Positions 1 through 48,360 of a stretch of 48,360 bases of DNA are shown in pieces (positions within the stretch are counted from its first letter, which is position 1; every line of letters starts with the position of its first letter). The stretch covers positions 1 to 48,360 of the forward strand of contig LJUI01000026.1 in the NCBI GenBank assembly GCA_001303705.1, given 5' to 3'. Position numbers and translations under genes: made by a program. The DNA is from a candidate division TA06 bacterium SM23_40. GTDB taxonomy: Bacteria > LJUI01 > SM1-40. The notes beneath the pieces were generated by a model. It worked only from the letters and a program-made list of their open reading frames with translations, did not search any database and was not told the origin of the DNA.

Positions 1-1064
1 CTCAGGTGTGAGTAGATCGTGGCATAGTGCCGCTCGAAGTCCTGTGCCGATACTCCGCTGAAAATCGCGGTCCTGGCGGCAGCCTTGGCTGTGCGGTAGG
101 CGGCCCCGATTCCGTCTTTGTATAAGCGCGATACCCCACAGTCCCCTACGGCGACGACTCGGTCTGCATAGGGACGAATGGCCTCTCCTACATTGATCTT
201 GGGGGAGCATCGGCACGCGTCATCAGGTATTCTCCACGTGGGAGGGAAGCAGCCTCGTACAGCAGGATCCTTGAAGAACGAGCGGACGCATGCTCTGTCG
301 ATGCTCCTCCCCAGGAGGCAGACAGTGACAAAGTCGCCCTTGGGGATGAAAGCAGCAAACTCGATCGACGGATTACTGAGAAGAAACAGGTGCATCGAAC
401 TTCCGAACCACTCTTGAATCGTCTTCCTGCCGAGCATGATCTCAGTGATGAATGTCTGCATTGTCTGCGGACGGCGGTACCCGAAGCCGAGGTTCTCGAG
501 GAGGCGGAGCCCGCTCGTATTGACACCGCAGGCTACAACGACAAGATCGTACGGCCTCGGTTCCTTCCCCCGACACTCGATCTCGGGGCGCTTGTCCCGC
601 CACACAATGTCACAGACCCTGGCTGGCAACACTCGGGCGCCCTCCCCCCGCGCCAGGTTGAGGAGGAGTGCGTCGAAGCTCTTCCACAGTGTTTTCGAAA
701 CGCCCTTGGGGCCGGCCCCGCGGTGGAGCGTCGCGATCCTCTTCTCGTTGTGCGGGGTCTCGATGTGTACATTCCCCTGATTGGTGTGGAGGATATATGA
801 GTCGATCGCTCTCTGAACAACATCATCCGGAAGATGGATTCCTTCCACGGCCAGGGCCTGGACAAGGGACTCGGAAACGATTCCCCCGCACATGTTGCAC
901 CCCTCCGGCCCGGGCACAGAGAAATCCCGTGGTTCATAGATATCGATTCTTACATCGATGGCCGCGCGTTTCGCCATGGTGAGGGCGAACAGGCTGAAGA
1001 ACGAACCCGCAGGCCCTCCGCCAATGACGGCGCAGCGGGAGCCATTTTCGAGTGCGATTGACGT
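1..1064 (-). CDS. NAD(P)/FAD-dependent oxidoreductase (geranylgeranyl-reductase-like), 3' end beyond window edge; start codon non-canonical or uncertain
   Basis: Not in the ORF track. Manual translation of the minus frame is open from 1064 to base 1: (T)SIALENGSRCAVIGGGPAGSFFSLF...GCNMCGGIVSESL...YDLVVVACG...RVVAVGDCGVSRLYKDGIGAAYRTA. Contains a Rossmann GxGxxG and a downstream GD motif. SD GGAGG at 1076-1072. Confidence 0.85.
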
Positions 1065-1526
1065 GGTTCATCCTCCCTTGGATCGAGTTTACCGATTGAC
1101 CAGCGGGCGGTCACAGGCTGGAGGTGCGCGGGGCCGCAAATTCGGCGCCGTGGTGGCCTGAGCGAACTCCGTCAGCCAGCAGCGACAGGCGGATAACGTT
1201 TCTCCGCTTCTGGCATTACAGTCTATCATGCCATGTCTCGAAAGTCCACCGAAAATCTCCGTTTCGGGCACCGTCCTCGGGGAGGGTGACGACGGCCGAC
1301 CACCGGGGCGGGCTCCTTCGGAGCGGTTTTTGCGGGAGAAGGCGAAAAACCTCTCGACAATCATGTCTGGATGTGGTATTTTTCGCGCCGATGGTCGAGT
1401 CCCTCGGCACACCACGTCGAGCAGTTGGATCTCGGCCGGGCGGTGTGCGTGGTGATCGGAGTACGTGTGATGCGTCAGGATAAGAGTGGGTCTACCTTGA
1501 GAATAACCTAGTGATTAGAATGGTGT

Positions 1527-1603
1527 GCGCCGCTAGCTCAACTAGGCAGAGCAACGGACTCTTAATCCGTGGGTTGAAGGTTCGATTCCTTCGCGGCGTA
1601 CCA
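1527..1603 (+). tRNA. tRNA-Lys (anticodon CTT)
   Basis: Cloverleaf: acceptor GCGCCGC/GCGGCGT (G1-U72), D arm GCTC..GAGC, anticodon arm ACGGA-CTCTTAA-TCCGT, T arm GAAGG-TTCGATT-CCTTC, encoded ACCA 3' end. Confidence 0.97.
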
Positions 1604-1757
1604 TCTCTTTTCGCCCTCTCGGACGCGCTGCGATGAGAGGCGGACCTCGGCGCAGTGGGATCGATTGGGCGTTTCTTCTCTGTTCGAGAGGGGCGGTCCC
1701 CTGAAGGGATCGAGGACCAGGGGTGAGGATCTTAACACATAGAGGAGGAGTCGAACT

Positions 1758-2333
1758 GTGGTGCCGCAGCGTGCATTCTTGACTAAGGGCGTGGGCAGGC
1801 ACCGGGAAAAGCTCACGAGCTTCGAGATGGCGCTCCGGAACGCCGCCATCGCCGACTACAACATAGTTCGTGTCTCGAGCATTTTTCCCCCCGGATGCCG
1901 ATTGATCACGCGCGCCGAGGGCCTGGGTCGCCTGACGCCGGGGCAGATCGTCTACGTCGTGCTGAGCGAGAACGCGACAAACGAGCCTCACCGATTGATC
2001 GCGGCATCGATCGGTGTTGCCATACCCAAGGATCCTGCCAACTTCGGCTACCTGTCCGAGCACCATAGCTTCGGCGAGAAGGGGGTGAAGGCAGGGGACT
2101 ACGCTGAAGATCTGGCCGCCAGCATGCTCGCGACTATCCTGGGCGTCGAGTTCGATCCTGACTGGAGCTACGACGCGCGGAAGGAGATATGGAAGATCAG
2201 CGACCAGATCGTGCGCACAACGAACACTACACAGACGGCCATCGGGGATAAGAGCGGACTGTGGACGACGGTGGTGGCCGCTGCCGTCTTTGCTCCGGAA
2301 GATACCGATACTCACGACGAGGGGAACACGTGA
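1758..2333 (+). CDS. pdaD: Pyruvoyl-dependent arginine decarboxylase
   Basis: FLTKGVGRH..LTSFEMALRNAAIADYNIVRVSSIFPP carries the Ser-Ser self-cleavage site; GYLSEHH; WTTVVAAAVF. SD AGAGGAGG precedes the GTG. Confidence 0.93.
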   Translation: MVPQRAFLTKGVGRHREKLTSFEMALRNAAIADYNIVRVSSIFPPGCRLITRAEGLGRLTPGQIVYVVLSENATNEPHRLIAASIGVAIPKDPANFGYLSEHHSFGEKGVKAGDYAEDLAASMLATILGVEFDPDWSYDARKEIWKISDQIVRTTNTTQTAIGDKSGLWTTVVAAAVFAPEDTDTHDEGNT

Positions 2334-3373
2334 CAAGACGATTTCTCGACCGACCCGTTGTGCCGCTCGAGGTCGACCCAGACGCAAACGTGGCATCGCT
2401 CCTGCAGCGAATGGGCAGGATCTCGTTTCAGGGGCGGAATCTCTCGAAAGCATTCGCGGTCTGGAAGGAGATGCTCCAGCATCGCAATGTCATCTTCTTG
2501 GGGCTCGCGGGAGCGATGATCCCTGCCGGCATGCGAAAGCTGATGGTCTTCCTCATTGAGCATCGCTTCATCGACTGCCTCGTTGTCACCGGGGCCAATC
2601 TCTTTCACGATATCCATGAGTCCCTTGGGCGGCGCCACTATATAGGCCATCCCGGGCTGCCCGACGAGGAACTGAGAGAGGCGGCAGTCGACAGGATCTA
2701 TGATACGCTCGCCAGCGAAGACGAATTCCGGGCCACTGACTATCAGCTCGCTACGTGGGCCACTCAGCTCGATCTGAGTAGGGCCTGGACGACGAGAGAG
2801 TATCTCTATGAGGTTGGCAGGGTGTTGAGCGAGGGCGGGCACGACCGGTGCATGGTGAGCGAGGCGTATCGTGCAGGTATACCGATCTACTGCCCCGCGA
2901 TCGGGGACTCCTCTATCGGCCTGGCGCTCCTGCGGAGTGAAGCAGGAAAGAGAGTTCCGATCATCTTCGATGTTGTATCGGACGTGGCAGAGACGGGCCG
3001 GATCGTCGAGGGCTCACCGTCTTCCGGAGTGATCTACGTCGGGGGAGGTACCCCGAAGAACTTCATCCAGCAGACCGAGGTGTTGCTTCCGCGTGACCAG
3101 CGGACTAAGGAGGGGCACCGCTATGCCATCCAGATTACGGCCGATGCCCCGTTCTGGGGGGGGCTGAGTGGATGCACCTTCGACGAGGCCAAATCCTGGG
3201 GCAAGATCTCGTCTGATGCGGCGATGGTGACGGTCCGCGCCGACGCCACCGTCGCGTTGCCCATCCTGGTGACCGCGCTCTCGCAGGAGGCCATGGACCT
3301 GGCCCGCGCCCGTCCCAAACCCGGGTTCGAGATGGGAAGGGAGCTCTCAGTCCACTGGGACGAGGGTCAGTGA
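2330..3373 (+). CDS. Deoxyhypusine synthase-like protein (SpeY / homospermidine-biosynthesis family)
   Basis: GTG overlaps the pdaD stop (GTGA). Motifs SFQGRNL, TGANLFHD, PAIGDSSIG, GGGTPKNFIQQ, GGLSGCTFDEAKSWGK with the catalytic Lys retained. Confidence 0.92.
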   Translation: MTRRFLDRPVVPLEVDPDANVASLLQRMGRISFQGRNLSKAFAVWKEMLQHRNVIFLGLAGAMIPAGMRKLMVFLIEHRFIDCLVVTGANLFHDIHESLGRRHYIGHPGLPDEELREAAVDRIYDTLASEDEFRATDYQLATWATQLDLSRAWTTREYLYEVGRVLSEGGHDRCMVSEAYRAGIPIYCPAIGDSSIGLALLRSEAGKRVPIIFDVVSDVAETGRIVEGSPSSGVIYVGGGTPKNFIQQTEVLLPRDQRTKEGHRYAIQITADAPFWGGLSGCTFDEAKSWGKISSDAAMVTVRADATVALPILVTALSQEAMDLARARPKPGFEMGRELSVHWDEGQ

Positions 3374-3440
3374 AATACGTATAATGAATTGATATTCTGT
3401 TAGTTATCCTGGTAACTTAAAGTGCTGTATGAGATAATGA
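3372..3440 (+). promoter_or_regulatory. AT-rich putative promoter/operator region upstream of the GGDEF gene
   Basis: Sharp AT-rich patch with TATAAT and TGaGATAAT -10-like boxes and an inverted repeat AGTTA-N6-TAACT (3402-3417). Confidence 0.4.
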
Positions 3441-3513
3441 TTCTGCCGTGCGCCAGCCCTTCAAGCCCGGCAGAAGACACTCAATCAGAGTATGAGCCAC
3501 GGAGGGTCAGCAT

Positions 3514-4572
3514 ATGGAGGCATCGTCGAGGCGGGAGCGTCTGGCGGACATGATAGGCGAGCTGCCGGTACTGTACCGCCTGAACAAAGATCTTCTCTCG
3601 ACCCTCGATCCGAGGCAGATCGCCCAGAGGGCCTTCAGCCACCTGAAGGAGGTCATCGACTACGACAGCGTGGCGCTGTTGACGCTCGGCGACGAGTCGA
3701 GGGCAGAGCTGTTGATCGATGCAGCGCGGCCTCTGGAAGAGAAGTACAGTGCCGCGGTGAAGAATCGCCTCATCCGGGGGCTCGCTGCTGCCGCGGGAAA
3801 GGAGCTCGACGTCGAGAACCTCGTCGTCCTCGCCTTTCAGCGCGGGAGTGATGTGGAAGAGGAGGAGGAGACGCCGGCGAGTGAGCTTAACTCGTACCTC
3901 ACGGTGCCGATAGTGGCGCGAGGTCAGCTGTACGGAATGCTGAGCAGCGGGGCGGCCCGAGAGCGAGCGTTCACTGAGGACAATCTGCGTATACTCTCGA
4001 TCTTTGCCAATGAGATCGCCTCGGCAATGGAGAATGTCAATCTCCAGAAGACGAAGCTTCTCGCCATACTCGACACGGTGACAGACGTATACAACAGTCG
4101 CTTCTTTCGGCAGTGTCTCCGAATGGATTTCGCGCGAGCGCAGCGATACCACTCTACGCTGTCGCTCATCGTTATCGATATCGACCATTTCCGCCACATC
4201 AACGATGCCCATGGACATCGTCAGGGGGACGTCATCCTGTACGAGCTGGCATCGATCCTCGGGAGGACCGCGCGCGAGGTCGATGTCGTCGCTCGTCTGC
4301 GTGGAGGAGAATTCGCCCTCCTGTTGCCGCAGACAGACTATGCCGGGGCCGTGGCGCTCGCGGAGCGCCTGAGACTCCGCGTGCGGGAGCACAAATTCTC
4401 CGGCCTTCCGGAGTCCTCTATGATGACTGTCAGCGCCGGCGTTGCCAGCTTCCCTGCTCTGTCCGGGATCTCCCACGAAGCGATGCTCGAGCAGGCGCGC
4501 CGGGCGCTCAGACAGGCAAAGGAGGCCGGAAGAGATCGGGTGGTGGGGGCGATTCAGCGTCAGCCCGGCTAG
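3514..4572 (+). CDS. GAF + GGDEF-domain protein with degenerate active site (RGGEF)
   Basis: GAF-like SYLTVPIVARGQLYGML..AFTEDNLRIL; GGDEF-domain motifs DIDHFRHINDAHGHRQGD and TVSAGVA; A-site reads ARLRGGEF. Confidence 0.88.
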   Translation: MEASSRRERLADMIGELPVLYRLNKDLLSTLDPRQIAQRAFSHLKEVIDYDSVALLTLGDESRAELLIDAARPLEEKYSAAVKNRLIRGLAAAAGKELDVENLVVLAFQRGSDVEEEEETPASELNSYLTVPIVARGQLYGMLSSGAARERAFTEDNLRILSIFANEIASAMENVNLQKTKLLAILDTVTDVYNSRFFRQCLRMDFARAQRYHSTLSLIVIDIDHFRHINDAHGHRQGDVILYELASILGRTAREVDVVARLRGGEFALLLPQTDYAGAVALAERLRLRVREHKFSGLPESSMMTVSAGVASFPALSGISHEAMLEQARRALRQAKEAGRDRVVGAIQRQPG

Positions 4573-4623
4573 CGTGGTCGACGGGAATGGGGAACGTATG
4601 TTGCGCATAGGAAGGGCAGACCG

Positions 4624-4989
4624 ATGATGGAGCAGCTTGAACGTCTGTTGGATGTGGATCGGAGTCCGGCAGCGCGCCTCGAGTACTACCAGGGGATACT
4701 CGGTAGACTGAAGAGGCGAATGGTTGCGACGATGGGGACCGGTATCGCGGATCTGCTCGCCACCCAGGCAGTCAGCCGGGTCGCGATGGACCATCCGATA
4801 GCGACAGATCTAGGCATCGAGGATGGTGGCGTCACATTCGACGCGTTCAGCGATCTCGACGAGGCCAGGGCAGAGCCCCTTGCCGCGGCCTGTAAGGATC
4901 TTGTCATCGCGTTCTTCGATATCCTCTCCGAGCTCACCGGTCAGGTCCTCACCCAGGGTTGGCTGCGTGAGATCGAGGACGGAGAGTAG
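4624..4989 (+). CDS. Hypothetical protein (121 aa, acidic, helical)
   Basis: Fills the gap between co-oriented genes, has coding-like composition and a GGAAGG SD-like element; no family recognised. Confidence 0.7.
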   Translation: MMEQLERLLDVDRSPAARLEYYQGILGRLKRRMVATMGTGIADLLATQAVSRVAMDHPIATDLGIEDGGVTFDAFSDLDEARAEPLAAACKDLVIAFFDILSELTGQVLTQGWLREIEDGE

Positions 4990-5010
4990 CCGGACTCAGG
5001 GCGAGTCGCT

Positions 5011-6075
5011 ATGCACACCATCCTGCTGATAGCTGTCCTTCTCCTCATGTTCGTCGGGCTCGTTGGCAGCCTGCTCCCGGTATTGCCCGGCGCCCCGCTC
5101 ATCTTCCTCGGTGCGTTCGTGTACGCCATCTTCACTCACTTCGAAAAGGTCACGTGGGGGAAGCTTCTCGGCCTCGGCGGGCTGACTGCGCTTGCCCTGG
5201 TGATCGACTACATCGCCACCGCCGTTGGAGTAAAGCGGCTCGGGGCCTCATGGTCCGGTGTGGCGGGGGCGCTCCTCGGCGCTGTGGTCGGGGGCGTTCT
5301 CATGGCCCCGGTGGGCGTGTTCCTCGCGCCGATCTGTGTGGCGATGGTCGTCATTTTCCTGTACGCAGTCTATGGGTGTGGTGAGGTGCGGCAGACGGTG
5401 AAGATGCGGTCTGCGGAGGAGGAGGAATTTCTCCGCCAGCTCGCAGTATTGAGTTCTATGCCCGAGGACTCTTCCGTATCCCGACTTCTGCTCGGGAAGG
5501 TCGAAAGAGTGTACGGGGAGCGTCGGGGATCAGGAGAGGTGCCTGCCGGGACGGGTCCATCCGCGGCCGCGGCGCCGGGAACGGACGCCGGGGCGGAGAG
5601 CGACAGGCAGGTGTCCGCGCCTCTGGAGGACGTTGTTGTCAGACTTGGAGATCTCATGGCCATAGGGCCGTTCAGGCCATTCCTCGGTCAGATGGTAGTC
5701 ATTCTCGGCTCGCCCCGGACCCGGGAGGCCGGGCCGGACGAGGAGGGGAGACCGGTATTCCTGGCTGAGGAGATCGTTCTCGCCGAGGAGATGTTTGCCA
5801 TTGACTTCGTCGAGGAGACACTGGCGTTGACGATCAGCAACCACTTCTCCCGGCCGCTCCGCGAGCTTCGCGTTCTTTACCCCGGCGGCGGACATCTCGT
5901 TCCGGAGGGCCCGCCTGCACGACACCTCTCGGTTCTGTTACCGGGTGCCAAGGCGCTCGCGTCCTGGCGCCTCCGGGCCGTCGGTGAAGTGAAACGGATG
6001 CCGTCCCTCCGCTTTCTCACCCTGGAACCCCCTGCAAATCTCCATCTGGCCCTTCATCACCTGCACGGGAAGTAG
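5011..6075 (+). CDS. DUF456-family membrane domain fused in frame to an unknown soluble region
   Basis: N-terminus GLVGSLLPVLPGAPLIFLG..DYIATAVGVKRLGASWSG is typical DUF456; C-terminal ~230 aa not recognised. Confidence 0.7.
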   Translation: MHTILLIAVLLLMFVGLVGSLLPVLPGAPLIFLGAFVYAIFTHFEKVTWGKLLGLGGLTALALVIDYIATAVGVKRLGASWSGVAGALLGAVVGGVLMAPVGVFLAPICVAMVVIFLYAVYGCGEVRQTVKMRSAEEEEFLRQLAVLSSMPEDSSVSRLLLGKVERVYGERRGSGEVPAGTGPSAAAAPGTDAGAESDRQVSAPLEDVVVRLGDLMAIGPFRPFLGQMVVILGSPRTREAGPDEEGRPVFLAEEIVLAEEMFAIDFVEETLALTISNHFSRPLRELRVLYPGGGHLVPEGPPARHLSVLLPGAKALASWRLRAVGEVKRMPSLRFLTLEPPANLHLALHHLHGK

Positions 6076-6117
6076 ATCGAGAACCCGGGTACTTCCCCGA
6101 ACCAGGGCCATTCGCTG

Positions 6118-6146
6118 TTGACTTGTTTCCGCCCGTGTGCTACAAT
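6118..6146 (+). promoter_or_regulatory. sigma70-type promoter of ssrA
   Basis: TTGACT-17 bp-TACAAT with extended -10 TG, 50 nt upstream of tmRNA. Confidence 0.8.
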
Positions 6147-6196
6147 ATCAGTGTAGTTGGCTGTGCACGGGAACAGGGTCGACACCGTATGTGCGT

Positions 6197-6550
6197 GGGG
6201 GCGATCGGTTGCGACGGGGACGGAAGAGATCGAGGCTGCATGCCGAGGTCCCGTCACCTCGCTAAACAGTCGGGAACTCAATAGTTGCCAACAGCAACTA
6301 CGCACTAGCCGCCTAAGAGTGGCTACGTCCGCGGCAGCCTTTGTCTGCGAGACCGCCGATGGGCGCCGCGAAAGCAGACTGGCCCTTTGTTCGGGCCCTG
6401 GGGACGGAGGGTGAGAAAGAACAGGGCTGGCCCCGCTGTGCATCCTGTGGCCGGAGGCCAGCGGGGTGAGATCAAGTAGGCCTACTAAGCATGTAGGGGC
6501 CTCCTTCGAACCGTTTCCGGACGCGGGTTCGATTCCCGCCGCCTCCACCA
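6197..6550 (+). ncRNA. ssrA: tmRNA; tag ANSNYALAA* at 6287-6316
   Basis: 5' GGGGGCG pairs with 3' CGCCTCC-ACCA including the G3-U alanine identity pair; T arm GCGGGTTCGATTCCCGC; resume codon GCC then AAC AGC AAC TAC GCA CTA GCC GCC TAA. Confidence 0.97.
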
Positions 6551-6557
6551 ACTGTTT

Positions 6558-6585
6558 GGCGTGAGCTGAAGCTCACGCCTTTGTT
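6558..6585 (+). terminator. Intrinsic terminator after ssrA
   Basis: GGCGTGAGC-TGAA-GCTCACGCC perfect 9-bp stem followed by TTTGTT. Confidence 0.8.
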
Positions 6586-6754
6586 ACCTTGTGCGACCTG
6601 CCTGCGGGATCGATTACTGTGTTTGCCCCCACAACTGGTCCTCATCTCACAGAATCACGCTCTCGTCTCATCCAACTCGCACGGTGGGTGGAATCGTCCG
6701 AGACGTGTTTTTGCGCGTTCCTAGCTCTGGCTATACTGGTCAAGAAGATTGACA

Positions 6755-6933
6755 GAGAGACCTCCGCTGGCTACAGTCGCTTTCGGCCCAACGCAATGAT
6801 TGCCCCGAGGCTTCCCTACACCTCCCGTCACCCTTCGGGGTGAGCGAGGGAAGTTGAGCTGTCCCCGGGCAGCTTCCTCGGGGCATACCATGTGAAAGCG
6901 GCTTCGTCTATGCTAGGAGAAGGGGTCTATCTC
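6755..6933 (+). ncRNA. Candidate structured ncRNA (~180 nt, rod-like with central bubble and branched tip); family not recognised
   Basis: Nested helices: 6755-6764/6922-6933; 6767-6771/6912-6916; AGTCGCTTTC (6775-84)/GAAAGCGGCT (6894-6903); TGCCCCGAGG (6801-10)/CCTCGGGGCA (6876-85); inner CTTCCCT/AGGGAAG with TCACCC-TTCG-GGGTGA, and AGCTGTC-CCCG-GGCAGCT. G-U pairs and the cUUCGg loop favour the + strand; TATACT at 6732-37. Confidence 0.55.
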
Positions 6934-7060
6934 GGTGGCGAGCTCACAGATCCAGCAGTGACATGCGATACGTTCGTGGGCGGCCGGGTTCGTCATTGTG
7001 TGCTATCGTCTCGGGAGAGATCTCTCCGCGACATCCTTCTCCCGTAAGACGGAAAGGGGA

Positions 7061-7089
7061 TTGACAAACGAGAAGACTTCATATATAGC
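7061..7089 (+). promoter_or_regulatory. sigma70-type promoter upstream of rubrerythrin
   Basis: TTGACA-17 bp-TATAGC. Confidence 0.6.
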
Positions 7090-7196
7090 AACAGTCACCC
7101 GATACGTTATCTCATCCGCGTCCGGTTTCGTACGGCAGCGCACGGACCTGACACCGCGTGCATCTCATAGCTACGGAAGCGAAACGGAGGGAAAGC

Positions 7197-7727
7197 ATGG
7201 CGAACCTGAAGGGGACGAAGACAGAGAAGAACCTGTCGGCGGCATTCGCGGGCGAGTCTAAGGCCAGAAATAAGTACACCTATTTCGCCGAGGTCGCACG
7301 CCGAGAGGGGCACCAGTACATTGCCCAGATCTTCGAAGAGACGGCAATGAACGAAATGCAGCATGCAAAGGATGAGTTCAGACTGCTGGGCGGCATAGGG
7401 GACACGGCGGCGAATCTGAAAGAAGCGATGGGAGGAGAAGATTACGAGACCGTCTCCATGTATCCTGAGTTCGCCAGGCAGGCGGAGGAAGAGGGATTCA
7501 AGGACGCCGCGATCCTGTTCAGGCAGATAGCCAGGGCCGAATCATCGCACAGAGACAGGTACAGGAAGTTGCTGGAGATGCTCGAGGGCGGGACTCTGTA
7601 CAAGAGGGAGAACCCGATACAATGGAAGTGCAGTGTGTGCGGCTACATTGTGGAAGGTACAGAGCCGCCTCGTAAGTGTCCCTGTTGTCAGTATCCGAGA
7701 GAATACTACGGGCCGGTCTGTCTGTAG
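7197..7727 (+). CDS. rbr: Rubrerythrin
   Basis: MANLKGTKTEKNLSAAFAGES; di-iron motifs EMQH and ESSH; C-terminal rubredoxin-like WKCSVCGY..CPCC; SD GGAGG. Confidence 0.95.
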   Translation: MANLKGTKTEKNLSAAFAGESKARNKYTYFAEVARREGHQYIAQIFEETAMNEMQHAKDEFRLLGGIGDTAANLKEAMGGEDYETVSMYPEFARQAEEEGFKDAAILFRQIARAESSHRDRYRKLLEMLEGGTLYKRENPIQWKCSVCGYIVEGTEPPRKCPCCQYPREYYGPVCL

Positions 7728-8049
7728 CGGAACGAATCTGAGCGTGAGCCTCAGTTCCCCGCCGAGCGGATCGGGACCGTGACAATAGATGAGCGCCTCT
7801 CGAGTCGGGGGCGATCCGTCCCCTGACTGTCGGCCGCGCGTGAGATAGCAATGAGAGAGACGCACGACATGGTACTCTATATGGGCTACTCGCACCGGTC
7901 AAATCCTTTTGCGGCTTTGCGCGATGAAGTAGCCGTCGCACGGCCAGGCCCGAGAGTGTTGGGTGGCATCAGCGTTGAGGTAGCCAGAGAGCGGCAGCCG
8001 GGCGAGCATCTGCACCCCCACCTTCGGGATCATGGCGATTCGCTCGGGA

Positions 8050-8967
8050 TCATGCCGACTCTCTCATCAGATCCTTCAGAGCATTGTCCAGGTCAGGGAA
8101 CTCGAACGCGAAGCCGCCCTCCAGCAGCTTCCGGGGCAGCACCCGCTGTCCCTCGAGCAGTGCATTGGCGAATTCGCCCATGACGAGCCGGAGAGCGAAC
8201 CCGGGGACCGGAAAGCGTGAGACCGATCTACCGAGCTGGCGTGCCACCAGTTCGGTCAACTCGCGGTTGCGAACGGGATTGGGGGAGACGCAGTTGACTG
8301 CGCCCCTGAGCTCCCCGCGCTCCAGCAGGAATAGGAGGATCCTGGAGAGATCTTCGAGGTGGACCCAGGAAACCCACTGCCGACCGCTCCCCAGGGCGGC
8401 TACGGGGCGACGCCGGAAGTTCTCGACCATGGTCGCAAGTGCACCGCCGCCTCTTCCCAGTACGATGCCGAACCGGCACAGAACCACCCGCGCACCTGCG
8501 TCAGCGGCTTTCCCGGCCGTGGCTTCCCAGTCGCGCGCTACCCGGGCCAGGAAATCATCGCCAGATCCATTCTCCTCATCCAGAGTCTCGTCGCCGTGGA
8601 ATCCGTAGTACCCGACCGCGGATGCGTTGAGCAGATGGAGACTGCGATCGGGGCTGGCCGCTGTTGCGCTGACCACATTACGTGTGGTCTCGACGCGGCT
8701 GTCGAGGATAGTTCGCTTATATCTTGCGGTCCAGCGTCTGAATATCGGCGCTCCGGCAAGATTGATGACTGCGTCGTGCCCGGCCAGTCTCTCCTGCCAG
8801 GGGCCCGGCTCTGTGGGATCCCCTCCCAGGTACGAGATCCCCGGGTGAAGATCCGGAGAGACCCTGGGTGAGCGGCTCAGTATCGTGACCCGATGGCCTT
8901 CAGCTGCCAGCATCCGCGACACGTATCGACCGACGAGTCCACTGCCGCCGGTAATGAATACCTTCAT
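8050..8967 (-). CDS. TIGR01777-family NAD-dependent epimerase/oxidoreductase (YfcH-like)
   Basis: MKVFITGGSGLVG; DAVINLAGAPI..RWT; NASAVGYYG; GSGRQWVSWVHLED; C-terminal GQRVLPRKL. Confidence 0.93.
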   Translation of the reverse strand: MKVFITGGSGLVGRYVSRMLAAEGHRVTILSRSPRVSPDLHPGISYLGGDPTEPGPWQERLAGHDAVINLAGAPIFRRWTARYKRTILDSRVETTRNVVSATAASPDRSLHLLNASAVGYYGFHGDETLDEENGSGDDFLARVARDWEATAGKAADAGARVVLCRFGIVLGRGGGALATMVENFRRRPVAALGSGRQWVSWVHLEDLSRILLFLLERGELRGAVNCVSPNPVRNRELTELVARQLGRSVSRFPVPGFALRLVMGEFANALLEGQRVLPRKLLEGGFAFEFPDLDNALKDLMRESA

Positions 8968-9027
8968 GATCGCACTCCGGTGTACCCGGACGAAACCGCC
9001 TGTCAGCCGGGATGCATCGGCTCCGGT

Positions 9028-9507
9028 CTACCTGTTCAGAGCATATATCGAGGCATTCAGAATGGCTGCGAAACTCACCCAGGCGATATAAGGGATCAGA
9101 ATCAGGCTGGCCAGCGCCGATATCTGACGGAAAAGCACAATCGTGACCGATATGGCAACCCATAGGAGCAGGATCACTATCAGGCCGGCCAGCGGCGAGC
9201 GGAGGCCGAAGAAGGCACCCGACCATGCTGCGTTCAGGATCAGCTGTACCGCGAAAGCGACGATAGCTACTCTGACCTGCGCCGTCCCGACTCCTTTGCG
9301 CCATACGAGAAACAGGGATATTCCCATCAGCAGATAGAGTGTGATCCAGACCGGCCCGAAAACCCAACTGGGGGGGTTGAAGAACGGCCGTCTCAGGGTT
9401 GGATACCAGGTGGAGACTGACCGAGCAGTGAAGATCGACCCAATGACGCCGGCCGACTGACACAAGACGATGCTTATGACGAGTCTCGCGAGATCTAGGG
9501 GCTTCAC
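9028..9507 (-). CDS. tspO: TspO/MBR family tryptophan-rich sensory protein
   Basis: WYPTLRRPFFNPPSWVFGPVWITLY; QLILNAAWS; LIPYIAWVSFA; five TM helices. Confidence 0.95.
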   Translation of the reverse strand: MKPLDLARLVISIVLCQSAGVIGSIFTARSVSTWYPTLRRPFFNPPSWVFGPVWITLYLLMGISLFLVWRKGVGTAQVRVAIVAFAVQLILNAAWSGAFFGLRSPLAGLIVILLLWVAISVTIVLFRQISALASLILIPYIAWVSFAAILNASIYALNR

Positions 9508-9703
9508 GTTCCCGCCTTTCTGGTTTGAAGTCTTGTTCTCTAGTTCGTAGTCTTCTTCGTCAGGTCGGAGCAGTCCACTCCGTACGGACAGAACCGCTCT
9601 CTATTAGATAGAGAGATGGACAGTTGTGCCAGCTGTTCGAAGATTCTCCAGCTCTCGGCCATCACAATACTTCTCCCGGTCGAGTATTGCCGGGAGATGC
9701 AGC

Positions 9704-9732
9704 TTGACACCGGGGCCCGATTCCCATACGAT
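9704..9732 (+). promoter_or_regulatory. sigma70-type promoter facing the DUF523/DUF1722 gene
   Basis: TTGACA-17 bp-TACGAT. Confidence 0.6.
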
Positions 9733-10009
9733 GGCCGCCTCGAGATTATATCTCATCCTGTTGCGCATGCAAGACCATTTGTGGCCCTGCTGTACCTACG
9801 CTTCCTCACACATGGGTGCGTCCATCCGAAGGAGTCGGCCCGAACCGGGACTGGAGAAATGCCCGTACGGGAAAGCGATTCAGGGTAATACCTTCGTGCG
9901 TGCGGTGCGCCGCGCTTCGTCTCGTCTGAGGGAAGATGAAGCCGGATATCAGACATCGTCACCACGCGCCTCAGTATGACGCAATGAATCGAGGCAACCT
10001 CGAGAGGAG

Positions 10010-10990
10010 ATGCTCGTCGTGTCAGGAACAGAGACGGTGGCCGAGAGGAGGATACGGCTCGGCATCAGCAGCTGTCTTCTGGGAGAGCAGGTGCGCTGGG
10101 ACGGAGGCCACAAGCACGATCGCTATCTGACCGATACGCTCGGCAAGTATGTCGATTATGTCCCCGTCTGCCCCGAGGTGGAATGCGGGCTTCCCATACC
10201 GAGGGAGCCGCTCCGGCTTGTGGGCGATCCGGAGTCGCCCCGTCTCGTTACCTCACGTACCGGTATCGACAAAACGGAACAGATGCTGACCTGGGCGAGG
10301 AAGCGCGTGGTCGAACTGGAGCAGGAGGATCTCTGCGGGTTCATCTTCAAGTCCAGGTCGCCGAGCAGCGGGATGGAACGCGTGAAGATCTATGACGGAA
10401 AGGGGATGCCCCGGAAGAAGGGTGTGGGCATGTTCGCGAGGATCTTCATGCAACACTTTCCGCTGCTGCCCGTAGAAGACGAGGGTCGGCTGCACGATAT
10501 GAACCTGCGCGAGAATTTCGTCGAGAGAGTCTTCACATTGAGGCGCTGGCGCGAGACGCTCGGGCGCGGCAAATGGGGAGGCCCCCTTGTCGACTTCCAC
10601 ACCCGACATAAGCTCCTCATTCTTTCGCATAGTGTGGAGCACCATCGCGACATGGGACGGCTTGTCGCGCACAGCAAGGAGCACTTACCGGCCGAACTGT
10701 ACGGGCGGTACGAATGGCTGCTTACGGAAGCCCTGCGCCGCAAGACGACTCCGAGGAAGCATGCGAATGTCCTGCATCATATACTGGGCTATTTCAAGAA
10801 GCAGCTGTCCGGGGATGAAAAGCAGGAGATGCTCGAGATCATCGAAGAATATCGTCAGGGGTACGTGCCGCTGATCGTTCCGATCGCCCTCGTCAATCAC
10901 TATGTGCGCAAGTACGGCCAGCCGTACTTGAGGGAACAGTACTACCTGCATCCCCATCCTGTCGAGCTGCAGCTCAGAAACCACGTGTAA
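10010..10990 (+). CDS. DUF523 (TudS-like thiouracil desulfidase) + DUF1722 (YbgA) fusion, RudS-like; start may be GTG 10037
   Basis: LGISSCLLGEQVRWDGGH, PVCPEVECGL..PRE, KSRSPSSG, PVEDEGRL; C-terminal FHTRHKLLILSH, NVLHHILGYFK, YLREQYYLHPHP. Confidence 0.93.
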   Translation: MLVVSGTETVAERRIRLGISSCLLGEQVRWDGGHKHDRYLTDTLGKYVDYVPVCPEVECGLPIPREPLRLVGDPESPRLVTSRTGIDKTEQMLTWARKRVVELEQEDLCGFIFKSRSPSSGMERVKIYDGKGMPRKKGVGMFARIFMQHFPLLPVEDEGRLHDMNLRENFVERVFTLRRWRETLGRGKWGGPLVDFHTRHKLLILSHSVEHHRDMGRLVAHSKEHLPAELYGRYEWLLTEALRRKTTPRKHANVLHHILGYFKKQLSGDEKQEMLEIIEEYRQGYVPLIVPIALVNHYVRKYGQPYLREQYYLHPHPVELQLRNHV

Positions 10991-11089
10991 GCGGCAGTTG
11001 CGACGGAATTGATCGAACCTCCCTCACTCGACTCGTCCCCACACCCACCAGTTCTCCCCGCGCCGGCTCGGGGACCTCGATACCCGATC

Positions 11090-11542
11090 TCACTCGCTGA
11101 TGCGCAGCTCGACCACGTCCTGGAATCTGGTAACGAGGTAATAGGTTTCCACGTTCACCCGCAGGAAGGCACAGGCGGGGGAGGCGATGAACTCGCGCAT
11201 AGACGGGTGCTTCCGGAGATAGAGCTGCGCGAGCGCGCCTTTCGCCGCTTCAGGAACCGGTTCAGCCCTACCCATGATGGTTGCGGCTGAAGCTTCCTGG
11301 AAATCCGATTCTTCGTTGGCACGATTATCGACGAGAAGAGCTACCCGAGCATCTGCCTCCATATTGGCGAACTTGCGGGTCGAACGGCCTGTCGCGAAGA
11401 GCACGTGTTTCAGATCATCCGTGGCCGCGAATGCCACGAGGTTCGCATAGGGTCCAGTCTGCCCGTGTGTCGCGAGCACTGCCAGGCGCTGCCCCGCAAG
11501 CAGCTTCCTCACGGTCTCCTTCAATCTCAGGATGTCTTTCAC
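11090..11542 (-). CDS. Pyridoxamine 5'-phosphate oxidase-like (FMN split-barrel) protein
   Basis: GTG at 11542 overlaps the bcp stop; LAVLATH..PYANLVAFA..LFATGRSTRKFANM..RVALLVDNR. Confidence 0.88.
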   Translation of the reverse strand: MKDILRLKETVRKLLAGQRLAVLATHGQTGPYANLVAFAATDDLKHVLFATGRSTRKFANMEADARVALLVDNRANEESDFQEASAATIMGRAEPVPEAAKGALAQLYLRKHPSMREFIASPACAFLRVNVETYYLVTRFQDVVELRISE

Positions 11543-11889
11543 ATTGCCTCCAGAGCCTGGCGAGCCCTGGGTACGGTCTCCGTGGGGCTGACCTTGTACC
11601 AGGCCTCGATGATCTTTCCCTTCTCGTCGATCAGGAAGGAGGAGCGGATGATACCCATGTGCTTCTTCCCGTACATCGACTTCTCGCCCCACACACCATA
11701 GGCTTTTGCCACCTTGTCATCGGGATCGGAGAGGAGCGGGAAGCCGAGCCCGTGCTTTGTATCGAAGTTTCGCTGTCTCTCCGGTGTGTCGGGGCTGATC
11801 TCCACCACAGCGACGCTTGCCCCCGCCAGATCTTCGCGGGCGTCCCTGACGCTGCACGCCTGTTTTGTACAGCCCGGGGTGTCTGCCGC
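11539..11889 (-). pseudogene. bcp: 5'-truncated BCP/PrxQ peroxiredoxin
   Basis: ADTPGCTKQACSVRD..ISPD..FPLLSDPD..YGVWGEKSMYGK..GIIRSSFLIDEKG is clear BCP. The expected ~40 N-terminal residues (GDxAPDF...VVLYFYP) are absent and there is no plausible start with SD. Confidence 0.75.
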
Positions 11890-11911
11890 CCGCCCCTCTG
11901 CGGAGAGGTCG

Positions 11912-12178
11912 CTAGCACGGGGAGACCGGGGGCATGCGCTCGTACGTCGATCCACGGCGTCGGTACAGGGCCTCGACCTCGACGCCTGCCCCTGCCAGCA
12001 GATCGAGCGCTTGCTTCAGGACTGCACCGGACAGAGCGATGGCGATCCCGCAGTCGGAACTGAGATCACGCGGGGTGGGTATGATCTCGTGGGCGAGACC
12101 GTGTTCCTTGAACACGTGTTCCGCCCTCATCACGTGATGGACTGAGACGAAGTTAATGACCGAATCGGGTCGATCCAT
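11912..12178 (-). CDS. DUF3343 domain protein (putative Se/S carrier)
   Basis: FVSVHHVMRAEHVFK..IIPTPRDLSSDCGIAI signature; GGAG 7 nt before ATG 12178. Confidence 0.88.
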   Translation of the reverse strand: MDRPDSVINFVSVHHVMRAEHVFKEHGLAHEIIPTPRDLSSDCGIAIALSGAVLKQALDLLAGAGVEVEALYRRRGSTYERMPPVSPC

Positions 12179-12262
12179 GCGTGATCTCCGGGACCTCATG
12201 ATCCGATGATAGATGCCGGCGCACGCCCGCGCTCGCGATGAGATCAGCCGCCCCCGCCCGTG

Positions 12263-13414
12263 TCAGCCGGGTGGGGTCTGGTTCTGCGCAAGATCGGCCA
12301 CCGCCTCCAGGATCGACTCGACGTCGTCAGCCGTGTTGAACGGCCCCAGCGAGATCCGTATCGTCCCGGCGGGGAAGGTCCCGATCGTGCGGTGGGCGGA
12401 GGGGGCGCAGTGGAGTCCGGGCCTGACGAGGATGGCGTGCTCTCGATCGAGAATGTGTGCCGCATCTGAGGGCGAGAGGCCATCGATCGTGATCGATGCT
12501 GTCGCCAGCTGTCGCTCGGGGTCGGCGGTGCCGAAGAGCGTCACACCCGGGATGCCGCGCAGTCCGTCGGCGAGCCGCGAGAAGAGTGCCAGTTCGTGCT
12601 CGCGGATCGACATGACACTGCGCTCCGTGACGTATCGCGTGGCGGCGAGAAGGCCGGCGATGCCGACTGCGTTGGGAGTGCCCGCTTCGTGGAGATCCGG
12701 CAGGAAGTCGGGTTGTTCCTCCCGTTCGGATCTGCTGCCCGTCCCCCCGCGCACGAGCGGTTCCAGATCGATGCCCTCTCCAATGCAGAGGCCCCCGATG
12801 CCCGGCGGCCCAAGCAGACCCTTGTGGCCTGAGAACGCATACAGGCAGGGGCCCAGCCGGGAGAGGTCTACGGGAAGAGATCCGATACTCTGGGCGCCAT
12901 CGATGAGGAGTGGAACCGGACCGATTTCCCTGCTCACCTCCGCAACTGGCTGGACCGTGCCCGTGACGTTTGATGCGTGCATCACGGCAACGAGCCGGGT
13001 CCGGTCGGTCACGAGGTCACCGAGCTGCCGGGGATCGACGAGACCGGAGCCGTCGGTCTGGGCCACACGGACTCGCACCCCACGTTCCCCCTCCAGATGT
13101 CTGAGTGGCCGCATGACTGCGTTGTGTTCCATAGACGAGGCGATGACCTCGTCGCCATGGCGGAGCAGACCGAGAAGGGCGGCGTTGATGCCGAAGGTTG
13201 CGCCCGGGGTGAAGATCATCCGGGAGGAATCGTCCATTCCCAGGAGGGCAGCAAGCGTCTCCCGGGCCTCGAAGACGATGCGGGCAGCCTCGATCGAGAG
13301 GCGGTGGGCCGATCGGCCGGGAGAGGCACCGATCCGATCGAGGTAGTCCCTCATCGCGTCAGCCACACCCGGCGCCTTCGGGAATGAAGTAGCCGCGTTG
13401 TCGGCATAGATCAT
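12263..13414 (-). CDS. Cysteine desulfurase / selenocysteine lyase family (class V PLP enzyme)
   Basis: IYADNAATSFPK, HASNVTG, DGAQ, SGHK (PLP Lys), EAGTPN, RPGLHCAP (catalytic Cys). Confidence 0.93.
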   Translation of the reverse strand: MIYADNAATSFPKAPGVADAMRDYLDRIGASPGRSAHRLSIEAARIVFEARETLAALLGMDDSSRMIFTPGATFGINAALLGLLRHGDEVIASSMEHNAVMRPLRHLEGERGVRVRVAQTDGSGLVDPRQLGDLVTDRTRLVAVMHASNVTGTVQPVAEVSREIGPVPLLIDGAQSIGSLPVDLSRLGPCLYAFSGHKGLLGPPGIGGLCIGEGIDLEPLVRGGTGSRSEREEQPDFLPDLHEAGTPNAVGIAGLLAATRYVTERSVMSIREHELALFSRLADGLRGIPGVTLFGTADPERQLATASITIDGLSPSDAAHILDREHAILVRPGLHCAPSAHRTIGTFPAGTIRISLGPFNTADDVESILEAVADLAQNQTPPG

Positions 13415-13542
13415 CGACAGGTCCTTTCCTCCTCTATGGAAACACTCACTGCATGTCCGGAGATCGAGTACAGGGAGGATCCGGGAACAGCCTCAGAAGT
13501 CGGTCATTCTCATCACTCGGGAAGAGAAGACTGTCCCGCCCC

Positions 13543-13890
13543 TCAGGGAGAGACGACCGTGCCCGCCGACATCAAACTCTCCACCGTGCCGGCCATGTTT
13601 CCCACCGTACCGACCTTCAGCTTCTCCTTCAGTCCGTAGTAGTCGAGGCACGTACCGCAAGAAGAGATGGCAACACCGGCCTCTTCGATCTTCCGCAGTG
13701 TGGCGATGAGTTCGGAGCCCTCGGTTGTAAGCCGGACCCCGCTGTTGACGAAGATCATGCGCTCGGGCTTCTCGTCCGAGGCCTCTAGTGTCTTGAAGAA
13801 CGACTGGAGAAGAATGCGCCCCAGCTCCTCGTCGCCGGTTCCCATGCGGTTGGAATTCACATACAGCACTCTGGTCGGTCGTTCGCTCAT
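13543..13890 (-). CDS. yedF: Sulfurtransferase-like selenium metabolism protein YedF (DsrE-like domain only)
   Basis: MGTGDEELGRILL..FVNSGVRLTTEGS..SCGTCLDYYGL..VGTVGNM; SD GGAGGGA before ATG 13890. Confidence 0.88.
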   Translation of the reverse strand: MSERPTRVLYVNSNRMGTGDEELGRILLQSFFKTLEASDEKPERMIFVNSGVRLTTEGSELIATLRKIEEAGVAISSCGTCLDYYGLKEKLKVGTVGNMAGTVESLMSAGTVVSP

Positions 13891-13950
13891 CGAGATACTC
13901 CCTCCGTGAGGATTGCCATTGGGGCCCAGCCCTGAGCGGCTCGTTTCCGT

Positions 13951-13980
13951 ATGGTAGACCAGGGAGGAAGTGAGTGTCAA
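13951..13980 (-). promoter_or_regulatory. sigma70-type promoter of the yedF operon
   Basis: Minus strand TTGACA-18 bp-TACCAT. Confidence 0.55.
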
Positions 13981-13999
13981 GAGGGCGAGTTCATAATGC

Positions 14000-14029
14000 T
14001 TGACGCGCAGGGTAAATGTGTGATATACT
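14000..14029 (+). promoter_or_regulatory. Divergent sigma70-type promoter of the beta-helix/FG-GAP gene
   Basis: TTGACG-18 bp-TATACT with extended -10 TG. Confidence 0.6.
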
Positions 14030-14087
14030 CGTTCTATCGCAGTGGGGGAGTGTGCGACGTTTCATTTTACCGCGTGAGGAGAGGGCT

Positions 14088-16013
14088 ATGACATTGAGCA
14101 CGAGGAATGTGATGGTGGGACTGGCCGCCGGTCTGGCCGTGCTGGCGCTGTGGGCGTCCGGTATGGGTACGGTCATCCACGTTCCTGGCGACTATCCGAC
14201 GATCCAGCAGGGGATTGATGCCGCAGCCGGCGGTGACACGGTTCTGGTTGGCGACGGGGTCTATACAGGACCAGAGAACAAGAATCTCGATTTCGGCGGA
14301 AAGGCACTCCGTGTGACGTCCGAACTGGGACCTGCGGCAACTGCTATCGATTGTGAGAACGATGGCAGGGGGTTTTACTTCCATACCGGCGAGGACTCCC
14401 TCTCGGTCGTGGAAGGGTTCACCATCAGGAATGGGTACGTAGGTACCCTCGGGGGCGGCATCTACTGCCTCGGCGCATCGCCGTCGATCGTGCGCACTGT
14501 CATCATCGGCTGCCAGTCCGACGCCGGGGGGGCGATCGCCTGCGAGAGTGCATCCCCCCTCATCGAAGGCAGCACGATGAGTGAGAACGACGGCGGCCTG
14601 AATGGCGGGGGGGCGCTCTTCTGCTGGCAGGGCTCGTTTCCGATTGTCTCCAATTCCATTCTCTGGGGGAATATGCCCGACGAGATCGCGGTCGTGAATG
14701 GCAATCCTGCCGTCCGATACAGCGATGTTGCGGGCGGCCGGGCGGGGGTCGGCAACATCGCCTGTGATCCCCTGTTCGTCAATGTGCTGGCCGGCGACTA
14801 CTCGCTGAGCTACGACTCCCCCTGCCTCGATTCGGGCGATCCGCTGGCGGGCGTTCCGGACGGAGGCGGCGACAGGCTCGACATGGGGGCGTTCGAGCAT
14901 CTTATTCCATACAATGATCTGGCACTATCGTTTACCAATACTCCCGATTCGGTGGCCCAGGGATCGCGCGTCTCCTGGGATGTATCGTTCACCAACCCGC
15001 TCTCCATCCCGGTGACAGTAGATGTCTGGTTCGACGTCTCGTCGCAGATCCGCTGCGCGATCATCATGGAGTACAGGGATGTGACGGTTCCCCCGCAGAC
15101 AACCCATAACCGGACACTCAGTCTGCCGGTGCCGAATGCGGCTCCTCTCGGCCAGTACACGATCCACGGTCGGGTAGGCGTGATGGACATGATAGACGGG
15201 GGAGTGTACGACGCGGAGAACTTCATCGTCGAGATCCTTGAGGGGCATGCCCTGAGCTATGTGGAGTCATCGAGCGGCCTCGGCTACCCGCAACTGGAAG
15301 CGGGCAGGACCGAGCTCGAGATGGGAGATGTCGATGGCGACGGCCACCCCGACATCGTCTCCATCGGCGATCACGGGTCTCCCTACATTAACACGAACGA
15401 GCACGGGATCATGGTCTGGTTCGGGGATGGAACAGGCACGTGGTCGGTGTACCAGAACGGGAATTTCGGGTACGGCGGCGTTGCCCTGGGTGATGTGAAC
15501 AACGACGGGCTCATGGATGTCGGCTATGCAATGCATCACAACTACTCGGGCAATGACTTCGGCGATCAATTGATCGAAGTCGCCCTGGGAGACGGAACCG
15601 GGCAGAACTGGCAGCCCTGGGATGACGGCCTGGCGACGAACGGGGAGACCTGGGGGATGTTCGGGACCGACTTCGCGGACGTCGACAATGACGGAGACCT
15701 CGATCTCGTCTCCAACTCGTTCGGTGCCGGCTCCGGCGTTCATGTCTATCTGAATCAGGGTGACGGGACCTGGGTCCAGAGCTTCGGGTTCCTGGAGGGG
15801 AATTCGACTGACGACATCGTCTTCGGCGATGTCAACGGCGACTGCAACGCCGATTTCGCGGCCGCTCACGAATATGGCACGGTCTATCTGGGAGACGGGG
15901 CAGGCAACTACGTCCTCGCCGACGGCAATCTTCCGCCTCCCGGGTGGGTTGGAAGGTTTGGGCCCGACCTGGGCGACGTCAACAACGACGGGGGGGATGA
16001 TCTCTCCTACTGA
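14088..16013 (+). CDS. Secreted protein: signal peptide, right-handed beta-helix (pectin-lyase-like) domain, Ig-like linker, FG-GAP/VCBS repeats; interrupted by a frameshift at ~16010
   Basis: IHVPGDYPTIQQGIDAA..GDTVLVGDGVY; GGGIYC; SPCLDSGDP..DMGAFE; repeats GDVDGDGHPDI, GDVNNDGLMDV, ADVDNDGDLDL, GDVNGDCNADF, GDVNNDGGDDL; SD GAGGAG. Confidence 0.85.
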   Translation: MTLSTRNVMVGLAAGLAVLALWASGMGTVIHVPGDYPTIQQGIDAAAGGDTVLVGDGVYTGPENKNLDFGGKALRVTSELGPAATAIDCENDGRGFYFHTGEDSLSVVEGFTIRNGYVGTLGGGIYCLGASPSIVRTVIIGCQSDAGGAIACESASPLIEGSTMSENDGGLNGGGALFCWQGSFPIVSNSILWGNMPDEIAVVNGNPAVRYSDVAGGRAGVGNIACDPLFVNVLAGDYSLSYDSPCLDSGDPLAGVPDGGGDRLDMGAFEHLIPYNDLALSFTNTPDSVAQGSRVSWDVSFTNPLSIPVTVDVWFDVSSQIRCAIIMEYRDVTVPPQTTHNRTLSLPVPNAAPLGQYTIHGRVGVMDMIDGGVYDAENFIVEILEGHALSYVESSSGLGYPQLEAGRTELEMGDVDGDGHPDIVSIGDHGSPYINTNEHGIMVWFGDGTGTWSVYQNGNFGYGGVALGDVNNDGLMDVGYAMHHNYSGNDFGDQLIEVALGDGTGQNWQPWDDGLATNGETWGMFGTDFADVDNDGDLDLVSNSFGAGSGVHVYLNQGDGTWVQSFGFLEGNSTDDIVFGDVNGDCNADFAAAHEYGTVYLGDGAGNYVLADGNLPPPGWVGRFGPDLGDVNNDGGDDLSY

Positions 16014-16509
16014 TGGCGTCGGCGGATGGGTCCAGGCGACACAGTTCACCCTGCCGAATCCCGGTTACTTCGCCGCGTTCCGCGTCGGCGTTGACGCCGA
16101 CCACAATGGGTATCCTGATATCGTCCTCGTCGACGAGGAAGGGTCCTGGATCAACCGGACCAATCATCTGCGATTCTTCAAGGAGGCATCATCGCCTCAG
16201 TCCCTCTCGGTACGGCCCACGTATCCGCGGGGGGGTGAGGTCTTCATTATCGGCTCGGTCAGGTTCATCGACTGGGTGAGCGGCGTACCCGGACAAGAGG
16301 CGTTAGCCGTGAAGCTTGAGCTCTCGACTGATGGCCCGGGTGGGCCGTGGACTACGATCGCCGATGGGCTGCCGAACAACGGGCGCTATCAGTGGACCGT
16401 TGCAGGGAACCAGTCGCTCGATTGCTACATCCAGTACACGGTCGTGGCCGGCCAGGATACTGCGACCGCGGTGACCGCGATGCCGTTCACAATCGCCTCC
16501 GCCGACTGA
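16009..16509 (+). pseudogene. Out-of-frame C-terminal part of the FG-GAP protein (last repeat plus Ig-like domain)
   Basis: The +1 frame continues DGVGGWVQ..DADHNGYPDIVLV..PRGGEVF..IDW..LSTDGPGGPWTTIA..NNGRYQWTV; it has no start or SD of its own. Confidence 0.75.
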
Positions 16510-16828
16510 GAGGAGGTCCCCTGTAACTGGTGAGAGGAGGTTCTCCAGAAACATAATATAGGTATGCACTGATATAGCATGTGAGTGCTCGGGTTGTGAG
16601 ATCGACGCTCTCCCGGGCCTCCCCTGTCAGCTAATCGGGAGGCCTTCGGGGAGAGCGTCGATTCTCTGTCGGATATGCGGCCGTGACAAGGTGCCGCGTG
16701 GGGGCATCCTCTCCCGGGCGGCAGAGTCACCTGTCTCTGCGCGGGGAGGCGGTCAGTGTACAGGCTCTGGCCCCCGTAAAGACTGAGGTATACGGCGCGA
16801 GGTGATCGGTCCGGCGAGGGGAAACCAC

Positions 16829-16857
16829 TTGACACCTCAGAGTAGCCTCCCTAACAT
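16829..16857 (+). promoter_or_regulatory. sigma70-type promoter without an intact downstream gene
   Basis: TTGACA-17 bp-TAACAT. Confidence 0.55.
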
Positions 16858-16943
16858 GGGCCTGGCGCAGTGTGTGTGTACGTACTACGAGGCGGCGCGG
16901 AGGAGCGAGGAGCGCGGCGTCCGAGATGGACGGGTGGCCGTGA

Positions 16944-17192
16944 TCGGATGGGGATGGAGGCCCGGATCAAGTAACAGATGATCTCGCTCATACTCACCAG
17001 CGACTCGTGGGGAGGCACCTGCGAGCAGCAGGCGCTGGCGTAACCGATCTCCTCCCTGTGCTCGCCGGCCACGCGGCTGAGGAGGTCTACCTCCCGGACG
17101 ATACCATACACCTCAGTGAGCGGGGACACCAGATAGTGGTAGAGGTGCTCGCGGAGGCTATCGGAACACTCCTCACCGTGGGGGTCGACTGA
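16944..17192 (+). pseudogene. C-terminal remnant of an SGNH/GDSL-type hydrolase
   Basis: ..GVTDLLPVL..VYLPDDTIHLSERGHQIVVEVLAEAI matches SGNH block V (DxxH..GH). The frame is closed upstream by TGA and the N-terminal blocks are missing. Confidence 0.6.
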
Positions 17193-17290
17193 TGCTCGCC
17201 GGATGGGCGCTGGGCGAGGGGGCGCTGGCTGGAGACGGGCCGACCGGGGAGCAATTGGACCGTCGCTGGCAGGAGCTCCTGATCGATACG

Positions 17291-17446
17291 AGGGTCAGTG
17301 CGAGATCGACAGGAGGGTTAGTGCGAGATCGACAGGAGGGTCAGTGCGAGATCGACAGGAGGGTTGCTGCGAAATCGACAGGGGGGTCGCTGCGAGATCG
17401 ACAGGAGGGTCAGTGCGAGATCGACAGGAGGGTTGCTGCGAAATCG
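17291..17446. repeat. 23-bp tandem repeat, 6 full copies plus 1 partial, consensus AGGGTCAGTGCGAGATCGACAGG
   Basis: Units start at 17291, 17314, 17337, 17360, 17383, 17406 and 17429; units 1, 3 and 6 are identical, unit 7 matches unit 4; no spacers. Confidence 0.97.
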
Positions 17447-17504
17447 CTTGCATCGTCGCGATCTCGTGTGCTAAGGTAGCCCGTCAGTGGAAGGATAGCA
17501 TTCA

Positions 17505-18203
17505 ATGACTCTGGCGCTCGCGGAGAGACTGGAGGCCGTCAACGCTCGGATCAGGCGGGCGGCCGAACATTCCGGGCGCGATCCCGATTCCATCACGTTG
17601 GTGGGCGTGACCAAGTTCGTCCCCCCTGACGCGATCGAGGAGGCAATCAGCTGCGGCCTGCACCACGTCGGGGAGAACCGGGTGCAGGAGGCACTGAAGA
17701 AGCATTCCGCCGTGCACGGGGAGGCCTGCTGGCACATGGTCGGCCACCTCCAGCGCAACAAGGTCCGGCGTGCCCTCGACATCTTTGATGTCGTGGAGTC
17801 GGTCGATAGCGAACGGCTCGCCGTTGCCCTCAGCGATGAGGCGGGCCGGCGAGGAACGGTGGTCGACGTACTCATCGAGGTCAATACCTCCGGCGAGACG
17901 ACGAAGTTCGGCCTTGCACCTGACGACGTTGCACGCTTCATCCGGACTGCGTTCCCGCTCCCCGGTCTGCGCCTGCGGGGGCTGATGACGGTCGGGCCGC
18001 TGGTCGAAGACCCCGAGCAGGCGCGTGCTTCATTCCGAATGCTCCGCAGACTTGCCGAGGCAGCGGCCGGATCCGTGACCGGAGATGACGTGATGGAGGA
18101 GCTGTCGATGGGGATGACAGCTGACTTCGAGGTCGCAATCGAGGAGGGGAGTACGATCGTCAGGATCGGGACCGCGATCTTCGGTCTTCGGCCAACCGCA
18201 TAG
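17505..18203 (+). CDS. yggS: PLP homeostasis protein YggS
   Basis: LVGVTKF, GENRVQEA, WHMVGHLQRNK, GLMT, LSMGMTADFEVAIEEGSTIVRIGTAIFG. Confidence 0.96.
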   Translation: MTLALAERLEAVNARIRRAAEHSGRDPDSITLVGVTKFVPPDAIEEAISCGLHHVGENRVQEALKKHSAVHGEACWHMVGHLQRNKVRRALDIFDVVESVDSERLAVALSDEAGRRGTVVDVLIEVNTSGETTKFGLAPDDVARFIRTAFPLPGLRLRGLMTVGPLVEDPEQARASFRMLRRLAEAAAGSVTGDDVMEELSMGMTADFEVAIEEGSTIVRIGTAIFGLRPTA

Positions 18204-18382
18204 CAGAACCGCAACCACGTGAGGTGGCGATTGGAAGGCTGCCGCGATACGTGGTCGAAGACGGGCGGGCTGCCAGGGAGGTGCATACGACGATGATGAA
18301 CGAGGGACCCATTTCTGAGGAGCGACGTGCCGACGGGGGATCGACGGAATACCTCGGCGAGCCGACAGAGAGGGGGAGATCA

Positions 18383-18970
18383 TTGAAGATCACGCCGCTT
18401 GACATCCGCAAGCAGACATTCAAACGGGCGGTGCGGGGGTTTGACGTGGCAGAAGTGAGTGCTTTCCTCGAGGCCGTGGCCGCGGAATTTGAGGGGCTGG
18501 TGAGGGAGAATACCGCGTTCGTGGAGCGCATGCGGGAGCTCGACGAGAAGATAGATGACTACCGGCGGCTGGAGAAGACCCTGCAGCAGACGCTGATCCG
18601 AGCGCAGGAGACGGCGGCGGAGCAGGTGGACAATGCCAGAAAGGAAGCTGAGCTCACCCTGAGGGAGGCGAGAGTCAAAGCTCAGGAGGCGGTCGCGGAC
18701 GCAGAGGCGAAGGCATCTGAACTGGCGAGCCACGTCTCTCAGCTGAAGAAGCAGCTTGCGGCGTTCATCACCAGATTCCGCGGCATCATCGATGCCCAGG
18801 CGCAAATGCTCGATGCTCAGTCCGCTCATCTCGAGGGAGGCATAGTCGTCCCTCCCGAGCTCGCGGGGGCGAGAGGTCCGGTTCGCGCACATGCGGAACC
18901 TGTGCACGAGGAGGTGCCGCCCGCGAGGACAGGCGAAGAGGCACAGCACGAGACGGAGAGACCGGGCTGA
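18383..18970 (+). CDS. divIVA: DivIVA domain protein
   Basis: TTG start after GGGGGAG; KITPLDIRKQTFKRAVRGFDVAEVSAFL followed by coiled coil. Confidence 0.92.
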   Translation: MKITPLDIRKQTFKRAVRGFDVAEVSAFLEAVAAEFEGLVRENTAFVERMRELDEKIDDYRRLEKTLQQTLIRAQETAAEQVDNARKEAELTLREARVKAQEAVADAEAKASELASHVSQLKKQLAAFITRFRGIIDAQAQMLDAQSAHLEGGIVVPPELAGARGPVRAHAEPVHEEVPPARTGEEAQHETERPG

Positions 18971-19048
18971 CGAGTTACGGAACCGTCTCTTCTGCCGGGT
19001 CGTCCTCCTGTGTGACATGGGGACGTGCGCCGAGAGGGAGTCACCGAG

Positions 19049-19327
19049 ATGCGGGTGAGAGTCCGGCTCCAGCCCAGGGCATCCCGCGATGAGATCGTGG
19101 GGTGGAGCGACGATGGATCTCTCAGGGTGCGCGTCACCTCCGCGCCTGAGCGGGGTAAGGCGAACCTCCAACTGCTCCGGCTGCTGGCTGCGACTCTGGG
19201 GATGTCTCGTGGACGGCTCCGCATTGTGGCAGGCGAGAGGTCGCGCGAGAAGGTCATCGACATAGACGGCGATGAGGGAGAGGTGTTGGCCGCGCTGAGC
19301 GGTGCACAACGGGGCGGCTCTCGGTGA
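19049..19327 (+). CDS. DUF167 / YggU family protein
   Basis: VRLQPRASRDEIVG..LRVRVTSAPERGKAN..GERSREK. Confidence 0.92.
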   Translation: MRVRVRLQPRASRDEIVGWSDDGSLRVRVTSAPERGKANLQLLRLLAATLGMSRGRLRIVAGERSREKVIDIDGDEGEVLAALSGAQRGGSR

Positions 19328-19413
19328 GCAACCTGGTGGGCGCGGCAGTCGGAGGTCATACCGGGGAAGGATCGATCAGGTGCTGGTGAGAGATGACTGT
19401 GAGAGGGACAGAG

Positions 19414-20241
19414 ATGGACGATCTTCCAGAAAGAGTTGAAGAGACCCGGAGGTTTCTCCACGATGCCACAGGATTTGAGCCGCAGATAGGAGTCATCCTG
19501 GGAACCGGGCTCGGTGGCCTCGCGAAACAGATCGATGTCGAACACGAGATATCGTACGAAGAGATTCCCAACTTCGCGGTATCGACAGTGGAATTCCACG
19601 CCGGGAAGCTGTTGTTCGGCTATGTCGGCGACAGGCGCGTCATGGCCATGCATGGTCGGTTCCATTACTACGAGGGGTACACGATGCACCAGATCACCCT
19701 TCCGGTGCGTGTCATGCGCGCTCTCGGTGCATCGGTCCTCGTGGCGTCGAATGCATCCGGCGGCCTCAACCCGCGCTTCCGAACGTCCGATATCATGATA
19801 ATGGTCGATCACATCAATCTCCTGGGAGACAATCCTCTCATCGGGCTCAGCGACTCCAGGCTCGGTCCCCGGTTTCTGGACATGTCACACGTGTATGATC
19901 GTGAACTCATCGCGCTGGCGGAGCGGATCGCCCTCGAGGAGGGGATACGTCTGCAGCAGGGGGTGTATGTGGCCGTGCCCGGCCCCAACCTGGAGACCGC
20001 CGCGGAGTATCGGTTCCTGCGGATCATCGGGGCGGACGTAGTGGGGATGTCGACCATACCAGAGGCGATCGTGGCGGTCCAATCGGGCATGCGCGTCATG
20101 GGGTTTTCGGTGGTAACCGATATGGGTTTGCCCGACGCACTCGAGCCGACGAGCATCGAGACAGTACTGGAAGCAGCACGTCGAGCTGAGCCCGGGCTGA
20201 CCACGTTGATGGTCCGGATTATCGAGTCGATGGTGATCTAG
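19414..20241 (+). CDS. Purine-nucleoside phosphorylase (trimeric PNP I family)
   Basis: GVILGTGLG, STVEFHAGKL, GRFHYYEGY, DHINL, GPNLETAAE, GADVVGMSTIPE. Confidence 0.94.
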   Translation: MDDLPERVEETRRFLHDATGFEPQIGVILGTGLGGLAKQIDVEHEISYEEIPNFAVSTVEFHAGKLLFGYVGDRRVMAMHGRFHYYEGYTMHQITLPVRVMRALGASVLVASNASGGLNPRFRTSDIMIMVDHINLLGDNPLIGLSDSRLGPRFLDMSHVYDRELIALAERIALEEGIRLQQGVYVAVPGPNLETAAEYRFLRIIGADVVGMSTIPEAIVAVQSGMRVMGFSVVTDMGLPDALEPTSIETVLEAARRAEPGLTTLMVRIIESMVI

Positions 20242-20244
20242 CAC

Positions 20245-21207
20245 ATGCATAGAAGTCGCAGGGGGAAGGCAGGCAGGCGGGGAGCTCATTCCCTTCTTTT
20301 GTTATTACCTCTGTTCTTGTTGTTGTCGGGGACGGTGCTCTCGCCGGGATGCCGGTCAAAGATCGAGGAACGCCTCGCCACAGCGCGTACGCTGATTGAC
20401 GAAGAGCGGTACAACGAGGCGATCTTCGAGTTGAGGGAGTGCCTGGCCCAGAGCAAGGGCGACGCACGTCCACCCTTTCTTCTCGGTGTCGTCTATGCCA
20501 GACAGGGCAAGCTTGAGCGCGCTGGCACATTCTTCCGACAGGCACTCGAGATCGATTCGCTGTTGACACCGTCGGTCGTGAACGAATGGGTGCAGCGCGG
20601 TACGGTCTTCGTCGCCAGGGGGCAAAATGATCGCGCAGTCGCTGCGTTCGAACGCGCCCTCGTGCTTGACCCCCACGTCGATCTCGGAGATGGGTTCTGT
20701 GTGCTGGGTGAGCGATACTTCGGCGAACGCCGAATCGAGGAGGCCGCGGGTATGTTCGAGCGAGCGATCGGGAGCGGACTCGATGCGGAGGGAGAGCTCG
20801 ATGCGCGCCTCCGCCTGGCCCAGTGCTACGAGGCTCTGGATGATCTGGAGGCCGCCTTCGCCTGCCTCGATGAGGGCTCGCGTACTATCTCTGATCCGGA
20901 GTTGCTATGGGAGAGAGGGAGAGTCGCCTACGAACTCTCCCAACAGTGCCTGCGGGGAGGTTACTATGAGCGAGTGCGTTCGTTGGCGGGGTCGGTCATC
21001 AAGAGTGGAATGCCCGAGGTTCTTGTCGACGATGCGTACTTTGCTGTCGGCGAGAGCTACTTCCTTCAGGGCGAATACCGGGATGCGATCGCTGCCTACG
21101 AGAAGGTATTGCGGCTAAACCCCATCGGATCGGGGAGTCTTGTCGAGGATGCACGCAGGCGGATCGAGTTAGCGCGCGCCCTCGATCGAGGGAGGAGCGA
21201 GTCGTGA
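20245..21207 (+). CDS. Tetratricopeptide-repeat lipoprotein
   Basis: Basic N-terminus, hydrophobic stretch, lipobox-like SPGC; multiple TPR-type helix pairs (LGVVYARQGKLERA, VGESYFLQGEYRDAIAAYEKVL). Confidence 0.85.
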   Translation: MHRSRRGKAGRRGAHSLLLLLPLFLLLSGTVLSPGCRSKIEERLATARTLIDEERYNEAIFELRECLAQSKGDARPPFLLGVVYARQGKLERAGTFFRQALEIDSLLTPSVVNEWVQRGTVFVARGQNDRAVAAFERALVLDPHVDLGDGFCVLGERYFGERRIEEAAGMFERAIGSGLDAEGELDARLRLAQCYEALDDLEAAFACLDEGSRTISDPELLWERGRVAYELSQQCLRGGYYERVRSLAGSVIKSGMPEVLVDDAYFAVGESYFLQGEYRDAIAAYEKVLRLNPIGSGSLVEDARRRIELARALDRGRSES

Positions 21208-22937
21208 GAATCCATTGCAGAGAATTGATGAGAGCGCTCCTTTGCCTCCTGATCGTGGCGGGGTGCTCCAGCCGTCAGCACCTCCGTGTCAGCCTCGATG
21301 CGGAGGACGAATTCGCCCTGGCGAAGAAGGCATTCGACGAGCGGCAGTGGGATCGGGCGGCCGAGGGGTTCAAGAGGCTCATGTTCGACCACCCGGAGAG
21401 CGGCCTCGTCGACGATGCTCAATTCTATCTCGCCGAAACGTATCTGGCCCAGGAGGAATATGAGCTGGCGATAGTGGAGTACCGGCAGTTGTCCCGCAAT
21501 CACCCGCGCAGTGAGTATGCCGACGACGCCGACTTCTCTATCGGTCTTGCCTATTATCGGCGGTCTCCGGCATTCGACCTGGATCAGCAGTTCACCGAGC
21601 AAGCTATCGAAGCTTTCAATGTCTTCCTCGTGCGGCACCCGCGTTCACCTCTGGTCGCCGAGGCGGAGAGCAAAAGAAAGGAGTTGAGGGAACGGCTGGC
21701 GCGGAAAGAGTACGAAAACGGACTTCTGTACCTGCGCCTGGGACACATCGAATCGGCGCAGATCTACTTCGAGATCGTGCGCGATCAGTATCGCGATACG
21801 GAATGGCGCGCACGGGCAGAGAAGAAGCTCCTCGAGATCGCGTCCGACAGCGTCAGTTCGAGTGACCGACCGGCAGCTGGCTGGTCTGAGGTTTTGGATA
21901 TATCAGAGCCGCGCACGAACTCCTACACCTCGCGCAACAACGCTCGCTCAATCGGAGGCGACTGGACCGGCACGGTCCATATCGTCTGGCAAGAGGCGCG
22001 CGAGGCGGGAGATATTGTCCTGTACCGAGAGTGGGATGGGGTGGAGTGGAGTGAGTCTCGGCGCCTGTCGGACGAAGAGGAACGGGCACTCTCTCCTGCT
22101 CTCGCTGTCGACGTCGCGAATTCGGTCCATGTCGTCTGGGAGAGGGACATGGGAGATCGGGATGCGCTCGCCTACAGGATGAGGGGAGCGGGAGGATGGA
22201 GTGAGGTCGAGGTGATCGCCGAGGGAGGGTCGCGTGCATGGTACCCCGCCATCGATGCGGGACTCGATGGCGCCATCCACGTCGTCTGGATGGACGACAG
22301 GTCCGGCAACTTCGAGATCTGGCATCGCCGTCACGATGCCGGGGGCTGGGCAGAGCCGGTCCAGGTATCGCATAGTCCCGGGATCTCGGCCATGCCATCT
22401 GTCGCCGTCGGTCCTGACGGCCGCGTCCATGCGGTCTGGCAGGAGGAGATGGTAGAGGAGGGCGGTGAGTCTGTTCAGTACGCCTCTGGTGACGGCCTTA
22501 ACTGGTCAGAGCCCCTGCGCCTTTCATCCGGGGAGGGGGGGCTACACCCCTCCCTTGCGGTGACCGGCGACGGGACGGTCATCGCCGTGTGGCAAGAGGG
22601 TGAAGGGCCGACTTCGATCGTTCAGTACCGCGCGCTCGCGGGCGGAGCGTGGGGGCCTGTGGTACAGCTCTCCCTCGAAGACGAGACGGCCAGCACCCCG
22701 ACGGTTGCGGCAGGCCGGGAAAGCATCGTCGTCGCGTGGGCGCGCCGGCGTGACGATGACAGGAGCCTTGTCTGGCGATCGAGAGGCGGCGATGAGTGGC
22801 AGGAGCCGATCGTGGCTTCCGAGGGCACCACGCCGACTCATCCCTCGGTCTGGATCTCTCCGGAAGGTCGGGTTCACCTCGCATGGTGCGACGTGGACGG
22901 AGGCACGTGGCGCGTACGATACCGATCGAGGAAGTGA
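21204..22937 (+). CDS. bamD: BamD outer-membrane assembly lipoprotein fused to a C-terminal 7-repeat beta-propeller-like domain (alternative start ATG 21228)
   Basis: Lipobox VAGC; DDAQFYLAETY, LDQQFTEQAIEAF..HPRSPL, LARKEYENGLLY (BamD); then seven xxHxVW-type repeats. bamD-nadD gene order. Confidence 0.85.
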   Translation: MRIHCRELMRALLCLLIVAGCSSRQHLRVSLDAEDEFALAKKAFDERQWDRAAEGFKRLMFDHPESGLVDDAQFYLAETYLAQEEYELAIVEYRQLSRNHPRSEYADDADFSIGLAYYRRSPAFDLDQQFTEQAIEAFNVFLVRHPRSPLVAEAESKRKELRERLARKEYENGLLYLRLGHIESAQIYFEIVRDQYRDTEWRARAEKKLLEIASDSVSSSDRPAAGWSEVLDISEPRTNSYTSRNNARSIGGDWTGTVHIVWQEAREAGDIVLYREWDGVEWSESRRLSDEEERALSPALAVDVANSVHVVWERDMGDRDALAYRMRGAGGWSEVEVIAEGGSRAWYPAIDAGLDGAIHVVWMDDRSGNFEIWHRRHDAGGWAEPVQVSHSPGISAMPSVAVGPDGRVHAVWQEEMVEEGGESVQYASGDGLNWSEPLRLSSGEGGLHPSLAVTGDGTVIAVWQEGEGPTSIVQYRALAGGAWGPVVQLSLEDETASTPTVAAGRESIVVAWARRRDDDRSLVWRSRGGDEWQEPIVASEGTTPTHPSVWISPEGRVHLAWCDVDGGTWRVRYRSRK

Positions 22938-22945
22938 GGGCGCCT

Positions 22946-23545
22946 GTGGACAAGAACCCCGGGATCGGTCTCTTCGGCGGAACGTTCGATCCGATCCACA
23001 TTGGCCACCTCATTACCGCCGAGGAGGTGCGCGACCTGTTCGGGCTCGATGAAATCGTCTTCACTCCTTCCAACCGATCTCCCCACAAACCAGATCGCCC
23101 CATGGCCTCCGCTCGTGACCGGTACGAGATGGTGGCCCTCGCCACGAAGAGCAACCCGTACTTCTCGGTAGACGACATAGAGCTGGTTCGCGGCGGCACT
23201 TCCTATACGGTGGATACGGTTCGTGAATTCAGGGAACGGCGTGGGGATGAGGTCTCTCTCCATTTGGTGATAGGAGCAGACCTGATGCTGGACCTCGAAT
23301 CGTGGAAAGATCCCGACCAGCTGCTCGCGCTTGTCACGATCATCGTGATGTCGCGGCCGGGCTATGATCTGAGGCAGGTCCCGGAGCCGTTCCGTGGCCG
23401 GTTCGAGGTAGCCCGGGTGAGCCACATCGACATCTCCTCGACGATGATTCGTCAGCGCGTACTCGAGGGGCGATCGGTCCGCTACCTGGTCCCCGATGCC
23501 GTGGAGGCATACATCAGTGCCAAAGAACTCTACCGCGGCAGATGA
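22946..23545 (+). CDS. nadD: Nicotinate-nucleotide adenylyltransferase
   Basis: GLFGGTFDPIHIGH, SPHK, SYTVDT, IGAD, ISSTMIR; GTG start at 22946 or 22934. Confidence 0.96.
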   Translation: MDKNPGIGLFGGTFDPIHIGHLITAEEVRDLFGLDEIVFTPSNRSPHKPDRPMASARDRYEMVALATKSNPYFSVDDIELVRGGTSYTVDTVREFRERRGDEVSLHLVIGADLMLDLESWKDPDQLLALVTIIVMSRPGYDLRQVPEPFRGRFEVARVSHIDISSTMIRQRVLEGRSVRYLVPDAVEAYISAKELYRGR

Positions 23546-26309
23546 GTCGGCCTACCGAGCAGAAGGGGGAGAGCGGCGGCTCTTCCTCATCGATGGATCG
23601 GCTCTCGTCTACCGGGCCTACTTCGCATTCATCAATAACCCTCTCCGGAGCTCCAGGGGCGAGAACACCAGCGCGGTCTTCGGCTTCACCAATACACTCC
23701 TGAAGCTCATGAGGGACTACGATCCGCGCTACTGGGCTGTCGTCTTCGATACCGGCCGCCCGACCTTCCGGCACGAACAGTTCCCCGAATACAAAGCATC
23801 GCGCGAGGAGATGCCCGACGACCTCCGGGATCAGCTGCCGATGGTCCGTGAGCTGCTCGACGCGATGAAGATTACGGCCCTGGAAGCGGAGGGATACGAG
23901 GCTGACGACATCATGGCCACACTCGCCAGGCGCGCGCGAGAGGAGGGCATGGAGGTCGTCCTGGTCAGCCCGGACAAGGATCTGCTCCAGGCGGTGGACG
24001 AGGGGACATTCGTTCTCTATCCGCCGCGCGGCGCCGGGGACTGGGTCCTGTACGATGAGGCGAAGGTGAAGGATAAGCTGGGTGTCCCCCCGGGTTCTGT
24101 GGCCGAGCTCCTGGCGCTCGCTGGCGATTCGATCGACGATATCCCCGGCCTCCCGGGGATCGGGGAGAAGACGGCGCGCGACCTGATCCAGACGTTCGGG
24201 AGCATCGAGGACGCCCACACGAGAGCCGACGAGATCAGGAAGAAGAGCGTCCGTAACAGTCTCGTCGAGCACTATGATGATGCGCTCCTGTTTCGGGAAC
24301 TTGTGCAGCTGTGTACGGACGTGCCCATTGTCCTGGACCTCGAGGATCTGGCGGCTCAACCGTTCGAAGGTGAGCGGCTACGATCTCTCTTCGTCCGGCT
24401 CGAGTTCATGAGCCTCGTACGCGAGCTGGGGCTCGGCGGCGAGGAGGAGCCCTTCGCCTACCGGGTCGTGGCCGGCCGGGACGAACTGGCCGATCTCGTC
24501 ACACTCCTCAAAGAGAGCGGGGGATTCGCCATCAGGCCGCTCGTGCGGGGAGAGCGCCCGGAGGAGATCGAGCTCGTGGGATTGGGGATCGCCACGGACC
24601 CGCAACGGACTTGGTACGTACCGATCGTATGCGAGGGCGTAGGAGGGATCGGGACAGCCCCTGGATCGCCTGTGCCGCCCGGGGAGCCGGGGCTCTTCGA
24701 GGGGCGGGGCCTGCCTGTCGAAGAAGTGCGCGAGCTCATGTCACCTCTGCTCGCGGACCCCGCCGTACCCAAGTGGGGACACGACACGAAGGTGTTGCAC
24801 CACGGACTCATGCGGTGCGGGGCCGAGCTCGCGGGGCTCGCCTTCGATTCGGCGGTCGCCTCCTATCTCCTTGACCCATCTCAGCGGAGCGTGGATCTGC
24901 AGACCCAGAGTCTTCGGCTTCTCGGAGAATCGATCCCTGGCCTCGAGGAACTTCTGGGCAAGGGGAAGAAGGCGCTTTCCCTGGAGTCGGTCGAAGTCGA
25001 CCGGCTCGCCGAGCACTGCTGCCGCGAGGCCGCGGTCGTGGTCCGCCTGAGGGATCACCTCCAACCGGCCCTGGCGGAACGAGAACTCCCCCATCTGTAC
25101 CAGGAGGTGGAGATACCGCTCATCGGCGTGCTGGCACGGATGGAGCGCTGCGGGGTCGCGATCGACCTAGACTTCTTCGCCGAGATGTCGGCGAGGCTCG
25201 GCAAGGAACTCGAGGGATTGGTCGGCTCCATCTACGAACTCGCAGGTACGACGTTCAACATCAACTCTCCCAAACAGCTCGCCGACATCCTCTTCGACCG
25301 GCTCGGGCTTCCCGTAATCAAGCGAACGAAGACCGGCAGATCGACCGACGTCGAGGTACTGGAGAGGCTGGCGGAGGAGCACCCGTTGCCGGAGAAGCTG
25401 CTCCACTACCGCAGTCTGTTCAAGCTGAAGTCGACCTACGTCGATGCGCTGCCCCATCTCGTCGATCCCCGTACCGGACGGATCCACACCACGTTCAATC
25501 AGACGGCGACCGAGACAGGTCGGCTCTCCTCCAGCAGCCCGAACCTCCAGAATATCCCCGTGCGGGGGGAAGAGGCGGGCGAGATCAGGAGGGGGTTCGT
25601 GCCCGGCGAAGCGGGATATCTACTGCTCGCTGCTGACTACTCTCAGATCGAGCTCCGCATCGTTGCGCATCTCTCCCGGGACGACCGGATGGTCGAGACA
25701 TTCGTAAACGGAGAGGATATCCATACGATCACTGCCGCCGAGATATTCGATCTCGATCCGTCGGACGTCACACCTGATCATCGACGCCAGGCCAAAGTCG
25801 TCAACTTCGGGATCATCTACGGCATGGGTCCGTACGGCCTGGCCAAACAGCTCGACATATCGCCCGGCGAGGCGAGCGACTTCATCTCCAGCTACTTCTC
25901 CCGTTATCCCAAGGTCAACGAGTGGATCGAGCGAACAATCGATGAGGCGCGCGAGCGGGGATATACCACGACCCTGATGCAGCGGAGGCGATATCTGCCC
26001 GACATCTCCAGCCGGCGTCGAGGGATGAGGGAGTATGCCGAGCGCACCGCCATCAACACGCCGGTGCAGGGCACGGCGGCCGACCTGATCAAGGTGGCGA
26101 TGATCAATATCGACCGGGAGCTGAGGTCCCGCGACCTGAGGGCATCGATGATCCTGCAGGTGCACGACGAGCTCCTGTTCGAAGTGGCCGAAAAGGACGT
26201 GGAGGAGTGCTCCGGGCTCGTCCGCACCCAGATGGAGTCGCCGCTGCCGCTCTCCGTACCGATCGCCGTTCATATCGGTGTGGGCGGCACGTGGTTCGAG
26301 GCCCACTAG
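23496..26309 (+). CDS. polA: DNA polymerase I (start uncertain)
   Basis: LFLIDGSALVYRAYFA, EADD, GDSIDDIPGLPGIGEKTA (5'-3' exo); TGRLSSSSPNLQNIP, DYSQIELR, RRQAKVVNFGIIYG, QVHDEL. Confidence 0.97.
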   Translation: MPWRHTSVPKNSTAADESAYRAEGGERRLFLIDGSALVYRAYFAFINNPLRSSRGENTSAVFGFTNTLLKLMRDYDPRYWAVVFDTGRPTFRHEQFPEYKASREEMPDDLRDQLPMVRELLDAMKITALEAEGYEADDIMATLARRAREEGMEVVLVSPDKDLLQAVDEGTFVLYPPRGAGDWVLYDEAKVKDKLGVPPGSVAELLALAGDSIDDIPGLPGIGEKTARDLIQTFGSIEDAHTRADEIRKKSVRNSLVEHYDDALLFRELVQLCTDVPIVLDLEDLAAQPFEGERLRSLFVRLEFMSLVRELGLGGEEEPFAYRVVAGRDELADLVTLLKESGGFAIRPLVRGERPEEIELVGLGIATDPQRTWYVPIVCEGVGGIGTAPGSPVPPGEPGLFEGRGLPVEEVRELMSPLLADPAVPKWGHDTKVLHHGLMRCGAELAGLAFDSAVASYLLDPSQRSVDLQTQSLRLLGESIPGLEELLGKGKKALSLESVEVDRLAEHCCREAAVVVRLRDHLQPALAERELPHLYQEVEIPLIGVLARMERCGVAIDLDFFAEMSARLGKELEGLVGSIYELAGTTFNINSPKQLADILFDRLGLPVIKRTKTGRSTDVEVLERLAEEHPLPEKLLHYRSLFKLKSTYVDALPHLVDPRTGRIHTTFNQTATETGRLSSSSPNLQNIPVRGEEAGEIRRGFVPGEAGYLLLAADYSQIELRIVAHLSRDDRMVETFVNGEDIHTITAAEIFDLDPSDVTPDHRRQAKVVNFGIIYGMGPYGLAKQLDISPGEASDFISSYFSRYPKVNEWIERTIDEARERGYTTTLMQRRRYLPDISSRRRGMREYAERTAINTPVQGTAADLIKVAMINIDRELRSRDLRASMILQVHDELLFEVAEKDVEECSGLVRTQMESPLPLSVPIAVHIGVGGTWFEAH

Positions 26310-26393
26310 AGGCGCACCAGGACCCCGCTACCCGTGCGGGGTCGCTCGGGGGAACCGGCAACACTCCTGGTTCAGATACTCAGGGGGAGGTAC

Positions 26394-27008
26394 GTGACAG
26401 AGAGGCGCCGCATCTTCCGCGTCGGACTCACCGGCGGGACCGGGGCCGGCAAGACCGTCGTCGCCCGATACCTCGTGAGCTGGGGTGCCCTACTCATCGA
26501 GGGAGACGTCATCGGGCGCGAAGTCGTCGAGCCCGGTTCCGACGCGTGGAAGGCGCTTGTCAACGCCTTCGGGCAGGAGATTCTGCTCCATGAGGGGACA
26601 CTCGACAGGAGGAAGCTCGCACACCTCGTCTTCACTGATCCGGCGGCTCGTGCCGCGCATCCTCCCCTTCTCTCCCGTCTCCATGAGACGATCCAGAGAG
26701 TCGAACAGCATGCCGGCGCGCACGGCCGCATCCTCGTCGTCGATGCCGCCCTGATCTTCGAATGGGATATCCTCGACTGGTTCGATCGGATCCTCGTCGT
26801 CGTCGCCTCCGAGGAGTCCTGTGTCAGGCGGCTCATTGAGGACGGATTGAGCGAAGCCGAGGCGCGCGGCCGCATCCGTTCCCAGCTCGATCCTCTGGAG
26901 AAGGCCCGGCGGGCCCATGAGGTGATCCGCAACGACGGGTCGCTCGAGGAGCTGGAGACGGCGGCCCGGGAGGTCTGGGAGAGGTTCCAGCAGGCGGCCC
27001 GCGCCTGA
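26394..27008 (+). CDS. coaE: Dephospho-CoA kinase
   Basis: VGLTGGTGAGKT P-loop, LDRRKLAHLVF, VVDAALIFE, RIRSQ, IRNDGSLEEL; SD GGGGGAGG. Confidence 0.93.
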   Translation: MTERRRIFRVGLTGGTGAGKTVVARYLVSWGALLIEGDVIGREVVEPGSDAWKALVNAFGQEILLHEGTLDRRKLAHLVFTDPAARAAHPPLLSRLHETIQRVEQHAGAHGRILVVDAALIFEWDILDWFDRILVVVASEESCVRRLIEDGLSEAEARGRIRSQLDPLEKARRAHEVIRNDGSLEELETAAREVWERFQQAARA

Positions 27009-27153
27009 CCCCTGCCCTTTTTCGATCATCCCCGCTCCATGTCCCGACTGCCGGTGCGCCGCTCTGTTGCGCTGCCTCACGGCAGCCGAGTTCGAGTGCC
27101 GGCCCGGGGATCCTCGAGCCGCGGACCGGCATCAGGCTCTCCGGCGCCCCGTC

Positions 27154-27182
27154 TTGACAAACGCTTCCCCCGAACATATAAT
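27154..27182 (+). promoter_or_regulatory. Consensus sigma70 promoter of the prfB operon
   Basis: TTGACA-17 bp-TATAAT, perfect match. Confidence 0.9.
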
Positions 27183-27205
27183 GAGTTGAGAGCAAAGGAG
27201 GGGCT

Positions 27206-28325
27206 ATGGAGATCGGTGGATTGCGTGACACCCTCAGCGAGCTCCGGGCTCGGATGGAGACTCTGCGGGGGTTTCTTTGACCTGGAGACGAGGCAGCGCG
27301 AGATGCGACGTCTCGAGCAGGAGATGGCCCGGGCCGGGTTCTGGGATGACCGCACGCGGGCCCAGGAGACGCTCGAGACGTTCAATGCTCACAAGGGCTG
27401 GATCGAGGCCTGGCAGAAACTAGAGGGCCAGGCTGACGACATCTCTGTGCTCGTCGAACTGGTTGAAGAGGACGACGAGGCCACCAGGAAAGAGATCGAG
27501 CAGGGCCTGGAGCGTCTCAGGGAGGGTATCGAGGATATCGAGCTGAGGCACATGCTCAGGGGGGAGGACGATGAGCGTGATGCGATCCTCGCGATCCATC
27601 CCGGGGCGGGTGGAACTGAGTCCCAGGACTGGGCGGGTATGCTCTTCCGTATGTATCTGCGGTGGGCAGAACGGAGGGGCTACCAGCATCGCATGCTCGA
27701 CTTCCAGCCCGGCGAGGAGGCGGGGATCAAGAACGCCACCATCGAGCTCGTGGGACGCTATGCATATGGATACCTCAAAGCAGAGAACGGCGTGCATCGC
27801 CTGGTCCGTATCTCGCCGTTCGATGCCAGTCACCGCCGACACACCTCCTTTGCCTCGATCTTCGTGACGCCTGCTATCGAGGACGATATCGAGGTCGACA
27901 TCAGGGACAGCGATCTCAGGGTCGACACCTTCCGCTCTTCCGGAGCAGGCGGTCAGCACGTCAACAAGACCGACTCGGCCGTGCGCATCACGCACATTCC
28001 TACCGGCATCGTAGCGACATGTCAAAATGAGCGCTCACAGCATCAGAATCGCGCGAATGCCATGCTCATCCTCCGTTCCCGGCTGTATCAGTACTACCGG
28101 GCCCGTGAGGATGAGCGCCTTCAGGCCCTCGAGGACGAGAAGACCGAGATCGCCTGGGGCAACCAGATCCGGTCCTATGTCTTCCACCCCTACAACTTGG
28201 TCAAGGACCACCGGACCAAACTCGAGGCAGGCAACACGGGCGCTGTGATGGATGGGGCGATCGATGAGTTCATCAGGGCGTACCTGATCCAGACAGGCTC
28301 GCCCGCGGCCACTGACGCTGCGTGA
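27206..28325 (+). CDS. prfB: Peptide chain release factor 2 with programmed +1 frameshift
   Basis: ATG 27206 after AAAGGAGG; 24 codons to CTT TGA C (27275-27281); the +1 frame continues DLETRQRE..; GAGGTESQDW, RISPFD (SPF), GAGGQHVN (GGQ). Confidence 0.97.
27266..27281 (+). promoter_or_regulatory. RF2 autoregulatory frameshift cassette
   Basis: Internal SD-like GGGGG followed by TTT CTT TGA C. Confidence 0.92.
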
Positions 28326-28489
28326 AGACAGGCTTGGCGCAGCACGCAGCTTGTATTATCTTGTACATGGTGCCGGGCAGAGCCCCGGGGGCTCCCGTCG
28401 GCATCCGGGCGGAGGGTCCATCCTGATATGTCCGGAGATGACGGGTCGTGTCCGGTTCGGTACCATGCCAGAGGGAGGGAGGCTGACCG

Positions 28490-30031
28490 GTGGGGCGAGA
28501 ACTCCGCCAACAGATGGCGCAGAGGTTGAAGAAACTGTCTCTGCTGGAGGAACGAGGGACAGTCGCCTTCGCCTACCGGTTCTCTCCCACCCACGTGAGC
28601 AGGGAGATCCTTGAGAACGCTGACGAGTTCGTGGAGCAGGGGACGAGGGTGAAGATAGCGGGGAGACTCGTGTCTCTCAGGGAACACGGCAAGACGACGT
28701 TCGCTCACGTACTCGACGGCCACGGCCGCATCCAGCTGTATCTGAGACAGGACAGGCTGGGGGAAGACCAGTTCGAGGTCACGAAGCTCTTTGACATCGG
28801 TGACTTCGTGGGCGTCGAAGGTCATGTCTTTCGCACGCGGACGAGCGAGGTGACGGTCGAAGTCGAGTTGTTCGCTCTTCTCGCCAAGTCCCTGAGGCCG
28901 CTCCCTGAGAAGTGGCATGGGCTGCGCGATGTGGAGACCCGATCGCGACAGCGGTATGCAGATCTGATCATGAACCAGTCTGTGAAGGATGCATTCACCG
29001 CTCGATCGCGAATGATCGGTCTGATCCGTTCCTTTCTCGAGGCGAGGGGGTTCATCGAGGTGGAGACGCCTGTACTCCAGGAGCGGTACGGAGGGGCGTT
29101 CGCCCGGCCATTCGTCACACATCATCAGGCACTCGACATGCCGCTCTACCTTCGCATCGCGGACGAGCTGTATATGAAGCGTCTGATCATCGGCGGCTAT
29201 GAAAAGGTATACGAGATCGGAAAGGATTTCCGGAATGAAGGGATCGACAGATTCCACAATCCCGAGTTCACCATGCTCGAAGCGTACCAAGCCTATGCCG
29301 ACTACCACGACATGATGGAGCTCGTGGAACAGCTCTTCTCGGATGTGGCGCGGGAGCTCGTGGGATCGACATCGATCACCTATCAGGGCCGGCACGTCGA
29401 TCTCAGGCCGCCCTGGCGCAGAGTCACCTTCCTGGGCGCACTCGGTGAACATCTGGCCCGGGATGTACGCGATCTCGAGGCCGATGCTCTGCGAGGACTG
29501 GCGGTCGAGCGGGGGATCGAGGTAGACGACGCGGATGACCGTGCGAAGCTCCTTGACGTGCTCTTCAGCGAGGCGGTTGAGCCGCACCTGATCGAGCCCT
29601 GCTTTGTCACTGACTATCCGATGGAGATGTCTCCACTGGCGAAGCGGGCCCGGCACGATCCAGCCGTGACCGAGCGGTTCGAGCCCTTCATCTGCGGGAT
29701 CGAGTTGGGGAATGCCTTCTCGGAGTTGAACGATCCTCGCGAGCAGCGCGAACGTCTGGAGGAGCAAGCGCGTCTGAGAGAGGCAGGGCGAGTTGATGCC
29801 GAAGGAATCGACGAGGACTTCCTGAGGGCGATGGAGTACGGGATGCCGCCCACGGGTGGCCTCGGATTGGGGATTGATCGAATGGCGATGCTCTTCACCG
29901 ATACGCATTCCATACGAGACATGATCTTCTTCCCGCATATGCGGCCCGAGACGCCGACGGATATAGACGCAGAGGACGTGGAGGCTGATGAGTCGGTACC
30001 GGTGGCACGCCGCGATCCTGGATCGGAATAG
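28490..30031 (+). CDS. lysS: Lysine--tRNA ligase (class II)
   Basis: KSLRPLPEKWHGL, RQRYADL, EVETP, LRIADELY, FRNEGID..HNPEF, YGMPPTGGLGLGIDR. Confidence 0.97.
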   Translation: MGRELRQQMAQRLKKLSLLEERGTVAFAYRFSPTHVSREILENADEFVEQGTRVKIAGRLVSLREHGKTTFAHVLDGHGRIQLYLRQDRLGEDQFEVTKLFDIGDFVGVEGHVFRTRTSEVTVEVELFALLAKSLRPLPEKWHGLRDVETRSRQRYADLIMNQSVKDAFTARSRMIGLIRSFLEARGFIEVETPVLQERYGGAFARPFVTHHQALDMPLYLRIADELYMKRLIIGGYEKVYEIGKDFRNEGIDRFHNPEFTMLEAYQAYADYHDMMELVEQLFSDVARELVGSTSITYQGRHVDLRPPWRRVTFLGALGEHLARDVRDLEADALRGLAVERGIEVDDADDRAKLLDVLFSEAVEPHLIEPCFVTDYPMEMSPLAKRARHDPAVTERFEPFICGIELGNAFSELNDPREQRERLEEQARLREAGRVDAEGIDEDFLRAMEYGMPPTGGLGLGIDRMAMLFTDTHSIRDMIFFPHMRPETPTDIDAEDVEADESVPVARRDPGSE

Positions 30032-30069
30032 GGCGAGCGAGCCGGGTGAGGTGAGTGCGCGAGGGGGCG

Positions 30070-31302
30070 ATGAGACGACACGAGTGGATGGTTGCCAGGA
30101 GGTACTTCGGATCGAAACGATGGCGCTGGTTTCCCTCTGCGATCTCCACCTTCTCGATCGGAGGGATCTTCGTCGGTGTGGCAGCCTTGCTCACGGTACT
30201 CTCGGTCATGAACGGCTTCCACACCGAGCTCCGGGATAAGATCATCGGCACGACGTCTCATCTCGTCGTATTGCGCTATCACAACGAGCCGGTGGAGGAG
30301 TATCGCGCGCTCAGTGAGCAGATTCAGACGTATCCCCATGTAGTCGGCGTTGCACCGTTCGTGTACTCGAAGGCGATGATCTCTGCGGAATCGTACGTCG
30401 ACGGGATCGTGGTTCGAGGGATCGACCCGGAGGTGGGGCTCGGCGTGATCGATCTGCCGGAGAACATCGTCCTGGGTGGGCTCGCGCTGGGGAATGAGGG
30501 AGAGGACGGCCTTCCGGGGATAATTCTCGGGCTTAACTTGGCAGACAACCTCCGTGCGCACATCGGGACGGAGGTGGTCCTCGCCACGCCCGGATCGGCG
30601 CTCGCGCCGATGGGAGTGGTGCCGAGGCTCAAGAAGTTCCGTGTCGCCGGGGTCTTCGATGCAGGTATGTATGAGTACAATGCCTCTCTGGCCTACATAT
30701 CACTCGAGAGTGCACAGGATATCTTTGATATGGGCGATCGGGTGACGGGCCTGGAGGTGAAACTGGACGACATATATCGCGCTCCGGCGGTCGCGCGGGC
30801 CATCGAACGGGATCTCGGGTATCCGTTTCGGACGAATGACTGGATCGAGCTGAACAGCAATCTCTTCCGTGCCCTATCTCTCGAAAAGCAGGTGATGTTT
30901 CTCATATTGGCGTTGATCGTGGTTGTCGCGGCATTCAATATCGTTTCGAGCCTTATTATGCTCGTCATCAAGAAGACGAAGGAGATCGGGATTCTGAAAT
31001 CGATGGGAGCGACCGCCGGGAGCATTATGCGTATATTTGTGCTGGAGGGGCTGATTCTCGGGGTGATCGGCACCGTGATGGGTGTAGCAGGGGGGCTCGT
31101 CCTCTCCTGGGTCATCGACAGATATCGATTCATTCGGATTCCGGGGGAGGTCTACTTCCTCGATACTCTGCCGGTGAGAATGGAACTGACCGATTTTGTG
31201 GTGGTCGCGGCAGCATCGCTTACGATAAGCCTGTTGGCGACGATCTATCCCGCATATCGTGCCTCGCGGCTGGTTCCGGTCGAGGCGATCCGATACGAAT
31301 GA
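30070..31302 (+). CDS. Lipoprotein-releasing ABC transporter permease (LolC/E family)
   Basis: VARRY..SIGGIFVGVAALLTVLSVMNGF; VAAFNIVSSL..KEIGILKSMGA; YPAYRASRLVPVEAIRYE. Confidence 0.94.
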   Translation: MRRHEWMVARRYFGSKRWRWFPSAISTFSIGGIFVGVAALLTVLSVMNGFHTELRDKIIGTTSHLVVLRYHNEPVEEYRALSEQIQTYPHVVGVAPFVYSKAMISAESYVDGIVVRGIDPEVGLGVIDLPENIVLGGLALGNEGEDGLPGIILGLNLADNLRAHIGTEVVLATPGSALAPMGVVPRLKKFRVAGVFDAGMYEYNASLAYISLESAQDIFDMGDRVTGLEVKLDDIYRAPAVARAIERDLGYPFRTNDWIELNSNLFRALSLEKQVMFLILALIVVVAAFNIVSSLIMLVIKKTKEIGILKSMGATAGSIMRIFVLEGLILGVIGTVMGVAGGLVLSWVIDRYRFIRIPGEVYFLDTLPVRMELTDFVVVAAASLTISLLATIYPAYRASRLVPVEAIRYE

Positions 31303-31339
31303 TCGTGGTTGGAGAGGGCTGGCAAACGACGAGCGATTG

Positions 31340-32008
31340 ATGGCGATTCTCGAGGCGAGGGGGCTGCACAAGGTTTATGGCCGGGGGCCCGGCTCACTCC
31401 ACGTGTTGCACGGCATCGATCTGCTGATCGACACGGGGGAGGTGGTCATAGTCATCGGGCCGTCGGGTGCCGGGAAGTCGACACTCCTCCATATACTGGG
31501 GGGTCTCGACCGCCCCACTCGAGGGCAGGTGATGTTCGACGGGGCGGATCTGTTTCGGCGATCGGCCCAGGAGCTCGCCCGTGTGCGGAACCGGAGTGTA
31601 GGATTCGTCTTTCAGTTTCATCATCTGCTGCCGGAATTCACCGCGCTCGAGAATGTTCTGCTTCCGATGCTGATAGCGGGAGAGTCGAGGTCCGGAGCCG
31701 TGGGGAGGGCGACAGAGTTGCTCGAGGCCGTCGGATTGGGAGCTCGAGTCACACATCGGCCGAACGAGCTCTCTGCCGGCGAGAAGCAGCGTGTTGCGGT
31801 AGCACGGGCCCTTGTCAATCGCCCCAAGATAGTGCTGGCCGACGAGCCATCCGGCAATCTCGACCGAGCGACGGGTGAGATGCTCTATGATCTTATAATG
31901 AAGCTGAAATCTGAGTACGACACTACGTTCGTCATCGTCACCCATGACGAGACCCTGGAGGATAAGGCGACGAAGGTAGTGCGGTTGGTCGACGGGAAGA
32001 TCGTCTAG
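31340..32008 (+). CDS. lolD: Lipoprotein-releasing ABC transporter ATPase
   Basis: GPSGAGKST, GFVFQFHHLLPEFTALENV (LolD motif), LSAGEKQR, LADEPSGNLD, VTHD. Confidence 0.94.
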   Translation: MAILEARGLHKVYGRGPGSLHVLHGIDLLIDTGEVVIVIGPSGAGKSTLLHILGGLDRPTRGQVMFDGADLFRRSAQELARVRNRSVGFVFQFHHLLPEFTALENVLLPMLIAGESRSGAVGRATELLEAVGLGARVTHRPNELSAGEKQRVAVARALVNRPKIVLADEPSGNLDRATGEMLYDLIMKLKSEYDTTFVIVTHDETLEDKATKVVRLVDGKIV

Positions 32009-32029
32009 GATGCGGTGAGGAAGAGCCCA

Positions 32030-32584
32030 ATGAAATGCGATAACTGTGGAGAACGGGAAGCGACGGTTGAGTACCGAGAGATGCGGGATGGGAAGACAAC
32101 CACCTATCATTTCTGCAAGGACTGCGCCAAAGAGAAGGGGCTCGAGTCGACTCCCCCCAAGACTCAGTACTCAATAAGCGACATACTGGTAAGCATGGTC
32201 GATGGATCCGGGACATCCGAGACAACGATAGAGAGCGAACTGCGGTGTCCCAAGTGTGCGCTCAGCTATGCCGAGTTCGGGCGGGGAGGGAAGCTCGGGT
32301 GTCCCGCGTGCTACACTGCATTTCGCGGGCAACTCGAACCGCTCCTGCGGCGCATTCACGGCGCAACAAGCCACGTGGGTAAAACGGTCAAGGCGGCGAG
32401 CGCAACGAGCAAGACGAAGCGGGAGATACGCCAGCTCGAACGGGCCCTGCAGCAGGCTGTCCAGAGAGAAGCCTTCGAAGATGCAGCGGAGATCCGGGAC
32501 AAGATCCGGACGCTGGAGGCAGGACTCATCGTCCCACAATCGAATACGAAGTCGGAAGTATCGGGAGCATCGGAGGGCGAATGA
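32030..32584 (+). CDS. mcsA: McsA (CxxC motifs + UVR domain)
   Basis: MKCDNC, FCKDCA, CPKC, LGCPACY..F..L..IHG..HVGK, EAFEDAAEIRDKI. Confidence 0.93.
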   Translation: MKCDNCGEREATVEYREMRDGKTTTYHFCKDCAKEKGLESTPPKTQYSISDILVSMVDGSGTSETTIESELRCPKCALSYAEFGRGGKLGCPACYTAFRGQLEPLLRRIHGATSHVGKTVKAASATSKTKREIRQLERALQQAVQREAFEDAAEIRDKIRTLEAGLIVPQSNTKSEVSGASEGE

Positions 32585-33636
32585 TGGACCTCGATGGCAT
32601 GGTGGGGCAGGCGCCGAAGTGGCTCGAGGGGTCGGGGCCGACGCCTGAGATCGTACTCTCCTCACGGGTGAGACTGGCCCGGAATCTGGCTGCCTATCCA
32701 TTCGCCCAGCGGGCAAAGGCGAGTCAGCTAGGAGAGATCGTCTCCGAGGTGGAGCGGGCCGCGATGGCGAACGAGCTGTTCGAGGAGGCGCTGGTTGCGG
32801 AGATCAAGGGGCTGTCGGACATCGACAGGCGCTTCCTTCTCGAGCGGCACCTTATCAGCCCGGAGATGGCGACGCAGCGACGAGATGGAGCGCTCATCGT
32901 CGCAGACGGTGAGAGTGTCAGCATAATGATCAATGAGGAGGATCACCTGCGCCTCCAGTCGATTTGCTCCGGCCTGCAGTTGTCTGATGCGTATCGCGCG
33001 ATCGACGGAGTGGATGATGGGCTGGAGGAGACGCTCCAGTATGCATTCCTGGACAAGTGGGGATACCTCACCGCCTGCCCCACCAACACGGGCACGGGCA
33101 TGCGGGCCTCCGTCCTCATTCACCTCCCTGCGCTAGTCCATACAAAGGAGATCGACAAAGCATTGCGTGGGGCAAGTCAGGTCGGTCTCGCGGTCCGGGG
33201 GTTCTATGGAGAGGGCACCGAGGTGAAGGGGAACCTGTTTCAGATATCGAATCAGACTACCCTTGGCCGGAGTGAGGAGGACAGCATCGAGGCCCTCGAC
33301 CGCGTGACGCGCCAGATCATCGACTACGAGAAGAGACAGCGGGAGGTGCTCATACAGAGTGCACCCCACCAGGTCGAAGATAAGATCTGGAGGGCGTACG
33401 GCATTCTGACGAATGCGCGAATCCTCAGCTCCGATGAGGTGATGTCGATCTCATCCGCAGTGCGGCTGGGGATCGGTCTGGGATTGATCAACACGCTTCC
33501 GCTTACTGTATTGAACGAGCTCGTCATTTTCACTCAGCCAGCTCATCTTCAGCGGTACTACGGGGCCGAAATGGAGGCCTCGGAGCGTGACACAAAACGA
33601 GCAGAGTTCGTCCGGGAGAGCGTCATGGGGCGCTGA
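32581..33636 (+). CDS. mcsB: Protein arginine kinase McsB
   Basis: IVLSSRVRLARN, INEEDHLR, YLTACPTNTGTGMRAS, FQISNQTTLG. Confidence 0.96.
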   Translation: MMDLDGMVGQAPKWLEGSGPTPEIVLSSRVRLARNLAAYPFAQRAKASQLGEIVSEVERAAMANELFEEALVAEIKGLSDIDRRFLLERHLISPEMATQRRDGALIVADGESVSIMINEEDHLRLQSICSGLQLSDAYRAIDGVDDGLEETLQYAFLDKWGYLTACPTNTGTGMRASVLIHLPALVHTKEIDKALRGASQVGLAVRGFYGEGTEVKGNLFQISNQTTLGRSEEDSIEALDRVTRQIIDYEKRQREVLIQSAPHQVEDKIWRAYGILTNARILSSDEVMSISSAVRLGIGLGLINTLPLTVLNELVIFTQPAHLQRYYGAEMEASERDTKRAEFVRESVMGR

Positions 33637-33761
33637 CCTGCCGGACGATTTTCTCCTGGTTCCGAAAAGAGAGGGTCGCTGTGCGAGGACGCGTATCGAG
33701 GAGCCGCCCACGAGGAGCGGCGCCGAGGACGTCGCGAGACCCGCTACCCGGAGGACGATAG

Positions 33762-36254
33762 ATGCAAGACAGATTTACTGAGCGCGTGAAGAGAGTGATG
33801 TATCTCGCCCGAGAAGAAGCCGCGAGGCTGCAGCACGACTATATCGGGACCGAGCATCTCTTGTTAGGGCTGATCAGGGAGGGGGAGGGTGTTGCGGCGT
33901 TGGTGTTGATGAACCTGGGCCTCGATCTCGAGACCCTTCGGCAGGCGGTCGAGGACGTCGCTCCCGCCGGCGGTGGTACGCTGACGATCAGCGAGATCCC
34001 GTTGAATCCGAACGCCAAGAGGTCGCTCGAGCTCGCCGTCGAGGAGGCACGCTCCCTGGGGCATAGCTACATCGGGACCGAGCATCTCCTTCTCGGACTT
34101 CTCAAAGAGGGCGAGGGCGTCGCGTCGATGGTTCTCAAGAAACTGGGGGTGAGCCTCGAACAGGTCAAGGAGGAGACGGTTAACCTCCTGGGTGGAGCGA
34201 TGAAGGAGTTTCATCCCCATCCTCAGCCGCAGCAGCTGGCCGGCAAGGAGAAGTCGAAGACCGCGGCGCTCGACTACTTCTGTCGGGATCTGACGCAACT
34301 GGCGATGGAAGACAAGTTGGATCCGATTATCGGCCGGGAGCAGGAAATAGAGCGGGTCGTCCAGGTTCTGAGCCGCAGGAAGAAGAACAATCCTGTCCTT
34401 ATTGGAGAGCCGGGTGTGGGGAAGACAGCCATCGTCGAGGGTCTCGCCCAGCGCATCGTCGAGGGCAACGTGCCGGAGGTCCTCAAGGAGAAGCGGGTCA
34501 TGACGCTCGATATGGCGGCCGTCGTTGCCGGAACGAAGTATCGCGGTCAGTTCGAGGAAAGACTGAAGGCGGTGCTCAACGAGATCAGGCAGTCGGACGA
34601 GATCGTTCTGTTCATCGACGAGCTCCACACGATCGTCGGTGCGGGCGCGGCAGAGGGGGCGATCGATGCCTCTAACATGCTGAAGCCGTCTCTCGCACGT
34701 GGCGAACTGCAGTGCATAGGCGCAACGACTCTCGAGGAGTATCGCAAACACATCGAAAAGGACGGCGCGCTCGAGCGCCGCTTCCAGACGATCATGGTGG
34801 ATCCTCCGTCTGTTGAGGAGACCGTTGACATCCTGAAGGGGCTGCGTGACAGGTACGAGGATCATCATCGGGTGCGCTACTCGGACGAGGCGCTCGAGGA
34901 GTCGGCACGTCTCTCTGATCGATACATCTCCGATCGGTTCCTGCCCGACAAGGCGATTGATGTCATCGACGAGGCAGGATCGCGCGTGAAACTCTCGGCC
35001 ATGACGACGCCCCCCGAGCTCGTCGGGCTGGAGCACGAGCTCGAAGACGTCGTGAAAGAGAAGCGCCTCGCTATCGAGAGGCAGGAGTTCGAGCGTGCTG
35101 CGGCGCTGCGGGATCGCCAGAAGAAGATCAACCGGGAGCTGAAGCACCTGCGCAAGGAGTGGACCGAGAAGCGGATGGAGGCGAGACACGAAGTCAGTGC
35201 TGAGGACATTGCCTTCATAATCTCGCGCTGGACGGGGATCCCGATTCTCAGGCTAGAGGAACGCGAATCGACGCGGCTGTTGAAGATGGAGGCCGAGCTG
35301 CGCAGGCGGATCGTCGGCCAGGATGAGGCACTTCAGGCGATCTCCCGTGCGATCCGCCGAACGCGGGCGGGATTGAAGGATCCGCGCCGACCGATCGGTT
35401 CGTTTCTCTTCCTCGGACCGACCGGTGTGGGGAAGACCGCTCTGGCGCAGGCCCTCGCCGTCTTCCTGTTCGAGGACGAGAGCGCACTCGTGAGAGTCGA
35501 TATGTCGGAATACATGGAGAAGTTTGCCGTCTCGCGTCTCATCGGGGCGCCCCCGGGGTATGTGGGGTATGAAGAGGGAGGCCAGCTGACTGAGAAGGTG
35601 AGACGGAAGCCGTACTCCGTCGTCCTCCTCGACGAGATCGAGAAAGCCCATCCCGATGTCTTCAACCTCCTTCTCCAGATATTCGAGGACGGCCACCTGA
35701 CCGATAGCTTCGGCCGCCGGGTCAACTTCAAGAACACCGTGCTGATCATGACCTCGAACATCGGGGCGAGGGAGATCAAGAAGGGACAGAGCCTCGGATT
35801 CAGGAAGACCGATCCGGCCCAAACCTACGAGGCGATGAAGGATACTCTGACGACCGAGCTCAAGAAAGTATTCAATCCCGAATTCCTCAACCGGGTGGAC
35901 GAGACCGTCATCTTCCGGGCGCTCGGTAAGGAGGAAATGGCCAAGATCGTCGAGATCATCCTCGACGATGTGCGGTCTCGACTGGCAGAAAAGAAGATGA
36001 AGCTGGTCCTCACTCCAGAGGCTCAGGAGCTCCTGGTGAATGAGGGGTTCGATCCCACGTTTGGGGCCCGGCCTCTGAAGCGCGCGATCCAGCGGCTCAT
36101 CGAGGATCCTCTGTCGGAAGAGCTACTCCGCGGCAGATTCACTGAAGGGTGTACCATCAAAGTTGAGCGTTGCGAGGACCGGCTTGCGTTTGTCGAGGAT
36201 CGACCGATGGCGATCAGTGGGACGACGTCCTCCAACGGTTTGCCTCTATTCTAG
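33762..36254 (+). CDS. clpC: ATP-dependent Clp protease ATPase ClpC
   Basis: Two Clp-N repeats ([10 protein letters not shown]), [11 protein letters not shown] middle domain ([11 protein letters not shown]), [12 protein letters not shown] ClpP-docking loop. Confidence 0.96.
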
Positions 36255-36479
36255 GAGAGGGTGGAGCACCGTTCCGCATCGACCTGCTCCAGTCTGATAT
36301 TCACCCTCACGATGATGCTCCGGCCGTGTCGTCAATGACGACCGTGGCACACGATTTTTTCCCATGTAGGATTCTGTCTCACGAGGGACGCAAGTTTTTT
36401 GCCTCAGGGATGTTCTGCCCTTTGGAAACGAGGGCACGACATTGGTGTCGGCAACCACATTCGGCGCTGCGAGGTGAGG

Positions 36480-38744
36480 ATGATGCGACGAGGTTACTGC
36501 TCTCTGGCCGCTCTCCTCTGTGTGGTCTGCCTCCTCGGGGCCTACGGGTCGCATGCACAAGAACTGGCTGCGGTGATCACGGCCGTCGAGGTGAGCGGGA
36601 ACCAACGGTTCGATACAGGTACAGTTCTATCCAACTTCGGCCTCGAGGTTGGCGATCGAGTCGATCAGGTCGCGATAGCGGAGGGGATCCGTCGGCTCTA
36701 CTCTCTCAGAGTCTTCTCGGATGTGGAGGTCGAGGCAGAGCCGGAGCCTGAGCGGGGTGGAGTGCGGCTGATAATCATCGTACTTGAACACCCTACGCTC
36801 GCGCAGTTGGAGTTGAGGGGCAATCGCGCTGTCTCATCGGGTGACATCGAGAAGGAGTTGATACCGCGGACCGGGCAGACGATCTCTCCGCAGACGGTCC
36901 TCCGCTGGAAGCGCCTTGTCCTCAAGCTGTACGAGGAGAAGGGCTATCTCCTGACGACGGTGACCGAAGAGGTCGGTCTTCCAGATGACAGGGGTGGGGT
37001 GCACGTCACCCTGAACATCGATGAGGGGAGGAAGGTCAAGATCCGTGACATCGACATCAAAGGTAACGAGGTATTCTCGGATGAAGCGATCGAACGGAAC
37101 CTGACGAACCGAGAGAAAGAGTGGTACCGGTCCGGCTCCTTCAAGCGTGAGGAATTGGATGAGGATCTGGACAAGATCGTCGCCCTGTATCGGAAACATG
37201 GGTACGTGGACTGCAAGGTTGCGGAGCACCGTTTCCGCTACGATGACCAGAGGGAATGGGTGACCATCACCATTGTTGTCGACGAGGGGCAGCAGTATCG
37301 GGTCGGGAGTATCGAGTGGGTGGGGAATGAGGCGCTGGCCGATGACGTGCTCCGGTCGGCGCTCAAGATCGGTACCGGTGACATCTACAATGTCGAGAAG
37401 GTCAACGAGACGCTCGGCTCACTGTACGCCGCATATACGGAAGAGGGCTACCTGTATGTGGGCATCGATCAGGAGGAGTCGACGCAGGGAGATGCGATCG
37501 ATATCTTCTACCGGATCAGAGAGGGACGTCCGGCCCGCATTCAGAAGTTGGTGATCGCGGGGAACAGCCGCACGAAGGAGAAGGTGATCCGTCGCGAGCT
37601 CGTCGCCCTCCCCGGGGAGATATTCCGCCGATCATCGGTCATCCGTAGCCAACAGAAGGTCATGAACCTCGGGTTCTTCGAGAATGTGATGCTGGATTAT
37701 CGAACTGCCAACGAGGAAGGTGATGTGGATCTCATCTTCAAAGTCGAGGAGAAGCAGACCGGTCACCTGGGTGGGGGGTTCGCCTACAGCGAGATCGATG
37801 CGCTCACATGGTATCTCGAGCTCTCTGAGCCGAACCTGTTCGGCCGCGCACGGAGGGGCTATCTGCGAACCGAATGGGGGAAGCGAAGACAGAACTACGA
37901 GTTCGGGTTCACGGAGCCATGGTTGTTCGACCGGCCGATCTCAGCCGGCTTCGACATCTTCCACATGACTCGATACCGCGACTACTACGATCAGAAGCGG
38001 ACCGGCGGCGCGGTGCGGGCATCTGCCCCCATCCCGCGCCTCGACTACACCCGGATCTATGGAACGTATCGTCTCGAGGATGTCGAGATCGTACTCGGTC
38101 CGGACATCGATAAGAGCGATCTCTCTGCATGGTTTGTGGAGGGGAAGCGGCGAACGAGCAGCGCCATCTTCTCCCTGATTCGCGACAGCCGGGACTATGT
38201 CTTCAATGCGACCCGCGGCTCTCGTCTCGCCTACACCATCGAGGTGGCAGGAGGTCCGCTCGGCGGTCAGGTCGACTTCCACAAACATGTGCTCGATGCA
38301 AGGTCGTACTGGCCGACCTTCTGGAAGTTCGTCCTCATGCTCCGCGGGAGGTTCGGGATCGTCGACGGGTACTCGACGGCATCGAGCGTTCCGAGCTATG
38401 AGTACTTCTATCTCGGCGGGGCCGGCGACTACGGCATCCGCGGCTACCCTGATCCCACGTTCCATCCGGCGCGGGACATCGCGGGGCGGACGATGATGAC
38501 GTTCACGGCGGAGCACAAGTTCCTGCTGACGGACAAGGTGTACTGGCTGCTCTTCGCCGACGCGGGCAATGCCTGGATGAATGTGCGCGACATCGGCAGC
38601 GAGGACTGGAAACGGGGGGCGGGAACGGGAATCAGGATAGAGATCCCGATGCTGGGAGTCCTCGGTTTCGACTTCGGGTACGGATTTGACAGAAAGCCGA
38701 AGCCGCGGTGGGAGTTCCACGTGCAGATGGGTGGGGCGGATTGA
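36480..38744 (+). CDS. bamA: Outer-membrane protein assembly factor BamA
   Basis: Signal peptide, POTRA repeats (GNQR, GNRA, GNEV, GNEA, GNSRTKEKVIRRE), NLFGR, FTEPW, IRGY loop motif, FADAGNAW, GFDFGYG. Confidence 0.95.
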   Translation: MMRRGYCSLAALLCVVCLLGAYGSHAQELAAVITAVEVSGNQRFDTGTVLSNFGLEVGDRVDQVAIAEGIRRLYSLRVFSDVEVEAEPEPERGGVRLIIIVLEHPTLAQLELRGNRAVSSGDIEKELIPRTGQTISPQTVLRWKRLVLKLYEEKGYLLTTVTEEVGLPDDRGGVHVTLNIDEGRKVKIRDIDIKGNEVFSDEAIERNLTNREKEWYRSGSFKREELDEDLDKIVALYRKHGYVDCKVAEHRFRYDDQREWVTITIVVDEGQQYRVGSIEWVGNEALADDVLRSALKIGTGDIYNVEKVNETLGSLYAAYTEEGYLYVGIDQEESTQGDAIDIFYRIREGRPARIQKLVIAGNSRTKEKVIRRELVALPGEIFRRSSVIRSQQKVMNLGFFENVMLDYRTANEEGDVDLIFKVEEKQTGHLGGGFAYSEIDALTWYLELSEPNLFGRARRGYLRTEWGKRRQNYEFGFTEPWLFDRPISAGFDIFHMTRYRDYYDQKRTGGAVRASAPIPRLDYTRIYGTYRLEDVEIVLGPDIDKSDLSAWFVEGKRRTSSAIFSLIRDSRDYVFNATRGSRLAYTIEVAGGPLGGQVDFHKHVLDARSYWPTFWKFVLMLRGRFGIVDGYSTASSVPSYEYFYLGGAGDYGIRGYPDPTFHPARDIAGRTMMTFTAEHKFLLTDKVYWLLFADAGNAWMNVRDIGSEDWKRGAGTGIRIEIPMLGVLGFDFGYGFDRKPKPRWEFHVQMGGAD

Positions 38745-38849
38745 CGGACGCCCCGACTGACGCGTCGGTGTGATAGGCGCACTCGCCGTCGACCGAACGG
38801 GGGCCGGCGCGTTCATGCAGCAGCCACAGACGTTGGGGGAGAGGAAGTC

Positions 38850-39842
38850 ATGGATGGATCGATCGATACCGCACGTCAGTGGGGTACCCTGATGAAGACC
38901 CTGGTTACTGCCTCGGCCATCGTGGCGCTGGCCTCTGCCCTGGGCGGCGAAGAGGTGAAGATCGGGTACATCGATTCTGGACGCATCTTCACTGAGTACC
39001 GGGGCACGGCAGACATAGAGACACAACTGAATGAAGAACTGCGTTCGTGGCAGGGAGAGGAGCGTACGAGGCTCGGCGAGATCGAGCAACTGGAGGCTCA
39101 ACTCGAGAGCCAGCGCCTTATGCTCAGCGATGAGTCCCAGAGGACGAAGCAGACCGAGATCGATCGCAAGCGAAGGGAATATCAGGAATACGTGCAGGGA
39201 GTGTGGGGGCCGGGTGGGCTCCTTGAGCAGCGCAACATCGAGCTCACTCAGCCGATCATCGAGAGGATCAATGTGGCGATCGAGAAGATCGCCAGTGCCG
39301 AGCACTACACGATGGTTCTCGATATAGCCGATGGATTTGTCGTCTATGCCGTCCCCGGGCTTGACGTAACCGACAAGGTAATCGAGGAACTCAATCGTGA
39401 GTTCGAGCCCCTGCTGGCCGCCGGCGAGAAGTTGAAGCTGGCAGTCTTCGATGTCCACGAGGCGGACAAGATGGCGCGCGAGCTCGGATATGGTGAACAG
39501 ATTACTCAGTTCCTCGAGGCCGCATTGGTGGCGACGAACCTGTTCGAACTCGTCCGGGGGGATGACTTCCAGAGGGCGATGACGGAGAATATGGTCGTGC
39601 GGACTGACGAGCAGATCGAGCTGTCCGTCGCTCTCGACGTGGGACGTGATGCACGGGCAGAGGTCATTCTCCTGTCTGAGGTCAGCGTGACTCCCTCCGA
39701 GATCGAGATAGAGTCGGTTCTCTACGATGTGATGACGGGGCGGGAGTTGGCGCAGGGCCGCGGCACCGCAGCGAATGAGGAGGAGCTGGAGTCGGCAGTC
39801 AGCGTTCTCACCGGCTCCATTCTGGAGAAGGTACGGCTCTGA
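38850..39842 (+). CDS. Skp/OmpH chaperone fused to a C-terminal CsgG/TolB-N-like alpha/beta domain
   Basis: KIGYIDSGRIF, coiled coil, PIIERI..YTMVLD..DVTDKVIEEL (OmpH); then LAVFDV..FELVR..ALDVGR..AEVIL..LYDVMTG. Confidence 0.85.
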   Translation: MDGSIDTARQWGTLMKTLVTASAIVALASALGGEEVKIGYIDSGRIFTEYRGTADIETQLNEELRSWQGEERTRLGEIEQLEAQLESQRLMLSDESQRTKQTEIDRKRREYQEYVQGVWGPGGLLEQRNIELTQPIIERINVAIEKIASAEHYTMVLDIADGFVVYAVPGLDVTDKVIEELNREFEPLLAAGEKLKLAVFDVHEADKMARELGYGEQITQFLEAALVATNLFELVRGDDFQRAMTENMVVRTDEQIELSVALDVGRDARAEVILLSEVSVTPSEIEIESVLYDVMTGRELAQGRGTAANEEELESAVSVLTGSILEKVRL

Positions 39843-39851
39843 GAAGACTTC

Positions 39852-40894
39852 ATGAAAGTGAATCTTGGGGAGATAGCGCAGCTCACCGAGGGAACGCTGA
39901 TCGGTGATGCGTCCGTCCAGATCACCGGTGTCGCCGGCATAGAGGACGCGGGCGAGGGAGACATCACATTCATCGGTCATCCGCGCTACGCGTCCTTTCT
40001 CCATACCACAGGTGCTTCTGCGATCATCGTTGCGCGCGAGATCCCCGATGCGCCGAAGCCGCTCATTGTCGTGGCACAGCCATATCTCGCGCTGGCGCAA
40101 GTTCTCGAGGTGTTCGCCGGGTCCAGGCCCGAGCCGAAGGGGGTCGTCGATTCCACAGCGGTCGTCTCTCAGAGCGCAACGCTCGGCGCGGATGTCTCGG
40201 TCGGAGCCTATGCGGTGATCGAGGACGGCGCCAGCATCGGCTCCAACACCATCATCTCTCCCCTTGTATACGTCGGCAGAGGAGCGAGCATCGGAGACGA
40301 CTGCGTTATTCATCCGATGACGGTCGTGCGAGAGGGCGTAACGCTCGGCGACCGTGTTATCGTACATGCTCATGCCGTGATCGGGAGCGACGGTTTCGGG
40401 TACGCTCAAGAGGGGCAGTCCCACCGGAGGATCCCCCAGATAGGAACGGTCATCGTCGAGGATGATGTGGACGTCGGGGCCGGAGTGACGATCGACCGGG
40501 CCACGCTGGGGGCAACGAGGATCGGGCGCGGCACAAAGATAGACAATCTCGTGCAGATCGGGCACAATGTGACTGTGGGCGAGGAATCGATCATCGTCGC
40601 CCAGGTCGGCATCTCAGGGAGCACTGAGATAGGGAAGCGCGTCATTCTCGCCGGGCAAGCGGGCCTGGTGGGGCATATCAAGGTAGGTGATGGGGCGGTC
40701 GTCGGGGCGCAGGCGGGTGTGACGAAATCTGTGGCGCCGGGGGAGGTCGTCTCCGGATACCCCGCTCGTTCTCACCAGGCGGCGTCGAGAGTGTACGCAT
40801 GCATGCAGCACCTCCCAGATCTGCTCAAGCGTGTCAAGCGGCTGGAGCAGAGGCTGGGAGAGTTGGAGAGCGAGCACCAGGGCGAGAAGGGCTG

Positions 40895-40895
<1 letters not shown>
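39852..40895 (+). CDS. lpxD: UDP-3-O-acyl-glucosamine N-acyltransferase
   Basis: Hexapeptide repeats, [29 protein letters not shown]. Confidence 0.96.
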
Positions 40896-42178
<1,283 letters not shown>

Positions 42179-42182
42179 TCCC

Positions 42183-42953
42183 TTGGCCATCGACCCGCGC
42201 GCAGTTGTCCACCAACGAGCAAGACTGGGCGATGGGGTGTCGGTCGGGCCCTGCAGCGTCATCGGCGAGCATGTGGTCATCGGCGAACGGACCGAGGTGG
42301 GGAGCGGCGTCTTGATCGAGGGGTGGACAGAGATCGGGGCTGATTGTCGGATCTGCCACGGTGCAGTGATAGGGACAGAACCCCAGGACTACAAGTACCG
42401 CGGAGAGGAGTCGTACTGCATTGTTGGTGACCGGAATGTCATCCGTGAGTACGTGACGATCAATCGGGCCACAGGCGAAGGGAAAAGCACGACCCTCGGG
42501 GATGGCATCTTACTGATGGCTTACTCCCATGTGGCGCACAACTGCACGCTGGGGGACGACGTCATCATCGCCAATGCTGTCAACATGGCGGGGCACGTGA
42601 CGATCGAGGAGCACGCTATGGTGAGCGGGCTCATTCCGATCCATCAGTTCGTGAGGATCGGATGTCATGCGATGATCGGAGGGGGATCGCGCATAACCCA
42701 GGATGTAGTCCCCTACGGATTGGCAGTAGGGAATCCGCTCTCCATGCGGGGCATCAACGTGGTGGGCCTGAGGCGACATCGCTTCCCCGAAGGGGTGAGA
42801 ACGACACTCAAGGAGGCTTTCCGGTTTCTGTTCCGCTCGGGTCTCAATACATCTCAGGCGCTGACTCGGATCAAAGCAGATCTGCCTACTATCCCTGAGA
42901 TCGATCATCTCGTCGAGTTTGTCGAGAGCTCTAAACGCGGCATCACGAAGTAG
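42183..42953 (+). CDS. lpxA: Acyl-ACP--UDP-GlcNAc O-acyltransferase
   Basis: TTG after AAAGGAG; PQDYKY, IREYVTINR, MAYSHVAHNC, GHV, HQFVRIG. Confidence 0.96.
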   Translation: MAIDPRAVVHQRARLGDGVSVGPCSVIGEHVVIGERTEVGSGVLIEGWTEIGADCRICHGAVIGTEPQDYKYRGEESYCIVGDRNVIREYVTINRATGEGKSTTLGDGILLMAYSHVAHNCTLGDDVIIANAVNMAGHVTIEEHAMVSGLIPIHQFVRIGCHAMIGGGSRITQDVVPYGLAVGNPLSMRGINVVGLRRHRFPEGVRTTLKEAFRFLFRSGLNTSQALTRIKADLPTIPEIDHLVEFVESSKRGITK

Positions 42954-42985
42954 ATCGTCGTGTCAATCGGTGGAGGGCTAATGCG

Positions 42986-44023
42986 TTGGACCCGATTAGA
43001 GTAGGCGTTGTCGGAGTTGGCCATCTGGGCTGCGAGCATGCCCGCATCTATGCATCGCTGCCCGATGTCGAGCTGGTGGGTGTCTCCGATCTGGATTGGT
43101 CGCGGGCATCTGCCGTCGGGAAGCGGGTGGGAGTGAGGCCGTACAGCGACCACTCCGAACTCCTCGAGTCGGCGGATGCCGTGAGCGTGGCCGTGCCCAC
43201 GGTCGATCATCACGCGCTCGTCAGGGAGGCTCTGCTTGCGGGGGCACACGTGCTTGTAGAGAAGCCGATCACGAAGACGATTGCCGAGGCTGAGGAACTT
43301 GTCCGGCTGGCCCAGTCCCGCGGCCTCGTTCTTCAAGTTGGCCATGTGGAACGATACAACCCGGCCGTGCAGGCTATGGTCGGCCGCGTGAGCCGCCCTC
43401 TGTTCATCGAATGTCATCGGCTCAGTCCGTTCGGTAACCGCGGAACGGACGTCTCTGTCGTCCTCGACGTGATGATTCACGATCTGGACATCGTCCTGGG
43501 GATGGTCGAGTCACCGGTCGTGGGGATCGATGCCATTGGCATTCCCGTTCTCTCTCCTTTGGAGGACATCGCTAACGCCCGCATAGAATTCGAGGGAGGA
43601 TGTATTGCCAATCTCACCGCCAGTCGCGTGTCGGCCGAGAAGCTGCGAAAGATCAGGATATTCCAGCACGATTCGTACATGTCGGTCGATTATGTGGCTC
43701 AGAAGGTGAAGCTGTACCGCCGTGTACAAGACGAGGCGGGCCCGAGGGTCGTACAGGAGGATGTCGACGTAGCGGCGGATGAGCCGCTACGCATGGAACT
43801 CATCTCGTTTGTCGAATCGATCAGAGAAGGGAAGAGGCCGCTCGTCTCAGGCTGGGACGGCAAGCGGGCGCTCGAGGTTGCTCTCAGAATCGTCGATGTG
43901 ATAAGGGATCGCCGGCAGGCGATGATCGACAAGATCGCGACGGATGGAGACAAGTGGCATATCCCGCGTGAGAAGGGAGAGTACATATCGGGGGGTCCAG
44001 GGGAGAGATGTGAGCAAGGTTAG
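42986..44023 (+). CDS. Gfo/Idh/MocA-family oxidoreductase (GnnA-like by position)
   Basis: VGVVGVGHLG, VLVEKP, QVGHVERYNP, DVMIHDLD, ANLTASRVS; lies between lpxA and lpxB. Confidence 0.9.
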   Translation: MDPIRVGVVGVGHLGCEHARIYASLPDVELVGVSDLDWSRASAVGKRVGVRPYSDHSELLESADAVSVAVPTVDHHALVREALLAGAHVLVEKPITKTIAEAEELVRLAQSRGLVLQVGHVERYNPAVQAMVGRVSRPLFIECHRLSPFGNRGTDVSVVLDVMIHDLDIVLGMVESPVVGIDAIGIPVLSPLEDIANARIEFEGGCIANLTASRVSAEKLRKIRIFQHDSYMSVDYVAQKVKLYRRVQDEAGPRVVQEDVDVAADEPLRMELISFVESIREGKRPLVSGWDGKRALEVALRIVDVIRDRRQAMIDKIATDGDKWHIPREKGEYISGGPGERCEQG

Positions 44024-45152
44024 AGTCGCCATAGCAGCGGGGGACATCTCCGGCGACGTGCACGGGGCGAGTCTGGCTGAGGAGATCGCCCGGATCATTC
44101 CGGGGGTGGAGCTGTTTGGGGTCGGCGGCGAGCGGATGGAGCGAGCAGGCGTGAGACTCCTCCATCGGATGGACCGGCTCGCGATCGTCGGTTTTATCGA
44201 AGTGCTTCGCCACATTCCGGCAGCTCACCGGGTTATGAAAGATATCCTCCAATCGCTCGCCACGCTCAAGCCGCACGTCCTCGTCCTGATCGACTACCCG
44301 GGGTTCAATCTCAGACTGGCGCACGCCGCAAAACGGGAAGGCGTGCGCGTTGTCTACTACATCGGACCGCAAATCTGGGCGTGGGGTGGGTGGCGCATAC
44401 GGCGGATCGCCTCGTCGGTCGACAAGATGGTCGTGACGTTTCCGTTTGAGATCGACCTGTACCGTCGGGCCGGTGTCGACGTCGAGTTCGTGGGCCATCC
44501 GTTGCTGGACATGGTGGAGTCGAAGCTCGATCGCCGGACCTTTGCAGCCCGGCTCGGAATCGATCCAGAGAAGCCGATCATCGGGCTTCTTCCCGGATCG
44601 AGAGCTCAGGAGCTGCGTCGGCTCGTGCCGGTCATGTTGGATTCGGCAGAGGAGATGAGCCGCAGACGAGACGGGCTGCAGTTCGTCGTCGCATGCGCTC
44701 CCGGCGGTTGTCAGTCGTTCGTCCAGGAGAGGGCAAGGGGCCAGCGTCTCACCCTGAAAGTGGTGAGAGGGCTCACCTATGAGGTAATGAAGAATGCCGA
44801 TCTCCTTCTTGTCGCTTCCGGTACCGCGACGCTGGAGGCGGCGATTCTGGGCACGCCCATGCTGATACTGTACAAGATCTCGTTTCTCTCCTGGCTGATC
44901 GGCAGACAACTGATCCAGGTTCCCAATATCGGCCTGGTCAATATCCTGGCAGGCCGTGAGATCGTCCCTGAGTTCGTGCAGTTCGGGGCGAGGCGCTCGA
45001 AGATCGTGCGTGCGGCTCTGGAGATGCTGGATGGCGAGGAGAGGCTTTCAGCAGTGGAGCAGGATCTGGATGCCGTCGTTCAGCGGCTGGGCCCTGTCGG
45101 CGCATCGAGGCGCGCAGCACAGATCGTCGCGGACCTGATCGAGAGTGGATAG
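44010..45152 (+). CDS. lpxB: Lipid-A-disaccharide synthase
   Basis: AGDISGDVHG, IDYPGFN, PQIWAW, FPFE, VGHPL, LPGSRAQE, ASGTATLE. Confidence 0.96.
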   Translation: MSKVRVAIAAGDISGDVHGASLAEEIARIIPGVELFGVGGERMERAGVRLLHRMDRLAIVGFIEVLRHIPAAHRVMKDILQSLATLKPHVLVLIDYPGFNLRLAHAAKREGVRVVYYIGPQIWAWGGWRIRRIASSVDKMVVTFPFEIDLYRRAGVDVEFVGHPLLDMVESKLDRRTFAARLGIDPEKPIIGLLPGSRAQELRRLVPVMLDSAEEMSRRRDGLQFVVACAPGGCQSFVQERARGQRLTLKVVRGLTYEVMKNADLLLVASGTATLEAAILGTPMLILYKISFLSWLIGRQLIQVPNIGLVNILAGREIVPEFVQFGARRSKIVRAALEMLDGEERLSAVEQDLDAVVQRLGPVGASRRAAQIVADLIESG

Positions 45153-45230
45153 TGGTGTGTGCCGGCGCGTCTCTCTGATTGACCTCCGTCGAGCACATAG
45201 CGTGGCGTACTTCAGGGATCGAGACACCGG

Positions 45231-46028
45231 ATGAGCAGTACATCGCGATTGATGGAGCGGGTGGTAATGACGGTCGCGACATGGGTCGTAGCCCGCGTGA
45301 TTCAGGTCTCGGGGAGGAGCTGGCGCCTGATTGAGATCGAGAGAGATCAGGTTGAGCGGGGTCGCCGGGATGGGGGGGTGATATATGCCTTCTGGCATGG
45401 GCGCATGATGGTTCCCGCGTACACCCATCGGCGTCGCGGGATACACGTCCTCATCAGCGAGCATCGCGACGGCGAGTACATCGACCGCGTCATACGGCGA
45501 CTGGGCTTTGGTTCGGTGAGGGGATCCACGACCCGGGGTGGGGCAAAGGCTCTCTTCGGGATGGCAGGAGCAGGGCACAGGGGCCACGATCTCGCCGTCA
45601 CTCCCGACGGCCCGGGGGGTCCGCGATTCCGGTTCCAGACTGGGGTGCTCTCGATAGCCCAACGGACCGGGCTCGCGGTCATCCCCGCAGGAGTCGCCGC
45701 CCATCCCTGCCTTGTACTCAGGAGCTGGGATCGATTTGTCATTCCGTTGCCTTTCTGTCGCTGTGTCATAGTGTACGGCGAGCCGGTTATCGTTCCCAGA
45801 GACTGCACGCGCGAGGCTCTTGAGCGACTGCGGATTGAGGCCGAGTCGACGCTGCGCGGACTCACAGCGCGTGCCGAGAGGCTCTCCCGGAGCCGTGCGG
45901 GAAGACGACTGAGGGCGGCACTCGGGCCCGGCGGGCAGCCGGGAGACGGCGTCGAGGCTGCGTCGCCGACTCCGACGCGGGAGACGAGGGCTCACGGCGC
46001 GACGCCGGGGGGAAATGATGGATCGTAG
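45231..46028 (+). CDS. DUF374 lysophospholipid acyltransferase family (LpxJ-like)
   Basis: YAFWHGR, LISEHRDGE, VRGSTTRGG, TPDGPGGP, SWDRFVIPLPF. Confidence 0.9.
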   Translation: MSSTSRLMERVVMTVATWVVARVIQVSGRSWRLIEIERDQVERGRRDGGVIYAFWHGRMMVPAYTHRRRGIHVLISEHRDGEYIDRVIRRLGFGSVRGSTTRGGAKALFGMAGAGHRGHDLAVTPDGPGGPRFRFQTGVLSIAQRTGLAVIPAGVAAHPCLVLRSWDRFVIPLPFCRCVIVYGEPVIVPRDCTREALERLRIEAESTLRGLTARAERLSRSRAGRRLRAALGPGGQPGDGVEAASPTPTRETRAHGATPGGNDGS

Positions 46029-47304
46029 GGGACAACTGGCTGCGGCTGCCTACGATGCGGCCTCCACGGCAATGCTCCTCCTCGCCTCACCGGGACTGGC
46101 GTGGCAGCTCTTTCTCCGACCAGAGGAGTGGAAGCCCCGTCTGGGAGGGAGGCCGAGCTCGCCGGGGCGGGAGTCCCGGCGCGGTCCGGTCATCTGGCTC
46201 CACGCAGCATCTGTCGGAGAAGTGGCGGCTATGGCGCCCCTGGCAGCGGAAGTGAGGAGGCTGCGCCCCGATGCCTCGCTCCTCGTGACGACGGTTACTG
46301 AGACGGGACGGCAGCGCTCGCGCGATCTCATCCCGTCTGCCGACTGGCACACGCTTCTGCCAGTCGATCTGCGCTGGCTCACGCGGCACGCGGTGGAGTT
46401 CTGGAGACCATCGGCGCTGCTCATCGCAGAGACTGAACTCTGGCCCAGTCTGGTGCGTGAGGCGAAGCGGGCGGGAGCGACCGTCTGTCTGGTGAACGGG
46501 CGGATCTCCGGTGCGAGTTTTGATCTGTACCGCCGGATCTCCTGGTTGACGAGGCACGTTCTCGGGTACTTCGATCTCCTTGCCGTCCAGACGTCGATCG
46601 ATGCGCAGCGAGTCATCTCCCTGGGTGCTGGCCCTTCGCGTGTGGTCATCACCGGGAGCCTCAAGTATGATCTGAAGGGCGCCGCAGCTGATGGCCAGCT
46701 GAGCCGCCCGGTCCTCGGCATCCCGGAGAAGTCCCGTCTTCTCGTGGCCGGTTCAACTCGGGACGGGGAAGAAGAACTCGTGGTCGCGGCGATCGCCCGG
46801 ATCGCAGACCGTGTGGCGGACCTGTACGTCGTCATTGCCCCCAGGCACCGAAAGCGGTTCGGGGAGGTTGCCCGAATTCTGAAGCGTCGCGGAATCGGTT
46901 TCCGGCGGCGTTCCATGGGGGAACGGCACAGGGGGGAGCAGGTTCTCCTGCTCGATACTATCGGCGAGCTGTCGAGAGTCTATGGCCTGGCAGATCTGGC
47001 GTTCGTCGGGGGGAGCCTGTTGCCGTTCGGGGGACATAACCCCCTTGAGCCGGCATACCACGGAGTGCCCGTGCTGTTCGGGCCGTACATGACGAATTCC
47101 CGGGAGAGCGCCGGGCGGCTGAGGGAGGTGGGGGGCGGCGTGGAGGTGTCCGGGCCGGACGAGCTTGCTCGTATGTGCGAGCGGCTCCTTCTCGATGAGG
47201 AGGAGCGCAGGAGGCGGGGAGCGGCCGCGCGTCTCGTCGTCGAGAATGAATCGGGTGTAGCGGCCCGCGTCGCCGAGCTGCTTGCTGAACGGGCGATCAT
47301 CTAG
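46015..47304 (+). CDS. waaA: Kdo transferase
   Basis: WLHAASVGE, ETELWP, NGRIS, GSLKYD, AGSTRDGEE, APRH, DTIGEL, GGHNPLEPA. Confidence 0.96.
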   Translation: MMDRRGQLAAAAYDAASTAMLLLASPGLAWQLFLRPEEWKPRLGGRPSSPGRESRRGPVIWLHAASVGEVAAMAPLAAEVRRLRPDASLLVTTVTETGRQRSRDLIPSADWHTLLPVDLRWLTRHAVEFWRPSALLIAETELWPSLVREAKRAGATVCLVNGRISGASFDLYRRISWLTRHVLGYFDLLAVQTSIDAQRVISLGAGPSRVVITGSLKYDLKGAAADGQLSRPVLGIPEKSRLLVAGSTRDGEEELVVAAIARIADRVADLYVVIAPRHRKRFGEVARILKRRGIGFRRRSMGERHRGEQVLLLDTIGELSRVYGLADLAFVGGSLLPFGGHNPLEPAYHGVPVLFGPYMTNSRESAGRLREVGGGVEVSGPDELARMCERLLLDEEERRRRGAAARLVVENESGVAARVAELLAERAII

Positions 47305-47477
47305 GACCCATCGCGGTCCACCCCGGGTCCCGATCACACGGTACCGAGCACCTTGCGTTGCATGCCGGTGTGGGCCGGACATCGAGCTGCCGGTCGTGTG
47401 CCATTCCGCGGAATAGGAATGGGGCGCAAGCAGTGCCCGGGGACGGCTCGAGGGCACATGAGCACGGCGCGGGCAGT

Positions 47478-47573
47478 GCACCGGCGCACAGAACAGGCGG
47501 CACCGAAGCACGGCATACGCGGCACCGGCGTACGGCATGCGCCGCACCACCGCATGGCATGCGCGGCACCAGC
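47478..47573. repeat. Degenerate 22-bp tandem repeat (4 full copies plus 1 partial), approximate consensus GCACCNNCGCACGGCATGCGCG
   Basis: GCACC recurs at 47478, 47500, 47522, 47544 and 47566 (exact 22-bp period). Confidence 0.8.
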
Positions 47574-47687
47574 CCGACCCCAACCGTGAACGGGCAGGCC
47601 GGGGAGCGCACGGGAACAGAGCGAAGAGTGCGCGAGCACAGGGCGTTGATCCTATGGTGAGCTCATGTTGAGGACGATTCCGCGAGC

Positions 47688-48360
47688 ATGATGAAGAAGA
47701 GGCTATTCCGCGCGTGGGAGAAGATCATCGGCGAGGAGAGGGACGGCATCGTCCCTCTCTTGCCCTTGGCCCTTCTTATTTTGCTGTCCTGGGTGTACGG
47801 TCTGTGCGTGCGCGCCAGGCTCTGGATGCATCGGCGCGGCCTCCTTCGCGCTGGACGCATCGATGCGGTCGTTATGAGCGTCGGAAATCTCACGCTCGGG
47901 GGGACGGGGAAGACGCCGTTCGTCATCTATCTCGCCCGGAGGCTACGTGAACGTGGCATCCCGGTCGCGATCATTGCACAGGGCTACGGAAGGAAGGCGG
48001 CCGCGGGGCTCCTCGTGTCGGAGGGAGGCGGGCCTCTTGTTTCCGCAGAGGAGGTCGGGGATGAGGCGTACCTGTTCGCGGAGCGCCTGCCCGATATTCC
48101 TGTGCTTGTGAGCCGCGACAGGGTGCGAGTCGGCACGCTCGCGGTGAGCCGGTTCGGGAGCCGGGTCATTATCCTGGATGATGCGTTTCAGTGTCTGGGA
48201 GTGAGGCGGGAGGTCGACCTCGTGCTGGTCGACGCGACGAGAAGGCTCAGGACCGGCCGGCTCTTCCCTGCCGGATATCTGCGCGAACCGGCGGGCGGCA
48301 TTGCACGTGCGTCAGCTGTTGTCGTCACCAGGGTCGACGAATCGGACCGGGATTGGGAGA
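47688..48360 (+). CDS. lpxK: Tetraacyldisaccharide 4'-kinase, truncated by window end
   Basis: Not in the ORF track. Manual translation MMKKRLFRAWEK..LSWVYG..VMSVGNLTLGGTGKTP..QGYGR..VGDEA..ILDDAFQ..LFPAGYLREP. Confidence 0.95.
   Translation, partial: MMKKRLFRAWEKIIGEERDGIVPLLPLALLILLSWVYGLCVRARLWMHRRGLLRAGRIDAVVMSVGNLTLGGTGKTPFVIYLARRLRERGIPVAIIAQGYGRKAAAGLLVSEGGGPLVSAEEVGDEAYLFAERLPDIPVLVSRDRVRVGTLAVSRFGSRVIILDDAFQCLGVRREVDLVLVDATRRLRTGRLFPAGYLREPAGGIARASAVVVTRVDESDRDWE

What the first reader, a model, noticed from the sequence alone, without database searches (positions are those of the whole stretch)
6709..6935. Orphan ~180-nt highly structured RNA candidate between ssrA and rubrerythrin
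Seen: a non-coding gap folds into one nested structure with two 10-bp helices (6775-84/6894-6903, one G-U; 6801-10/6876-85, perfect) separated by a 16+8-nt asymmetric bubble. It also has a ~30-nt interrupted closing stem and a tip branching into a cUUCGg hairpin and a second 7-bp hairpin. The wobble pairs and UUCG loop work only on the + strand. A TATACT -10 box lies ~18 nt upstream, after the ssrA terminator, and rbr has its own promoter downstream, so this looks like an independent transcript. Known: a ~180-nt rod with a central bubble is the architecture of 6S RNA. Inference: I see no 6S, SRP, RNase P or riboswitch primary motifs, so it may be a divergent 6S-like RNA-polymerase decoy or an undescribed ncRNA class.
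Basis: partly seen in the sequence, partly recalled or inferred. Interest (0 to 1): 0.75.

Follow-up and report, generated by a model that had tools for sequence, protein, structure and literature searches.

The report
Promoter-driven Y-shaped RNA fold, not 6S
Between the tmRNA gene and a rubrerythrin gene lies a compact, very stable Y-shaped RNA fold just after a strong promoter; it is probably transcribed, does not look like 6S RNA, and could not be tested for conservation.

Summary
The structured core is real. The 85 nt at 6801-6885 fold into a three-way junction (33 pairs, cUUCGg hairpin) with z=-4.63 against shuffles. It ranks among the three most stable places in the 48-kb window.

The proposed 180-227-nt 6S-like rod is not supported:
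- The whole span folds no better than shuffles (z=-1.36).
- No Rfam family matches, 6S included, even at E<=10.
- The tip is branched.
Its -10 box sits in the 5' arm of the outer helix, so transcription would start near 6785, inside the supposed rod.

Seven such promoters occur in the window against 0.9 expected, so this one is probably real.

No terminator and no C-rich Rho site follow it. The fold is therefore most likely the 5' domain of a transcript running on to rubrerythrin, or a small RNA cut from that transcript.

The gap shows no coding signal, no second copy and no mobile-element match. Conservation and covariation remain untested, because my single genome scan was too broad and returned no close relatives.

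Interest is modest.

The parts
6197..6550 (+). tmRNA gene (ssrA), tag ANSNYALAA; upstream neighbour, not part of the element
   Evidence: Rfam RF00023, 190.6 bits; ARAGORN
6558..6579 (+). Intrinsic terminator of ssrA (9-bp stem, then TTTGTT). It isolates the element from ssrA transcription.
   Evidence: inverted repeat I1
6732..6737 (+). The -35 is weak (at most 3 of 6 by my reading of the sequence), and the scan did not report it.
   Evidence: sequence; absent from the scan output
6749..6777 (+). Sigma70-type promoter TTGACA-17 nt-TACAGT (10 of 12). The start site is predicted near G6785, by inference from the usual spacing.
   Evidence: 7 such sites in the window vs 0.9 expected; same TTGACA-17-TACnnT pattern as the ssrA promoter
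6775..6784 (+). It is probably not transcribed from the 6749 promoter.
   Evidence: I3, 90%
6785..6903 (+). Structured domain as transcribed from the predicted start. Alternative closing pairs 6785-89/6898-6903 and 6792-95/6891-94 enclose the Y core. z=-3.79 and MFE equals centroid.
6801..6885 (+). Y-shaped three-way-junction core, 33 base pairs, GC 0.68. P2 is 6801-10/6876-85. P3 is 6811-17/6847-53, continued by 6826-33/6838-46. P4 is 6856-63/6868-75.
6818..6825 (+). 8-nt asymmetric internal loop ACACCUCC, the largest unpaired stretch of the core. Its CCUCC resembles an anti-Shine-Dalgarno sequence; the likeness to the 16S rRNA 3' end is recalled, not tested.
   Evidence: structure; pair list
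6834..6837 (+). UUCG tetraloop closed by a C-G pair
6904..7060 (+). Spacer with no significant structure, no terminator-like site, C/G ratio below 1, and GC 0.50-0.57
7061..7089 (+). rbr-proximal promoter-like site: TTGACA, then TATATA at 15 nt or TATAGC at 17 nt. It fails the scan's rules.
   Evidence: sequence; not listed
7197..7727 (+). Rubrerythrin CDS with Shine-Dalgarno GGAGGG at 7186-7191; the downstream gene that a read-through transcript would reach
   Evidence: Pfam PF02915 and PF21349; sequence

Best explanation
A roughly 120-nt structured RNA domain on the + strand (6785-6903, with a Y-shaped core at 6801-6885) forms the 5' end of a transcript started by the sigma70-type promoter at 6749-6777. 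Nothing in the sequence stops that transcript, so it most likely continues about 410 nt into rubrerythrin as a distal-promoter leader.

Shown: the fold, the promoter match, the absence of a terminator or rut-like stretch, and the absence of coding signal.

Inferred: the start site at about 6785; that the fully paired 5' end protects the RNA from 5'-end-dependent decay, so that it works like a 5' stabiliser; and that the domain may be trimmed out as a stable fragment. It is not a 6S RNA.
For: Fold:
- 85-nt core z=-4.63, 0 of 200 shuffles as good.
- 6785-6905 z=-3.79, with the first five bases paired.
- Only 9 of 13794 window-wide 85-nt windows are as stable.
- GC is 0.68 in the core against 0.50-0.58 in the flanks.

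Promoter:
- 10 of 12 match with 17-nt spacing.
- Seven sites of at least 10 of 12 occur in the window, against a mean of 0.9 and a maximum of 5 in 200 Markov simulations.
- 4 of the 7 lie wholly outside a generous coding mask that covers 87% of the window. The other 3 lie at the 5' edge of maximal ORFs.
- Its TACAGT -10 fits the TACnnT form seen at 4 of the 7 sites, the ssrA promoter and this site among them.

Read-through:
- No terminator-like site on + between 6785 and rbr.
- C/G ratio is 0.62-0.87 across 6835-7062.
- Same orientation as rbr.
- Leaders of about 270-330 nt also follow the promoters at 9704 and 16829.

Non-coding:
- GC3 of 0.47-0.62 in 12 gap ORFs, against 0.69-0.80 in 10 genes.
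- No Pfam or NCBIfam hit.
Against: - No homologue was obtained, so there is no conservation or covariation evidence at all.
- No expression data are available.
- The start site is only predicted.
- The fold lies 290 nt from the rbr ribosome-binding site, and no expression platform is visible.
- The rest of the putative leader is unstructured: z=-0.96, +0.91, and -1.10 for 6785-7200.
- rbr has a plausible promoter of its own at 7061. That would leave the distal promoter free to serve a separate RNA.
- A fold of similar stability occurs inside the prfB coding sequence, so chance folds of this strength do exist in this DNA.
Confidence: 0.4

Rival explanations
1. An independent or processed small RNA of about 120 nt, transcribed from the 6749 promoter and matured to the base of the 6785/6903 helix. 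It would act in trans through its exposed C-rich internal loop (ACACCUCC) by pairing with Shine-Dalgarno-like GGAGG sequences, rbr's among them.
For: - It has its own strong promoter.
- It is a compact domain with paired 5' and 3' ends, and MFE equals centroid.
- The downstream spacer is unstructured and lower in GC.
- rbr has its own promoter-like site at 7061.
- The largest unpaired stretch of the core contains CCUCC, and the rbr Shine-Dalgarno is GGAGGG at 7186-7191.
- From recall: E. coli 6S RNA is likewise cut from a longer transcript that has no terminator of its own.
Against: - There is no terminator-like site and no rut-like stretch after the fold, although the adjacent ssrA has a canonical terminator.
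- Loop-to-SD complementarity is only 5 bp and would fit any strong Shine-Dalgarno sequence.
- I noticed the motif after the fact.
- There are no homologues and no expression data.
Confidence: 0.25
2. A chance fold or non-functional GC-rich remnant in a spacer. It may be transcribed, but it has no role of its own.
For: - An equally stable fold lies inside the prfB coding sequence.
- With 139-nt windows the candidate is only z=-2.46; 43 of 8038 windows are as low, spread over about a dozen loci.
- The minus strand folds almost as well.
- No family match.
- No homologue found by any route tried.
Against: - It is one of the three most stable loci in 48 kb, it lies in non-coding DNA, and a probable real promoter points into it from directly upstream.
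- By my rough estimate, such a promoter would fall within 60 nt on the right strand of a given non-coding spot about 3-4% of the time.
- Three independent nested helices and a cUUCGg loop are more typical of RNA than of random palindromes.
- The homologue searches were uninformative, because no close relative was sampled.
Confidence: 0.25
3. A divergent 6S-like decoy of RNA polymerase.
For: If transcription starts upstream of 6775, two 10-bp helices flank a 16+8-nt loop. The size would then be about 130-180 nt. No canonical 6S occurs elsewhere in the 48-kb window, but the rest of the genome was not seen.
Against: - No 6S model hit at E<=10.
- The full span is not stable beyond chance.
- The apex is branched.
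- The 16-nt side of the 'bubble' partly self-pairs in the MFE structure.
- The -10 box of the best promoter sits in the outer helix arm.
- The downstream gene is rbr, not the folate-related gene that I recall being linked to 6S in many proteobacteria.
Confidence: 0.04
4. A DNA-level element: a MITE or REP-like repeat, or a relic of an island integrated at ssrA.
For: Nested inverted repeats are present. The position next to ssrA is a common integration site; I saw only the search listing, which included papers on islands at ssrA.
Against: - No second copy in the window: exact-pattern searches allowing 3 mismatches, blastn, and the covariance model.
- No repeat of the ssrA 3' end within the window.
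- No match in the plasmid or phage collections.
- The surroundings are housekeeping genes.
- No flanking direct repeat was reported.
Confidence: 0.04

Closest known systems
6S RNA (Rfam RF00013; E. coli ssrS)
   Same: A non-coding, GC-rich, highly paired RNA of roughly similar size with no terminator of its own. From recall: E. coli 6S is cut out of a transcript that continues into the downstream gene, which is what I propose as one option here.
   Different: - No covariance-model match.
- No stable long closing stem.
- The apex is a three-way junction.
- From the predicted start, the internal loop is a small 5+5 loop, not a large open-promoter mimic.
- The neighbouring gene differs.
5'-terminal stabiliser stem-loops of bacterial mRNAs (ompA and aprE leaders; recalled, not searched)
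   Same: A stable structure that pairs the very first transcribed bases, at the head of a long leader.
   Different: Those are simple hairpins, whereas this is a 119-nt branched domain. The start site here is only predicted, and no stability data exist.
C-rich-loop regulatory sRNAs such as RsaE/RoxS (recalled)
   Same: An unpaired C-rich motif presented on a stable scaffold and complementary to Shine-Dalgarno sequences. The neighbouring gene is linked to redox or oxidative stress.
   Different: - No sequence or model similarity; the Rfam scan found nothing.
- No terminator.
- Only one C-rich loop.
Three-way-junction riboswitch aptamers (purine, c-di-GMP-I; recalled)
   Same: A Y-shaped fold of about 85 nt upstream of a gene on the same strand.
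   Different: - No Rfam match.
- The junction has almost no unpaired bases (0, 2 and 0 nt) from which to form a pocket.
- No expression platform; the fold lies 290 nt from the ribosome-binding site.

Membership tests
6S RNA | Scores against the Rfam 6S covariance models | tested here: not met
   cmscan of 6540-7210 with permissive filters at E<=10 gave 2 matches in all (mir-3154, E=1; PhotoRC-I, E=2.3), neither of them 6S. The whole window at E<=0.1 gave only tmRNA and tRNA.
6S RNA | Long closing stem formed by the 5' and 3' ends, giving a rod of about 180 nt | tested here: not met
   6709-6935 folds with z=-1.36; 22 of 200 shuffles are as good. The -10 box of the best promoter lies in the outer helix arm.
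6S RNA | Large, open central bubble that mimics an open promoter | tested here: inconclusive
   A 16+8-nt loop exists only if the RNA starts upstream of 6775, and it partly self-pairs in the MFE structure. From a start at 6785 the loop is 5+5 nt.
6S RNA | Unbranched apical stem-loop (feature recalled) | tested here: not met
   The apex is a three-way junction with two hairpins.
6S RNA | Binds the sigma70 holoenzyme and templates product RNAs | not testable with these tools
   Needs co-purification with RNA polymerase and small-RNA sequencing.
MITE / REP-like repeat | Many dispersed copies | tested here: inconclusive
   There is one copy in the 48-kb window, and none in 89 loci from other bacteria. 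The rest of the genome was not available.
MITE / REP-like repeat | Terminal inverted repeats flanked by a target-site duplication | tested here: not met
   Inverted repeats I2 and I3 are present. None of the 5 direct-repeat families in 6540-7200 flanks them.
Intrinsic terminator | GC-rich hairpin followed by a run of U | tested here: not met
   The scan of 6000-7800 reports only the ssrA terminator on the + strand. P4 is followed by UUCCUCGGGGCAUACC.
Stand-alone sRNA gene | Own promoter and own 3' end signal | tested here: inconclusive
   A promoter is present. No terminator-like or rut-like signal is present.
Known riboswitch or cis-regulatory leader | Match to a curated family | tested here: not met
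   No match among the 4227 Rfam models.
Small protein gene | Codon-position GC bias of this genome, and homologues | tested here: not met
   GC3 is 0.47-0.62 in 12 gap ORFs, against 0.69-0.80 in 10 genes. There were no Pfam or NCBIfam hits at or above a curated cut-off. No homologue was found for 2 of 2 ORFs searched.

The most novel reading that the evidence does not exclude
A previously undescribed class of ~120-nt Y-shaped stable RNA encoded next to ssrA. It would be released from the 5' end of the rubrerythrin transcript, much as 6S is released from its precursor. Its exposed 16S-like CCUCC loop would pair with Shine-Dalgarno sequences, so that the rbr promoter makes a trans-acting translational regulator and the oxidative-stress protein from one transcript.
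Probability: 0.1. Interest if true: 0.55.

Novelty: new member of a known kind. Interest (0 to 1): 0.3.

Why it matters
If real, this would be one more unclassified structured RNA from a poorly studied diderm lineage. It sits at the head of an oxidative-stress gene and beside the tmRNA gene. It could show how such organisms stabilise or regulate rubrerythrin mRNA, or it could add a new small RNA.

It does not bear on 6S biology. Its value depends entirely on conservation, which is still untested, so the present interest is modest.

Tried and rejected
1. Genome scan for relatives. I used a degenerate pattern for the tmRNA tag (ANxNYALAA). The best tmRNA matches were partial, at 76-85% (L083, L051, L003). 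blastn of the gap against all 119 loci gave only chance hits of 14-25 nt. No locus shows synteny: rbr and 5 neighbouring proteins searched by tblastn gave 2 unrelated hits.

2. A covariance model built from the single sequence (R1) was searched over the window plus 89 of the 119 loci. The 80 loci with flanks and 9 short ones were included; 30 short loci were left out. Apart from the element itself, there were 7 weak hits at E 0.26-7.7.

3. Spurious-ORF trick. ORFs overlapping the fold (6721-6891 on the minus strand, 6589-6843 on the plus strand) were searched in the protein collection, with no candidates. The length limits stated by the tool apply.

4. The listing of cluster members for 10 ORFs and neighbours was not sent, because the database was switched off.

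5. Plasmid and phage collections, distant blastn of 6581-7196: no match.

6. Pseudogene or small-protein reading: rejected.

7. Island at ssrA: no repeat of the ssrA 3' end in the window.

8. Duplicated promoter regions. The 6742 and 7054 sites share only GATTGACA plus a few bases; the local alignment score was reached by 3% of shuffles.

9. Structure in the rest of the leader: none significant.

10. Literature. There were 3 full-text searches (one search failed on a bad term). I saw listings only and read no paper. Nothing described an RNA between ssrA and rbr or a structured rubrerythrin leader.

11. I did not run the HMMER representative search, structure prediction or complex prediction. 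None of them bears on a non-coding element.

Full report
**Setting.** The window carries a full-length tmRNA gene at 6197-6550 on the + strand (Rfam 190.6 bits; tag ANSNYALAA). A canonical terminator hairpin follows at 6558-6579. A rubrerythrin gene lies at 7197-7727, also on the + strand (Pfam Rubrerythrin plus rubredoxin-like domain). The finding sits in the 646-nt gap between them. The wider window holds housekeeping genes of a diderm bacterium (polA, coaE, prfB, lysS, clpC, bamA and the lpx cluster). There is nothing mobile nearby.

6801-10/6876-85 is perfect, and 6775-84/6894-6903 has one U-G. The apex branches into a cUUCGg hairpin and a second hairpin.

The significance depends on which span is taken:
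- The full 6709-6935 span is not better than dinucleotide shuffles: z=-1.36 on +, with 22 of 200 shuffles as good, and z=-0.96 on the minus strand.
- The 139-nt core 6770-6908 gives z=-3.96 on + (0 of 200) and -2.72 on the minus strand.
- The 85-nt three-way junction 6801-6885 gives z=-4.63 on +, with MFE equal to centroid, and -3.28 on the minus strand.

These sub-windows were picked after looking, so I also compared them with the window's own sequence, using MFE regressed on GC.
- With 139-nt windows the candidate is z=-2.46, and 43 of 8038 windows are as low.
- With 85-nt windows it is z=-3.87, and 9 of 13794 are as low.
- Those 9 belong to two other loci. One is an intergenic hairpin at about 16.6 kb. 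The other is a hairpin on the minus strand at about 28.06 kb, inside the prfB coding sequence.

The core is therefore among the three most stable places in 48 kb. One comparably stable fold is almost certainly accidental, so stability alone does not establish function. Strand evidence from the fold is weak, because only 2 of 33 core pairs are G-U.

The consensus scan reports TTGACA-17 nt-TACAGT at 6749-6777 on the + strand, a 10 of 12 match.

Across the whole window there are 7 sites with at least 10 of 12 matches. The mean in 200 first-order Markov simulations was 0.9 and the maximum was 5.
- One of the seven is the ssrA promoter at 6118.
- One is a 12 of 12 site ahead of prfB.
- 4 of the 7 lie wholly outside a deliberately generous coding mask covering 87% of the window. 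The other 3 sit at the 5' edge of maximal ORFs whose true starts are uncertain.
- 4 of the 7, including ssrA's and this one, have a TACnnT -10 box.

This promoter is therefore probably real. With the usual spacing, which is an inference, transcription starts near G6785. The RNA would then lack that arm, and the 16+8-nt 'central bubble' would disappear.

From 6785 the RNA still folds well. 6785-6905 has z=-3.79, MFE equals centroid, and alternative closing pairs 6785-89/6898-6903 and 6792-95/6891-94 surround the same Y core, so the first transcribed bases are paired.

**What follows the fold.**
- No terminator-like site lies on the + strand between 6785 and rbr.
- The C/G ratio is 0.62-0.87 over 6835-7062, so there is no obvious Rho loading region.
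- The remaining leader is not significantly structured.
- A second promoter-like site lies at 7061: TTGACA with an A/T-rich -10 region. It fails the scan's rules.
- Leaders of about 270-330 nt also seem to follow the promoters at 9704 and 16829.

**What it is not.**
- Not a known RNA family. Nothing in the gap matches Rfam 15 even at E<=10; the two listed matches are noise. Nothing but tmRNA and tRNA is found in the whole window at E<=0.1.
- Not coding. GC3 is 0.47-0.62 in 12 gap ORFs, against 0.69-0.80 in 10 genes. There are no Pfam or NCBIfam hits, and no protein homologues for the two ORFs that overlap the fold.
- Not visibly repeated or mobile. There is a single copy in the window, no repeat of the ssrA 3' end, and no plasmid or phage match.

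**Homologues.** This is the weak point. Neither blastn nor a single-sequence covariance model found the element in those loci. That is uninformative about conservation. Covariation, the decisive test, could not be run.

**Mechanism.** I commit to the following reading. The fold is an RNA on the + strand, made from the 6749 promoter, and it forms the paired 5' domain of a transcript that by default runs on into rbr.

The most economical role for a fully paired 5' end is protection from 5'-end-dependent decay. This is inferred by analogy with recalled 5' stabilisers.

A close rival is that the domain is released as a stable ~120-nt RNA. Its largest unpaired stretch, ACACCUCC at 6818-6825, contains CCUCC, which is complementary to GGAGG. 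The rbr Shine-Dalgarno is GGAGGG at 7186-7191. That is only 5 bp, and I noticed it after the fact.

A chance fold remains a serious possibility.

The 6S reading fails four sequence-testable features: the model match, the closing stem, the unbranched apex and the neighbouring gene. On the central bubble it is inconclusive.

**Verdict.** The 6S interpretation is not supported. The element is a plausible but unproven new structured RNA of ordinary kind, either a leader domain or a small RNA. Interest is 0.3.

Noticed in passing
window 16577-16690 (+): This is the most stable local fold of the whole window (85-nt z down to -5.2). It is a long imperfect hairpin of about 26 bp in the gap between an ORF ending at 16509 and a 10 of 12 promoter at 16829. 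A weak 9 of 12 promoter lies at 16530-16557 just upstream. There is no Rfam family, only miRNA-type noise.
   Followed up: partly
window 28036-28150 (-): A hairpin of stability similar to the candidate lies inside the prfB (release factor 2) coding sequence. It served as an internal example of a probably accidental fold.
   Followed up: partly
window 27039-28325 (+), promoter 27154-27182: A perfect 12 of 12 consensus promoter lies inside the maximal prfB ORF, and the PCRF domain starts only at residue 87. The true start must be downstream. The programmed frameshift usual for RF2 (recalled) was not checked.
   Followed up: no
window promoters at 6118, 6749, 9704, 13980(-), 14000, 16829, 27154: Strong promoters in this DNA follow TTGACA-17/18-TAnnnT. 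4 of the 7 have a TACnnT -10 box, which may be a lineage preference.
   Followed up: partly
window 40799-42178 (+): A single ORF combines an LpxC domain with a FabA/FabZ-like dehydratase domain, so it is a fused LpxC-FabZ.
   Followed up: no
window 32015-36254 (+): A UVR-motif protein, an ATP:guanido phosphotransferase and a ClpC-type ATPase lie in a row. This mcsA-mcsB-clpC-like arrangement occurs here in a bacterium that has outer-membrane genes (bamA, lpxA-D).
   Followed up: no
window 5011-6075 (+): In the protein just upstream of ssrA, DUF456 covers only residues 21-114 of 354. The long Ala/Gly/Pro-rich remainder matches no Pfam family.
   Followed up: no
window 6889-6894 (+): A start-stop pair, ATGTGA, lies immediately 3' of the Y core, within the alternative closing helix. 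No Shine-Dalgarno sequence precedes it, so it is probably meaningless.
   Followed up: no
window 11539-13414 (-): A peroxiredoxin (AhpC/TSA), a putative Se/S carrier protein and a class-V aminotransferase (cysteine desulfurase-like) cluster about 4 kb from rbr. This suggests a local concentration of redox-stress genes.
   Followed up: no
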